Assembly (NCBI GenBank): GCA_000999095.1
Contig: LCFP01000008.1
Coordinates: forward strand, 1 to 50,864
Length of the DNA stretch: 50,864 bases
Reading direction: 5' to 3'
From: Candidatus Gottesmanbacteria bacterium GW2011_GWA2_43_14
Lineage (GTDB): Bacteria; Patescibacteriota; Microgenomatia; 2-02-FULL-39-11
The translations under genes and the position numbers were made by a program. Below the pieces are notes generated by a model that did no database searches, had not been told where the DNA came from, and saw only the letters and a list, made by a program, of their open reading frames with translations. This document shows positions 1 through 50,864 of this stretch, piece after piece (positions within the stretch are counted from its first letter, which is position 1; each line of letters opens with the position of its first letter).

Positions 1-3391
<3,391 letters not shown>

Positions 3392-3742
3392 TTAGGAAAA
3401 TATCAGCTTACCTCTGCTTAGGAAGCTGTTATCATTATCTTTATGGGTCTGCCTGATCCTTAAAGATAAAACGAGGGTAGATGTTTAGATTTGATCAGTA
3501 ATTCGAGGCTAATGGTGTATAGATTTAATCACTTACCTCCTTATTAATAACAGTAAAATATAAATGAACAGTTTGTCAAGCCCTATCGGTACAAGAATGA
3601 TTTTTGCATAGTTATCGTATTCATAAGTTAATATTATCCCGGAAAGATCAATCAAGAGTTGGAAGATTTTTGTATTTTAACCTGTTCCAATAGGGAGAAG
3701 GGGATGTATTTAAAATACCTCTAATTTTTGAAAATTATAGGC

Positions 3743-4732
3743 TTAAAAAATTAATTTTATCCGTTTGAGATAGTAGCTTATGACCAAGATTGAGAAAGCA
3801 AGTGAGGAGAGAATTATCAGCCAGGAAATACTTTGCACCTTGAAAAGTGGTGCAAAGACGTCCTGTGCTGGTTGGACGCTGATGACAGTCCAATTGTAAT
3901 CTTTGACAGCAATGGCAGCACCCATGACATTATCGTCCAGGGTGGGAATGCTTTTATAGTCCAGTAAAACTGTCCTGCCTTTTGATACCTCATCGAGAAA
4001 GTCTTCATCGTTAAAAGCTGTCTTATATTTAACCTCGATATTCTTGTGAAAAGGGGAAAAAACCAGATTGTCGGAGGAATCCAGTATATAAGTATATTTT
4101 ATTCCGCGGTCTGTCATATGATTTTCCAGCTGTGATCTTAGTCCTTCCATATTGATAGTTGTCACAACAATTGCTGCAACTTCACCCTCGCGGATTACCG
4201 GGTCCGTCATTGCCACAATCTTGATACCTGATACTTTGCCGGTAAATGGGTCGGAAACAACACTTTTTTTTGTGGTAACAGTCTTTTGGTAGTATTCCCT
4301 GTCAGATGCCGAAGCTCCTTCAGCCCCGGGTACGGGCGATGCTGATTCAAACATCAAAGTCTGCCCTTCAGGATTTAAAATATAGATACTGTTAAGATCA
4401 GGGTGGTTTTCAATAATGGAATGCATAGCTCTTCTGACCATTTCCGGATTATCCCTGAAGACGGTCAAAAAATCAGGAGTTTTTGCCAATGTTTTGGAAA
4501 CGCTCAATCCGTGTGTCAGATTATCATGGAGGTAAAGGGACAGCAGTTTTGCCTCATTCAGATTAATTTCAAGCACATGGCTGCGGCTGGTTTCAAACCA
4601 TAAGTCAAATAAATAGAAAATAAATAAAAGATAGGGGATGATGGCCAGAAATTGAATCAGAAACAGCTTGGTTTTAGTGCTCTTTAACTGGGGCATTATT
4701 TTCATCTTTTCACATTCATCTATACTTTTCAA
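3743..4732 (-). CDS. Double-Cache-like extracytoplasmic sensor domain protein flanked by two TM helices, with no output domain
   Basis: The N-terminal TM is FLIQFLAIIPYLLFIFYLF. Cache-type motifs include NSIYILNPEGQ, SDREYYQKTV and GIKIVAMTDPV, with a second lobe YTYILDSSDNLVFSP. The C-terminal TM is WLIILSSLAFSILVISYY, and the ORF ends 8 aa later. Confidence 0.6.
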   Translation of the reverse strand: MKSIDECEKMKIMPQLKSTKTKLFLIQFLAIIPYLLFIFYLFDLWFETSRSHVLEINLNEAKLLSLYLHDNLTHGLSVSKTLAKTPDFLTVFRDNPEMVRRAMHSIIENHPDLNSIYILNPEGQTLMFESASPVPGAEGASASDREYYQKTVTTKKSVVSDPFTGKVSGIKIVAMTDPVIREGEVAAIVVTTINMEGLRSQLENHMTDRGIKYTYILDSSDNLVFSPFHKNIEVKYKTAFNDEDFLDEVSKGRTVLLDYKSIPTLDDNVMGAAIAVKDYNWTVISVQPAQDVFAPLFKVQSISWLIILSSLAFSILVISYYLKRIKLIF

Positions 4733-4749
4733 CAGAGCGGGATTTTGTT

Positions 4750-5394
4750 ATGCTGAACAGGATGGTTGAAGTCATTCCTGCCATTTTGGAAAAGGATTTT
4801 GCCGAAATTGAAAGAAAAATCCGTTTAGTGGAAAACCTTGTCGAATGGGTCCAGATTGATGTGGCAGACGGAATTCTGGTGCCCAATGACACAAAAACCG
4901 ATCCGTCCGCTTTTAAAAACCTCAAAACAAAATTAAATCTGGAAGCCCATCTTATGGTTAAAGAGCCCGCCAAAATAGTTTCTTCATATGCTGACGCAGG
5001 TTTTAAACGCATTTATGCTCATATCGAAGCGGACGGGGTTGAGGAATTCATGTCCGAAGCTTATAAAAAAAATGTCGAAGTCGGATTGGCTATTGACGGT
5101 CCTACCCCTTATGAAAAAATAGCTCCATATCTAGACAATATTGACGGAGTTTTAGTTATGGCCATCAAGGCGGGATTTTCGGGCCAGCCGTTTTTAGCAG
5201 AAACGCCGGAGAAAATAAAAAAAATCCATGAATTCTATTTTGATTTACCGATTTGTGTTGATGGTGCGATGACTGCTGAAAATGCGGCCAAAGTCATCAA
5301 AGCCGGTGCAACCCGCATCAACTCCAATTCGTACTTATTTAACGCTTCCGATATATTCCAGGCTGTCAAATCAATCCAAACTATTCAAACCTAA
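4750..5394 (+). CDS. rpe: Ribulose-phosphate 3-epimerase family protein (divergent)
   Basis: 214 aa. Family motifs appear in the correct order: IPAIL..DF, QIDVADGILVPN (family HxDxMDGxFVPN), HLMV, VMAIKAGFSGQPF (family PGFGGQxF), VDGAM. Transketolase lies adjacent. Confidence 0.7.
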   Translation: MLNRMVEVIPAILEKDFAEIERKIRLVENLVEWVQIDVADGILVPNDTKTDPSAFKNLKTKLNLEAHLMVKEPAKIVSSYADAGFKRIYAHIEADGVEEFMSEAYKKNVEVGLAIDGPTPYEKIAPYLDNIDGVLVMAIKAGFSGQPFLAETPEKIKKIHEFYFDLPICVDGAMTAENAAKVIKAGATRINSNSYLFNASDIFQAVKSIQTIQT

Positions 5395-5500
5395 CATACC
5401 AAATCTATACATCTTCAGGCGTGAAATAGATCGAAATCTATACACCCGACCTAGACACCCGACCTGGCCAATCGTGAGATGTTGATTTATAATATGTTTT

Positions 5501-7408
5501 GTGGAATCAGCTAAAATCCAGGCTTTAGCCAAACTTGTCAGATATTATAGTTTGGTTTCATCTTCCGAAGCCGGCTCCGGCCATCCCTCTTCATCCCTTT
5601 CGGCCGCCGATCTGATGACCGTTCTGATGTTCGGAGGCGGCCATGCGGGTTTCTTCCATTATGATTTTGAAAAACCGGCCGATTTTGCCAACGACCGTCT
5701 GGTCTTTTCCAAAGGACATGCCTCGCCCTTATACTATTCTTTATTTTTGGCCGCCAACCAAATTACGGAGACAGGTATCCGCAGGTTGCGACGCCTTGAT
5801 TCACCGCTTGAAGGGCACCCGACGCCCCGTTTCAAATTCACGGAAGCGGCAACCGGCAGTCTCGGACAGGGTTTGTCAATCGGCTTCGGTTTGGGGCTTG
5901 GTATCAGAAAGCATTACGAAAAAATGCTTGGCTCTTTGGGAAACGCAGTACCACATGTTTATGTCCTTTTAGGCGACGGAGAGATGGCCGAAGGGTCTGT
6001 TTGGGAAGCCGTCAATTTGGCTTCCTACTATCAAATGAACAATCTCACCGCTGTTTTGGATGTCAACCGCCTGGGCCAGAGCCAGGCGACAATTCTGGGC
6101 TGGGATACCGGCGCTTACGAGCAAAGGTTTAAAGCCTTCGGATGGGATACACTGGTCATAGACGGACACAATTTAGAACAAATTGAAACAGCCTTCGGAA
6201 AAATTCAATCATCAGTCCAAACTAAGCCCTCGGTCATCATCGCCAAAACGATAAAAGGCAAAGGCGTTTCATTTATTGAGGATAAAGACGGCTGGCACGG
6301 CAAACCGCTTCCTGCCGATGAGCTGAAAAAAGCCCTGGGGGAACTGGGAGAGATTGATTTGAAGCTTAGGGGAGAAGTCCAAATGCCGGACAAAAGTCTT
6401 CATCTTGAAAAGATCAAGATCAATAAGACCATTTTGACTGAAGTAAATTATAAGAAAGGCGATTCTGTTGCCACCCGCAAAGCTTTCGGCACTGCTCTGG
6501 CACGCCTGGGGGATAAATATCCGCAAATAGTTTCCCTGGACGGGGATGTCAAAAATTCGACTTATGCGGAAATCTTCAAAGAAAAGTTCCCCCAAAGATT
6601 TTTTGAGATGTTTATTGCCGAACAGAATATGGTTGGCACCGCGGTGGGACTGGCCAAACTAGGTTACGTCCCTTTCGTTTCCACATTTGCCGCTTTTCTG
6701 ACCCGCGCCTATGACCAGATCCGCATGGCCGCTTTGTCCTCAGCCAATATTAAAATTTGCGGTTCCCATGCCGGTGTCTCGATCGGCGAGGACGGCCCCT
6801 CCCAAATGGGGCTGGAAGACCTGGCGATGTTCAGGGCTGTCCACGGCTCAACTGTTCTTTACCCGGCCGATGCGGTGGCCACGGAAAAACTCGTCGAAGA
6901 GATGGTCAACTGTCAGGGCATAAGTTATATAAGGACGTCGCGTCCGGCCACTCCTGTTATTTACGAAAACAGCGAAGAGTTCCCAATCGGCGGGTCCAAG
7001 CTCCATAACCCGCCGGATGCTGAACATAAGCCATCAGTCATCATTGTGGCAGCCGGCATCACCCTTTTTGAAGCATTGAAAGCCCAACAGGAGCTGGCCA
7101 AAGACGGAATTGTCGCCACAGTCGTCGACTGCTACTCCATAAAACCGCTTGACGGTCAAACATTGGAAAAATTAGCTTCCTTAACCCCCAACTTCATTAC
7201 GGTCGAAGACCATTGGTTCGAAGGGGGATTGGGAGATGCGGTCCTGAATGTGTTTGCCCGCGGTCCAGATGTAAAAATCAGCAAGCTGGCCGTAACTCAA
7301 ATGCCCAGGAGTGGCAAACCGGCCGAACTTTTAGCTTTGGAAAAAATTGATTCAACCTCAATTGTGGCAACCGTTAAAACTCTCATCTCAAACTTTTCTA
7401 AATTTTAA
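5501..7408 (+). CDS. tkt: Transketolase (fused N- and C-terminal halves)
   Basis: 635 aa with a GTG start. Motifs include GSGHPSSSLSAADLMTVL, the ThDP motif GDGEMAEGSVWEA, and a pyrimidine-binding/C-terminal region (FIAEQNMVGTAVGLA, GSHAGVSIGEDGPSQMGLED). Confidence 0.9.
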   Translation: MESAKIQALAKLVRYYSLVSSSEAGSGHPSSSLSAADLMTVLMFGGGHAGFFHYDFEKPADFANDRLVFSKGHASPLYYSLFLAANQITETGIRRLRRLDSPLEGHPTPRFKFTEAATGSLGQGLSIGFGLGLGIRKHYEKMLGSLGNAVPHVYVLLGDGEMAEGSVWEAVNLASYYQMNNLTAVLDVNRLGQSQATILGWDTGAYEQRFKAFGWDTLVIDGHNLEQIETAFGKIQSSVQTKPSVIIAKTIKGKGVSFIEDKDGWHGKPLPADELKKALGELGEIDLKLRGEVQMPDKSLHLEKIKINKTILTEVNYKKGDSVATRKAFGTALARLGDKYPQIVSLDGDVKNSTYAEIFKEKFPQRFFEMFIAEQNMVGTAVGLAKLGYVPFVSTFAAFLTRAYDQIRMAALSSANIKICGSHAGVSIGEDGPSQMGLEDLAMFRAVHGSTVLYPADAVATEKLVEEMVNCQGISYIRTSRPATPVIYENSEEFPIGGSKLHNPPDAEHKPSVIIVAAGITLFEALKAQQELAKDGIVATVVDCYSIKPLDGQTLEKLASLTPNFITVEDHWFEGGLGDAVLNVFARGPDVKISKLAVTQMPRSGKPAELLALEKIDSTSIVATVKTLISNFSKF

Positions 7409-7431
7409 AAACAGGATTTTTTATACTGCAT

Positions 7432-7764
7432 ATGCTTAGCGAAATATCACATTTTGTGGGAAGAAGGGTAGGTGAAGCCCAATTTTTTCTTGAAAGACAG
7501 GGAGTTATTTTTTCCAGACTGAACCCGTTCTCCGCAACCTGGAAACAGACAGAAAAAAGCATTGAATTAGATGGCAAAAAATTGGCAGCTTTTCCCCTTT
7601 CATACTTCCAACGAAAAGAAACCAGGGAAAAAGCATTCGCTCTGTTTCCCGATACGCATGAGGCACAAATATACCCTGTTTTCAGGGAAGAGGACTATAC
7701 AATTGTCGGTGCGGCTCTGATTGACAGGAATGAGGAAACCCCGGTCATTTCAAAGCAATTTTAG
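7432..7764 (+). CDS. Hypothetical protein
   Basis: 110-aa ORF that fills the gap between tkt and the VOC genes. No motif recognised. Confidence 0.5.
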   Translation: MLSEISHFVGRRVGEAQFFLERQGVIFSRLNPFSATWKQTEKSIELDGKKLAAFPLSYFQRKETREKAFALFPDTHEAQIYPVFREEDYTIVGAALIDRNEETPVISKQF

Positions 7765-7820
7765 TTAATCCCTTATACTATTTCATCAAAATCTCACAAA
7801 CATCGGGTATTATAAAGTCA

Positions 7821-8144
7821 ATGAAATCAACTCTCCTGACCAGCAGGAATCCCGATAAATTGCTTGATTTCTACCGTCATGTGGTAGGTGCGGATATTGA
7901 TGAAAATGTTGTTTTCGGCAGTGATCAGAAAGCATATATAGCGCCTCAGCAGAGCTTGGAAGAGGATTTTTTGAACGAGCCGGTCGCTTTTGAAGTCGGT
8001 AATCTGGAGGAAAAAATCAGGGAGCTGGAAGGATCGGATGCCAGAAAGACTCTAGGCATCATCCGGGTCGGCAATTACTCCTTCGCTTCCTTCGTCGATC
8101 CCGACGGCAACCCCTTTGAGCTGGTTCAGAAGAAGAAAGAATAA
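7821..8144 (+). CDS. Glyoxalase/VOC-fold family protein
   Basis: 107 aa. The C-terminal FVDPDGNPFELVQ is typical of VOC/glyoxalase-fold proteins. It is a tandem paralogue of the next ORF. Confidence 0.6.
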   Translation: MKSTLLTSRNPDKLLDFYRHVVGADIDENVVFGSDQKAYIAPQQSLEEDFLNEPVAFEVGNLEEKIRELEGSDARKTLGIIRVGNYSFASFVDPDGNPFELVQKKKE

Positions 8145-8154
8145 TGGAAATATT

Positions 8155-8553
8155 ATGATCAAAGGCATAGAGTCAGTTTTGCTGTTTTCGGAAAATCCCA
8201 AGGAATTGATGGAGTTTTACCGGGATACACTCGGGCTGAAAGTAGACATGGAAGGGGAGTACGGGGACGAGGAGGAGCTTTATGTCGGTTTTCAGCCGGG
8301 AAAAGGTTCTTATATGGTCGTCATGCATCATTCCAAAGTCAAAGGCAAGAACAGGGAACCGGAACGATTCATGGTCAATTTCGAGGTGGACAATATAGAA
8401 AAAGAGGTAGCCCGGCTCGACAAGGCCAAAGTCCGAAAAATCCAGGATATTTACCATGTTGAAGATTACGGAAAAATAGCCACTTTTGTCGATCCCGACG
8501 GCAATTACTTCCAACTTGTTCAAATCCGTCCGTCGCCCGCAAAAGCCAATTAA
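8155..8553 (+). CDS. Glyoxalase/VOC-fold family protein
   Basis: Starts MIKGIESVLLFSENPKELMEFYRDTLGL and ends FVDPDGNYFQLVQ. I prefer the ATG at 8155 because it lies just after the upstream stop at 8142-8144. The ORF-track start at 8116 would overlap the preceding gene. Confidence 0.65.
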   Translation: MIKGIESVLLFSENPKELMEFYRDTLGLKVDMEGEYGDEEELYVGFQPGKGSYMVVMHHSKVKGKNREPERFMVNFEVDNIEKEVARLDKAKVRKIQDIYHVEDYGKIATFVDPDGNYFQLVQIRPSPAKAN

Positions 8554-8819
8554 GGAGATTGGGAAATTGTCTTCAAACTCGAAATGACGGTTGGGTTATC
8601 CGAAGGCCGATATTTTATTTCAGCTTCAGGATAGTCTTTCTTCAGCATCATCAGAAATTCATCTAACCAAGAAGGTGTCAGAACCTTTATTTTTTCAAAG
8701 TCGAGTTCAATAGCATCTGCTTTTTTATTGAGCAGGTAGGCTTTGGCAGACAAGTAAGCATCCCGTCCGGCCGGTCTGGAAATAAGAAAGTCCCCGAATT
8801 TATATAACTTGATGGTCAT
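8550..8819 (-). CDS. STAS-like (DUF4325-type) small protein
   Basis: 89 aa. RPAGRDAYLSAKAYLL...AIELDFEKIKVLTPSWLDEFLMML matches the pattern I recall for the STAS-like DUF4325 family. It starts 1 nt after the stop of the GHKL gene. Confidence 0.55.
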   Translation of the reverse strand: MTIKLYKFGDFLISRPAGRDAYLSAKAYLLNKKADAIELDFEKIKVLTPSWLDEFLMMLKKDYPEAEIKYRPSDNPTVISSLKTISQSP

Positions 8820-8820
8820 G

Positions 8821-9645
8821 TCAATATTTTAACATTGCCAGACAGCCCCTGATAATTCCCGGCATCTCAGTGATTTTTAGCTTCTTTTCCTTTGACAATT
8901 CCAACAATGCCCGGCCGCTTTGAAATCTTAAACTCCAATTCTTGTCGCTGACAACCGAGGATACGAATTTCAGACCGTTGCCTCTTTTCTCGCCGTATCT
9001 GCCCGAAACTACTTCCGTAAAGGCTACTTTAAGAGCCCGGGCATCGTTTTTTACCTGCGGTCTGACGTTGCGGATAGTTTTTAAGATTCCCTGTCCCCGG
9101 TCCGCCAGGACAACCCTATTAGGAGAACTGGCGAAGCAGATCCCCGGAAGGTCAGGCCAATTTCCCAGATTATGGTCAAAAGAATTATTGCCGATTTCCC
9201 CGGCTACCGCCGCCACTAAATAAGCGTCAGTGCCTATTTTAATTTCCAGCCGTTCCGCAAATGATTGCAGCCGGGCTAGGAAAATATCTCTTGTCTGGCA
9301 ATAAATTTCTTTTGGGAGAGAGGAGGCTGTAGGTTTGGACACCCATGACAGAGCCTGGCCGTAAATATCCTCATTTGCAGAAACAGAGGCATTTTTCATT
9401 AATGTTTTGACAGCCTCAAAAAGGACCGTATCTTGGTTAATTATAAAATATACAAGACGGCCCTGGCGATAGGATTGAAATAGTCCTGATTTCACCATTA
9501 TCTTCAGCTCCCGTCTGATATTACCGGCAGAAATAGAGGTCAGTTTGGCAATTTCATGCAGATAATATGCCCGATTAGGATCAGTCAGGAATAAATTCAA
9601 TATTTTGAGCCTGCTATTGGATGTGCTGAGTTTGAACAAATCCAT
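8821..9645 (-). CDS. Winged-helix DNA-binding domain fused to a GHKL/HATPase_c-type ATP-binding domain (SpoIIAB/RsbW-like)
   Basis: 274 aa. The N-terminal wHTH is LKILNLFLTDPNRAYYLHEIAKLTSISAGNIRRELKIMVKSGL. GHKL motifs follow in order: GEIGNNSFDHN (N box), LADRGQGIL (G1), GEKRGNGLKFV (G2). Confidence 0.65.
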   Translation of the reverse strand: MDLFKLSTSNSRLKILNLFLTDPNRAYYLHEIAKLTSISAGNIRRELKIMVKSGLFQSYRQGRLVYFIINQDTVLFEAVKTLMKNASVSANEDIYGQALSWVSKPTASSLPKEIYCQTRDIFLARLQSFAERLEIKIGTDAYLVAAVAGEIGNNSFDHNLGNWPDLPGICFASSPNRVVLADRGQGILKTIRNVRPQVKNDARALKVAFTEVVSGRYGEKRGNGLKFVSSVVSDKNWSLRFQSGRALLELSKEKKLKITEMPGIIRGCLAMLKY

Positions 9646-10213
9646 ACAGGAATTATAGTCAAAACTGACTACGAAGTCAATTATATCCCATAATAATTTT
9701 ATCCACAGGCCTATAGTCTAGTTGTCCACGCAACTGAATATTGACCTGGATTGTCAAAACCTGCTAAACTACCCAAGGTTTCCCCTAGATCCCTTCATAA
9801 GCGGGGGATTTTTTGGGGCATTAATTCAAAATATGACTTATGTAATCGAAAATTCAACTCGAGGAATTGTTCTAAATGATTTCCCGTTAAGTGGGGAGCT
9901 TTATCTAAGAAGTAATCCTGGGGGGCGACCAGGAAATGGAGGAGGGAATACAGGGAGTGGAGGCAATTACGATCAGCCATATAGGGAGTGGACTACTGAT
10001 CCAACAGGAGGAGGAAGACCAATCGTTCCTCAAGGGCCGACATATCCGTTAAGACAAGATCATGGAATTGGCTATGGTAATGACGGTGGTCACCGAGATG
10101 GTCCTGACACCAATGGAAGTAGAGGCAGTCGAGGGAGCAGTTAAGCTTTATATAATCGTAAGCGGGAGACATAGAGGTTTTTTTGTGGCCAAAATTTATG
10201 TTATATTAATAAA

Positions 10214-11101
10214 ATGCAGAAATTGCCTTCCAAAATCTTTATAGACGGCGGGCTGCCGCAGGAAACTAAAAAAGCTTCAGGTAGCATGCTGGCCTCATTC
10301 GGCTATCCCCTTGACGGTCAGACTACCAATCCGACTTTGATTGCCCGCAATCTGGCGGCAAAACAGGCGCTCCCGCACCAGGACTTTGCCGGAAGGGGAG
10401 GGGAGAAGCTGACCGAAGCTCAGGCTCTAGAGGAGTATAAAAGGATCGTTGTGGAAATGAGTGCGGTAATTCCGGCAGGTTCGGTTTCCATTCAGGTTAC
10501 AGCTACCGAAAAGACAACATCGGGGGAGATGCTGGAACAGGCCAGGGATAGAAACAAATGGATTCCCAATGCTTCAATTAAGTTTCCCGCGACCCTGACG
10601 GGCTTGGCGGCGGCTGGCAAAGCATGCCGGGAAATGCCAATCAACATTACACTGGTTTTTTCACAAAACCAGGCCGCTGCCGTCTATGAAGTAACCCGCG
10701 GGGCCAAATACCCTATATTTATTTCTCCATTCGTAGGCCGCCTGGATGATATCGGACAAAACGGCATGCATGTAGTTAAAAATATACTCAAAATGTTTCA
10801 AAATGGAGACGGGCACGTGGAAGTTCTTACCGCTTCAGTCCGCAATCTTGATCACATATTGTATGCTCTCCAACTGAAATCGGAAATTATCACCATCCCG
10901 TTTAAGGTTTTCCAACTATGGGCCGAAGAAAATTTCCGCATTCCCGATGAAAATTATGCTTATGAAAAACCGGAGCTGGAAGTCATACCATACAAACCGG
11001 AAATTCAGTTGGGGAGAAATTGGGAAGAATACGATTTAAGCCACGGGCTGACTGAGCGCGGCCTTGCCGCTTTCTACAAGGACTGGACCTCTTTGTTCTG
11101 A
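10214..11101 (+). CDS. tal: Transaldolase family protein
   Basis: 295 aa. Motifs: KIFIDGG, GQTTNPTLIA, ASIKFPATLTGL (Schiff-base Lys context), NITLVFS, ISPFVGRLDD. Confidence 0.85.
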   Translation: MQKLPSKIFIDGGLPQETKKASGSMLASFGYPLDGQTTNPTLIARNLAAKQALPHQDFAGRGGEKLTEAQALEEYKRIVVEMSAVIPAGSVSIQVTATEKTTSGEMLEQARDRNKWIPNASIKFPATLTGLAAAGKACREMPINITLVFSQNQAAAVYEVTRGAKYPIFISPFVGRLDDIGQNGMHVVKNILKMFQNGDGHVEVLTASVRNLDHILYALQLKSEIITIPFKVFQLWAEENFRIPDENYAYEKPELEVIPYKPEIQLGRNWEEYDLSHGLTERGLAAFYKDWTSLF

Positions 11102-11113
11102 TATAATTGATTC

Positions 11114-11773
11114 ATGGTTGATGATGCTGATGTTCTGGACCTGGAGTCCATGCCGGAATCCTACTACGGCTTCATTTACCACTACTACCGGGCCGAAGTT
11201 TACCGCGAGACCAACTGGCGCAACCGGCTGGATATCACTACCAATTGGTCGATTGTGGTGACTGCGGCCATGCTCTCCTTTGTTTTTTCCAATCCGTCAG
11301 CTCCGCATTCCATCATCCTCATCAATTATATTTTTGTCTGGTTTTTCCTCTATGTCGAATCCAGGCGCTTCCGTTACTACTCACTTCTTCGTGAAAGGAC
11401 GAGGATTATCGAAAAACAGCTGCTCTCCCAGATCATTTTGGGCAAAACAGGCAAGCTCAATGTAAACAAATGGCGGGAAAGGCTGGCTTCCAGTTTCATG
11501 AACCTAAAAGTGCCAATGTCGAGGATGGAATCTGTCGCCTGGAGGTTGAGAAGGAATTATCTGATTATCTTTCCCGTGATTTTTCTGTCCTGGCTCGGCA
11601 GAATCCAGTCATATCCGGTTCCGGCGCTGTCTGCCGGACGCTTATTTCTCAATGCCAGGGTTTGGTTTGTGCCCGGGGAAGTTGTTTTCTACTTATTCAT
11701 GGTCTCCGTCATTATCGCCATCATTTTGGCCTTTTACATTCCCATCAAATCCCGCCACAGCGACTTGCCCTGA
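11114..11773 (+). CDS. Integral membrane protein, DUF2270-like
   Basis: 219 aa. YRAEVYRETNWRNRLDITTNWSIVVTAAMLSFVFS and VESRRFRYYSLL match the conserved core I recall for DUF2270. Several hydrophobic helices are present. Confidence 0.6.
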   Translation: MVDDADVLDLESMPESYYGFIYHYYRAEVYRETNWRNRLDITTNWSIVVTAAMLSFVFSNPSAPHSIILINYIFVWFFLYVESRRFRYYSLLRERTRIIEKQLLSQIILGKTGKLNVNKWRERLASSFMNLKVPMSRMESVAWRLRRNYLIIFPVIFLSWLGRIQSYPVPALSAGRLFLNARVWFVPGEVVFYLFMVSVIIAIILAFYIPIKSRHSDLP

Positions 11774-11776
11774 AGC

Positions 11777-12931
11777 TTAATATATATCAAAAGGATTTTC
11801 GGCTACACCGACATTCCTGATATCAGTCCAGAAATAATTGTTGGGTAGGATTACTGTATTCATATCATATAGGGCAGTGAGGCTGGTTAAATTTTCCCTA
11901 CGGGGTTCAATCAAAGCGCATACCACCGGCTGGCGGACGAATAAATCGGGAGTCAGCTCAATAGGCTCTCCCAGGGGCAGAAGACCATAACGGACAATTT
12001 TGCCTACGGTACCTCGGGTAACAATCTGATTTGCCGGTTGGGGTGACTCGGAGCGCAAAAATGCCTGACCGTCAAAAGTATAGCCGTACTGATTTTTATA
12101 AAGCTCATCCAGGTTGTAAAAATTAGGATGCCTGAAGAAAAGGCCGCCTTCAAGCATCTCATTGGGTTTGTCAGCTTCAATATCGGAAAAAGCACGTCTA
12201 GGGCTGTTGCGATCGTCCAAAGTGGCTTCCATGAACGGCTGAAGGAATTCCTCACCGGTAATTACAGCTTCAAAGTCATTCCGATCCCACTTTGTGATCC
12301 GTCTGGCGAAACGCAGCAGGTGGTCTACCAGGACATCTGATCCGGGGATGTTTCCGGGAAGTAGGCTTTCCTCGTTAATATGTTTCCAATCCACAACGAT
12401 AATCCCGTCTTTCGGCATGCCGCCGATTCCGTGCCGGATATGGGCAATGAGTTTGGGAGCAAGGTTTACAGCAAGACTTGTTAACTGGTTGGGTTGGAGA
12501 AAATAACGGCGCTGGTCAGAATTCAGATCGAAAAATAAATATTTTTCATCAACTACTTTAATATTTCCCTTAAATAGGTTTTCCAGTTCTCCTTCAGGTG
12601 TCATATACCCGTAATAGGATAATTCTTCGCCTATTTTATTTCGCAATGTCTGGACTCTGTCTGCATTTTCTCTAGAATTACCCGTAGAGAGTACGAGATT
12701 CTTTCCGGCAATATAGGCTTTAAATTTAGCGGACGGTGGGAGGTAAAGCCCGCAGGCCTGCTGGTTATCAATCCATTCTATTAATCTTTCTTCCTTATGG
12801 TCGGACAAACCGCTTTCATCTTCAGTGACGACTCTGGAAGGAGGTTGGTCTGGATTTGAGCAGGATGCCATAATTACTGCACCTGCTGCAGTTCCTAAAA
12901 CTTTTAAAGCTTCAAGTCTAGTTATTGCCAT
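11777..12931 (-). CDS. Secreted lipoprotein, function unknown
   Basis: 384 aa. The N-terminus LKVLGTAAGAVIMASCSNPDQPP is signal-peptide-like with a Cys. A TATAAT (plus 12942-12947) lies 10 nt upstream of the ATG. Confidence 0.7.
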   Translation of the reverse strand: MAITRLEALKVLGTAAGAVIMASCSNPDQPPSRVVTEDESGLSDHKEERLIEWIDNQQACGLYLPPSAKFKAYIAGKNLVLSTGNSRENADRVQTLRNKIGEELSYYGYMTPEGELENLFKGNIKVVDEKYLFFDLNSDQRRYFLQPNQLTSLAVNLAPKLIAHIRHGIGGMPKDGIIVVDWKHINEESLLPGNIPGSDVLVDHLLRFARRITKWDRNDFEAVITGEEFLQPFMEATLDDRNSPRRAFSDIEADKPNEMLEGGLFFRHPNFYNLDELYKNQYGYTFDGQAFLRSESPQPANQIVTRGTVGKIVRYGLLPLGEPIELTPDLFVRQPVVCALIEPRRENLTSLTALYDMNTVILPNNYFWTDIRNVGVAENPFDIY

Positions 12932-13002
12932 AATTTGTCATATTATACCGCGCCAAATCAAATTTCCGGATTTTGCCTGTCTGTGGTAAAATGCTATAGG
13001 TT

Positions 13003-13025
13003 ATCCCGCTATGGCGGGATTTTTT
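13003..13025 (+). terminator. Orphan intrinsic-terminator-like hairpin
   Basis: atcccgc (13003-13009), loop tatg, gcgggat (13014-13020), then ttttt (13021-13025). No plus-strand gene ends upstream of it. Confidence 0.4.
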
Positions 13026-13457
13026 CACAAAACCCTTCAAATGCGAGGGGATGTTGTGGTGTTTAAGCTCTTTGACAAATTGCGAGGTAAACAGAATTTC
13101 ACCCTATAGGCTGGGTAGAAGTTCTGTTTAATTGATTACTCGTTTGTGGCATTTGGTGCAGGGGAAAGAGGACAGGATTTCTTCCTGTTTTGTTTTCCCT
13201 GTGCCAATCAGCTGTCGGGAGACACCTGAACGGCTTAAGCCGTAAGCTGACATGCCACGCGAGGCATTTTATTTCGGACGGTCCGAAGTGAAATGGTGGT
13301 ATAAAAGGCATTTTGCCTGATGCAAACGGCTCCTTGATGGGCAAGCGTGAAAATTCACGCCCACTCAAGGGACAAGGGAAGAAAGGAAAAAAAGAACTGC
13401 GAGCCTTGGGCTGTCGCGAGATACCCCATTAAAAGGGTTTGCAGTTCCGGAAGAAAA

Positions 13458-13967
13458 ATGAAGAAAATACTGAGACATTTGAGCCTCTTCTCTTTACTGG
13501 GATTTTTCGTTTTAACCGCCTACCAGTGCGGTGGTAGTCCCAGTAATTCGTTTTCCCCTCCAGATGCCACCTTGGCGGAGGAGCGCGAAAACGCAGAGGC
13601 CACTGAGACGGCCATGGCGCCTTTCCAGCGGGGAAACACTTTTCTGAGCGACGAAAGCAATTCGTTGCTCGGCGAAGTGAAGTTCAACCTGCCGGCAGGG
13701 CCGCTATCCGACCAGTGGGGCCACCTCCATCCACAGCTCCTGGCGAATTTTTCCGGAGAGCAGTACGTACAGCTCTCCAGAAATCTACCAGACGGTACCA
13801 CCGTCTGGGCTATGAGCTTGGATTTCTCCGAAACGGGTTTTTTGACCGTCATCTCTCCGGGAGGAGAGCTTCGAGTAGTGTACTCGAGCGGAGACATTTG
13901 GGAGGGGTCCATTGGGGGGACTGGATTTTACGTCCGTTTTACGGACGGTCAGATCCAGTTTCACTAG
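13458..13967 (+). CDS. Small secreted/lipoprotein-like protein, function unknown
   Basis: The ATG at 13458 gives MKKILRHLSLFSLLGFFVLTAYQCGGSP (signal peptide plus Cys). The ORF-track start at 13347 (GTG) would add 37 aa drawn from a hairpin-rich leader. The region is locally GC-rich. Confidence 0.6.
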   Translation: MKKILRHLSLFSLLGFFVLTAYQCGGSPSNSFSPPDATLAEERENAEATETAMAPFQRGNTFLSDESNSLLGEVKFNLPAGPLSDQWGHLHPQLLANFSGEQYVQLSRNLPDGTTVWAMSLDFSETGFLTVISPGGELRVVYSSGDIWEGSIGGTGFYVRFTDGQIQFH

Positions 13968-14227
13968 CCTCCAGCAATTTTTTCCTCGCAAAAATTGCTT
14001 TCTAAAATTCTCTCCCCGTGACTTATCGGGGAGAATGAGCGGTTTGTTGATTTTTTTGGGATTGAAGACAGGCTTGAGAAGGCCTTGCCTGGCTTCCAGG
14101 ATAAGAGCGCGAAAGCGCCCCAACCGAATTGCCCCCAGGGTAGATTGAGTGCGGCAACGCACTTTCTTCCGCCCCCAAGGCAATTTTTCCCAAATCAAAA
14201 CAACAGACCGCTATTTTTTTGGGAAAA

Positions 14228-14449
14228 TTACAGGAATGAATCAAATTCTTTTTTAGTCAGATTGGCCTGACTGAGGATAGATTTAAATGTACCTCTGGCG
14301 ATTTCCTTATGATCGGGGACAATAACTGTTTGGATCTTTCCTTCAATAATTCCCCTTAATTTGATATGGCTGCCCTTTTGAGATATTATTTCAAATCCAG
14401 CCCTTTTCAGAGTATTCTTTATTACTCTTGCTGAATAAAGCTTGGGCAT
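14228..14449 (-). CDS. hicA: HicA-family mRNA interferase toxin
   Basis: 73 aa. Motifs: MPKLYSARVIKNTLKRAGFEIISQKGSHIKLRG ... VPDHKEIARGTFKSIL. Confidence 0.85.
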   Translation of the reverse strand: MPKLYSARVIKNTLKRAGFEIISQKGSHIKLRGIIEGKIQTVIVPDHKEIARGTFKSILSQANLTKKEFDSFL

Positions 14450-14456
14450 ATTTAAG

Positions 14457-14687
14457 TTAAAGAGGAATGGAATGCAATTCCAGATTTGTCAAAGGATCAG
14501 GGGGAGAAATTTTTTCATCTTCGAAATACAACTCCAGGGCTTCCTCGATATTTTTCAGGGCTTCTTTTTTTGTTTTGCCCTGACTGGCTATTTCTACTTC
14601 AACACATTTTGCAACAAACCACTTGCCTTCCTGCCAAAGAAGAATATTCAGTCCTGATTTAAGTCTTTTTTTAATTTTATTATTCAT
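14457..14687 (-). CDS. hicB: HicB-family antitoxin
   Basis: 76 aa. WQEGKWFVAKCVEVEIASQGKTKKEALKNIEEALELYFED has the HicB/UPF0150 pattern. It lies 7 nt upstream of hicA. Confidence 0.75.
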   Translation of the reverse strand: MNNKIKKRLKSGLNILLWQEGKWFVAKCVEVEIASQGKTKKEALKNIEEALELYFEDEKISPPDPLTNLELHSIPL

Positions 14688-14872
14688 AGTGTAATCATAT
14701 CATATTTAGGGAATATTTTTTGATATAATCCCTTACTTCCGGCCCGTTACTATTATATATAAAGAGTTGTTTGGCAAATGCAGTTCTCCTTGAAAATCTG
14801 AGTTTTCTTTCAGTTCTCTTATATTTCCGGCCGTCTATTGTCACTTTTAAATGGTAATTTTGCTCATTTAAT

Positions 14873-15664
14873 ATGCCTCCTTTGCATGAGAGACGCGAGA
14901 TTGTGCAGTTATATGAGCCGACTCCGGGTGTCAGCTTCAGGGAATTGGCCGGCATCAGACGTGGAAATGTTACCTTTAGCCAGGCCGAAGAGATAACGAA
15001 AAGATATCTGGACTGTTTTGGTCTCGTTTCTCTCAAAAGGCCGACACGGCTTTCATTATTGTTAAAATCCCCAAACCAGACAGTCAGAGCGGTGGCCGCC
15101 TCCTATCTTTCCTATGATGATTTGATGTATACGGGATCAAAAGTTGAGGTAGTTCCTTTGGACGAAAGACTGGAGAGGGTGAAAAAATATTTTCAGGATT
15201 GGCAGGAAATGGCTATAAGTGAGGAAAATCCGGAAGTCCGACTTAATGCTTCTTATGCTTATTTCGGCCTGGTCAGGGCTATGGTGGATCCGGTTCTCGG
15301 AGTGCGGGAAAGCTCCCGTTTTAATATATTGCATAACTTGCCGTTTATCGTCGATGAGGAGGAGGATCGGGAAATAAAGGCATACAAAATCCGGTTTCTG
15401 ACGGAGTTTTTACTGGACAGGCAGGTTAACGGGATTTTTACCGGGGCTGATCTTTCCCCTGTCTGGCAGGGAAGATTTACGGAATTTATGGAAGACCCGC
15501 AAAACCAGCCCCATGTACCGCTTTTGATGGAACAGACTTTTCATGTATTGACTTCGACAGGCTTTAGATTTCATAAGAAGGCGCTCCGCGAGGGCAGAAA
15601 ATTCTTTACGCCGGTACTTGATTCATATTTGGCTTCACTTGATGCCAAGGGTGAAAATTCTTAG
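14873..15664 (+). CDS. Hypothetical protein with HEAT-like repeat motifs
   Basis: 263 aa. NQTVRAVAASYLS and ENPEVRLNASYAYFGL resemble the HEAT/PBS-lyase repeat core (xxVRxxAA). Confidence 0.5.
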   Translation: MPPLHERREIVQLYEPTPGVSFRELAGIRRGNVTFSQAEEITKRYLDCFGLVSLKRPTRLSLLLKSPNQTVRAVAASYLSYDDLMYTGSKVEVVPLDERLERVKKYFQDWQEMAISEENPEVRLNASYAYFGLVRAMVDPVLGVRESSRFNILHNLPFIVDEEEDREIKAYKIRFLTEFLLDRQVNGIFTGADLSPVWQGRFTEFMEDPQNQPHVPLLMEQTFHVLTSTGFRFHKKALREGRKFFTPVLDSYLASLDAKGENS

Positions 15665-15691
15665 GACATCATGATATAATACTATAGGATA

Positions 15692-16024
15692 ATGGTGATT
15701 AATATGAATCATGAACGGCCTTTTTATCTTGTGGCTAACGACAGATATTTTGAGTATTCCCGGGAGGGAAGTATCAAAAGCATTCCCTGGGCTGTTACTC
15801 AGGTCTTGGCCGAGACAGTCAAACGGGTGACCGAGCCGTCATTATTTGATGATAACAGTTGGAACAAGAGAGTATTGGGAGGATTATCTCTGCCTTTGAT
15901 GATACCTACGGCCTTCTTATCTTCAACTATACTGGCTCTTATAACTAAATATGAAATAAAGCAAATGAAAATTGCTGATTCGGAATTAAAACAGGATGAG
16001 CAAATTGAGTGGAGAAAATACTGA
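15692..16024 (+). CDS. Hypothetical small membrane protein
   Basis: 110 aa with one hydrophobic helix (LGGLSLPLMIPTAFLSSTILALI). A TATAAT at 15675-15680 lies 11 nt before the ATG. Confidence 0.5.
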   Translation: MVINMNHERPFYLVANDRYFEYSREGSIKSIPWAVTQVLAETVKRVTEPSLFDDNSWNKRVLGGLSLPLMIPTAFLSSTILALITKYEIKQMKIADSELKQDEQIEWRKY

Positions 16025-16033
16025 GGCTTAGGA

Positions 16034-16594
16034 TCAGGATTTATTCTTCTTCATGTCCTCTTCGACCAGTTTCCGCAGATAAACAGCTTTGGGCAGTTTT
16101 TTGTTCCTGGTGATTTTGTCCAGATAGGCGGCGATTTCCCGGGTGATGTAAAAAGTAAAGCGCATATCAGCCGGGCCTTTGACGAAATTGACAAAATCCT
16201 CGATTATGCCGGGTAAATTATCACTGTTATAACGCTCAGTCATCAGTTTCTCGTCTTTGTGGTATGCCAGGAGCGACGGCGGATGCCCTTCGCTGTAAAG
16301 GACCAGGACGGGTTTGCCCAAATGGAGGGCCAGGGAAATTTCATAGCCCACGGATATTGAGGGAAAGGAAACTTCGGCTATCATAAAGGAGCTTTGGCTG
16401 ATCCATTTTTCCAGCTTTTTATGGAAAAAGAGACGGTCTTCCCTTTTGCTTAAATTCACTTCGGATTCCTCTGTTTTGATGATGTGGTCGGCGATCACCT
16501 CGAAACCGCGCTGTTTGATCTCCCCGATTATCCCCAGATATTTTTGCAGGTACTGGTTTTTGCCTGCAATCGAGGCGGTGAAATATGCCTTCAT
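16034..16594 (-). CDS. DNPH1/nucleoside 2-deoxyribosyltransferase-like domain fused to a C-terminal ribbon-helix-helix (paralogue 1, catalytic motif intact)
   Basis: 186 aa. MKAYFTASIAGK, IADHI, MIAEVSFPSISVGYEISLA and KPVLVLY parallel DNPH1 YFCGSIRGG / AEVTQPSLGVGYELGRA. The tail RFTFYITREIAAYLDKITRNKKLPKAVYLRKLVEEDM has a strand-helix-helix pattern. Confidence 0.7.
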   Translation of the reverse strand: MKAYFTASIAGKNQYLQKYLGIIGEIKQRGFEVIADHIIKTEESEVNLSKREDRLFFHKKLEKWISQSSFMIAEVSFPSISVGYEISLALHLGKPVLVLYSEGHPPSLLAYHKDEKLMTERYNSDNLPGIIEDFVNFVKGPADMRFTFYITREIAAYLDKITRNKKLPKAVYLRKLVEEDMKKNKS

Positions 16595-16649
16595 GATGAC
16601 CTGTATTATACCCGAAATAGTATGGACATGCTGTGGAGGCCTGTCTGAA

Positions 16650-18284
16650 TCAATGAAAATTGCCGTGCATACGATTATATAACGTCTCGAATTCCTGAAA
16701 GGTTATGACCTTGGACACTGAAAAATCTACAGGCTTTTCGCTGGAAGATTGATTGTTACCGTTTTTAGCCAGTGAGTCACGTACCTCCTGTCTGGCTTTT
16801 TCCAGTTGCCAGCGGGTTACCCAATTATGCATGGCTTCCAGGTCTGCGGATGTAACGGTTGTGAAGTCCCCCCAATAAATGTTTCCCTTTTCACCGGTAG
16901 GGGAATTGTCTGCCGAAAGCGACATGCCCCCCCAGTTAATGGTTAAAGCGAAAATGTGCCCCTTATTTGGCAGTTCTTCAGTTTCCATGTCTGCGGATGT
17001 CTTTATCAAAAGGCCCCGTTTGACGGATCCCTGTACTATATATTCTTTTGGGACAAGCCAGGATTTTTTTTGCCAATCAGGCCGGTTGTAGGTACCATTA
17101 TTTTCCAAGACGGATATCAGGTAATAAAGGATAGGCCTGCCGTTTTCTGCTGTTTTAATTATTTCCCCGTCATTTGCGGCTTGAAATTTAGCCATTTGCC
17201 GCATGGTTTCCGTCAGAGATCGATGAAATAAATTCAATAGATTTTGGTTGGCCGCGGGATTTTCCAAAATGACGGTTTCCATTTTTTCAAGAAGGTCTTT
17301 GATTCCTTTTGAATTATTGCCGTGTACCTGGAGGAGCATATTTTCACCGGTTTTCTTAAGATCAAGGCTTCTGTGGCGGGCAATATCTTTGGGTGTAAAT
17401 TTTTGGTCCAATACCCCCTGGAAAAAAGCGATTAAACTTGTTAATTGGAAAAATTCACGGCTTTCCTGCGTAAAAGCAGGAATGGTATCAAGCAGTTCGC
17501 GTTTTTGCCGGCAAAGTATGTAATATTCCCTGCCTTCACTTGTTTTCAGCCGGCGGTTAATATCCAGCAAAGAGCCAAGTGTGGTCGTCAACAGGGATTT
17601 CTCCTGTTGGAGTATGTCTATTTGGTTGTCTATTCCTGCTATTTCAGCTATTCCGGAACTGGATATAGCGGACACTTCAGCGGCAACTTCGTCCAGTATA
17701 TCAGGACTATAATTTGTTGATCCTAAGCTGATAGGGGAGGGTCCGTCCGGTTGCATTTGGTTACCGTTCGATGCCGAAAGCAGTTTTTCCAGTAAAACTG
17801 CTTCCGGATCAGGATTGTCATCCTTTTGTTCTTCGGATTGTATCTGCCGGCTGTGTCTTTTATATACAGTAAAGACAGAATCTTTTCTTGCCGCTTCAAT
17901 TTGAACTACTTCAGCCTCCAGATCTTTTATGCTTTTCCGGTTCAGAAAGATTTGATTGTGCGCCTCGATAACTCTTATCTCATCGGCAATCCGCAAAAAC
18001 TCGACCAGCGGGCTGGAAATAAGACTTGATTCCGGGTCGTCAAGCATGGAGTCTTCATGGTCAATAAGGCCGTAGCGGAGCAGCAGATTGCCTTCCTGCG
18101 GAGCGGCCGCCGCTCTGCCGTTGATAGCTGCACCTACCGTATCCAGACTGTGGTGCAATTTGTGAGTCCGGGAGAAATTTACTCCGACGATACCGGCAAA
18201 CATCCGGGCTGTCCTGTCAAGTAAAGGATCGCCGGAGGTTATTTCGGCTGAAGATGTCAGGGCTTTTTCCAATTGTTGAACCAT
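16650..18284 (-). CDS. Hypothetical 544-aa protein (orphan)
   Basis: Long uninterrupted ORF between two DNPH1-RHH paralogues. Predicted helical/coiled segments are present, but no motif was recognised. Confidence 0.7.
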   Translation of the reverse strand: MVQQLEKALTSSAEITSGDPLLDRTARMFAGIVGVNFSRTHKLHHSLDTVGAAINGRAAAAPQEGNLLLRYGLIDHEDSMLDDPESSLISSPLVEFLRIADEIRVIEAHNQIFLNRKSIKDLEAEVVQIEAARKDSVFTVYKRHSRQIQSEEQKDDNPDPEAVLLEKLLSASNGNQMQPDGPSPISLGSTNYSPDILDEVAAEVSAISSSGIAEIAGIDNQIDILQQEKSLLTTTLGSLLDINRRLKTSEGREYYILCRQKRELLDTIPAFTQESREFFQLTSLIAFFQGVLDQKFTPKDIARHRSLDLKKTGENMLLQVHGNNSKGIKDLLEKMETVILENPAANQNLLNLFHRSLTETMRQMAKFQAANDGEIIKTAENGRPILYYLISVLENNGTYNRPDWQKKSWLVPKEYIVQGSVKRGLLIKTSADMETEELPNKGHIFALTINWGGMSLSADNSPTGEKGNIYWGDFTTVTSADLEAMHNWVTRWQLEKARQEVRDSLAKNGNNQSSSEKPVDFSVSKVITFQEFETLYNRMHGNFH

Positions 18285-18377
18285 GCTTCATTTTAGGTTG
18301 TTATGGTAATCCTGCCCAATGCATCACCGGTATGCATTTATTATGAAGAAATCATAAATCGGGGGAATCCGGGGAGT

Positions 18378-18911
18378 TTATCCGGTTTTCATTTCTTTTT
18401 CAATCAGTTGCCGGAGGTAGACTGATTTGGACTGATTTTTCCTGCCCGCCGCCCTTTCCAGGAAAGCTGCCAGACGGTTAGGAATAAAGAAATTAAAGCA
18501 TTTGCTGCCGGTTTTATCGTTACCGGCTATAAACTTTCTGATGATTTCAGCCAGATTATGCTCATTATATTTCCGGCAGGAAATTAAACCGTTCGAGTAT
18601 TTATTGGCTATTGTCGGAGCCTGTCCGTGAGAGTAGAGGATCAGGACCGGTTTGTTACCGGAGGAAGCCAGAGCAATCTGTATGCCGGCATTGACCGAAG
18701 GCAGGCTTGTTTCAGCTATCATGACATCAGCTTGAAGGATATCCTGTTCTGCAGAAAGAAAGCCGGTCGCAGGGTTTTTTGAGTTAGAATTGTATTCGGA
18801 AAAGTTATTCTGTCCCGTAATAGTAATCTTTTCCTTCCTTAATATCTTCAATATCCGCAAATAATTATCCCTGTATTTTTTATTGTCCGACGCCAGAAAA
18901 TATGCTTTCAT
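18378..18911 (-). CDS. DNPH1-like domain fused to a C-terminal ribbon-helix-helix (paralogue 2, catalytic motif degenerate)
   Basis: 177 aa. MKAYFLASDNKK, VMIAETSLPSVNAGIQIALA (Glu replaced by Gln, Tyr by Ile) and KPVLILY. The tail is CFNFFIPNRLAAFLERAAGRKNQSKSVYLRQLIEKEM. Confidence 0.65.
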   Translation of the reverse strand: MKAYFLASDNKKYRDNYLRILKILRKEKITITGQNNFSEYNSNSKNPATGFLSAEQDILQADVMIAETSLPSVNAGIQIALASSGNKPVLILYSHGQAPTIANKYSNGLISCRKYNEHNLAEIIRKFIAGNDKTGSKCFNFFIPNRLAAFLERAAGRKNQSKSVYLRQLIEKEMKTG

Positions 18912-19239
18912 AGTCGTTTATTTTAAAAATAAAATTTCCAGGCAGGTGAGAAGGGCCAGTGAAGTAAAAATGAAAAAAAGCCAGCTCAGTTTCTCCGCCA
19001 GGTCCATTTTTTGTCCGGCAGTCTGCGGGGCGACTTTGATAGCATCGTGAGTCATGAATTGACAAATATCGGGTGCCTTGTTAAATTACTTTTTACGGCA
19101 CGATAAAAGCAGCACCCCTGTTTTTAAACGTGATCGTCAAACCGTCCCGGCGGAAACGTCAGGACGGTTTGCTTAATTCGGGAATAATTTTAGGCTATGT
19201 GGTTAAAAGCACCAATACATATTGGTTACGTATATGCGG

Positions 19240-19797
19240 TTAGCTGCGGTTTTTTATATCCTGTTCTATCAGCTTGCGTAAATAGACCGACTTGGGTTGT
19301 TTTTCCCTTCTGGAGGTCTTTTCCAGAAAGGAGGCTATTTCCGAAGTGATAAAAAAAGTAAAACGCGTGTCATTGGTGCCTTTGACATAATTGATAAAAT
19401 CATCGATTGTCCCGGCCAGAGTCTCCCGGCTGTATTTCTCGCAAATAAGCTTTTCATCCTTATGGTGGGCCAAAAGAGACGGGGGATTGCCTGAGGAGAA
19501 GAGGATCAGGATCGGCTTGAGAAAATGCTGGGCCAGGGATATTTCATAACCTACCGATATCGACGGGAAGGTGGTTTCGGCCACAATAAAATCAGACGTG
19601 GAGATCCATTTCTCCAGTTGTTTATGGAATTTCAGACGGTCTTCCTTTTTTTCCAATTTAACTTCCGATTCGGTTGATTTGATGATGTGGTCGGCTACGA
19701 CGTCGCAATTTTTGTCTTTGAGCAGACTGATGATTTTCAGGTAATTTCCCAGATGGTGTTTCTTGCCGACGATTGAAGCGGTGAAGTAGACTTTCAT
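19240..19797 (-). CDS. DNPH1-like domain fused to a C-terminal ribbon-helix-helix (paralogue 3, catalytic motif intact)
   Basis: 185 aa. MKVYFTASIVGK, VADHI, IVAETTFPSISVGYEISLA and KPILILF. The tail is RFTFFITSEIASFLEKTSRREKQPKSVYLRKLIEQDI. Confidence 0.7.
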   Translation of the reverse strand: MKVYFTASIVGKKHHLGNYLKIISLLKDKNCDVVADHIIKSTESEVKLEKKEDRLKFHKQLEKWISTSDFIVAETTFPSISVGYEISLAQHFLKPILILFSSGNPPSLLAHHKDEKLICEKYSRETLAGTIDDFINYVKGTNDTRFTFFITSEIASFLEKTSRREKQPKSVYLRKLIEQDIKNRS

Positions 19798-19969
19798 AAC
19801 AGCCGATAGTATTAAATCAATTTTACTCCCAATTCGGAATTGTTACAAATAGATAAGTATCTATAAAATAGCCAGCTGCCCGGTTTCCGATATGCACCCT
19901 TTACGTATTGAGTAAATTGACAATCCTATAGTAATATACTATGATTTTAGGAAAATTAAAAATAATCAT

Positions 19970-20920
19970 ATGACAAATCGAAATGAAATAAGCAGAAGAA
20001 CATTTATACAATTGGCAGGGTTAGCATTAGTTTCAACTATTCCTTGGTTAACTTCATGTTCACCCAGCCAGCCGCCAAGCGGAGATGAACAACCGGGGGC
20101 AGCTTTAACAGGAGCAGCTGCACCTCCGGATGCAACTACAAACGTACAGCAACCTGCCGCTGAGGCCCCGCAGGCTTCCCCGGACGTTTCCCTCAATGCT
20201 CCCATCGACCTGACGGCCATAACTTCGGAATATCCTGTGGAAGGATTGGAAGTCAGAAAATTGAAGCTTAACGATTTCTTTACAGTCACTTTTCTGGTGA
20301 CAGAACACTATCCGGAGGATGCCCAAAATAAAGACAAGATGCATTACATCAAAGAAGCAATTGAAGGAAGCAGTTGTGTGGTTCCCGAATACTGGACTCC
20401 GGCGATTGAAGAAATGAGAGACAGCGCATGGGTTAAACTCATGACTAAGCCCGGCGACAGGATTATTTCTTTCTTTTCCCGGATCTATGATATCAGCTTA
20501 AGATTCGAAAAACCGGTATGGGTGCTTGATCCGGCCAACAGGAAGTCCTTTATGGATGTTGCCGGACAGCATGCTTTTGAGAGATTTTCCGATGATGAAG
20601 CCAGGGAAAAAGAGAGTATTTACCGCAACACTTTAAACGCAGCCTTTTTAGTGGCTTTGGCAAACAAATATGAAGCTGAAAATTCCAAGCAAAACTGCGC
20701 TTATGTCTTGCCCAAAGCCCACGCCGACCAGATAATGGATTTAATCTTCAGTCATAACCCTCCTGAGATTTCACTTAAAGCAGCCGATGATTACTATTCG
20801 ATTTCCCCGACAAACAGGACGGAAAATATGAATAGCAGAATAGACCAGTATACAGCCCGACAATATATTCCTTCAGGAGACGGTTTTATTGAAAGAGACA
20901 CGATAAGCCTGCTTCTTTAG
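19970..20920 (+). CDS. Tat-signal lipoprotein, function unknown
   Basis: 316 aa. The N-terminus ISRRTFIQLAGLALVSTIPWLTSCS combines a twin-arginine motif, a hydrophobic stretch and a Cys. Confidence 0.7.
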   Translation: MTNRNEISRRTFIQLAGLALVSTIPWLTSCSPSQPPSGDEQPGAALTGAAAPPDATTNVQQPAAEAPQASPDVSLNAPIDLTAITSEYPVEGLEVRKLKLNDFFTVTFLVTEHYPEDAQNKDKMHYIKEAIEGSSCVVPEYWTPAIEEMRDSAWVKLMTKPGDRIISFFSRIYDISLRFEKPVWVLDPANRKSFMDVAGQHAFERFSDDEAREKESIYRNTLNAAFLVALANKYEAENSKQNCAYVLPKAHADQIMDLIFSHNPPEISLKAADDYYSISPTNRTENMNSRIDQYTARQYIPSGDGFIERDTISLLL

Positions 20921-20982
20921 TATCCTATATTAAAAGTTCTTATGTTTGTTTAAACTACCTGAATATGATAGGATAGCCGGTT

Positions 20983-22245
20983 ATGAATGAAGTATTAATA
21001 CCGGCTCAACCGCTCAGGTTGGACTATAATGACGCCTTCTTGTATGTAGAATCATGGAAAGGGCAGGACCTTCCATCCATTATCAGTAGTCAACTTCAGA
21101 AGGTTAATATTTTCCGGGAAGTGACTGACCAAAATGAAAGGGACAAGCTGATTAAAGATTCTGCCCACAATTTGGCAATGGCCTATAGAAGGCAGGGGAT
21201 AACCACAGCCGGGGAATTGGCGGAAAAATTGGGTCTTGAGACACCGGAATACAGGCAGATGACAGTCATCGACGAAGCTATTTTGTCAGGAGGGATTGAG
21301 TTTTTCAGAATTGATGAAGAATCGGAATCAGCCGTAAATCTTGATGAAAGGGAAGCCGGAAGTCTTTTGGATAGCATGGTCAGGGTTAAACTGCAAGCTT
21401 TAAAAAAAGGCGATCCTTACCTTTACAGCGTACAGACATTAAGGATGGCCATGAGCGGTTTTAATGCCAGAGTCAGGCTGGCTGCCTGGAAGATGTTTAA
21501 ACCGGAAACACTGGCAGTCCAAGAGGGAGATGAGGCAGGTACTTTTTGGAAGGGGGCAGACAGGAAAATCAATGAACGGCTGGCAGCATTGGCAGGTGCT
21601 ATGGTTTATTTGTCCAACCATGATGAGGACAGGCAAATCAGGCTGACGGTTTTTGATAAACTGGCTGATCTGGCAAAGAATTATTATGATCCGGCAAATG
21701 AGATAAAATACAGACAGCTAAGACCTTTGGATTATCTCAAGTCAGCTTTGAGCGGGGAAGAGGATCAGGAGGTATTGGGAGAGAAACTGTATAAACTGGC
21801 TGAACTTTATGCTGATAAAGACTTTTCGGACAGGCTGGCGGCTGTGGGATTATATCAGTCAAATTCGGAAGCAGGCAAGCAATTAGTTTCAAGATTCCAA
21901 AAAAAGGCCAGGGATTTTATCAACCGGGGAAGTGATGCTTATGAAGCATTTAAACTGATCTCAAATGTGTATTTTAGAGCAGGTGATAATACTTTTTATT
22001 CAGGTTTAAAAGAATACCTTCAGGAAGAAGATTTCATAAAAGCTGCGCAAAAGCTGGCTGAGAAGGAAAAGGCAGAAGGCATAAATGCAGAGCAAAAAAA
22101 GACTTTGCGGACAATTATCGACAATTTCAAATCAAGGCATAAAAAAGACAGCCTGATACCAGGCATAGAAGAAATGTTCATAAAGGCAAAACTTATTGAG
22201 AGAAAAAAAGCTCCACGGACTGACGAATCGTTTCCAAAAACATAA
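20983..22245 (+). CDS. Hypothetical alpha-helical protein with HEAT-like motifs
   Basis: 420 aa. NARVRLAAWKMF, DRQIRLTVFDKLADL and SDRLAAVGLYQS are repeat-core-like. Confidence 0.6.
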   Translation: MNEVLIPAQPLRLDYNDAFLYVESWKGQDLPSIISSQLQKVNIFREVTDQNERDKLIKDSAHNLAMAYRRQGITTAGELAEKLGLETPEYRQMTVIDEAILSGGIEFFRIDEESESAVNLDEREAGSLLDSMVRVKLQALKKGDPYLYSVQTLRMAMSGFNARVRLAAWKMFKPETLAVQEGDEAGTFWKGADRKINERLAALAGAMVYLSNHDEDRQIRLTVFDKLADLAKNYYDPANEIKYRQLRPLDYLKSALSGEEDQEVLGEKLYKLAELYADKDFSDRLAAVGLYQSNSEAGKQLVSRFQKKARDFINRGSDAYEAFKLISNVYFRAGDNTFYSGLKEYLQEEDFIKAAQKLAEKEKAEGINAEQKKTLRTIIDNFKSRHKKDSLIPGIEEMFIKAKLIERKKAPRTDESFPKT

Positions 22246-22343
22246 AGACGTCAGGAGTAATCCATAAATTAAAACAATGCCAACATACGCGGACTTGGGT
22301 AGGTTTTGCTTTTTAAACTTCTTTTTGTTATAAATCCTATCCA

Positions 22344-23741
22344 ATGGCTCTAAAATTTGAAACAGCAGATAGTCTTAACGAATATTTGAGTGACCCCGAT
22401 AGCAGTAATTATATAATCAAACCGATTTTATGTTTGGTGCTTGCCAAAGATGGGAAAAGACCGCTGGAGGTTAGGTCAGCAGCGTTGCAGCATATAAATT
22501 TGGAGGATATTGGGATGACGACATCCTTCGGCCGGAGCATTACATGGTCAAATATACAAGGAGAGTTAAAAGCCGGAATTTTTAAGCCTTATGCAGATTC
22601 TTTGATCAATTTAGCCAATGAAGATCGGGAGCCCGCCATAAGAGGTCAGGCTGCCCGAAAACTCAGCCAGCTGTCAAGAAAACTGCATCAGGAAGATACA
22701 CAATTTGGCATTCCCGAAAGTCTGCATCTTTTGCAAAATTTGTCCTGGATTGTTGATTTGGAAAACAACAGGGAAGATCCCGATAAAGACATAAACGTAC
22801 TGGCGGAAAAAGCCCAGGCACTGATGGAATATTGCCTTGATCCTGACGTCCGGGAAAATCATTACCTGGGAGAAGAGAGGCTTGATGCAGCCTGGCAGCA
22901 ACATGCACGGCTTCTGGTGGTTTTTCCTGCTGAGGCGCATTACGATGAGGCGGAAGATTTCGAAAAAGCTATTGCGCAAGCTGAACCGTATTTGCGGCCG
23001 GTGTTGAGTATGGCAGCGGCCTTTGACACTTTCAACTCAACCGATATCAGACTAAGCGCGTTAGGGCAATTGCATTTATCCGAGATAGGCAAGGTTGAGG
23101 AAGGCAGGGTGTGTGAAACAATTCCCAACTGGCTGAAACAGGGGATGACCCTGCCTTATTTTGATGGGTTGGCCGGGTTGGCTGAGGAAGACGAAAAAGC
23201 GGAAATAAGGGGAAAAGCGGCCATGAAATTTTTCTATTTTGCCCGCGGGCTGGGAGAAGGGGAATCAGGTCACGGACTTATCCTTGAGTTGGGTTTATTG
23301 GACAGGTTGCAGTCAATGTTCAATAAGGAAGCTGAGAGGAGAAATCCTCCGGTTGAGAGTATGGGTAAAATTGCCCAGGCACTGGCGGGTTATGCGTATT
23401 TGTACGCTGAGGCTAAGGGAAATTTTTATGAAGATGAAAAAATGTTTGGAATATACGGAAATCTCGTTAAAAGGATGACACAGGAACCGAAATTGATCCC
23501 GGCTGGCCTCAAATTTATCTCCAACGTACTGGTTTCAGGCGAGGAGGACGAGTTATTTGCCGGTTTAAGGGAAGACAGCACTTTTTCCCTGGGAACTATG
23601 TTGGAGATGATTGAGTTATATGAAAACCTTGGGTTCAACGGTGAACCCCTGAGATATCAATGCAGCAGGTATTTTGCGGAAAAATTAAGTAAAATTCAAG
23701 CTATCGCTGAAGAGGCCGGTGACATAATTTTCCACTGGTGA
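22344..23741 (+). CDS. Hypothetical alpha-helical protein with HEAT-like motifs
   Basis: 465 aa with repeat-core-like motifs LEVRSAALQHI, EPAIRGQAARKLSQL, TDIRLSALGQL and AEIRGKAAMKFF. TGT-TATAAA (22326-22334) lies 9 nt before the ATG. Confidence 0.6.
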   Translation: MALKFETADSLNEYLSDPDSSNYIIKPILCLVLAKDGKRPLEVRSAALQHINLEDIGMTTSFGRSITWSNIQGELKAGIFKPYADSLINLANEDREPAIRGQAARKLSQLSRKLHQEDTQFGIPESLHLLQNLSWIVDLENNREDPDKDINVLAEKAQALMEYCLDPDVRENHYLGEERLDAAWQQHARLLVVFPAEAHYDEAEDFEKAIAQAEPYLRPVLSMAAAFDTFNSTDIRLSALGQLHLSEIGKVEEGRVCETIPNWLKQGMTLPYFDGLAGLAEEDEKAEIRGKAAMKFFYFARGLGEGESGHGLILELGLLDRLQSMFNKEAERRNPPVESMGKIAQALAGYAYLYAEAKGNFYEDEKMFGIYGNLVKRMTQEPKLIPAGLKFISNVLVSGEEDELFAGLREDSTFSLGTMLEMIELYENLGFNGEPLRYQCSRYFAEKLSKIQAIAEEAGDIIFHW

Positions 23742-23747
23742 ATAAAG

Positions 23748-24401
23748 TCAATCCGGGCAGCTGCCGGATTTGAGGTAGCCTGAGGCTTGGGCTTCTTCTT
23801 CAGTGCAAAACCAGCGGTCCCCGAAAGATTCATCGACAATCACCTGGGCATAATTGATGCAACCTGGCAGATGATAAATTTTATTGCCCGCCCGGATATT
23901 GCCTTTGATTACGCAAACACTGACGGGCGTTGTCTTCCGGCAGAGAGTAGAATATATACCCAGTTTCTGACTTTTAGCTATATTTTGCGCTTCTTTCAAA
24001 CGTTCTGATTCCCGGCTTTTACCGGCGTGGTACAAAACCAGTCCCTGCCGGACGAGCTCGGCATTGACGAATTGCCCGGAAGCGTAAACATTTGAAAGGA
24101 GCCTGCCGTAGTCGTCTTCGACCGTATCCTTCAGACTGACCCTTTTGCGGAATATCAAAGATTCCAGATACATTTTCGCTTCTAGTCCCATGCATCTGTC
24201 AATATCCGGGGCATCCACAGACAGCAGCCTGACTTTGCGCCCGTCGGAAAGGGTGAAACTGTCCCCGTCATAGATTTGGACTACCCTGTTTCTTTCAAGT
24301 TGTAGGGACACCTGATAGAAATTGAAAAGGAGTGACAGGAGGAACAGGCCGGCAAGAAGATAAAGAAGGAAAGTCCTCCGGCCTTTTATTTTCCCTGCCA
24401 T
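23748..24401 (-). CDS. Membrane-anchored staphylococcal-nuclease (SNase/thermonuclease) homologue with a Cys-containing C-terminal module
   Basis: 217 aa. The N-terminal TM is FLLYLLAGLFLLSLLF. SNase motifs are DGDSFTLSDGRKVRLLSVDAPD, DDYGRLLSNVY and VNAELVRQGL. The C-terminus is IKGNIRAGNKIYHLPGC...RWFCTEEEAQASGY. Confidence 0.8.
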   Translation of the reverse strand: MAGKIKGRRTFLLYLLAGLFLLSLLFNFYQVSLQLERNRVVQIYDGDSFTLSDGRKVRLLSVDAPDIDRCMGLEAKMYLESLIFRKRVSLKDTVEDDYGRLLSNVYASGQFVNAELVRQGLVLYHAGKSRESERLKEAQNIAKSQKLGIYSTLCRKTTPVSVCVIKGNIRAGNKIYHLPGCINYAQVIVDESFGDRWFCTEEEAQASGYLKSGSCPD

Positions 24402-24450
24402 AAGCAGATTATATTACTTTTGACAGGTAAGTTGTTTACCGCAGTTTTCC

Positions 24451-24479
24451 TTGACTTTATGTATATTTAAATGTATATT
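24451..24479 (+). promoter_or_regulatory. Sigma-70-type promoter with a tandem 12-nt repeat (candidate operator) for the Phd-PIN operon
   Basis: TTGACT (24451-24456), a 17-nt spacer, then TATATT (24474-24479). A perfect tandem duplication atgtatatttaa lies at 24459-24470 and 24471-24482, immediately before ATG 24483. Confidence 0.5.
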
Positions 24480-24482
24480 TAA

Positions 24483-24752
24483 ATGACTATGGATTATATT
24501 TCAACCACAGATTTAAGATCAAAAACTGCCAGACTTGTTGATACTCTGAGAAAAGGAGGGGAAGTTGTTTTAGTCCACCGGTCAAAGGTAATCGGCCGGA
24601 TCAAACCCACAGATAAGGAAAGCATAACTTTTGATTTTGCAAGCTTCCAAAAACTTGCAGGCCGGCTTAAGTTACCGACATTAACTTATAAGCAAATAAA
24701 ATCCAGATACTCCGCGTATCTGAAGAAAAAGTATGGCAAAAATCTTTCTTGA
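24483..24752 (+). CDS. Phd/YefM-type antitoxin
   Basis: 89 aa. ISTTDLRSKTARLVDTLRKGGEVVLVHRSKVIGRIKP is a typical Phd/YefM N-terminal domain. It overlaps the PIN gene by 20 nt. The in-frame ATG at 24489 is an alternative start. Confidence 0.7.
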   Translation: MTMDYISTTDLRSKTARLVDTLRKGGEVVLVHRSKVIGRIKPTDKESITFDFASFQKLAGRLKLPTLTYKQIKSRYSAYLKKKYGKNLS

Positions 24753-25098
24753 TGCCAACTATTTCATCAGAGTAATCACAAAGAGAAGTGATAATGATTT
24801 TTCCCCATTAACATCTAACCTACTGTTTATTTCTCCTTTGTCGGTTCATATTTTTTATTATGTTTATAAAATCAGGGTACCGGACGGCAAAATCCTGAAA
24901 TTAATGGATTTTTTTAATATTATTTCACTGACTGACGAAATAATTACCCGCTCAGGAGTGGGGCCGACAACTGATTTAGAGGATAATGTACAGCTCCATT
25001 CCGCCTCCGCTGCCGGTTGCTCCTATTTTCTGACACAAGACAGGGGGCTTTTGAGAATGAAGTTTTTCGGTAAAACCGCAGTCAAAGCTGAATTTTGA
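24733..25098 (+). CDS. vapC: PIN-domain toxin (VapC-like)
   Basis: 121 aa. MAKIFLDANYFI supplies the first acidic residue, and TDLEDNVQL...YFLTQD supplies the distal acidic residues. Confidence 0.7.
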   Translation: MAKIFLDANYFIRVITKRSDNDFSPLTSNLLFISPLSVHIFYYVYKIRVPDGKILKLMDFFNIISLTDEIITRSGVGPTTDLEDNVQLHSASAAGCSYFLTQDRGLLRMKFFGKTAVKAEF

Positions 25099-25103
25099 TG
25101 AAA

Positions 25104-27455
25104 TTAGGTAGGATTGAGCTGATAAGCCTGGATGTCCCGATAGCCCATCCGGTAGCCGAAATATTTTGCCAGAGCCACTGAAAATTCCTGATAAAACAGT
25201 CCGTAATCACGCCTCAAAGTCTGGAATGAGCGGACATTGTTTAAATACCGGTAGAGATTTTTTGACAGATTCTCGACTAGTTGGAACAGTATGTCGGGAT
25301 GTTTTTGGGCCAGCCACAAAACCACCGATTTTTCCTCCAAATCCTCTTCTTTAGGCCATTTTTCAATTTCTTTTCTGATATGATAGGCAATAAAACTTCT
25401 TGCTTTTTTTATAAGGCCTGTTTGGAAATCCCCGTTTTTTGGCATCAGCCCTTTATAATCAAGTACAGCGTTTAACAGATAGGCGGTATCAAACGGATTT
25501 AAAATCTTGTTAAACTTTCTTTGCCGGAAATATGTTTCAGGCAAATCCAGTTGGTACTGGTTTTTCAGCAAACCGATCATATCTATGGTGAAGGAAACCT
25601 CGTTTCTTAATAATGCCTTTTGTAAAAGCCTGTATTGTTTTTCCCAGTTCAGCCGTTCACTGTCGTACAATTGAATCTTTTCCCGCCCGCCGGTTTTAAT
25701 CCTGCCTTCGGTAAAGGCTCCTTTCATATAAAACTCAAGTACCGAGTTTGAGGGGTAATAACAGTCGGTGCGCTCCATGAACTTTAAGCCCAGCCTGCCT
25801 TCATCATTGCGTTGGAATCCAATGTCCACCACCAGCCTGTCCGGTAAACCGCGGGTGAGTATATACAAAGATCCTTCCTCGGCAGACAGGACCGATATGT
25901 TGTCGAAGATTTCCCGGAGTTCGTCGGAAGGCGTAAGGTAGAGGGCGCCTCCCCGCTGGTTTAAAAGAAGCGTTACTTTTTGGTCTCCCAGAAATTGCCT
26001 GACTTTGGCCAAGTCGGGAAGGGGAGTAGTCAAATGGTGGTTCCAAGTCCCTCCTTCCACAGGATATGCTCCGGCCACACGGGTGTTTACTTTTTCAATC
26101 AGACGTCCGGTTCGTTTCCGCAGTTTCTTCTCCGTATAGGGATTTTCGTCCTGCCGAAATTCATTGGGGATTGCCATCGCCCTTTCAAAAAGTTCCGTTT
26201 CCCCGGCAGCATCGACAGTATATAAAGGACCAAGAAAGCGGAACTTCATATGTTTTAAAAGAGCATCAACCGGCGGGCCGGAAAAAACAGAAAGCATCGT
26301 TCCCTGCAGGTTTACCCCCTCAAGCAGCTCTTTCTGATGGCGCTTGTACTCATCCGACCTCTTATCGCTGGTGACGATGAAATTGAGTTCGTTGACGTAA
26401 TCGAGCAGGTTCCTGCCATTTTCGTAGAGATTATCAAGGATTTCGGTCAGGCTGACTCCGTCTTTCAGACGTAAGTTTTCGGGCAGAAGAAACCTGAATA
26501 TGTAAAGGAGCTGGGGAGGGTAGATCAGCTTGCCTTTTTCTGAGAAGCCGACAATATCATTGAATAGCAACATCGCCTTGTCCCTCTTTTCATCGTTTAA
26601 CAGATAATCCAGAAATTCTTTCGGCATCTGCCTGCCCGTATAAGACCAGGCGGAATAGGCACTGACGGCAGCCAAACCCAGTTGGCTGAAAGAATTGGTC
26701 AGTTTATCAAAGACTTCCTCCGGTTCGCCGGGAATACCTACTTTTCCGGGAATATCCGACTCCAGCCATTCGTGGTATAGCTCCTCGACCATGCTTCTGA
26801 CAAGGGGAGGTTCTTCCATAAAAATGTTTTCGATGTGGTAGATAAACTGGATGTATTTCGCCTGGTTTTCAGGGGTAGTTTGCCTGTCGAAGCGGCTTTG
26901 CCATTCCTGCCGCAAATAAGCATAGAGGGGTAGGTACGGCAGGAAGACTTCGTTGCCGTCATAATGCAGTTCTTCGGTCAGCTTTTCCCCCAGTTTATAT
27001 ACAGGATTATCCGCAAAAACGCTTAAAGTTGGTTTTGGGTCAGGACCCCAAACTTTGTCTGTATATCGCGGAATCACATGGGGGGTCATGGCTGCTTTAT
27101 TCCAAACAGCCAAAGGGTAATCCGTCTCTCTGCTGATCCTGTTCAAATCCTCAAGCCGCCATTTGATGTCTTTCTTTTCAGGTTCCTTCAGTCCTTCAAA
27201 CCAGAAGTCGGGATCAGCTAAAATCTGCCGGGGGGTCAGCTTTTCGTACATGGAGTTTACCACTTCTGCCAGTCCCAGGATTTCTCCGCTTACGGTTTCC
27301 GCTGATTTATCGTTGTCAACATCAATCCATGTTAAACCGTCAAGTTTCCGGAAAATATTTTGGAAAAATTGCCTTGGGGTTTCGGTTTCTCTTTCTGCGG
27401 GAAAAGGAGGGCCGCCCGGCATATCAGCGCGATAAACAATTTCAGGAGTAGACAT
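25104..27455 (-). CDS. Hypothetical 783-aa protein (orphan)
   Basis: Long uninterrupted ORF that starts 12 nt downstream of the stop of ORF 27468-27878. No motif recognised. Confidence 0.75.
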   Translation of the reverse strand: MSTPEIVYRADMPGGPPFPAERETETPRQFFQNIFRKLDGLTWIDVDNDKSAETVSGEILGLAEVVNSMYEKLTPRQILADPDFWFEGLKEPEKKDIKWRLEDLNRISRETDYPLAVWNKAAMTPHVIPRYTDKVWGPDPKPTLSVFADNPVYKLGEKLTEELHYDGNEVFLPYLPLYAYLRQEWQSRFDRQTTPENQAKYIQFIYHIENIFMEEPPLVRSMVEELYHEWLESDIPGKVGIPGEPEEVFDKLTNSFSQLGLAAVSAYSAWSYTGRQMPKEFLDYLLNDEKRDKAMLLFNDIVGFSEKGKLIYPPQLLYIFRFLLPENLRLKDGVSLTEILDNLYENGRNLLDYVNELNFIVTSDKRSDEYKRHQKELLEGVNLQGTMLSVFSGPPVDALLKHMKFRFLGPLYTVDAAGETELFERAMAIPNEFRQDENPYTEKKLRKRTGRLIEKVNTRVAGAYPVEGGTWNHHLTTPLPDLAKVRQFLGDQKVTLLLNQRGGALYLTPSDELREIFDNISVLSAEEGSLYILTRGLPDRLVVDIGFQRNDEGRLGLKFMERTDCYYPSNSVLEFYMKGAFTEGRIKTGGREKIQLYDSERLNWEKQYRLLQKALLRNEVSFTIDMIGLLKNQYQLDLPETYFRQRKFNKILNPFDTAYLLNAVLDYKGLMPKNGDFQTGLIKKARSFIAYHIRKEIEKWPKEEDLEEKSVVLWLAQKHPDILFQLVENLSKNLYRYLNNVRSFQTLRRDYGLFYQEFSVALAKYFGYRMGYRDIQAYQLNPT

Positions 27456-27467
27456 ACGGATCGGGAA

Positions 27468-27842
27468 TTAAACTTCCGTAAATTCACCGGCCAGAGTCAG
27501 GTAGAGGGTTTTTACTTTCATGTCGGGAAATTTTTCGCTGATGATCCTTTTGGCAAAAGCCAGGTCTTTTTTATGCCTTTCCGGCGTTCCGTCGGCACCG
27601 TAGGCTCCGCAGTCCTCGTGATTGATGAGATAGACTTCCTTTGTGTGGTGCAGTTTTTTGGAGAGTTCAACCTGTTCGAGGACAAAAGGCAGGTTTTTGA
27701 CGCTGCCGGCGATGGCTACCCGGTCAAAGCCGCCCGGGCAATTTTTGAGCATCCATAATGTCAGATGGTCGGACAGCCGGAAATCCATGCAGGAGACGAC
27801 AATAGCCTGACAGGAGTGCACCTGATTTGTAGCCTTTTTCAT
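27468..27842 (-). CDS. Small beta-carbonic-anhydrase-like protein (CxDxR ... HxxC zinc-site pattern)
   Basis: SCMDFRL (CxDxR) and NHEDCGAYG (HxxC) lie in beta-CA order. I prefer the ATG at 27842 (MKKATNQ...) because TGG-TATGAT (plus 27855-27863) lies 12 nt upstream. The ORF-track start at 27878 is TTG. Confidence 0.45.
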   Translation of the reverse strand: MKKATNQVHSCQAIVVSCMDFRLSDHLTLWMLKNCPGGFDRVAIAGSVKNLPFVLEQVELSKKLHHTKEVYLINHEDCGAYGADGTPERHKKDLAFAKRIISEKFPDMKVKTLYLTLAGEFTEV

Positions 27843-27923
27843 GAGAGATATCTTATCATACCAGCCCAAATCTGCCAATTATCAAAGTCAATAACCGTTC
27901 AGACAGACTACGTAAGTTCAAAT

Positions 27924-27951
27924 TTGACGGCGGAAGGATTAATGGTATAAT
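27924..27951 (+). promoter_or_regulatory. Sigma-70-type promoter (extended -10) plus a downstream inverted repeat for the second Phd-PIN operon
   Basis: TTGACG (27924-27929), a 16-nt spacer ending in TGG, then TATAAT (27946-27951). A 7-bp inverted repeat attaatc (27950-27956) / gattaat (27971-27977) lies just before ATG 27978. Confidence 0.55.
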
Positions 27952-27977
27952 TAATCTAAACGTTCAATTTGATTAAT

Positions 27978-28238
27978 ATGACTAAAACCGTCACTGCTTA
28001 CGAAGCCAGAACCAATTTCGGGGAAATCATCGACCGTGTATATTATGCCGGGGACGAGTTTATCGTCACTAAAACCGGTAGACCCGTAGTAAAAATCATC
28101 AAAGCGGAAGTTAAAGTAAAGACTGATTTCGAATCGATTTGGAAAAAAATGCGTCAAATCGCCAAATCAGGCAAGAAAATAAACGCCGCCAAATTCATCA
28201 GAAAGGACAGAGAAAGTGGCCATAAAATATATCCTTGA
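27978..28238 (+). CDS. Phd/YefM-type antitoxin
   Basis: MTKTVTAYEARTNFGEIIDRVYYAGDEFIVTKTGRPVVKII. It overlaps the downstream PIN gene. ATG 27978 is preferred over the TTG at 27969. Confidence 0.75.
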   Translation: MTKTVTAYEARTNFGEIIDRVYYAGDEFIVTKTGRPVVKIIKAEVKVKTDFESIWKKMRQIAKSGKKINAAKFIRKDRESGHKIYP

Positions 28239-28635
28239 CACCTCTGTCGCTATAAAATGGTTTTCCAGGGAGGACGAAACAGATTTGGATCAGGCGGGGA
28301 AACTTCTTCACAAATTAACGATTGGTGAAATTGAAATATATACGCTTTATTTTCTGCTGATTGAATTAGCGAATGCGCTGATGATGGGTAAAAAGATGTC
28401 TGCCGCCAAAACTACTGAGTCTTGTCATTTGTTACAGACTACACCCATAAAATTTATCCATCTCAATTCGGGAATTATTGATAAAGCAGCCAAATTAGCG
28501 GAAAGATACAGGTTGACCATTTATGACGGATTATATCTGGCTTTGGCAACGGATTATAAGGCTAAATTGATTACGGCTGATAAAAAACTCTTGGCACTTG
28601 CGGAACTGACTGTCTCTCTGGAGAAATACCATTAA
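28216..28635 (+). CDS. vapC: PIN-domain toxin (VapC-like)
   Basis: 139 aa with a GTG start. The four PIN acidic positions are supplied by YILDTSVAIKWF, LIELANAL, IYDGLYLALA and LITADKKL. Confidence 0.8.
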   Translation: MAIKYILDTSVAIKWFSREDETDLDQAGKLLHKLTIGEIEIYTLYFLLIELANALMMGKKMSAAKTTESCHLLQTTPIKFIHLNSGIIDKAAKLAERYRLTIYDGLYLALATDYKAKLITADKKLLALAELTVSLEKYH

Positions 28636-28639
28636 ATAT

Positions 28640-28993
28640 ATGAAGATAATCTCCGAAAAAATCACACTTCAGAAAAAAAGGTTAGCGAGAAGATGGTTTA
28701 AGTTTTCTCTTATTGAACAGATGGCAAATATCGGCAGTGAAGTAGAAAGAGCCATCAAATGGAAAGAAAAAGGAAAGGCAGAAATTGCCGAGGCAGCTTT
28801 TTTCCGTGCTCTCGAGCTACTTGATTTGACTATTAACGGGGTCGGCCGGGATGAAGCGAAACTGAAGGAACTCTGTCGGGCCAAAGAATTCTTTTGTGAT
28901 TTTTTTATCGGAAAAAACCAATATTACCAGACCAAGGAAATGTGGCAAAAATACTTCTATCACTTCACCTACGCCGCGAGGCTCCACCGATAA
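28640..28993 (+). CDS. Hypothetical protein
   Basis: 117-aa ORF starting 4 nt after the vapC stop. It is helical (IGSEVERAIKWKEKG...FFRALELLDLTI), with no motif recognised. Confidence 0.55.
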   Translation: MKIISEKITLQKKRLARRWFKFSLIEQMANIGSEVERAIKWKEKGKAEIAEAAFFRALELLDLTINGVGRDEAKLKELCRAKEFFCDFFIGKNQYYQTKEMWQKYFYHFTYAARLHR

Positions 28994-29136
28994 TATTATA
29001 GGTCCCCATTACATTTAAATATATATAGACAGTTGTCTATTTGTATTTACATAGTGTTTGGACTATCATAACAATCCGCGTAATACTTCTGCCCTGATTT
29101 TTTGCTTACCTGCCCTAGCGAGAGGAGGTGAGTAAA

Positions 29137-29748
29137 TTGAAAAAAATTCTTTTTGGTATTTTAGGACTCGTCATGACCGCAGGGGTTGTCGGCGGAGCCG
29201 CTTTTGCTTTGTTTTCTTCTTCTGCCACAGTTACCAATTTATCCATTGCTGCAGGGAATGCATCCCTGAAAGTCGGTGACAGTGAGGTAACGACTGATAC
29301 TACCTGGGATGCCGGACTTAATTTAACCGGAATGTATCCGGGTTATGGGGTAAGCCCTTCTGTCTATAGCGATTTCTATGTTGAAAACGACAGTACGGCC
29401 GAAATTGCTTTGAATGTTACAGCCACTATGCTGGCTAATCCGGCAGGATGGAGTAATGATTTGAAGCATGCTGTCCAGCTGGGAGTGGAAAATGTAGATA
29501 ACAGCGGCTGGAGTGGCTGGTATTCGCTTCCAGAGTGGAGAAACGGCAGTATTGCCTTTCCTGGAGGTCCAATTCCTTATGGAACAACCTGGAATTACCG
29601 GGTCTATGTAAGAATTCCATACACCTACGGTGCGGATGATGCAGGATATACTCCGGGACCGGCAGTCGGAACGGACGTCGGCAACGAAATAGCCGGAGAT
29701 TCATTATCCGGAGCAGTATTTACTTTGACAGGAACTCAAGCTTTGTAA
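29137..29748 (+). CDS. TasA/camelysin-like secreted protein with a SipW-type signal peptide
   Basis: (L)KKILFGILGLVMTAGVVGGAAFALFSSSATVTNLSIAAGNASLKV matches the SipW-dependent signal/N-terminal pattern. GAGGAGG (29122-28) lies 8 nt before the TTG at 29137. The track start GTG 29128 overlaps this SD. Confidence 0.65.
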   Translation: MKKILFGILGLVMTAGVVGGAAFALFSSSATVTNLSIAAGNASLKVGDSEVTTDTTWDAGLNLTGMYPGYGVSPSVYSDFYVENDSTAEIALNVTATMLANPAGWSNDLKHAVQLGVENVDNSGWSGWYSLPEWRNGSIAFPGGPIPYGTTWNYRVYVRIPYTYGADDAGYTPGPAVGTDVGNEIAGDSLSGAVFTLTGTQAL

Positions 29749-29803
29749 AAAGTGTATTTTCACCGACGGTCTGACGTAACGTCGGACTGCCGGATGAGAA
29801 TAT

Positions 29804-31117
29804 ATGTATCAAAGACTTGATCCAGCCGGGATAAAATACAGTAATCGGAAAAAAAGACTGTTCAGTTTCGGCAGATTCGCCGAATGGCTGATTTTTTCCG
29901 CCGTTCTTTCGGCATTGGTTCTTATTGCCTCTCCGTACTTGCCAACAAAGAAATTTTTTTCCAGTTTCATTGTCTCTTCCGGCTCGATGGAGCCGACCAT
30001 CAGAGCAGGTTCGGTTGCCATAGTCATGCCAATTGATCCGGAACTGATTAGGGAAAAAGACGTGATTGCCTTTGAATCTCCGGAAAATTCCAGGCTGACA
30101 ATTCTTCACCGGGTTCAAAAAATTACTGTTAGCCGGAACAGCCGGCTTTTTATGACAGGAGGGGATAATAACCGTGAAGCTGACAGATGGCAGGTCAAAC
30201 CGGCGGAAATCAAAGGTCTGATGTTCTTTGCGATTCCCTTCTTAGGCCATGCGGCTGCCACTGTCAGAAATCCATGGGGTTTTTTACTGCTGATTGGGGT
30301 TCCGGCTCTGGTTTTGGGTTTTTTCCAGATCAGGGAAATTGCGGCAGGAATTGAAGAAGAAGCCAGGAAACGGGCATATAATTTAAGTCTTTTTATTGGA
30401 GCGGCACTGCTTGCCGGTTTCAGCCTCAATCCCTTTTTCGCCCGGACTATTGTCGCCATCTTCAGTTCTACGGCAACTGTTTCCGGAATTTCCATCACTT
30501 CCCGGGATTTCGCTCCGCCTCCTGCACCCCTGCTTTTGTCGCCTGAGGATAATATTGTCCGGGAGACCCAAGGTTTGGTCATGGACTGGTCTGACGTTTC
30601 CGATTACGAAAATATGAGCCCGCCGGTTTATTATATTTACCAGAGCACCCATAACAGTGGTTTTTCGCCGCTTGCCTACCAGTCAGGACAACTGTCAGCT
30701 TCGCAAATTCCGGCTCCGGGCACGCCTGACGGAGTCTACTTTTGGCGGGTCAAGGCTTGTGATCAGCTGCACAACTGCAGTCCCTGGAGTGAGGTAAGGA
30801 AAGCCACCATTGATTCCCGGCCGCCGCTTCTTTCATCCTCCCGATCAGAGGACGGCCTGACAGTCATTTATACTTTAAGCAGGCTTTCGCGTTTTGCCTC
30901 CTATAATTACATACTGTCTTACGACACTGACAGTTTGCCGCAGGCGTATGAGGGAACAGTTATCCTGTCAGGACAAAACGAAGATGGAAAAAGCTTCTAT
31001 TTAGGTACCTATTCGCCGCCGGATTACACACCACATACCGGAATTCACAACTTAAAGCTGAAAATAGATGTTTACAGCCCAGCCGGTACTCATTACCCTC
31101 TGGAGGTTGACTTATGA
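29804..31117 (+). CDS. sipW: Signal peptidase I of the SipW/archaeal type, with a C-terminal extracellular extension of about 250 aa
   Basis: 437 aa. Peptidase motifs are SSGSMEPTIRAGS (catalytic Ser), ILHRV (His) and GGDNNREAD. A second TM is FLLLIGVPALVLGFF. The extension contains an Fn3-like motif, GVYFWRVKACDQLHNCSPWS. Confidence 0.8.
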   Translation: MYQRLDPAGIKYSNRKKRLFSFGRFAEWLIFSAVLSALVLIASPYLPTKKFFSSFIVSSGSMEPTIRAGSVAIVMPIDPELIREKDVIAFESPENSRLTILHRVQKITVSRNSRLFMTGGDNNREADRWQVKPAEIKGLMFFAIPFLGHAAATVRNPWGFLLLIGVPALVLGFFQIREIAAGIEEEARKRAYNLSLFIGAALLAGFSLNPFFARTIVAIFSSTATVSGISITSRDFAPPPAPLLLSPEDNIVRETQGLVMDWSDVSDYENMSPPVYYIYQSTHNSGFSPLAYQSGQLSASQIPAPGTPDGVYFWRVKACDQLHNCSPWSEVRKATIDSRPPLLSSSRSEDGLTVIYTLSRLSRFASYNYILSYDTDSLPQAYEGTVILSGQNEDGKSFYLGTYSPPDYTPHTGIHNLKLKIDVYSPAGTHYPLEVDL

Positions 31118-32058
31118 AATTTCTGCTTTTCTTTTTCTTCCTGTTTTCTGTTTTTTTGCCGAAAGACGTTATGGCCTCTGATCTGGATTTGACCTGCAAT
31201 GACTCGGGCTGCACTCCGGCTACAGTCAGCGATTTTTTCCCGGCTGACAAGTGGTATCCGGGCAAAGAAATCGTCAAGACATTCCGTATTCAAAACACCT
31301 CCGGCTCAAAAAAACAGGCAGCTCTCGGCAGTTACGATGAGTCCTCAACCGGCGGCATGCCCGGGGCGATGAGCCTGACTGTCCAAAGCGTGCCTTCCTT
31401 AAACACTATCTGGACAGGCACATTTGAGGAGGTGTTTGCCAATGATGAGATATCGCTTGGGGAGATTGAAGCATCGGAAGTTAAAGACTACCGCCTGGTT
31501 CTGGTAATGGATGAATCATCCGGCAATAATCTGCAGGATCAGTCCCTGTCTTTCAGTTTGAAAATCGGCCTGTTGGAAGCAGCTGAAAGTCCTACTTCCA
31601 CCCCACCTTCGCCCAGCCTGACACCTACACCCCCCGGAGGCCAACCTGTTTCTGCATTTTCCCGTTTTGTCATAAGGACAGCCTTAAACAGATCAGTTGT
31701 AACGATTGCCCCCGCGCCGGTTCTCGGGGTTGAGGAGGCCAGGCAGATCAGGCCGGTTTTTAATTCCATTTCTCCCTGGCTGTCGCCGCTATTCCGGGGA
31801 GTTTCCTGCCATATTTCCTATTGGGGTTTGATAGGCTTTGCCATACAGTTGCTTTTGTCCTTAACGTTTGTCAAGATCTACCGCAGGAAAAATTTTCAGA
31901 TTATCGCCCTGGCTTTGGCATTGTTTATGGTGCTGACCGTGGCTTACGCTTTAAACAGCACCTGTTTTTCCTTCCTGCCCTTATTCTGGCTGGGCTTGGG
32001 TATTTTGTCATTGTCCGTTTATCTGGTTATCCTCTCCCATGCTTCTGTCAAAGCATGA
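31114..32058 (+). CDS. Secreted protein (possibly TasA-like) with a Pro/Thr linker and a multi-helix C-terminal membrane anchor
   Basis: 314 aa. The signal peptide is MKFLLFFFFLFSVFLPKDVMA. WYPGKEIVKTFRIQNTSG resembles the TasA-family strand motif. The linker is STPPSPSLTPTPPGG, and about three hydrophobic helices lie at the C-terminus. It overlaps the sipW stop by 4 nt. Confidence 0.5.
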   Translation: MKFLLFFFFLFSVFLPKDVMASDLDLTCNDSGCTPATVSDFFPADKWYPGKEIVKTFRIQNTSGSKKQAALGSYDESSTGGMPGAMSLTVQSVPSLNTIWTGTFEEVFANDEISLGEIEASEVKDYRLVLVMDESSGNNLQDQSLSFSLKIGLLEAAESPTSTPPSPSLTPTPPGGQPVSAFSRFVIRTALNRSVVTIAPAPVLGVEEARQIRPVFNSISPWLSPLFRGVSCHISYWGLIGFAIQLLLSLTFVKIYRRKNFQIIALALALFMVLTVAYALNSTCFSFLPLFWLGLGILSLSVYLVILSHASVKA

Positions 32059-32088
32059 GGTTTTCTTCTGTGTTATACTCACAGGCTG

Positions 32089-33408
32089 ATGGGCGGATTA
32101 TTGGAAAGACTGCGGCCTGTCCTTAACAATTTAGGCTTTATCCCTGGTGCTTCCCCTGATGATCGGCTTAACCTCACTCGCCGGGACTTTCTCAGACTGG
32201 CTGGATTAACAGCAGCAGGCCTTGGCGCTAAGAAGCTTAGCAGATTAGGTATTCCTGAAGCTCAGGCAGCCGAAGAATGGCCTCCGGAGACGGTCAAATG
32301 GAAGATGGATCCTGAAAAGGGGATCAGCCAGTTCACCGCCTGGGAGGAAAATTACCCCGATGACCCGTTTCCCGGTATTATGGAATTCACTACCGACCCC
32401 AAGGGTATGTTTACGGAAAGAGGCCTTTGGAGCAATATTGCCGCTGATTTAACCGTACCGGACTGGGATGGGTTGAAAGATATCCTCTGGCCGAAAAACA
32501 TCAGGTTGAATGATTTCATCTTTATGATCGAAGATTATCCGGCAGGACTAGTGGTTGCCAAAGAATATATTGAAGCTCATTTAAATGACATGGTGGCTGT
32601 GCCTCCGGCAGGCCCGTACAGGGATGCTTTTATAGAATTATATGCGGATATCGCCGTTCGGCAATTGGAAAGAATTTATCCGCCGCCGATGGCAGATTTT
32701 GAACAGGCGGTGGAGGTACCTGCCAGGGTGGAAATGGACTTCTGGTTAGGTAACCAATGGGAAACTGCAGGCGGACAATCCGCTGAATTCGGTGACAATA
32801 TGGCATTTTTAAATGTTCTGTCTGTTTTTGACACCGTGGGTGCGGACACTTATTATCCGATCGCCTTAATAAATTTAGCCGGATCACCGGGTAATTTTAA
32901 ACTGCAGTGCAGGTCTTCAGGGGATGCCAGACCCGACGGCATCCAAACAGAAGACACGATGCTGGAATTAACCTTGGAGGGTAACAGCCGGCCGATAGGT
33001 TTGGACAGCAAAATAAGCCTGCGCTGCGAATTATGGCCGGGTGATGACAGGGGATTTTTCGTTTATGTCAAAGACGAAGAATACAGTCCGGAATTTGTCT
33101 TATATGCAGCGGGCCAATATTCCGGGGCAGCTGCTCCCAAGATAGAAAGCATACATTCCGGCCTTTATCACGGCTGGGTAAATCACGACCATAAACTGAA
33201 GAAAGGCAGTATATTTCTGGGCGGATTGACAGTCTCCAGCAATCCCGATGCGACGCTTCCCACACCTATACCCACACCCACATCAACTGTAACTGTTACC
33301 GCAACTGTTTCTCCGACTGAGTCTCCCAGCCCTACACCAAGCCCGACCCCTATGCCGCCCGAAAAGCAATATAAAATCAGCATTCCTCTGGGAATGAATA
33401 AACCCTGA
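32089..33408 (+). CDS. Tat-signal secreted protein, function unknown, with a Pro/Thr-rich C-terminus
   Basis: 439 aa. The Tat signal is LTRRDFLRLAGLTAAGLGA, and the C-terminus is PTPIPTPTSTVTVTATVSPTESPSPTPSPTP. Confidence 0.7.
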   Translation: MGGLLERLRPVLNNLGFIPGASPDDRLNLTRRDFLRLAGLTAAGLGAKKLSRLGIPEAQAAEEWPPETVKWKMDPEKGISQFTAWEENYPDDPFPGIMEFTTDPKGMFTERGLWSNIAADLTVPDWDGLKDILWPKNIRLNDFIFMIEDYPAGLVVAKEYIEAHLNDMVAVPPAGPYRDAFIELYADIAVRQLERIYPPPMADFEQAVEVPARVEMDFWLGNQWETAGGQSAEFGDNMAFLNVLSVFDTVGADTYYPIALINLAGSPGNFKLQCRSSGDARPDGIQTEDTMLELTLEGNSRPIGLDSKISLRCELWPGDDRGFFVYVKDEEYSPEFVLYAAGQYSGAAAPKIESIHSGLYHGWVNHDHKLKKGSIFLGGLTVSSNPDATLPTPIPTPTSTVTVTATVSPTESPSPTPSPTPMPPEKQYKISIPLGMNKP

Positions 33409-33439
33409 TTTTTCTCTCCCCACCGGATGCCGAAATAAA

Positions 33440-34324
33440 CTAAGGTTCCACCCTTTTTTCCCATTCTTTACCCAGGCGATGAAAAGCCCTGGCTTTGAGC
33501 GATTTGACTGCTCCTTCTTTTATACCCATAATTTTGCCGATCGTTTCATTTTTTTTATCTTCATTCACCTGTCTGGTAACAATTTCCAAAAATAATATTG
33601 TTTGGAATCTGACCGGTAATCCGGAAAAAATTTCCCCGAACCGCCGTCTTTCCTCTTCAGCAATCGTTCTCCTTTCCAAATATTCATTTCCCTCAATTGT
33701 CTTGGCAGCAGAATATAGGTTAAAGGGAAGTTCTTCCATGGAATATTCAGGATTTCTAAAGTAGTCTCTCCTGTAATTAAACAATAAATTGCGGGCGATT
33801 CTGTAAAGCCAGGGCAGATGGGGGTTATCCAGTTCGGAATCCGGATTAAATGCGGCAAATCTGTTATGAGCCCGGAAAAAAACTTCCTGGGTAAGTTCTT
33901 CAATTTGGTCTTTGTTCAAAAGCCTGATTCTGTAATATTTCGCAATCAGAGGATTGTTCAACTCAAATACGGCGGTAAATTCTTCCTTTTGTTTATCAGA
34001 GAGGGGCAATCCGAATTTGCTTTTGTCTTCACTGACTACCACGGCAGCGCTTTGATTTTCTTCGATCATTCCTGCAAGATAAGCACCGGCAGCAACAGCC
34101 GCGGCGCCTACGGCCGCGAAAATTACTGCCTTGCGACCTGAAACCGGAAACAGGTTTTTTCCGCTTAAATAATCGGCAAATCTGCTGAATACTCCCTTTT
34201 CCATTCCTAAAGTCAGGGTTTCACCTTGCAGATCAGTGAAAGGCATTTCCAGAATGATTTGCTGTTCCGGAGGCAGTTCTCTGTTGAGAGGAATTTGGCC
34301 TGGTAACTTTTCCGTATCAGGCAT
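33440..34324 (-). CDS. ECF-type sigma-70 family factor with an N-terminal extension of about 90 aa
   Basis: Region 2 is LTQEVFFRAHNRFAAF...LPWLYRIARNLLFNYRRD. Region 4 is LPVRFQTILFLEIV...ETIGKIMGIKEGAVKSLKARAFHRL. The extension contains a hydrophobic stretch AVIFAAVGAAAVAAGAYLAGMI. Confidence 0.75.
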   Translation of the reverse strand: MPDTEKLPGQIPLNRELPPEQQIILEMPFTDLQGETLTLGMEKGVFSRFADYLSGKNLFPVSGRKAVIFAAVGAAAVAAGAYLAGMIEENQSAAVVVSEDKSKFGLPLSDKQKEEFTAVFELNNPLIAKYYRIRLLNKDQIEELTQEVFFRAHNRFAAFNPDSELDNPHLPWLYRIARNLLFNYRRDYFRNPEYSMEELPFNLYSAAKTIEGNEYLERRTIAEEERRRFGEIFSGLPVRFQTILFLEIVTRQVNEDKKNETIGKIMGIKEGAVKSLKARAFHRLGKEWEKRVEP

Positions 34325-34406
34325 AAATTAAGTGGATTATACTTAAGTCTAGCCGACAGAATCAAATTCCGGTATTTATCGGCATCATATAAGTTATCAT
34401 GGAATA

Positions 34407-34991
34407 ATGTTTCGGTTAAAGGAAATAATTCACAAGGCTTTACTATCTGTTGATGCCTGGCTGGATATCTACCGCAAGCCCGGGGAAAGCCTTTTGTCTT
34501 CATGGTTTATGAAACTCTATACTCTTTTGGAAAACGAAAGTGAAAAAGGCAATATAAATGAAAAGATATGGTACCGGAAACCCGGGGAAATGGAGCTGAC
34601 GGAAGAGCAAAACGATTCGCCGCTTTATAAAATAAGGACCCTACTTTTGCCGGAGGTTACAAGTGGCGGGAAAAAATATTGGCCGCAAATATCCGAAGTA
34701 ACCATGGTTTCGGAATTCGCAACAGAAGGCACTCCCGAGGTTCAGACTTGGAGGTTGAATTTAGTCCTGTTTGATGAAAAAGGGAATAATGCCTGGCCGG
34801 AAATGACTTTCAGCCGCAACCGCTATAATTCAGCCGGAAAGGACGGGGGACAGCCGGAGATGACTCAAAAGCATGAAATAAGTTACAGCGAAGGCCGCAA
34901 TTTGACGGCCTACGAAGTGAAATTAATCAAGTCGATTTTTGATTTGAGCCGGGAAGCGCAAATATCAAAAAATCAGGACCGCTTCGGATAA
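34407..34991 (+). CDS. Hypothetical protein
   Basis: 194-aa ORF with no motif recognised. Confidence 0.55.
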   Translation: MFRLKEIIHKALLSVDAWLDIYRKPGESLLSSWFMKLYTLLENESEKGNINEKIWYRKPGEMELTEEQNDSPLYKIRTLLLPEVTSGGKKYWPQISEVTMVSEFATEGTPEVQTWRLNLVLFDEKGNNAWPEMTFSRNRYNSAGKDGGQPEMTQKHEISYSEGRNLTAYEVKLIKSIFDLSREAQISKNQDRFG

Positions 34992-35923
34992 GCACTATTT
35001 ATGATAGCCCCGGCGGTATAACCGTCAGGAAGCCTCCCGAGAAATTCAATCAGTTTTTCCATGGCAATTCTGGGTCCGTCTATAAGTTCACTCCCCTTTA
35101 GAAAATCATAAATTTCATGTTGAAGTTGCCTGAAATCCCAAATTTGCGTAAATTCGGCAGGGATGAGGTGGGAGAAGCCTTGATGTCCGGCAAAAATATC
35201 TCTGAGCGTCCGGGAGGTAGTCTCAAGCTGCTTCAGCAAATCACGGCCGTTTTCCAGTGTTTCCCTGGTCTGGAAATCGGAATGAAAAAGGGGAATACCA
35301 ATCTTTTCCAACAGACTCATGTCTGTTTGCGCCCGGGCTAATATATCCGGGTAAAAATTTTCGCTGTTATCCATTTTTATCCGCACAACAAGTTGGTGCA
35401 ATAGAAGCATCCGCTTCCTGTTTTGGATCAAGGCGCTTATTTTTTTATATTTTGGAGACCCGGATTCCTCTTCTTTTTCAATACTTTTTCCAAAAAGATA
35501 AAGTGTCTGGCTGACTTCGCGGTCAGTCAGTACCTGCAATAGGGGATCCGGCAATGAAATTAAATCAAGAGATTTTAATAGTGATTGCTGCTCCGGCGCG
35601 TATTGCCTGACTGCTTTTATTTTCTCTTCGTCCTTAAAAGTAACTTTGAGGCCCCGGAAACTTATTTCCATCATTGACGGAATTATCACTGAAGCTGTTT
35701 TTTGGAATCCGCTGAGTTTTTCCAGAACAGTAGCCCAGGAATTGTCAGGCGATACTGCTTCTGACAGAAGATAATCAGCACTTTTTACATTGGATAAGCG
35801 GAAATCCGCCAGCCCCAGTTTAGTTAAACGGAACAGGTCAGGAGCGTCAGATCTGTCTGCAGGCGTTAGTTTAATACCTTTGTTTTCCTCCAACTGATTC
35901 ATTTGAGTATTGAATTTTATCAT
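34973..35923 (-). CDS. Hypothetical protein
   Basis: 316-aa ORF with no motif recognised. It converges on the previous ORF with a 19-nt overlap. Confidence 0.6.
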   Translation of the reverse strand: MIKFNTQMNQLEENKGIKLTPADRSDAPDLFRLTKLGLADFRLSNVKSADYLLSEAVSPDNSWATVLEKLSGFQKTASVIIPSMMEISFRGLKVTFKDEEKIKAVRQYAPEQQSLLKSLDLISLPDPLLQVLTDREVSQTLYLFGKSIEKEEESGSPKYKKISALIQNRKRMLLLHQLVVRIKMDNSENFYPDILARAQTDMSLLEKIGIPLFHSDFQTRETLENGRDLLKQLETTSRTLRDIFAGHQGFSHLIPAEFTQIWDFRQLQHEIYDFLKGSELIDGPRIAMEKLIEFLGRLPDGYTAGAIINSAYPKRS

Positions 35924-35997
35924 AAGCAGACACCTCTTTTGTTACTCTTACATTTCCTGTGCCGGTTTTAAACATCCTGATGGGAAAATATCAGTTC

Positions 35998-36735
35998 ATG
36001 AAAAGAATAGGTGTGATGATAGGACTTTTGTATTTGCTTCTTTTAGCGGGGATGACAGGCAAGGCAGAAGCAGCAGATGTCAGGGACAATCAGGTGAGGG
36101 AAGTCGCCAGGGCAAACAGCAGTGATTATCACCGCACGGGCCAGGCAGGGGCTTCGCCTGATGCGCCGGCCCAGGCGGGACTTTTGGATTTATCAATTGC
36201 TTCGCCTATACTCATTGCAGACGTCAAAGCGCCGGAAAAAGAAGTTAAACCGGCGAAAGAAAGTTCCGCTCCTTCGACAGATTCCGGCCCGCAGAATACT
36301 CCGCAGGGCAATCCTTTAACTCAGCCGGAACCGCTGCAACCCCAGCCGGTTGTCAACGGAATTGAACCGCCTCCGCAACTGCTGAAAGTTGAAACTCCGG
36401 CAGAAACTGCTGAAACTTCTGAACCGCAAACTGTGGTTTATTATGTCTATCCCGAAGATTATTATGATCAGTTTTCCTCAGTTCCCGCCGAAACGAATCA
36501 ATTAGCCTATCAGCCGCCGCCGGTTGCCGGCTCGTTTGATCAGGTAGCAGGGGAATGGGAAAGTCAGGTCGAAGCAAGTGTCGAATACCCATATGAACCG
36601 CTGGCCAAACCGCTGACTCAGGTTAAAACTCAGGAGCAGGGACTCTGGTACCCGGCCCTTTTGCCCGTTCTGCCCGTTGCCCTCTGGTACTTGAGGAAAT
36701 TACGCAGACTTGCACAATTCCTGGAAAGAGAATAA
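35998..36735 (+). CDS. Secreted Pro/Gln-rich protein with a C-terminal hydrophobic anchor
   Basis: The ATG at 35998 gives the signal peptide MKRIGVMIGLLYLLLLAGMTGKAEA. The central region is low-complexity and P/Q/E-rich. The C-terminus is WYPALLPVLPVALWYLRKLRRL. Confidence 0.6.
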   Translation: MKRIGVMIGLLYLLLLAGMTGKAEAADVRDNQVREVARANSSDYHRTGQAGASPDAPAQAGLLDLSIASPILIADVKAPEKEVKPAKESSAPSTDSGPQNTPQGNPLTQPEPLQPQPVVNGIEPPPQLLKVETPAETAETSEPQTVVYYVYPEDYYDQFSSVPAETNQLAYQPPPVAGSFDQVAGEWESQVEASVEYPYEPLAKPLTQVKTQEQGLWYPALLPVLPVALWYLRKLRRLAQFLERE

Positions 36736-36745
36736 TTCTTACGTT

Positions 36746-37879
36746 CTATTCATTGACGGCAATTGTCTTGTTGAATTCTCCCGCAAATTGACCCCTAGGG
36801 TATTGATTGGCCTGTCTGAATAATTCCAAAGCTTGAGTTTTAAATTCAGCCACCCGGGTAATTGCCGGAGGTTTTCCGCAACTTTCAGTTAATTTCTGAC
36901 TGCGTAACACTTTTCTGCCTCCCCAGCCGGCAGGCTGTTCCAGGATGTATTTTACTTCGACAACTCCGCGTTTATTTCTGCCCTGTTCCCTTATCATCTG
37001 GCTGCAGCTGTGGCACGGTTCAAATAATGAATAGACGACAGGTTCAAAGGTTATTTTCTTCATCTCTATTTGTTTATATCCCATGCCGTTCATTGCCGTC
37101 AGAGCCATATGTTCAGCATGCCCGTCAAATCCTTCCCCCTGCGCCCTGTTTTTATTCCTGGAAATTATCACCGGTCCTAATCTGCCGGTAGGTTCTATTA
37201 AAGCAGCATAGGGGTAGCGTCCTTCATCCAAACTTTTTTGAGCGGCATACAGTATTAATTTCCAATACTCGTTTTCCTGGTCATGTGCCGGATTTGCTGC
37301 TTCATCCGGCGGAACCGGAACCCGCAGATCACCCTTTTCGGAAATAACCGTCCTTTTCAGATACTCCGGACCTTTTCTGCGGTCCAGGGCAATACCCGCC
37401 TGGACGTACATAGGCTCCCCACTATTCATATTCCATCTGGCGATGATAAAAGGTGCGTTGGAATCCGCAGGATATGGACGGCAAACAAGACGGTTGAAAT
37501 ATACTCTGCGTGAATTTTGAATTACTAATTTCCCGTCAATCTCCTGAAAAACTCTCGGGGTCGGCATGTCAAAGACACTCTGAGTTTCCAGTCTTAAACT
37601 TGCGAGTATATTATGGTAAAGATCTAATATGCCCAAATTCCTGTCTTTCAGAAATAGGGTATTTCCGGGACTTGCTTCTGAAAATAAGTTTTTAGGAAGA
37701 TCAGTGATACTTGAAGAAACTGATTGAAATAATCCGTTGTACATTTTTAAAACTGCCTCCAGTTGCTTTGGGTCTAAAAAAGGATATTGTTCCATAAACT
37801 GATCAGTTGCGGCGGTTAAAGCGTTATCCGCAGTTGTAGTTATTGGCAGTCCGCTTCTTGCTTCAAAAGTTTTTGTCAT
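36746..37879 (-). CDS. Zinc-dependent nucleotide/nucleic-acid deaminase (CDA fold, HAE...PCxxC) with an unassigned N-terminal domain of about 200 aa
   Basis: 377 aa. GFDGHAEHMALTAM and LFEPCHSCSQMI lie about 30 aa apart. The start lies 2 nt after the stop of the upstream wHTH gene. Confidence 0.7.
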   Translation of the reverse strand: MTKTFEARSGLPITTTADNALTAATDQFMEQYPFLDPKQLEAVLKMYNGLFQSVSSSITDLPKNLFSEASPGNTLFLKDRNLGILDLYHNILASLRLETQSVFDMPTPRVFQEIDGKLVIQNSRRVYFNRLVCRPYPADSNAPFIIARWNMNSGEPMYVQAGIALDRRKGPEYLKRTVISEKGDLRVPVPPDEAANPAHDQENEYWKLILYAAQKSLDEGRYPYAALIEPTGRLGPVIISRNKNRAQGEGFDGHAEHMALTAMNGMGYKQIEMKKITFEPVVYSLFEPCHSCSQMIREQGRNKRGVVEVKYILEQPAGWGGRKVLRSQKLTESCGKPPAITRVAEFKTQALELFRQANQYPRGQFAGEFNKTIAVNE

Positions 37880-37881
37880 AC

Positions 37882-39111
37882 TTACCCGAAGATAAACCCT
37901 TTCCTTTTGGCTGTTTTGAGAAGTGAATTATCGATCCCAAGCACGGTCAATTTTTGGCGTAACCGGTAAGCCAATCTGTCTATTGCCCAGTCTGAGTATT
38001 TTTCCTCCCAGCTGTCCTTCCAGATGGCTTTTGCTAGATCATTGCGGGTCACGATTTTTTTGGAATTTTTTATCAATATACTTAAAAAGACTTTTTCATT
38101 GTAAGTCAGCTCATTGGAAATATCCCTGTTTTCCAAAAAAACTGCATTATCTCTGGAAGTTAACTTTTTAGCTTTATTTTCCCTGTCAATTATATGATTA
38201 AATATTGGCAGCCCCAGATCATTTTTCCCGGATATAAGTCTTATTTTTTTCAAATAATCATATTCCGGCCGGTTTTCCGCATCTTTAAAAAGTTGTTTGT
38301 TTGCCGCCTTTTTCAGGATGGTTTTTTGGGTTTCAGTCAGTTTGTCCCAGACGACTATCGCTTTATTCATTACCTGCTCATCCTTAACGGCTGATTCGAT
38401 TTTCTGTTTCGGATTATCACGGAAATATCTCAATATAGCCGAAATTATCCACAAATACCCTCCCGATAAATCCAGGATTTCATTTTCCAGTTTTTTACTT
38501 ATCGTCAAATTCCATAATTCCCTTTGGTATTTGATAAATTGCCGGGAATCGCTGCGGTTATACAAAGGATATTTAATGATGTTGTCGAAAATTAAAGAAC
38601 ACTTATCGGTCAGCTGTCTGTAATCAGGGTGGGTGATGTCTGATTCGAAAAAGCAGACGACCGAAAAGTTCCTGGCGTCCTGCAGGATTTTTTCCAGAAA
38701 AAGAAGCTCCCGGAATACGGGATCTTCCAGGGTTGGGGAAAGGCGGGAGATAAACAAAGCGATTTCATAGCCTTTGTCAGCTACATATTTTATGTATGAA
38801 TTGACGTCATTATTTTCCGGCAACCGGATATTTCTCGCTCGGCAAAGGCCATCCAGGGATTCCCTGATCGTATGGTCAAATGATTGGTTGTAAGGCAAGT
38901 GTATGAGAAGATATTTCCGGTAATAAGGACCCAGATACTTTTTCAGAATTTTAGGATTTTCGAGAATTTCAGATAGCCGGTACTCGCAATCATCCTGGAG
39001 CTGGATGACAGAACCGGATTCCCCGTACCGCACGATATTCAGCCACTTACGGGCATTCTCCAAGGTTGTTTCGGGAGTAATCGGTGGTTGTTTAGTCTGT
39101 CTGTATGCCAT
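37882..39111 (-). CDS. OmpR/PhoB-type winged-helix DNA-binding protein with a large non-receiver N-terminal domain
   Basis: 409 aa. The C-terminus LTYNEKVFLSILIKNSKKIVTRNDLAKAIW...WAIDRLAYRLRQKL...LLKTAKRKGFIF matches the trans_reg_C pattern. The N-terminal ~320 aa have no Walker A. LSGGYLWIISAIL resembles a STAND/AAA helical-lid motif. Confidence 0.65.
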   Translation of the reverse strand: MAYRQTKQPPITPETTLENARKWLNIVRYGESGSVIQLQDDCEYRLSEILENPKILKKYLGPYYRKYLLIHLPYNQSFDHTIRESLDGLCRARNIRLPENNDVNSYIKYVADKGYEIALFISRLSPTLEDPVFRELLFLEKILQDARNFSVVCFFESDITHPDYRQLTDKCSLIFDNIIKYPLYNRSDSRQFIKYQRELWNLTISKKLENEILDLSGGYLWIISAILRYFRDNPKQKIESAVKDEQVMNKAIVVWDKLTETQKTILKKAANKQLFKDAENRPEYDYLKKIRLISGKNDLGLPIFNHIIDRENKAKKLTSRDNAVFLENRDISNELTYNEKVFLSILIKNSKKIVTRNDLAKAIWKDSWEEKYSDWAIDRLAYRLRQKLTVLGIDNSLLKTAKRKGFIFG

Positions 39112-39229
39112 ATTCCTAAAAAGTTTGTCAGGATTATAGCAGAAAGAGCAAATCCTGACAAAAAAATGTCAGAAATCCTGTCAAGCAGGATTCGGAAGAA
39201 AGATTAAAATCCTATAGTGGAGATTTACC

Positions 39230-39352
39230 ATGCAAAAGAAAAAGAACAAAAAAGTTATCCGGAAACGTAAAAATGGCAAGCTGGAGTTCGATAAAATCCT
39301 GGAAAAAGCCAGAAGGGAAGGCAAACTGACCTGTAAAAATTTATGCCCATGA
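39230..39352 (+). CDS. Possible small basic protein (40 aa), absent from the ORF track
   Basis: The sequence is MQKKKNKKVIRKRKNGKLEFDKILEKARREGKLTCKNLCP. GGAG (39219-22) lies 7 nt before the ATG, in an otherwise empty 255-nt spacer. Confidence 0.3.
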   Translation: MQKKKNKKVIRKRKNGKLEFDKILEKARREGKLTCKNLCP

Positions 39353-39366
39353 GGGTCAGGCAAAGT

Positions 39367-39819
39367 TTAAAAGCGTTTCCGGTTTTTACGGCATTTATGA
39401 TTGAGCCAGGAGGCAATTTCTTCAATTTTTAATTTCCGGTTAGCCACATCCGGACAAAAATCGATTATTTCATTTTCTGAGGCGTTAATTTCAATACCAT
39501 TCAGATAAAGAAACCTCCAAGTTGAGAAGAAACCCGTACGTTTATTCCCGTCATAAAAAGGATGATTTTTAATTAACGATTGCAGGAGTGCGGCAGCCTG
39601 CAGCCAAATATTCGGATAAAGTAAACGGCCGGAAAATGCAGCTTTAGGTCTTTCGCAGGAGGAATGAAGGAGGGTAAAATCACGGATTCCTTCTTTGCCT
39701 TTACCAATTTCCAGCATACGGTCATGGATGGCGACAATTTCTTCAATTGAAATGTAAATAATGTCAGAGGCGGGCCAGTTTTTTGATGGTTTTTTCATAC
39801 TTTTGGCCGATCCTGTCAA
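39367..39819 (-). CDS. doc: Doc (death-on-curing) Fic-fold toxin
   Basis: 150 aa. NHPFYDGNKRTGF is the Doc variant of the Fic motif, and IEEIVAIHDRMLE is typical of the N-terminus. An alternative in-frame ATG lies at 39798. Confidence 0.85.
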   Translation of the reverse strand: MTGSAKSMKKPSKNWPASDIIYISIEEIVAIHDRMLEIGKGKEGIRDFTLLHSSCERPKAAFSGRLLYPNIWLQAAALLQSLIKNHPFYDGNKRTGFFSTWRFLYLNGIEINASENEIIDFCPDVANRKLKIEEIASWLNHKCRKNRKRF

Positions 39820-40009
39820 GCCAATTATAAAATTCAGGCGTCAAATTCATTTTGGAACTATCGGCAGACGGCTTGGCATAGACCGCTTTGGCCCGATGAT
39901 TGGTTTCCACCATCATTTCATCGCCGATTTTGAGACCTGCTTCCTCCAGGAATTCTTTGGGTAAAGTCAAAGCGGCGCTGTTGCCGACCCGGATTATTTT
40001 TTGAATCAT
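39764..40009 (-). CDS. AbrB/MazE/SpoVT-fold antitoxin
   Basis: 81 aa. MIQKIIRVGNSAALTLPKEFLEEAGLKIGDEMMVE has the swapped-hairpin pattern. It lies directly upstream of doc and overlaps it. Confidence 0.8.
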   Translation of the reverse strand: MIQKIIRVGNSAALTLPKEFLEEAGLKIGDEMMVETNHRAKAVYAKPSADSSKMNLTPEFYNWLDRIGQKYEKTIKKLARL

Positions 40010-40111
40010 AATTTAACCACCTCCTTGTTATAACCGGATTATAACCAGATCAGTTCCAATGTCAATGCCTCATCGGTTGTTTTTTTCGTTCTTCTCCTAT
40101 AACCTTAATTA

Positions 40112-41062
40112 ATGTCAGAGATCCCGACAGGCAATAAACCTCCGAGAGAATCAATCGGTACAGGCAGAAGAAGATTTTTAAAATTAGCCGGTACATCAAC
40201 CCTAGCATCAATTTTAGCTGCATGCGGGTTACGGCCGCCGTCCACCCCTGATATTGGAATTGGAGGTAGCCCTGGAAATACCGAAAAAAGCAAATCCCCA
40301 CAGAATCCCAGGGTCCTTAAAGAAGCCAAAAGACTGGCTGATAATCCTTCGGAAATGAGCAATCGTTTGGAAGCTATGTCAGCCGAAGCTAAAAAAAGAA
40401 CCGTCCAGATACTTTTCGAATCCGGCCGTAAATATGATCAAAGCATTAGTGCCGAATATACTGATAATTCCGGCGGTACCGGGGTTGTTCTCTTCGAAGA
40501 CGATAATAAAGCTGTCATTCTGACTGCAAAGCATGTGGTCAGCCCGGAGAAAGAGGAGGACAAATTTTATTGGGCAAAAATCATATTGAACAAATTTCAT
40601 GAAGGCATGAAGCAGGTGGTTATTGACGATCCGTATAAATGGATAGATAAGCCCATAATGCATCCCGAACTGGATTTGGCTATTGTAGTAATCAATAAAG
40701 ATCCTGATAATCCTTTTTCTATGACAGGCGGTGTGGAGTATCCGGAACTTACCGAGATTAATCCCGGGGATAACGCCCAGATGCTTATATATCCTTTGGA
40801 TGTTACAACAAAATATATTCCTTATGATAAAGTGACAATAGCCAATCCGGACCCTGATTTAAACAGTCTTACCCCTGAGAGTGTATTTGTGGATGAGTTT
40901 AAGACTCCATCCGGAATCGGCGGCAGCGGTGCAGGATTGTGGAAAGAGGGGATACTGGGCGGTGTCCATGTAAAGGGTAAGCTGAGTGGATATCTGCACG
41001 TCATTAGAATTTCGAAGGTTACGGATTGGCTGGATGGTGTCCGGAATTTGAAAGGATTTTAA
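40112..41062 (+). CDS. Tat-signal lipoprotein, trypsin-like serine protease
   Basis: 316 aa. The signal is GRRRFLKLAGTSTLASILAAC. A triad-like order follows: ILTAKHVV (His), LDLAIVVI (Asp), GIGGSGAGLW (Ser). Confidence 0.55.
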   Translation: MSEIPTGNKPPRESIGTGRRRFLKLAGTSTLASILAACGLRPPSTPDIGIGGSPGNTEKSKSPQNPRVLKEAKRLADNPSEMSNRLEAMSAEAKKRTVQILFESGRKYDQSISAEYTDNSGGTGVVLFEDDNKAVILTAKHVVSPEKEEDKFYWAKIILNKFHEGMKQVVIDDPYKWIDKPIMHPELDLAIVVINKDPDNPFSMTGGVEYPELTEINPGDNAQMLIYPLDVTTKYIPYDKVTIANPDPDLNSLTPESVFVDEFKTPSGIGGSGAGLWKEGILGGVHVKGKLSGYLHVIRISKVTDWLDGVRNLKGF

Positions 41063-41138
41063 GCAGTTGTACCTCTTGACATATGTCGGGAAACCTATTT
41101 AAAGTAATATCAGTTACTAAATTTTATAATAAGGAAAT

Positions 41139-41258
41139 ATGCCCAAAGCCAAAAAAGCCAAACAGACCATTCTTGCAGATTCTATACTTGCCCAATACCT
41201 GATTATTTTCCTGGCCGCTTTAATCGTCTTAGCCGTTGTGGTTTATGTAGCAAATTAG
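41139..41258 (+). CDS. Possible small tail-anchored membrane protein (39 aa), absent from the ORF track
   Basis: The sequence is MPKAKKAKQTILADSILAQYLIIFLAALIVLAVVVYVAN. TATAAT (41125-30) and AAGGA lie just upstream. Confidence 0.35.
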   Translation: MPKAKKAKQTILADSILAQYLIIFLAALIVLAVVVYVAN

Positions 41259-41269
41259 GAAACCGGAAA

Positions 41270-42160
41270 ATGGCCAAACTGCCCGACGCCAATATTTTTA
41301 AGGATAAACTTACTTCCGGTGGCGTATATTCCCTGAGTCTGAAAAACAAGAAGATACTTTTTTTCGTGCTGGCCTTTTTTATTGCGGTTGTGGTTTTACT
41401 TACAGCCATGATAAACAGGCGGCTGGCCGTAAAAACATTGGATGTTAATTTGGCAGGTCAGAGCAATATTTTGGTTACAGTCGGCGAAGAGAAAATTTTC
41501 AATAAGGATTTGGAAAACGAACTGCTTTACTACCCCAAAAAAGATTCCAGGGAAGTGCGCGAACTTTTGATAAAAAAGCTGGTGGATGATTCCAGGAAAC
41601 TGCAGACAGCCAAAGATGCAGGCCTGATAACTCTTGATGCGTCCGTCTATAACAATCCCGGGAAAGACTACGCCAAAAGAATTGAATTGGTCCGCCAGGC
41701 AGAAGAATTGCTACCCCAAACCAAAGCCGGCATCTCGGGCAAGATCATTTCCGTCTGGTTTCTCAATGACAGCCCGCCGGAAATGGGCATTGAGGCAGCC
41801 CAGGCAATTGCATTAAACAAAATAACCCTTCTCCAAACGGCCGTAAAATCCGGCCAAATGACGGCTGAGGAAGCTGTGGAAAATATCAGGCAGGATTCAT
41901 CTTTGGCCCTGATAGATGCCAGCTACAAGGAAAACGCCGTTATGGAATTTGCGGTATACCAGGGGGAAAAGATTACCTGGGAAGAGGATTTCGACAATGA
42001 ATTGTGGGGTTTAGAGTCAGGCGGAGTCAGCGAAATTTTTACGGGAAAGTCGGAAAATCTGGATACCGGGGAAACAGTTGACGCCTATTATATGTTCGGT
42101 ACAGTCTCGGATGTGAGACAGGGCGCAGCGGAGGTTCAATACGATGTCGAATACAATTAA
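41270..42160 (+). CDS. Membrane-anchored hypothetical protein (possible SurA/PpiD-like chaperone N-domain)
   Basis: 296 aa. The TM is ILFFVLAFFIAVVVLLTAMI. The following helical region (IFNKDLENELLYY...RELLIKKLVDDSRKL) only loosely resembles SurA_N. Confidence 0.5.
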   Translation: MAKLPDANIFKDKLTSGGVYSLSLKNKKILFFVLAFFIAVVVLLTAMINRRLAVKTLDVNLAGQSNILVTVGEEKIFNKDLENELLYYPKKDSREVRELLIKKLVDDSRKLQTAKDAGLITLDASVYNNPGKDYAKRIELVRQAEELLPQTKAGISGKIISVWFLNDSPPEMGIEAAQAIALNKITLLQTAVKSGQMTAEEAVENIRQDSSLALIDASYKENAVMEFAVYQGEKITWEEDFDNELWGLESGGVSEIFTGKSENLDTGETVDAYYMFGTVSDVRQGAAEVQYDVEYN

Positions 42161-43121
42161 ACATATAACTGTTGCTGCAGGTGTTTTTTGCCTGTTTTTT
42201 ACCGCTCACACCCAGGTCAGTGCCTTGGCCCCGGGTGTAGAGGGAAGGGTAGTGGTTGAGGATACGGGAGCTCCGATTCCCGGCGTCTGGGTCAGATGGG
42301 AAGATTCATGGGGCAATTCCAGATATGTGCAAACAGACAGCGAAGGCAAATTTTTTTACATAAGCTGGCAGGACAGAAGCGTCAAGCGGAATGTTGAATT
42401 CAATACCATGGTGGATACCGATCTTGACGGAGTTGAGGATAGTAAACTTTCATCAACTAATGACCGAGGCTACGGCTGCCACCAGAATCCCCACTCGTTT
42501 ACCGCGGTAGTTCCCACAGGATGGCAGGGCAGTTTTACTACCGTATCCGGACAGCTATTTTCCAATGTAGGATTTACCTACAATGTCGGTGACATCTATT
42601 ATCAGTCGGCTGCTGTTGCCTCCGAATGCATCTGTGAGACAACTGAGATGACCGGGTCAATCGCTGCCGGGTCGACAGTTGATTTCACCACCGTCGCTTT
42701 TGCCTCTGATCCCGATTTAGCACGGGTTGATAATATTTCTTATAATGTCAACAAAGACGGAGTTGAGATTTTTCAATCGGGATTGACTCCTGTTGCGGAA
42801 AGAGACGACGGCAAATTCCAGTCTACCTGGTCATATACTTTCCCTGAAGAAAACGCCCAGGGGTCATACAATATTAAAGTCAATATAGGTTGTCTCGGCA
42901 AAACAGCTGAACTGATGTCCCCGCCGGTAGGTTTGTTGGGCTCTCTTGCCAGGAGCATTTCCGCTGTTTTTTCACCCCGCGGGAAATTAAATCCGGCCAG
43001 TGTTTCCAATTACCAGCTGGCCCAATCGGAAGAGTCTTTAAAACTGGGTACCTTCGAACCGGAACAGCGCAATCCTGACGTGAACATCACCTGCAAGAAA
43101 ATCAGCTTCGAATTGGAGTAG
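42144..43121 (+). CDS. Secreted protein with a carboxypeptidase-regulatory-like (CarboxypepD_reg) beta-sandwich
   Basis: 325 aa. It has a signal peptide, then VEGRVVVEDTGAPIPGVWVRWEDSWGNSRYVQTDSEGKFFY. It overlaps the upstream ORF by 17 nt. Confidence 0.55.
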   Translation: MSNTIKHITVAAGVFCLFFTAHTQVSALAPGVEGRVVVEDTGAPIPGVWVRWEDSWGNSRYVQTDSEGKFFYISWQDRSVKRNVEFNTMVDTDLDGVEDSKLSSTNDRGYGCHQNPHSFTAVVPTGWQGSFTTVSGQLFSNVGFTYNVGDIYYQSAAVASECICETTEMTGSIAAGSTVDFTTVAFASDPDLARVDNISYNVNKDGVEIFQSGLTPVAERDDGKFQSTWSYTFPEENAQGSYNIKVNIGCLGKTAELMSPPVGLLGSLARSISAVFSPRGKLNPASVSNYQLAQSEESLKLGTFEPEQRNPDVNITCKKISFELE

Positions 43122-43871
43122 TTAAAATTTAATTACCGCGTACATTCCGCTGGGTCCCTCAAGGAGTTTTTCATCAGGAATATTTAAGTTTATCATCATA
43201 TTTCCTGAAAATCTGATGCCGTCGGTTGCCATGATTACGCTTTTGCCATGTAATTTTTCAAGGGGGATACTTTTTTGAATAAGTTGCTCACCAATCCTTT
43301 CAATTCTGAGCTTTTCATAACCCAACGGGAGGTAGAGTCTGTGTTTTTGATGTATGTGATATTTTCCACGACTGATTTGGTGACCCCAGCTGTTTGTACC
43401 CAAGGAACCTATGTTAAGAATTTCGTTAGGCTCATCAATTTCTGCCCAGGATACGGAAAATCCGGTTCCCGGATCGCGCCTGTATATTTCCGCATTATCT
43501 CCTACCTTCGGATAAAAAGCAGTCAATAAATTATTAATTACCGGACTGCATTCCAAAATTCTTTCGCTTCTCCACCAGGACAATTCTTCAGGACGATCGG
43601 TTGCAAATTCAGTGACAAGTGCCTGTTGTATAAGGCTAAGGATATGTTGTTCCGTCATCGGATGTTTATTTTCATCAAGGTACATCAGAGGGGTTTTGGA
43701 GACGTCAATCAGAAACAGTGTATCACCCGTAACAGTATGTCCGTCTCCCATTTTTTCAGCTGCAAGAGAAGATTCTCTCAGGTATTTTATGGTAATATCA
43801 TGTCCCTTCAGCCGGCCTTCATATTCTTTTTTTATAAGCTGGGAATTACCGGGTTTTTCCTGTTTTGACAT
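43122..43871 (-). CDS. Hypothetical protein
   Basis: 249-aa ORF. A TAAAAT (plus 43882-43887) lies 10 nt upstream of the ATG. No motif recognised. Confidence 0.6.
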   Translation of the reverse strand: MSKQEKPGNSQLIKKEYEGRLKGHDITIKYLRESSLAAEKMGDGHTVTGDTLFLIDVSKTPLMYLDENKHPMTEQHILSLIQQALVTEFATDRPEELSWWRSERILECSPVINNLLTAFYPKVGDNAEIYRRDPGTGFSVSWAEIDEPNEILNIGSLGTNSWGHQISRGKYHIHQKHRLYLPLGYEKLRIERIGEQLIQKSIPLEKLHGKSVIMATDGIRFSGNMMINLNIPDEKLLEGPSGMYAVIKF

Positions 43872-43955
43872 ATCGTTCAGTATTTTAGCCTATCTCTAAA
43901 GGCTAAACAACCCCTGAGCTTGATACTTTTTAACCGATACGCCATACTGTTTTTA

Positions 43956-44831
43956 ATGGCTAAATTTGTTCCGGACATCAAGACCCAGCGCTGGATAGTC
44001 ATTTCCCAGACCAGGACTACCCGTCCGGACGAGCATGAACATCCGGCGGACAAGCAGAAGCCGGCTGTTTGTGTTTTCTGCACCGGCAATGAAGCCATGA
44101 CTCCCTCCGAAATAATGAGGGTAGGGGACGGGGAAAAGGACAAGCCGGGTTGGAAAGTACGGGTCGTGCCCAACAAATATCCCATCACCGACACGCATGA
44201 AGTCATCATCCACAGCCCTGAGCACAGCAGGGACATTGCCGAATTCGACTTAAACCAGGTCAACCAGCTGCTTTTGGTTTACCGCAACCGTTTCCAGGCG
44301 CATGCAGGAAACGGCCAGGTAATGCTTTTTTGCAACCACGGCAATCTGGCCGGAGCCTCACTGAACCATCCCCATTCCCAGCTGGTCCTTATTCCCAGGC
44401 AGATCAATTTGGACGCTTTGGTCAGGGAGCCGATCATGAATGTTGTTGATGACAACCACTATTTCGTCACTTATTGCCCTGATTTTTCCCAATGGCCTTA
44501 TGAAGTCTGGATTTCGCCTAAAAAAGATGGTACGGTCTTCGGCGATGTCAGTGATGAAGAGCTCAAGGATCTCTCTCAAATCCTCCAATATGCCCTGAAA
44601 AGGCTGAAAGTCAAATACCACCAGCAGACTATCTCGAGAAGTCATTCCCAGATGCCCTTTTCCTATAATTTCTATATTCACCATGCGAAAAACTGGTTTC
44701 TCAGGATTATTCCCAGATTGGTGCACCGCGCCGGCTTCGAGCTGGGCACAGGGCTGTCGGTCAATGTCGTCGATCCGACTATTGCGGCCGAGGAACTGAA
44801 AGAGATAAAAGTGGGTCTTTCTTCTGTCTAA
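43956..44831 (+). CDS. galT: Galactose-1-phosphate uridylyltransferase-like (GalT/HIT branch) nucleotidyltransferase
   Basis: Motifs: CVFCTG (zinc CxxC), VVPNKYP, HEVIIHSPEH and SLNHPHSQL (HxHxQ active site). The ATG at 43956 (MAKFVPD) is preferred over the track start at 43920. Confidence 0.75.
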   Translation: MAKFVPDIKTQRWIVISQTRTTRPDEHEHPADKQKPAVCVFCTGNEAMTPSEIMRVGDGEKDKPGWKVRVVPNKYPITDTHEVIIHSPEHSRDIAEFDLNQVNQLLLVYRNRFQAHAGNGQVMLFCNHGNLAGASLNHPHSQLVLIPRQINLDALVREPIMNVVDDNHYFVTYCPDFSQWPYEVWISPKKDGTVFGDVSDEELKDLSQILQYALKRLKVKYHQQTISRSHSQMPFSYNFYIHHAKNWFLRIIPRLVHRAGFELGTGLSVNVVDPTIAAEELKEIKVGLSSV

Positions 44832-44881
44832 ACTGCTTGTTTGTATAATAGTGTTTTGGTACAATTTCCGCTTATAAAAAT

Positions 44882-45391
44882 ATGGCAGATAAATATGAGA
44901 GGAATGGGCGGTCCAGCGCCGAGGAAATAGCTGCAGCTATTAAATCAATGGCGCCTTCTCAGGAAATCCTGGACGGGTTTAATCGGATGTCGGCAATGTT
45001 GGGGTTTATTGAGGAGGGCGGAACGGATGCAATTTTTAATATCTGGAATGGAGCAACAGCGACTGGATTTGATATCAAACCCTTGGTATTAAAAGGTCCG
45101 CATATCACAATATATCGGCCAATAAGTCAAATTTCTCCGGTCAGATTTCTGCTCAGTTCCGAAGATGATGGAACGCCGAGGAATAAAACAGGCGATCATG
45201 AATTCGATTTGGCAATTTTGGCATTACCCTTCCAAACCCATTTTTCCCGTGACGGAAGTACACAGCAGTTCAGTGTAGACCTGAATTTAAAAAAAGGCAC
45301 GGTATCCGTGTCAACGGATCAAGCAGGATTTCAGTTGCACATGAATCCGAATTCACCATATTTGGAAGGAGTTGTTTCGCTCCAAATGTAA
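44882..45391 (+). CDS. Hypothetical protein
   Basis: 169-aa ORF with no motif recognised. Confidence 0.55.
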   Translation: MADKYERNGRSSAEEIAAAIKSMAPSQEILDGFNRMSAMLGFIEEGGTDAIFNIWNGATATGFDIKPLVLKGPHITIYRPISQISPVRFLLSSEDDGTPRNKTGDHEFDLAILALPFQTHFSRDGSTQQFSVDLNLKKGTVSVSTDQAGFQLHMNPNSPYLEGVVSLQM

Positions 45392-45450
45392 AATGTAAAC
45401 TGCCAATTTATTGACCCCCGGACTGGCCGGGTGATACAATCCCCTGAATT

Positions 45451-46290
45451 ATGAGCGGGTTACCTGATACTCTCAGCCCCAATCCCATTGACATCCCAGC
45501 CGGTGTAGGTCCGCATATTGAGGAATGGTTTAAGTCAGCCGGTACCAAAGGACAGAGGTTAAAATTCACAGAGAGAACGGAATTTATACCTTATTATAAT
45601 TTTACCGGATATAAACCGTGGGGATATATTTCTGACTCAGAATTGGATCATTACAGTAGTCAAATCGATCAATTAATACAAGCTGTCAGACTGGATGGAG
45701 GTAATGTTTTCTTCGATATAGGAACAGGATTGGCATTTTCAGCTATACAGTCAGCCCAACAGAGAGGGAATAACCATGTGATTTCTTTTGATAATCTGCA
45801 TGCGCCATGTTATTTTTTGGGAGACTCGAAATTAAAATATGGTGATTTGCCGGACATAATCAGACAGGATTCCGTAGTCTATTATTTCGGTCTGGATTTT
45901 TTTAATTGGCTGAATCGTTTGGAAAAGAGAAATATGTCAAAAAAAATTGAGGGTAAACCTCTGGCTGACAGAATCCAAATTCTTGCTCCGTCAGCCGATT
46001 ATTCCGGTAAGTCAGGTTCATTTATGGATAGGGCCAGATCAATCAGCAGCCTAGTAGTCATGGTGCCTGATTATGATAATGATTTTAAATTCAGACTAAC
46101 TGAAAAAGATTTAGTTGGAAGAATTCACAACGGACAGGTATTAAGAATGAGATACAGTTTAAATCAATTACAAAAGTTAATAGGCACGACTGCATCTAAA
46201 GGATTAATTGGTATGGATTCAAACGAAACGATAAACGTATATTTAGAGGGAGATAAACGCGTTTTAGAAAATATCCAGTTAACTATTTAA
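45451..46290 (+). CDS. Hypothetical protein, possibly a class I SAM-methyltransferase-like fold
   Basis: 279 aa. VFFDIGTGLAFSAIQSA resembles motif I and VISFDN resembles the acidic motif II. TGA-TACAAT (45432-45440) lies 10 nt before the ATG. Confidence 0.4.
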   Translation: MSGLPDTLSPNPIDIPAGVGPHIEEWFKSAGTKGQRLKFTERTEFIPYYNFTGYKPWGYISDSELDHYSSQIDQLIQAVRLDGGNVFFDIGTGLAFSAIQSAQQRGNNHVISFDNLHAPCYFLGDSKLKYGDLPDIIRQDSVVYYFGLDFFNWLNRLEKRNMSKKIEGKPLADRIQILAPSADYSGKSGSFMDRARSISSLVVMVPDYDNDFKFRLTEKDLVGRIHNGQVLRMRYSLNQLQKLIGTTASKGLIGMDSNETINVYLEGDKRVLENIQLTI

Positions 46291-46491
46291 TCAAACCTGT
46301 CCTTTTTGCTGCATACCCAGAAGCCAGAGGACAGCTTCTTTCTTGTACCTTCTGTCGCCCCTGGAGTTGATGCGGATGGCCGGCAGCTTGCCGCGTTTGC
46401 CCCACCTTTTGATCGTCAGGGGGGACACTCTGAGTATTTTCGCGACCTCGCGGACGGTTAGAAGTTCTGGCCAGTCGTCGCCGAGAGACAT
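46291..46491 (-). CDS. Excisionase/MerR-type HTH DNA-binding protein (stand-alone)
   Basis: 66 aa. LTVREVAKILRVSPLTIKRWGKRGKLPAIRINSRGDRRY is clearly related to the two HTH units of the collagen-like protein. Confidence 0.75.
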   Translation of the reverse strand: MSLGDDWPELLTVREVAKILRVSPLTIKRWGKRGKLPAIRINSRGDRRYKKEAVLWLLGMQQKGQV

Positions 46492-46687
46492 AACAATTCT
46501 CCTGATAAATTTTTTTAATGAGGCAGTCCCCGATCCAATCGGGGCTAGTACCGGGTCAATTGGATACTAAATGTAACATATGTACTTTCTTGTTGTCAAT
46601 GAAGATCAAAGGAGAGCAGTCACTTTGATATATTATTAAATAGTCTGACCGTAATTATATTTGTACTCCGAAAGATAAACGAACCAC

Positions 46688-46719
46688 AAAAAAACCCCCG
46701 CCTTGGCGGGGGATTTTTG
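46688..46719. terminator. Bidirectional intrinsic terminator downstream of rplL
   Basis: aaaaaaa, then cccccgcc (46695-46702), loop ttg, ggcggggg (46706-46713), then attttt. The minus strand reads an 8-bp GC stem followed by ttttttt. Confidence 0.85.
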
Positions 46720-46735
46720 ATAAAAAAACTTTTTT

Positions 46736-47125
46736 TTATTTCAGTTCAACCGTCGCGCCTGCGGCGGTCAGTTTGGTCTTGGCTTCTTCAGCGGTTTTTT
46801 TGTTGACTCCCGTCAATACGTCTTTGGGAGCTGATTCAACCAGGGTTTTCGCTTCAGTCAGACCCAAAGTAGGGACCAGTTCCCTGACTGCTTTGATGAC
46901 GCTGATTTTATTGCCGCCGGCATTTGAAAGTACCACGTTGAAAGTTGTCTGTTCGGGAGCAGTTTCTCCGCCTGCGGCTGGTACTGCACCTGCCGGAGCT
47001 GCCACAGCTACCGGAGCGGCTGATACGCCGAATTTCTCTTCCAGCGCTTTGACCAGGTCGGAAAGCTCAATCACTGACATCTCTTCAACTGCTTTTAAGA
47101 TATCGTCTTTAGAAAGTTTTGCCAT
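46736..47125 (-). CDS. rplL: 50S ribosomal protein L7/L12
   Basis: 129 aa. [35 protein letters not shown], an Ala/Pro hinge, and the C-terminal domain [25 protein letters not shown]. Confidence 0.95.
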
Positions 47126-47145
47126 CTATAAGTCACCACCTTTCG

Positions 47146-47679
47146 TTAATTAGCCTTTTTGTTTTTAACGTTTTCAAGGACTGTTACAAATTGCTGCAGG
47201 TTCCAGCTGAGTGCGTAGTGGAAACCCTGAATAGGCGAGTTTAAGCGGTTCAAGAGGGTGGTAAGAAGAATATTGCGGGAAGGAAGGGAAGCCAGTTTTT
47301 TGAAATCGGCTTCTGAAGCGATTGATCCCGAGAAAAAACCTGCTTTGACTTTGGGCATAGTGGCATTTTTGGCGAAATCAGCCAGTATTTTGACTGCCTC
47401 AATTTCATCCCCGAAGGCAAAGAGCATGGCTGTCGATTGCTTGAGATGTTCATAGAGAGGCTCCAGAGTCTTATCCTTTTCCTCCATGCCTTTTTTGAGA
47501 AGCGTATTTTTGACTACTACGTAGTCCGCCTCGACTTTTTTCAGTTTTCTTCTGAGGTCCTCGAGTTCCTTGTGGGTCAAGCCTTTGTAATCGGTCAGGA
47601 AAAAAGCTTTTGCCCTGGCGAATTTATCGGACAAATCCTTAACCGTGTCCTGTTTTTTCTGGTTGGGTTTGGTTTTCAT
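47146..47679 (-). CDS. rplJ: 50S ribosomal protein L10
   Basis: 177 aa. FFLTDYKGLTHKELEDLRRKLKKVEADYVVVKNTLL. It lies directly upstream of rplL. Confidence 0.9.
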   Translation of the reverse strand: MKTKPNQKKQDTVKDLSDKFARAKAFFLTDYKGLTHKELEDLRRKLKKVEADYVVVKNTLLKKGMEEKDKTLEPLYEHLKQSTAMLFAFGDEIEAVKILADFAKNATMPKVKAGFFSGSIASEADFKKLASLPSRNILLTTLLNRLNSPIQGFHYALSWNLQQFVTVLENVKNKKAN

Positions 47680-47858
47680 ATCTTCTCGGCTAGAGCTATA
47701 TAAAAATCCCCTCTAAATGAGGGGACACATAAATGCTCTGTGTTTTCCCTCGGCAGGGTGTCGGTTTAATCCCGGTTATATCGGGGCCCCGCTGTCTTTA
47801 GGATTTTAAAATCTTACCAGATTCAGAAGTTTAATGCAACCAAAATGGTAAACCCGGA
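47680..47858 (-). promoter_or_regulatory. rplJ 5' leader with a terminator-like hairpin (candidate L10-leader-type autoregulatory element)
   Basis: On the minus strand, cccctc-attta-gagggg (plus 47708-47724) is followed by atttttat about 25 nt before the rplJ ATG. Further GC-rich helices (e.g. cggggccccg 47782-47791) lie upstream. Confidence 0.45.
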
Positions 47859-48680
47859 TCAATCAACAGGCTCGGCCGTTAAAAACACCCTGCCACCGTT
47901 AGGTATGCTGTCCAGTTCCAGGCAGGTTTGCAGAACCAGCAGGCCTTTGTTTTGGGGACCGTACTGGGTATTGACAATATCCCGGTCGTTTAAATATTCA
48001 TGCGTTCTAAGATTTTGATATTTATGGGGGCCAAGGCTTTTATATCCCTCAATTGAAAAAATTTCGAAAGTTTTGATACTGCCGCCGGCATAGATGGCTG
48101 TAATTGTCCGGTTGTTTTCTATTATTTCAAATTCTTTGCCGGACCAAAGATTATCTGCCAAAAGTCCGATAACCCCATTATTTTTGGCTGTGGAAAACTC
48201 AGTTACAATTCCGCAGGCTTTGATGACTTCAACGGGATCTTCCCTGGGATTTCTTTGCTGAAGCACTTCCAAGTTGAAGCCGGCATTGAAGTCGCCGGTT
48301 TCGCTCAGATAATAAATGCCGATGATCTCTGAAGGGTCTTTTCCTTTGTGCTTTTCCAGCAAGGTGGCGATAAATTCATCAAGCGGGGGAACGGCAGCAT
48401 CGATTTCGCATTTTGACTCTTTGATAAAAATATCAGGTATGACACCGGGAACTTCAGTACCGATTACCGGAGCTGCGGGAGTGGCCACTTCTGATCCCGT
48501 GTCAGGTGTTTTGATGACCATAAGCGGGGGAGCGGAAGAAGCATCCAATTCAGGCAATGGGGATACGTAACCTGTATCTTGTTCATGACGAGCACAGCGA
48601 GTAAGAAGCAGACCCCCGAAGGCTGCAGCTGCAAGCTGAAGAAAAGATCTCCGGCTTATGTTTTCCGCATAAGAAACCAC
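47859..48680 (-). CDS. Tat-signal secreted protein, function unknown
   Basis: 273 aa with the N-terminus ISRRSFLQLAAAAFGGLLLTRC. The C-terminal LLVLQTC...GGRVFL is sortase-like, but no catalytic His context was seen. Confidence 0.6.
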   Translation of the reverse strand: MVSYAENISRRSFLQLAAAAFGGLLLTRCARHEQDTGYVSPLPELDASSAPPLMVIKTPDTGSEVATPAAPVIGTEVPGVIPDIFIKESKCEIDAAVPPLDEFIATLLEKHKGKDPSEIIGIYYLSETGDFNAGFNLEVLQQRNPREDPVEVIKACGIVTEFSTAKNNGVIGLLADNLWSGKEFEIIENNRTITAIYAGGSIKTFEIFSIEGYKSLGPHKYQNLRTHEYLNDRDIVNTQYGPQNKGLLVLQTCLELDSIPNGGRVFLTAEPVD

Positions 48681-48715
48681 CAGGGTAGTTTAGATTACCC
48701 GGTCGATAAAAACAA

Positions 48716-49144
48716 TCAAAGCTGCTGCCGTGCCTCGATTATCCTTTGTTTAAATTCCATGGCCGTTTGACGGACTAATTCATCAAGTTCTATATGGTTT
48801 CCGCCATGGTATTTTGCCACAGCCACAACGGCGGGATCACCGCCGGAATTGCCATTGGCTTCGTGGAGAATGACTGTTTTCAGATGCTTTTGCAAATCCT
48901 GGGCATCGACAGGTATCGGTATGTCGGCTTCAAATATCAGGGTATCCCAAATTTCCTTTTCTTTTCTGATAAACGGTAAGGGAAAGGTGCGTCTGCTTGT
49001 TATGGTTACTTCCCGGTAATGATAGATTGAAGGTCTTTGCGGATCCCGGATAAAAACAGCCAGGCGGTCGGAACGGAGCGGGGTATATAACTGGAATGAC
49101 AATAAGTTTTTCTGTTCTTGCCCGGTCTTTTCTTCTTTACCCAT
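48716..49144 (-). CDS. Hypothetical protein
   Basis: 142-aa ORF with no motif recognised. Confidence 0.5.
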   Translation of the reverse strand: MGKEEKTGQEQKNLLSFQLYTPLRSDRLAVFIRDPQRPSIYHYREVTITSRRTFPLPFIRKEKEIWDTLIFEADIPIPVDAQDLQKHLKTVILHEANGNSGGDPAVVAVAKYHGGNHIELDELVRQTAMEFKQRIIEARQQL

Positions 49145-49294
49145 AAAATGGCGATTATAAAGGAGTTATGTAATATTTTTTTGGGATTGTGAAAGAAAAG
49201 CGTATGATCTGCAATTATTTGACCCCCTTGACATTTAATAGTTTTGGGTATATATTCATAATAATTACATTTGAAAGGGGGTGAGAATACTGAC

Positions 49295-49462
49295 ATGATG
49301 TATGCAAATGATTGCTCAGGCTATTGCGAACCGGCGGTATATTCCAAATCGGACAGAAAAGCGCTTCTCAAAGAGCAGGAATCTATCCTGGAGGCAAAAC
49401 TTGCCACTATCCGCCACTGGATAGATAATATCGATACAGAAGAAAAACCCGAAGTTAAGTAA
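49295..49462 (+). CDS. Small coiled-coil protein (possibly DUF5320-like)
   Basis: MMYANDCSGYCEP...KALLKEQESILEAKLATIRHWIDN. The SD-like AAAGGGGGTGAG (49274-85) lies upstream of the ATG at 49295. It sits upstream of a DUF134 gene, a pairing I recall from other genomes. Confidence 0.4.
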   Translation: MMYANDCSGYCEPAVYSKSDRKALLKEQESILEAKLATIRHWIDNIDTEEKPEVK

Positions 49463-49484
49463 ATTATTTCCCGGGCCCGGGAAT

Positions 49485-49775
49485 ATGAAAAACATGGGAA
49501 GACCGAAATGCGATTACCAGGTTGATTTTTGCCCCCTATTCAGCTCCTATAAACCCCAGGGGACTGATTGTTGCGAGTTTGTCGAGATTACACCCGAGGA
49601 AATGGAAAGTTTGAGGCTTAAAAACATCAAAAACCTCAACCAAATAGATGCCGCAGGCAAAATGGGAGTATCCCAAAGCACTTTCCAACGTGTCCTTACC
49701 TCCGCTTACAAAAAAGTCTCATTGGCCCTTATCGAAGGCAGGGAACTGCGCATCCAAAGTAAAAAGAAAGCCTGA
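49485..49775 (+). CDS. DUF134/UPF0251 family HTH protein
   Basis: 96 aa. GRPKCDYQVDFCPLFSSYKPQG, then LTPEEMESLRLKNIKNLNQIDAAGKMGVSQSTFQRVLTSAYKKV (a sigma-70 region-4-like HTH). Confidence 0.7.
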   Translation: MKNMGRPKCDYQVDFCPLFSSYKPQGTDCCEFVEITPEEMESLRLKNIKNLNQIDAAGKMGVSQSTFQRVLTSAYKKVSLALIEGRELRIQSKKKA

Positions 49776-49824
49776 AATTCCCGCGGTCGGTAATGTTCCG
49801 AAAATCTGTTAGAATAGGATTTCC

Positions 49825-50214
49825 ATGATTGCCCCGGATTTAAAACAGAATATCTTTGTCACCCTTTACCTGCTTTTTTCCCACAATTACATCGCTTTTG
49901 CTTATCTTACAGGCTTAGTTATCGGGATTCTTCTGTCCCTTTACCGGCCGTCCCGGTTTGCCACTTTGATTTTTCTAGGCTTTTCTGTTCTGCTTTTTTC
50001 CTTTGAATACGATAAGCACCTGATTGCGGCATTCAGGGAGCAGACATTGATATCATTGATTACCGTAAATCCCCATTTCCGGCTGCAGCGGCTTGTAAAC
50101 CTCTTTATTTCGGAACTTCTGCCGGTTATCTTTTACGTCACCGGTTGGGGAATTTTGTTCGCGGCGATTGTTTCGCAGGGCTTCAAAACGGGCAAAGAAA
50201 GACGATTAAAATAA
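49825..50214 (+). CDS. Hypothetical integral membrane protein
   Basis: 129 aa with about four hydrophobic helices. Confidence 0.55.
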   Translation: MIAPDLKQNIFVTLYLLFSHNYIAFAYLTGLVIGILLSLYRPSRFATLIFLGFSVLLFSFEYDKHLIAAFREQTLISLITVNPHFRLQRLVNLFISELLPVIFYVTGWGILFAAIVSQGFKTGKERRLK

Positions 50215-50238
50215 AAGACCTAAATCAATCTGTGGGGA

Positions 50239-50679
50239 TTATCTGATATACAAATAGATGTTGTTATCCATTCCCGAGATATCCCAGTCAGGCAGGAGAA
50301 AGGTGTTGGAAATGATCCGGCAGCCGGATTTAGCTTCCTTTTTAAGTTTCCTGGACAGTCTGTACATTATCATGGATATTCCGTAAATGGTGATTATGTC
50401 ATAGAAAGAGACGTCTTCGTACCAGAAATTGCGGTGGTAAATTTCAGCCAGGGAGTCGAGGTCGGCTTTCTCCACATTTTTTTTGGCTGTTTCCGCCCTC
50501 CTCCGATCGATTTCCACTCCGGTCGCTTTTACCCCTTTTTGCGCAAAAGCCAGTACCAGATTGCCTTCCCCTGCGCCCAAATCCAGCATTTTTTCACCCG
50601 GCCGGATACCGGCCAGTTCAAGCATTGTTTTCACCCGGTCAGGGGCGGATGGCACATAGGGGATTTCATAAGCTGACAT
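50239..50679 (-). CDS. Small class I SAM-dependent methyltransferase
   Basis: 146 aa. KMLDLGAGEGNLVLAFAQKG (motif I) followed by ATGVEID (acidic motif II). Confidence 0.7.
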   Translation of the reverse strand: MSAYEIPYVPSAPDRVKTMLELAGIRPGEKMLDLGAGEGNLVLAFAQKGVKATGVEIDRRRAETAKKNVEKADLDSLAEIYHRNFWYEDVSFYDIITIYGISMIMYRLSRKLKKEAKSGCRIISNTFLLPDWDISGMDNNIYLYIR

Positions 50680-50837
50680 TACAATTAACTATACGGCTAG
50701 AATATGAGAATATTTTTACTGTTAAGTAAAGATCAGTTATGTTTCAATTTTCTTGTTTTTGTCAGTTGAGTAGGCTGAGAAACATAGGTGACACTTTCGA
50801 GGTAGAATAAACGGTCTGCCTTGAAAGGAGTCACCAA

Positions 50838-50864
50838 ATGACGGTAGTTGCCCCTAAACGATTC
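50838..50864 (+). CDS. Start of an unidentified CDS (partial, runs off the right edge)
   Basis: AAAGGAG (50825-31) lies 6 nt before ATG 50838. MTVVAPKRF... remains open to the window end. Confidence 0.35.

Follow-up and report, generated by a model that had tools for sequence, protein, structure and literature searches.

The locus studied here raises the question of why three related genes, each apparently joining a nucleotide N-glycosidase-like domain to a DNA-binding tail, lie around an orphan gene in Candidatus Gottesmanbacteria bacterium GW2011_GWA2_43_14. The window, meaning the whole stretch of DNA analysed, comprises 50,864 nucleotides of contig LCFP01000008.1. All four open reading frames were found on its minus strand: copy A (16034..16594, 186 aa), the 544-aa orphan (16650..18284), which lies between A and B, copy B (18378..18911, 177 aa) and copy C (19240..19797, 185 aa). 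Copy A consists of a DNPH1-like N-domain (residues 1-139; 16178-16594, minus strand) and a ribbon-helix-helix (RHH) tail (residues 145-184; 16043-16162, minus strand), C likewise of a DNPH1-like domain and an RHH, and B is a diverged paralogue. An earlier note on this DNA had taken A, B and C for paralogues, and this is borne out by pairwise alignment, with 62-63% identity between A and C and 34-35% between A and B, as well as by shared matches to the family HMM (E = 1.7e-93 for A, 1.9e-61 for B and 1.7e-95 for C).

DNPH1 is a 2'-deoxynucleoside 5'-phosphate N-hydrolase, and the N-domains of A and C had been assigned to the DNPH1 branch of the nucleoside 2-deoxyribosyltransferase (NDT) fold. 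Both PDB sequence matches and Foldseek agree with this assignment. Pfam PF05014 matched A and C with E values of about 1e-5 (25-26 bits, under the gathering score of 28.8), and copy B had no Pfam match at all. DNPH1/Rcl was the sole match when A was searched against PDB sequences with phmmer (E = 3.8e-12), and the family profile matched Rcl (E = 2.6e-15) and nothing else in the PDB. With the AF2 model of A (pLDDT 85.9), the Foldseek PDB top 50 were all DNPH1/Rcl, at a target-normalised TM of about 0.8. The features common to the family and DNPH1/Rcl (rat 2KLH/4FYH, human 8OS9 and others) are the alpha/beta NDT fold, the beta-1 Tyr of the YF...S motif, the PS..VGYE motif with its Glu nucleophile and two phosphate-binding serines. 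Alignment to DNPH1 placed Tyr4, Ser8, Ser79 and Glu85 all in copy A; across the family, Tyr4 is invariant, and Glu85, its GYE context, Ser8 and Ser79 are kept in at least 90% of members.

The family also departs from DNPH1/Rcl, to which it is only about 20-30% identical. The column of rat Asp69, the third triad residue, is occupied by Leu61 with the near-invariant Glu62 at +1, and Ala or Val stands in for rat Arg19 in the phosphate loop, with a near-invariant Lys two positions on. Because of these two changes, substrate and chemistry may differ from those of DNPH1. In further contrast to DNPH1/Rcl, the fusion family carries an extra C-terminal 45-aa RHH domain and is restricted to CPR bacteria. 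By its published description, a similar prokaryote-world DNPH1-like enzyme acting on dNMPs is DmtZ, a phage dAMP N-glycosidase and deoxyribose-5-phosphate transferase, which also has a variant third triad residue, Asn, and is fused to another domain (Dut) in some cases (PMC12884076). DmtZ has both dNMP hydrolase and transferase activity, so transfer is possible in the DNPH1-like branch; unlike the present family, it is phage-encoded, tied to Z-genome synthesis and without an RHH (PMC12884076).

The C-terminal tails had been read as RHH domains, which the modelled strand-helix-helix and the Pfam RHH_3 matches support. In the AF2 model of A, an extended segment (146-151) is followed by helices at 152-165 and 169-184. 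Of 20 family tails, RHH_3 matched 18 (best E = 5.2e-7), and A's own tail, at 21.2 bits, fell short of the 21.6 cut-off. The single-sequence Pfam scores slightly under the gathering cut-off, together with a search of the tail against PDB sequences that gave no match, would suit a tail that is only an extra oligomerisation element and no DNA-binding RHH. This is scarcely credible given the matches to 18 of 20 tails, the alignment in register with a CopG-type sequence and the pattern of conservation. All members, or at least 90% of them, keep the ribbon residues Arg145 and Thr147, the helix-B N-cap Pro-Lys-Ser, and Lys169, Ser170 and Arg174, and the outward ribbon Arg/Thr with Lys169, Ser170 and Arg174 fit nucleic-acid contact better than a purely hydrophobic interface.

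An RHH placed C-terminal to a globular domain is likewise found among type II toxin-antitoxin (TA) autorepressors and in HicB-type antitoxins, which consist of an alpha/beta domain and a C-terminal RHH. In contrast to these, the fusion family is conserved, single-copy and without an adjacent toxin partner, and its N-domain is, as far as its residues indicate, an intact enzyme. Trigger enzymes, in which an RHH or HTH is fused to a metabolic enzyme, offer another comparison; PutA bears an RHH, and in NikR and MetJ a ligand domain controls the RHH. As here, one chain combines the RHH with an enzyme or ligand domain, and the coupling of metabolite status to DNA binding is likely a logic common to the fusion and PutA/NikR-type proteins, although PutA and NikR carry the RHH at the N-terminus and the enzyme families are unrelated to the DNPH1-like one.

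Upstream of the genes, the earlier note had described a separate -10 box 8-11 nt from each ATG. This was correct for A, whose TATAAT (16605..16610, minus strand) ends 10 nt 5' of the ATG in a leaderless-type promoter arrangement common in the family, and for B, with TAAAAT (18920..18925, minus strand) 8 nt 5' of the ATG, but not for C. The good box of C belongs to a promoter-like TTGTAA, 17 nt, TAAAAT (19820..19848, minus strand) that ends 22 nt 5' of the ATG, and only a weak TAATAC lies closer, 11 nt upstream. Family genes have TATAAT upstream more often than controls do (36/83 vs 108/552).

Two palindromes proposed as RHH operators were confirmed in place, both strandless. The first, CAATTC-N-GAATTG (19830..19842, 13 nt), lies inside the spacer of the C promoter and has no conserved counterpart in the sister species. 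The second, ATAGATA-NN-TATCTAT (19849..19864), adjoins the -35 of C on its upstream side; two relatives have a different TATC/GATA palindrome at the aligned position. It is a weak, partly conserved operator candidate. The operator role itself was not supported, as such palindromes are no commoner than in controls: perfect-arm (at least 7 nt) palindromes occur in 16/83 family upstream regions and in 111/552 controls, a background of about 20%, and neither motif is enriched within the window. The regions upstream of family genes, in which only -10 boxes are enriched, yielded no operator-like motif in common; thus, autoregulation is unsupported despite the conserved DNA-reading residues. The RHH target could be elsewhere, or could be no promoter at all.

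An RHH that tethers the glycosidase to DNA-linked substrates without regulating transcription would account for conserved DNA-reading and phosphate-contacting residues in genes that share no upstream operator motif. The enzyme could then act on modified bases, or on 5'-phosphorylated terminal nucleotides at nicks or ends, and the 5'-phosphate-binding serines kept in the family would fit a DNA 5' end too. We consider a tether unlikely, however, since every RHH domain, to our knowledge, binds an operator in a sequence-specific way. In DNPH1, the active site is a closed pocket for mononucleotides, built across the dimer, and there are no repair genes among the commonest annotated neighbour clusters.

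Copy B was suspected of having a degenerate active site, and a gap-free alignment confirmed it: GYE is changed to GIQ, the phosphate loop is 2 residues shorter and the DH motif is gone. With the change to GIQ, B has lost the catalytic Glu nucleophile. Its RHH retains helix B and has altered ribbon residues (Arg to Cys, Thr to Asn). B has three relatives only, at 33-39% identity, and sits on a long branch in the NJ tree. It is missing from the sister-species locus and found in this species only, where at least five assemblies have the same intact ORF. B is probably a pseudoenzyme, a copy that would have diverged fast, losing catalysis and altering its DNA-reading residues, and may act as a regulator only or as a heterodimerising partner.

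A scaffold that persists in B without its nucleophile would also be consistent with an N-domain that serves mainly as a nucleotide sensor, making the fusion a nucleotide-responsive RHH repressor of the NikR/MetJ kind with slow or vestigial catalysis. The third triad position, neither Asp nor Asn, the lost loop Arg and the parallel with ligand-domain plus RHH regulators point the same way. A sensor is nonetheless improbable in view of the catalytic and phosphate-binding residues conserved as described above; loss of catalytic residues is confined to the fast-evolving B, and the upstream search gave no target operator.

The 544-aa ORF proved to be the orphan it had been called. No match was obtained in Pfam, NCBIfam, PADLOC or PHROG searches, and an exhaustive phmmer search of 1.84 billion representatives returned only the protein itself and three fragments. 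Its predicted structure consists mostly of long alpha-helices, and its AF2 model (pLDDT 41.6) is unusable. The orphan occurs in this species and one sister only, and the sister's version is broken by two frameshifts in five independent assemblies, with both flanking genes intact. Between the orphan and the sister fragments, pN is 0.37, below a pS of 0.70. At the syntenic site of a third Gottesmanbacteria genome there is one family copy and no orphan.

The fusion itself is conserved far beyond this genome. At least 618 protein clusters belong to the family, the best 120 of which are all 183-220 aa with coverage of 97-100%. At least 114 representative genomes carry it, chiefly those of Gottesman-, Roizman-, Woese- and Daviesbacteria, at a uniform 50-64% identity across candidate phyla. 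The neighbourhood, in contrast, is not conserved, the bracketed orphan being confined to the two species named above. Of the 80 loci examined, 79 have a single copy of the gene. Linked copies are limited to two places, the present locus with three and one sister species with two, where the locus has two copies and the frameshifted orphan without B and is identical in five assemblies. There is no conserved neighbour gene, the commonest neighbour cluster appearing in 19/78 loci; neighbours are varied and largely housekeeping (peptidase M50, YtxH, an ArsR-type HTH protein, ribosomal protein L28, fmt). The fusion is therefore a widespread, usually single-copy gene of Microgenomates (CPR), and the triplet around the orphan is a recent lineage-specific quirk rather than a conserved defence system.

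These observations bear on the earlier proposal of a self-repressed, nucleotide-depleting defence or TA-like module made up of the three fusions and the orphan, in which B would be the dead regulatory subunit. RHH domains are typical of TA autorepressors, and NDT-like effectors exist in retrons. A CMP-hydrolase domain is carried by the type VIII Thoeris effector ThsI (bioRxiv 10.64898/2025.12.03.692087), so NDT/DNPH1-like domains of a related nucleotide N-glycosidase fold are known in immune effectors. The A-C locus also lies within a variable stretch with HicAB (14228-14687) 1.3 kb off and PIN and SNase genes nearby, and AbiEii genes are near family members in 7/78 loci, at no fixed position. 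Even so, we regard such a module as very unlikely. The locus matched no PADLOC model at E<=1, viral contigs held no family copy, and no TIR or other partner was present among the locus neighbours. In contrast to Thoeris and retron systems, the annotated ORFs showed no TIR, reverse transcriptase or msDNA partner, nor is the setting a conserved defence island. Identity is uniform across candidate phyla, purifying selection is strong, nearly all loci are single-copy with no fixed partner, the orphan has frameshifts in the sister and is missing from all other genomes, and B is unique to this species.

On balance, and with a confidence a little above even, we favour a conserved family of (d)NMP N-glycosidases or transferases fused to an RHH, with the cluster a lineage-specific accumulation of paralogues. 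A and C are members of this Microgenomates family, in which a DNPH1/Rcl-type nucleoside-5'-monophosphate N-glycosidase domain carries a C-terminal RHH, and would dimerise through both domains. They would cleave (d)NMPs to base and (deoxy)ribose 5-phosphate or, alternatively, pass the sugar phosphate on to a different base, like DmtZ, for nucleotide scavenging or pool sanitation in salvage-dependent bacteria. The RHH would link the enzyme to DNA and most likely regulate transcription in response to a ligand, and the fusion is perhaps a PutA-like trigger enzyme of nucleotide-scavenging bacteria. As part of the same, narrowly preferred explanation, the orphan would be a young, dispensable, lineage-specific gene whose functional tie to A, B and C is not demonstrable, and A would be an older or transferred paralogue. 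The DNPH1-RHH fusion itself is undescribed.

Selection on the two intact copies was estimated against their sister-species orthologues, which are 80% identical for A (dN/dS 0.075) and 83% for C (dN/dS 0.057); these values are approximate because dS is saturated. A and C are thus under strong purifying selection, with dN/dS of about 0.06-0.08 between orthologues. Copy C clusters with Gottesmanbacteria copies in the NJ tree, which suggests that it is the resident Gottesmanbacteria-type copy. Between the stop of C and B, an inverted repeat with 15-nt arms, a 4-nt loop and 87% complementarity (19138..19171, minus strand), without a downstream T-run, may be the hairpin that ends the C transcript.

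The three minus-strand ORFs that the earlier note had called paralogues were recovered intact: copy A at 16034-16594 (186 aa), copy B at 18378-18911 (177 aa), and copy C at 19240-19797 (185 aa). A further intact minus-strand ORF of 544 aa, referred to here as the orphan, lies between A and B at 16650-18284. All three copies scored with the HMM of the family, the DNPH1-ribbon-helix-helix (RHH) fusion proteins of Microgenomates (CPR), at E 1.7e-93 for A, 1.9e-61 for B, and 1.7e-95 for C, and were thereby confirmed as paralogues. Identity between A and C is 62-63%, whereas B shares 34-37% with each of the two. The identical gene arrangement was found, at 99.96-100% identity, in at least five independent groundwater assemblies, which rules out an artefact of assembly. 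In L087, an assembly from the same population, the spacer between C and B differed: ~64 nt (window 19003-19066) were swapped for ~44 nt (L087 564-607), and outside this segment L087 was 99.97-100% identical to the window locus.

Sequence and structure both place the N-terminal domain of the family in the DNPH1 branch, in agreement with what had been claimed for A and C. When A was compared with all PDB sequences using phmmer, DNPH1/Rcl proteins were the sole matches (rat Rcl, E 3.8e-12; human DNPH1, ~2e-8). A 40-member family profile matched DNPH1/Rcl over residues 2-134 at E 2.6e-15, and no other family in the PDB was matched at E<=1. Classical nucleoside deoxyribosyltransferases and MilB were not matched by sequence. 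Pfam PF05014 was found in A and C at E ~1e-5, with scores under the gathering cut-off, and the Pfam scan of B gave no match. The AF2 model of A (pLDDT 85.9, pTM 0.70) has an NDT-type alpha/beta (Rossmann-like) fold, of which the DNPH1-like part ends at about residue 139. The top 50 Foldseek hits of this model in the PDB were all DNPH1/Rcl (E ~1e-8, target-normalised TM 0.73-0.83).

Several DNPH1 active-site positions could be traced in the family. Glu85, which corresponds to the rat nucleophile Glu93 in the VGYE motif, is present in A, C, and at least 90% of the 40 family members. Tyr4 on strand beta-1 (rat triad residue Tyr13) is invariant in the family, B included. Ser8 and Ser79, aligned with the 5'-phosphate-binding rat residues Ser17 and Ser87, are invariant among family members. 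The column of the third triad residue, rat Asp69 (Asp/Asn), is occupied by Leu61, with a near-invariant Glu62 next to it, in the sequence alignment. Arg19 of the rat phosphate loop is replaced by Ala or Val, and a near-invariant Lys12 follows two positions later. Ser107 is near-invariant but falls two columns off rat Ser117, the phosphate residue of the partner subunit, in the HMM alignment. Because of the changes at Asp69 and Arg19, the substrate and chemistry of the family enzyme need not match those of DNPH1 exactly. A variant third triad residue, in this case Asn, is also found in the phage DNPH1-like enzyme DmtZ, which acts both as a dAMP hydrolase and as a transferase that moves deoxyribose 5-phosphate onto a different base (PMC12884076).

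The claim of a C-terminal RHH was likewise upheld. In the AF2 model, a low-confidence linker (142-145) leads into a strand-helix-helix module of ~45 aa, made up of an extended segment (146-151) and two helices (152-165 and 169-184) at pLDDT ~90. Pfam RHH_3 matched 18 of 20 family tails, with a best E of 5.2e-7, and A's own tail scored 21.2 bits against a cut-off of 21.6. The tail profile could be aligned to a CopG-type sequence without a shift in register (P 1.2e-3). Neither the single tail sequence nor its profile matched any sequence in the PDB. The ribbon reads R-F-T-F-(F/Y)-I-T, and its outward-facing residues Arg145 and Thr147 are at least 90% conserved. Helix B is preceded by a P-K-S turn with an invariant Lys169, flanked by Pro168 and Ser170, each at least 90% conserved, and Arg174 does not vary among family members. 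In RHH proteins, contacts to bases and phosphates are expected at these positions of the ribbon and the turn and at Arg174.

Copy B departs from this pattern in both domains. In a gap-free stretch of the alignment, GYE has become GIQ, which replaces the nucleophile Glu with Gln. The phosphate loop is ASDNKK, two residues shorter, and the DH motif is lost. These changes fit the prediction that B is inactive. Its RHH was also correctly said to be kept as far as helix B is concerned (signature KSVYLRQLIEKEM), and the ribbon residues are now Cys and Asn. B forms a long branch in a neighbour-joining (NJ) tree, and only three proteins matched it as relatives, at 33-39% identity. A conserved subfamily of dead paralogues was ruled out since B has no close relatives. 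A decaying pseudogene is also unlikely because the ORF, very diverged yet still open, keeps its hydrophobic core and helix B. We infer that B is still under coding constraint, and it is best described as a putative lineage-specific pseudoenzyme paralogue.

The fusion itself is widespread. With A as the query, 618 clusters were matched at E<=1e-3. The best 120 of the 618 were all 183-220 aa long, with 97-100% query coverage and 56-80% identity (100% for A itself), and their named sources were Gottesman-, Roizman-, and Woesebacteria and other Patescibacteria. Identity across phyla fell in a uniform band of 50-64%. The family genes are under purifying selection, with dN/dS of orthologue pairs at 0.075 for A and 0.057 for C (dS saturated). 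No description of DNPH1 or NDT linked with an RHH or with Patescibacteria was found in the literature. Many family loci are titled 'uncultured Gammaproteobacteria' (L007, L010, L011, and others), and a few carry the names Limisphaerales, Weeksellaceae, or Actinobacteria. Wrong labels or wrong binning of Patescibacteria contigs probably account for these titles; those of Gammaproteobacteria were taken as a labelling artefact because the large contigs measure ~1 Mb and the proteins group with the CPR copies.

When 185,579 representative genomes were scanned with a sequence pattern, 114 loci could be confirmed, 80 of which were taken into the locus comparison with copies counted within +/-6 kb. 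One copy was present in 79 of the 80, and two copies were seen solely in the sister, a related species. In a few genomes, a second copy lay on a separate contig. The commonest cluster of neighbours occurred in 19 of 78 loci, and neighbour clustering gave no universal partner. The neighbours that could be annotated were peptidase M50, YtxH, an ArsR-type HTH protein, ribosomal protein L28, fmt, and a TrwB-like ATPase. AbiEii was near family genes in seven loci, with no fixed position. Thus, conservation in Microgenomates extends to the fusion and not to its neighbourhood, which lacks a partner; apart from the window, the orphan was seen in the sister alone, in frameshifted form.

The earlier note had read the locus as a multi-gene, self-regulated defence or toxin-like module. 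The single-copy loci without a universal neighbour do not support this reading, and neither do the searches for such systems. None of A, B, C, and the orphan had a PADLOC match at E<=1, the PHROGs scan was negative for a defence or toxin-antitoxin (TA) role, and NCBIfam yielded only weak, sub-threshold RelB-like matches on the tails. A scan of viral contigs found no family copies. One copy in 79 of 80 loci, the uniform identity band, the absence of viral copies, and purifying selection speak against a patchy, mobile, or island-bound distribution such as defence and TA systems have. A defence or TA module was rejected on these negative searches, the absence of viral copies, and the lack of a conserved partner, and the locus adds no new defence system. 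What remains of interest is the fusion of a DNPH1-type N-glycosidase to an RHH, conserved across Microgenomates.

Next to each gene, a -10 box 8-11 nt from the ATG had been proposed. This holds on the minus strand for A (TATAAT, 10 nt before the ATG) and B (TAAAAT, 8 nt). For C, 22 nt separate the ATG from the end of the most promoter-like site. Upstream of family genes, TATAAT and extended -10 boxes are enriched (36 of 83 vs 108 of 552 controls), and GTATAATA was present in 16 of the 83 family regions vs 19 of the 552. TATAAT or TGnTATAAT often lies 6-12 nt from the ATG of the family gene (compared loci L005-L084 and the window). Since the enriched boxes sit this close to the start codon, family genes may have their own promoters and leaderless transcripts. 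Rfam and tRNA scans of the window gave no matches.

Two palindromes upstream of C, of 13 nt (19830-19842) and 16 nt (19849-19864), had been suggested as RHH operators. Their positions are plausible for a repressor: the shorter lies in the spacer of the promoter-like site of C and the longer abuts its -35. However, palindromes were as frequent upstream of the 83 family genes (19%) as in the 552 control regions (20%), and a search of the whole window found both to recur at chance level. The 13-nt palindrome is not conserved in the sister, and footprinting with three close C orthologues retained only a loose TATC/GATA palindrome at the aligned position. No shared repeat and no enrichment of palindromes was seen upstream of the 83 family genes relative to the 552 controls, and k-mer enrichment upstream of family genes recovered the -10 boxes and nothing else. 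With the DNA-reading residues conserved throughout the family, an operator for autoregulation that its members have in common ought to have shown up, and none did.

The orphan has no recognisable domain, as first noticed: Pfam, NCBIfam, PADLOC, and PHROGs gave nothing credible. It matched itself alone in a word-index search. An exhaustive phmmer search of 1.84 billion representatives returned the orphan and three fragments of 94-102 aa, which together are the sister's copy broken across three reading frames. This orthologue lies at L001 6455-7971 (= L005 4455-5971). Both of its frameshifts are present, with identical sequence, in five independent assemblies and, therefore, are real. The orphan diverges much faster than its neighbours, with 42-56% identity to the sister vs 80-83% for A and C. 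Between the orphan and the sister fragments, pN (0.37) was lower than pS (0.70), suggesting that the orphan has been coding. Its AF2 model consists mostly of long helices at pLDDT 41.6 and was unusable for a fold search.

The window and the sister are syntenic over RPE, transketolase, transaldolase, DUF2270, a variable stretch, the DNPH1-RHH genes, and a gene for a 316-aa lipoprotein-like protein. In a third genome, from another Gottesmanbacteria relative, there is one C-type copy, preceded by a homologue of the 316-aa protein upstream and followed downstream by DUF2270 and transaldolase; neither the orphan nor A is present at this syntenic site. In an NJ tree calculated without support values, C lies among Gottesmanbacteria copies, and A branches elsewhere with its orthologue. 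That A and C stem from a recent tandem duplication was rejected, as their 63% identity equals that of A to copies from other phyla and they fall in separate parts of this tree without support values. Because C groups with the Gottesmanbacteria copies and A is no closer to C than to other phyla, C is taken to be the resident gene, and A an old paralogue or a transfer that predates the split of the two species. Between A and C, the orphan arose or was brought in, and B is specific to the species of the window.

The surrounding stretches hold several other genes. A HicA toxin (73 aa, Pfam E 4e-15) adjoins a 76-aa HicB-like DUF7387 protein at 14228-14687 (minus strand). This HicA/HicB-like type II TA pair is 1.3 kb from A, inside a stretch absent from the sister. 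ORFs of 384, 206, 263, 316, 420, and 465 aa at 11777-15664 and 19970-23741 have no Pfam match, and a 110-aa ORF in the same stretches has a sub-threshold match to DUF3698. By eye, the 263-, 420-, and 465-aa proteins appear to have HEAT-like repeats in common. The 316-aa protein, whose N-terminus is twin-arginine/lipoprotein-like, accompanies C-type copies in three genomes.

As judged from sequence and model, a single polypeptide of the family holds both a DNA-binding domain and an enzyme domain that looks catalytically competent. It resembles PutA in this respect, a protein of the trigger-enzyme type that also carries both functions in one chain. The family protein is predicted to act as a dimer on (d)NMPs, as a glycosidase or a transferase, and its RHH would link nucleotide status to DNA binding, as in a PutA-like trigger enzyme. 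The enzymatic part of this mechanism rests on the retained catalytic residues, and the DNA-binding part on the RHH hallmarks. We infer the regulatory coupling of the two, and no operator was found upstream of family genes. A more specific proposal seems improbable to us: that the fusion is a new DNA-tethered nucleotide N-glycosidase/transferase in CPR, acting on DNA termini or chromosomal modified nucleotides or as the dNMP-sensing trigger enzyme of a salvage regulon, with dead B and its altered ribbon forming heterodimers with A or C and so adjusting activity or the choice of operator.

Most of nucleotide biosynthesis is missing from CPR/Patescibacteria, which live on nucleic acids that they scavenge. 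A conserved DNPH1-type enzyme with an RHH would be an unstudied node in this nucleotide economy, and a rare bacterial case of a nucleotide-catabolic enzyme joined to a transcription-factor domain. The family enzyme is small and soluble-looking, so it should be easy to express, and A, B, and C form a natural comparison of active vs dead copies. Near the cluster are the genes of an SNase-family nuclease (217 aa, E 4e-16; 23748-24401, minus strand), which could feed nucleotide scavenging, and of a weak PIN-domain protein (24733-25098, plus strand). A 377-aa protein at 36746-37879 (minus strand) has a sub-threshold match to the cytidine/dCMP deaminase zinc-binding region (E 3e-5) and is possibly another nucleotide-salvage gene. 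Finally, an 846-aa protein at 851-3391 (minus strand) is oddly built, in that an N-terminal MerR/HTH_17 domain is joined to long stretches of collagen triple-helix repeats (Pfam Collagen, E 4e-83).
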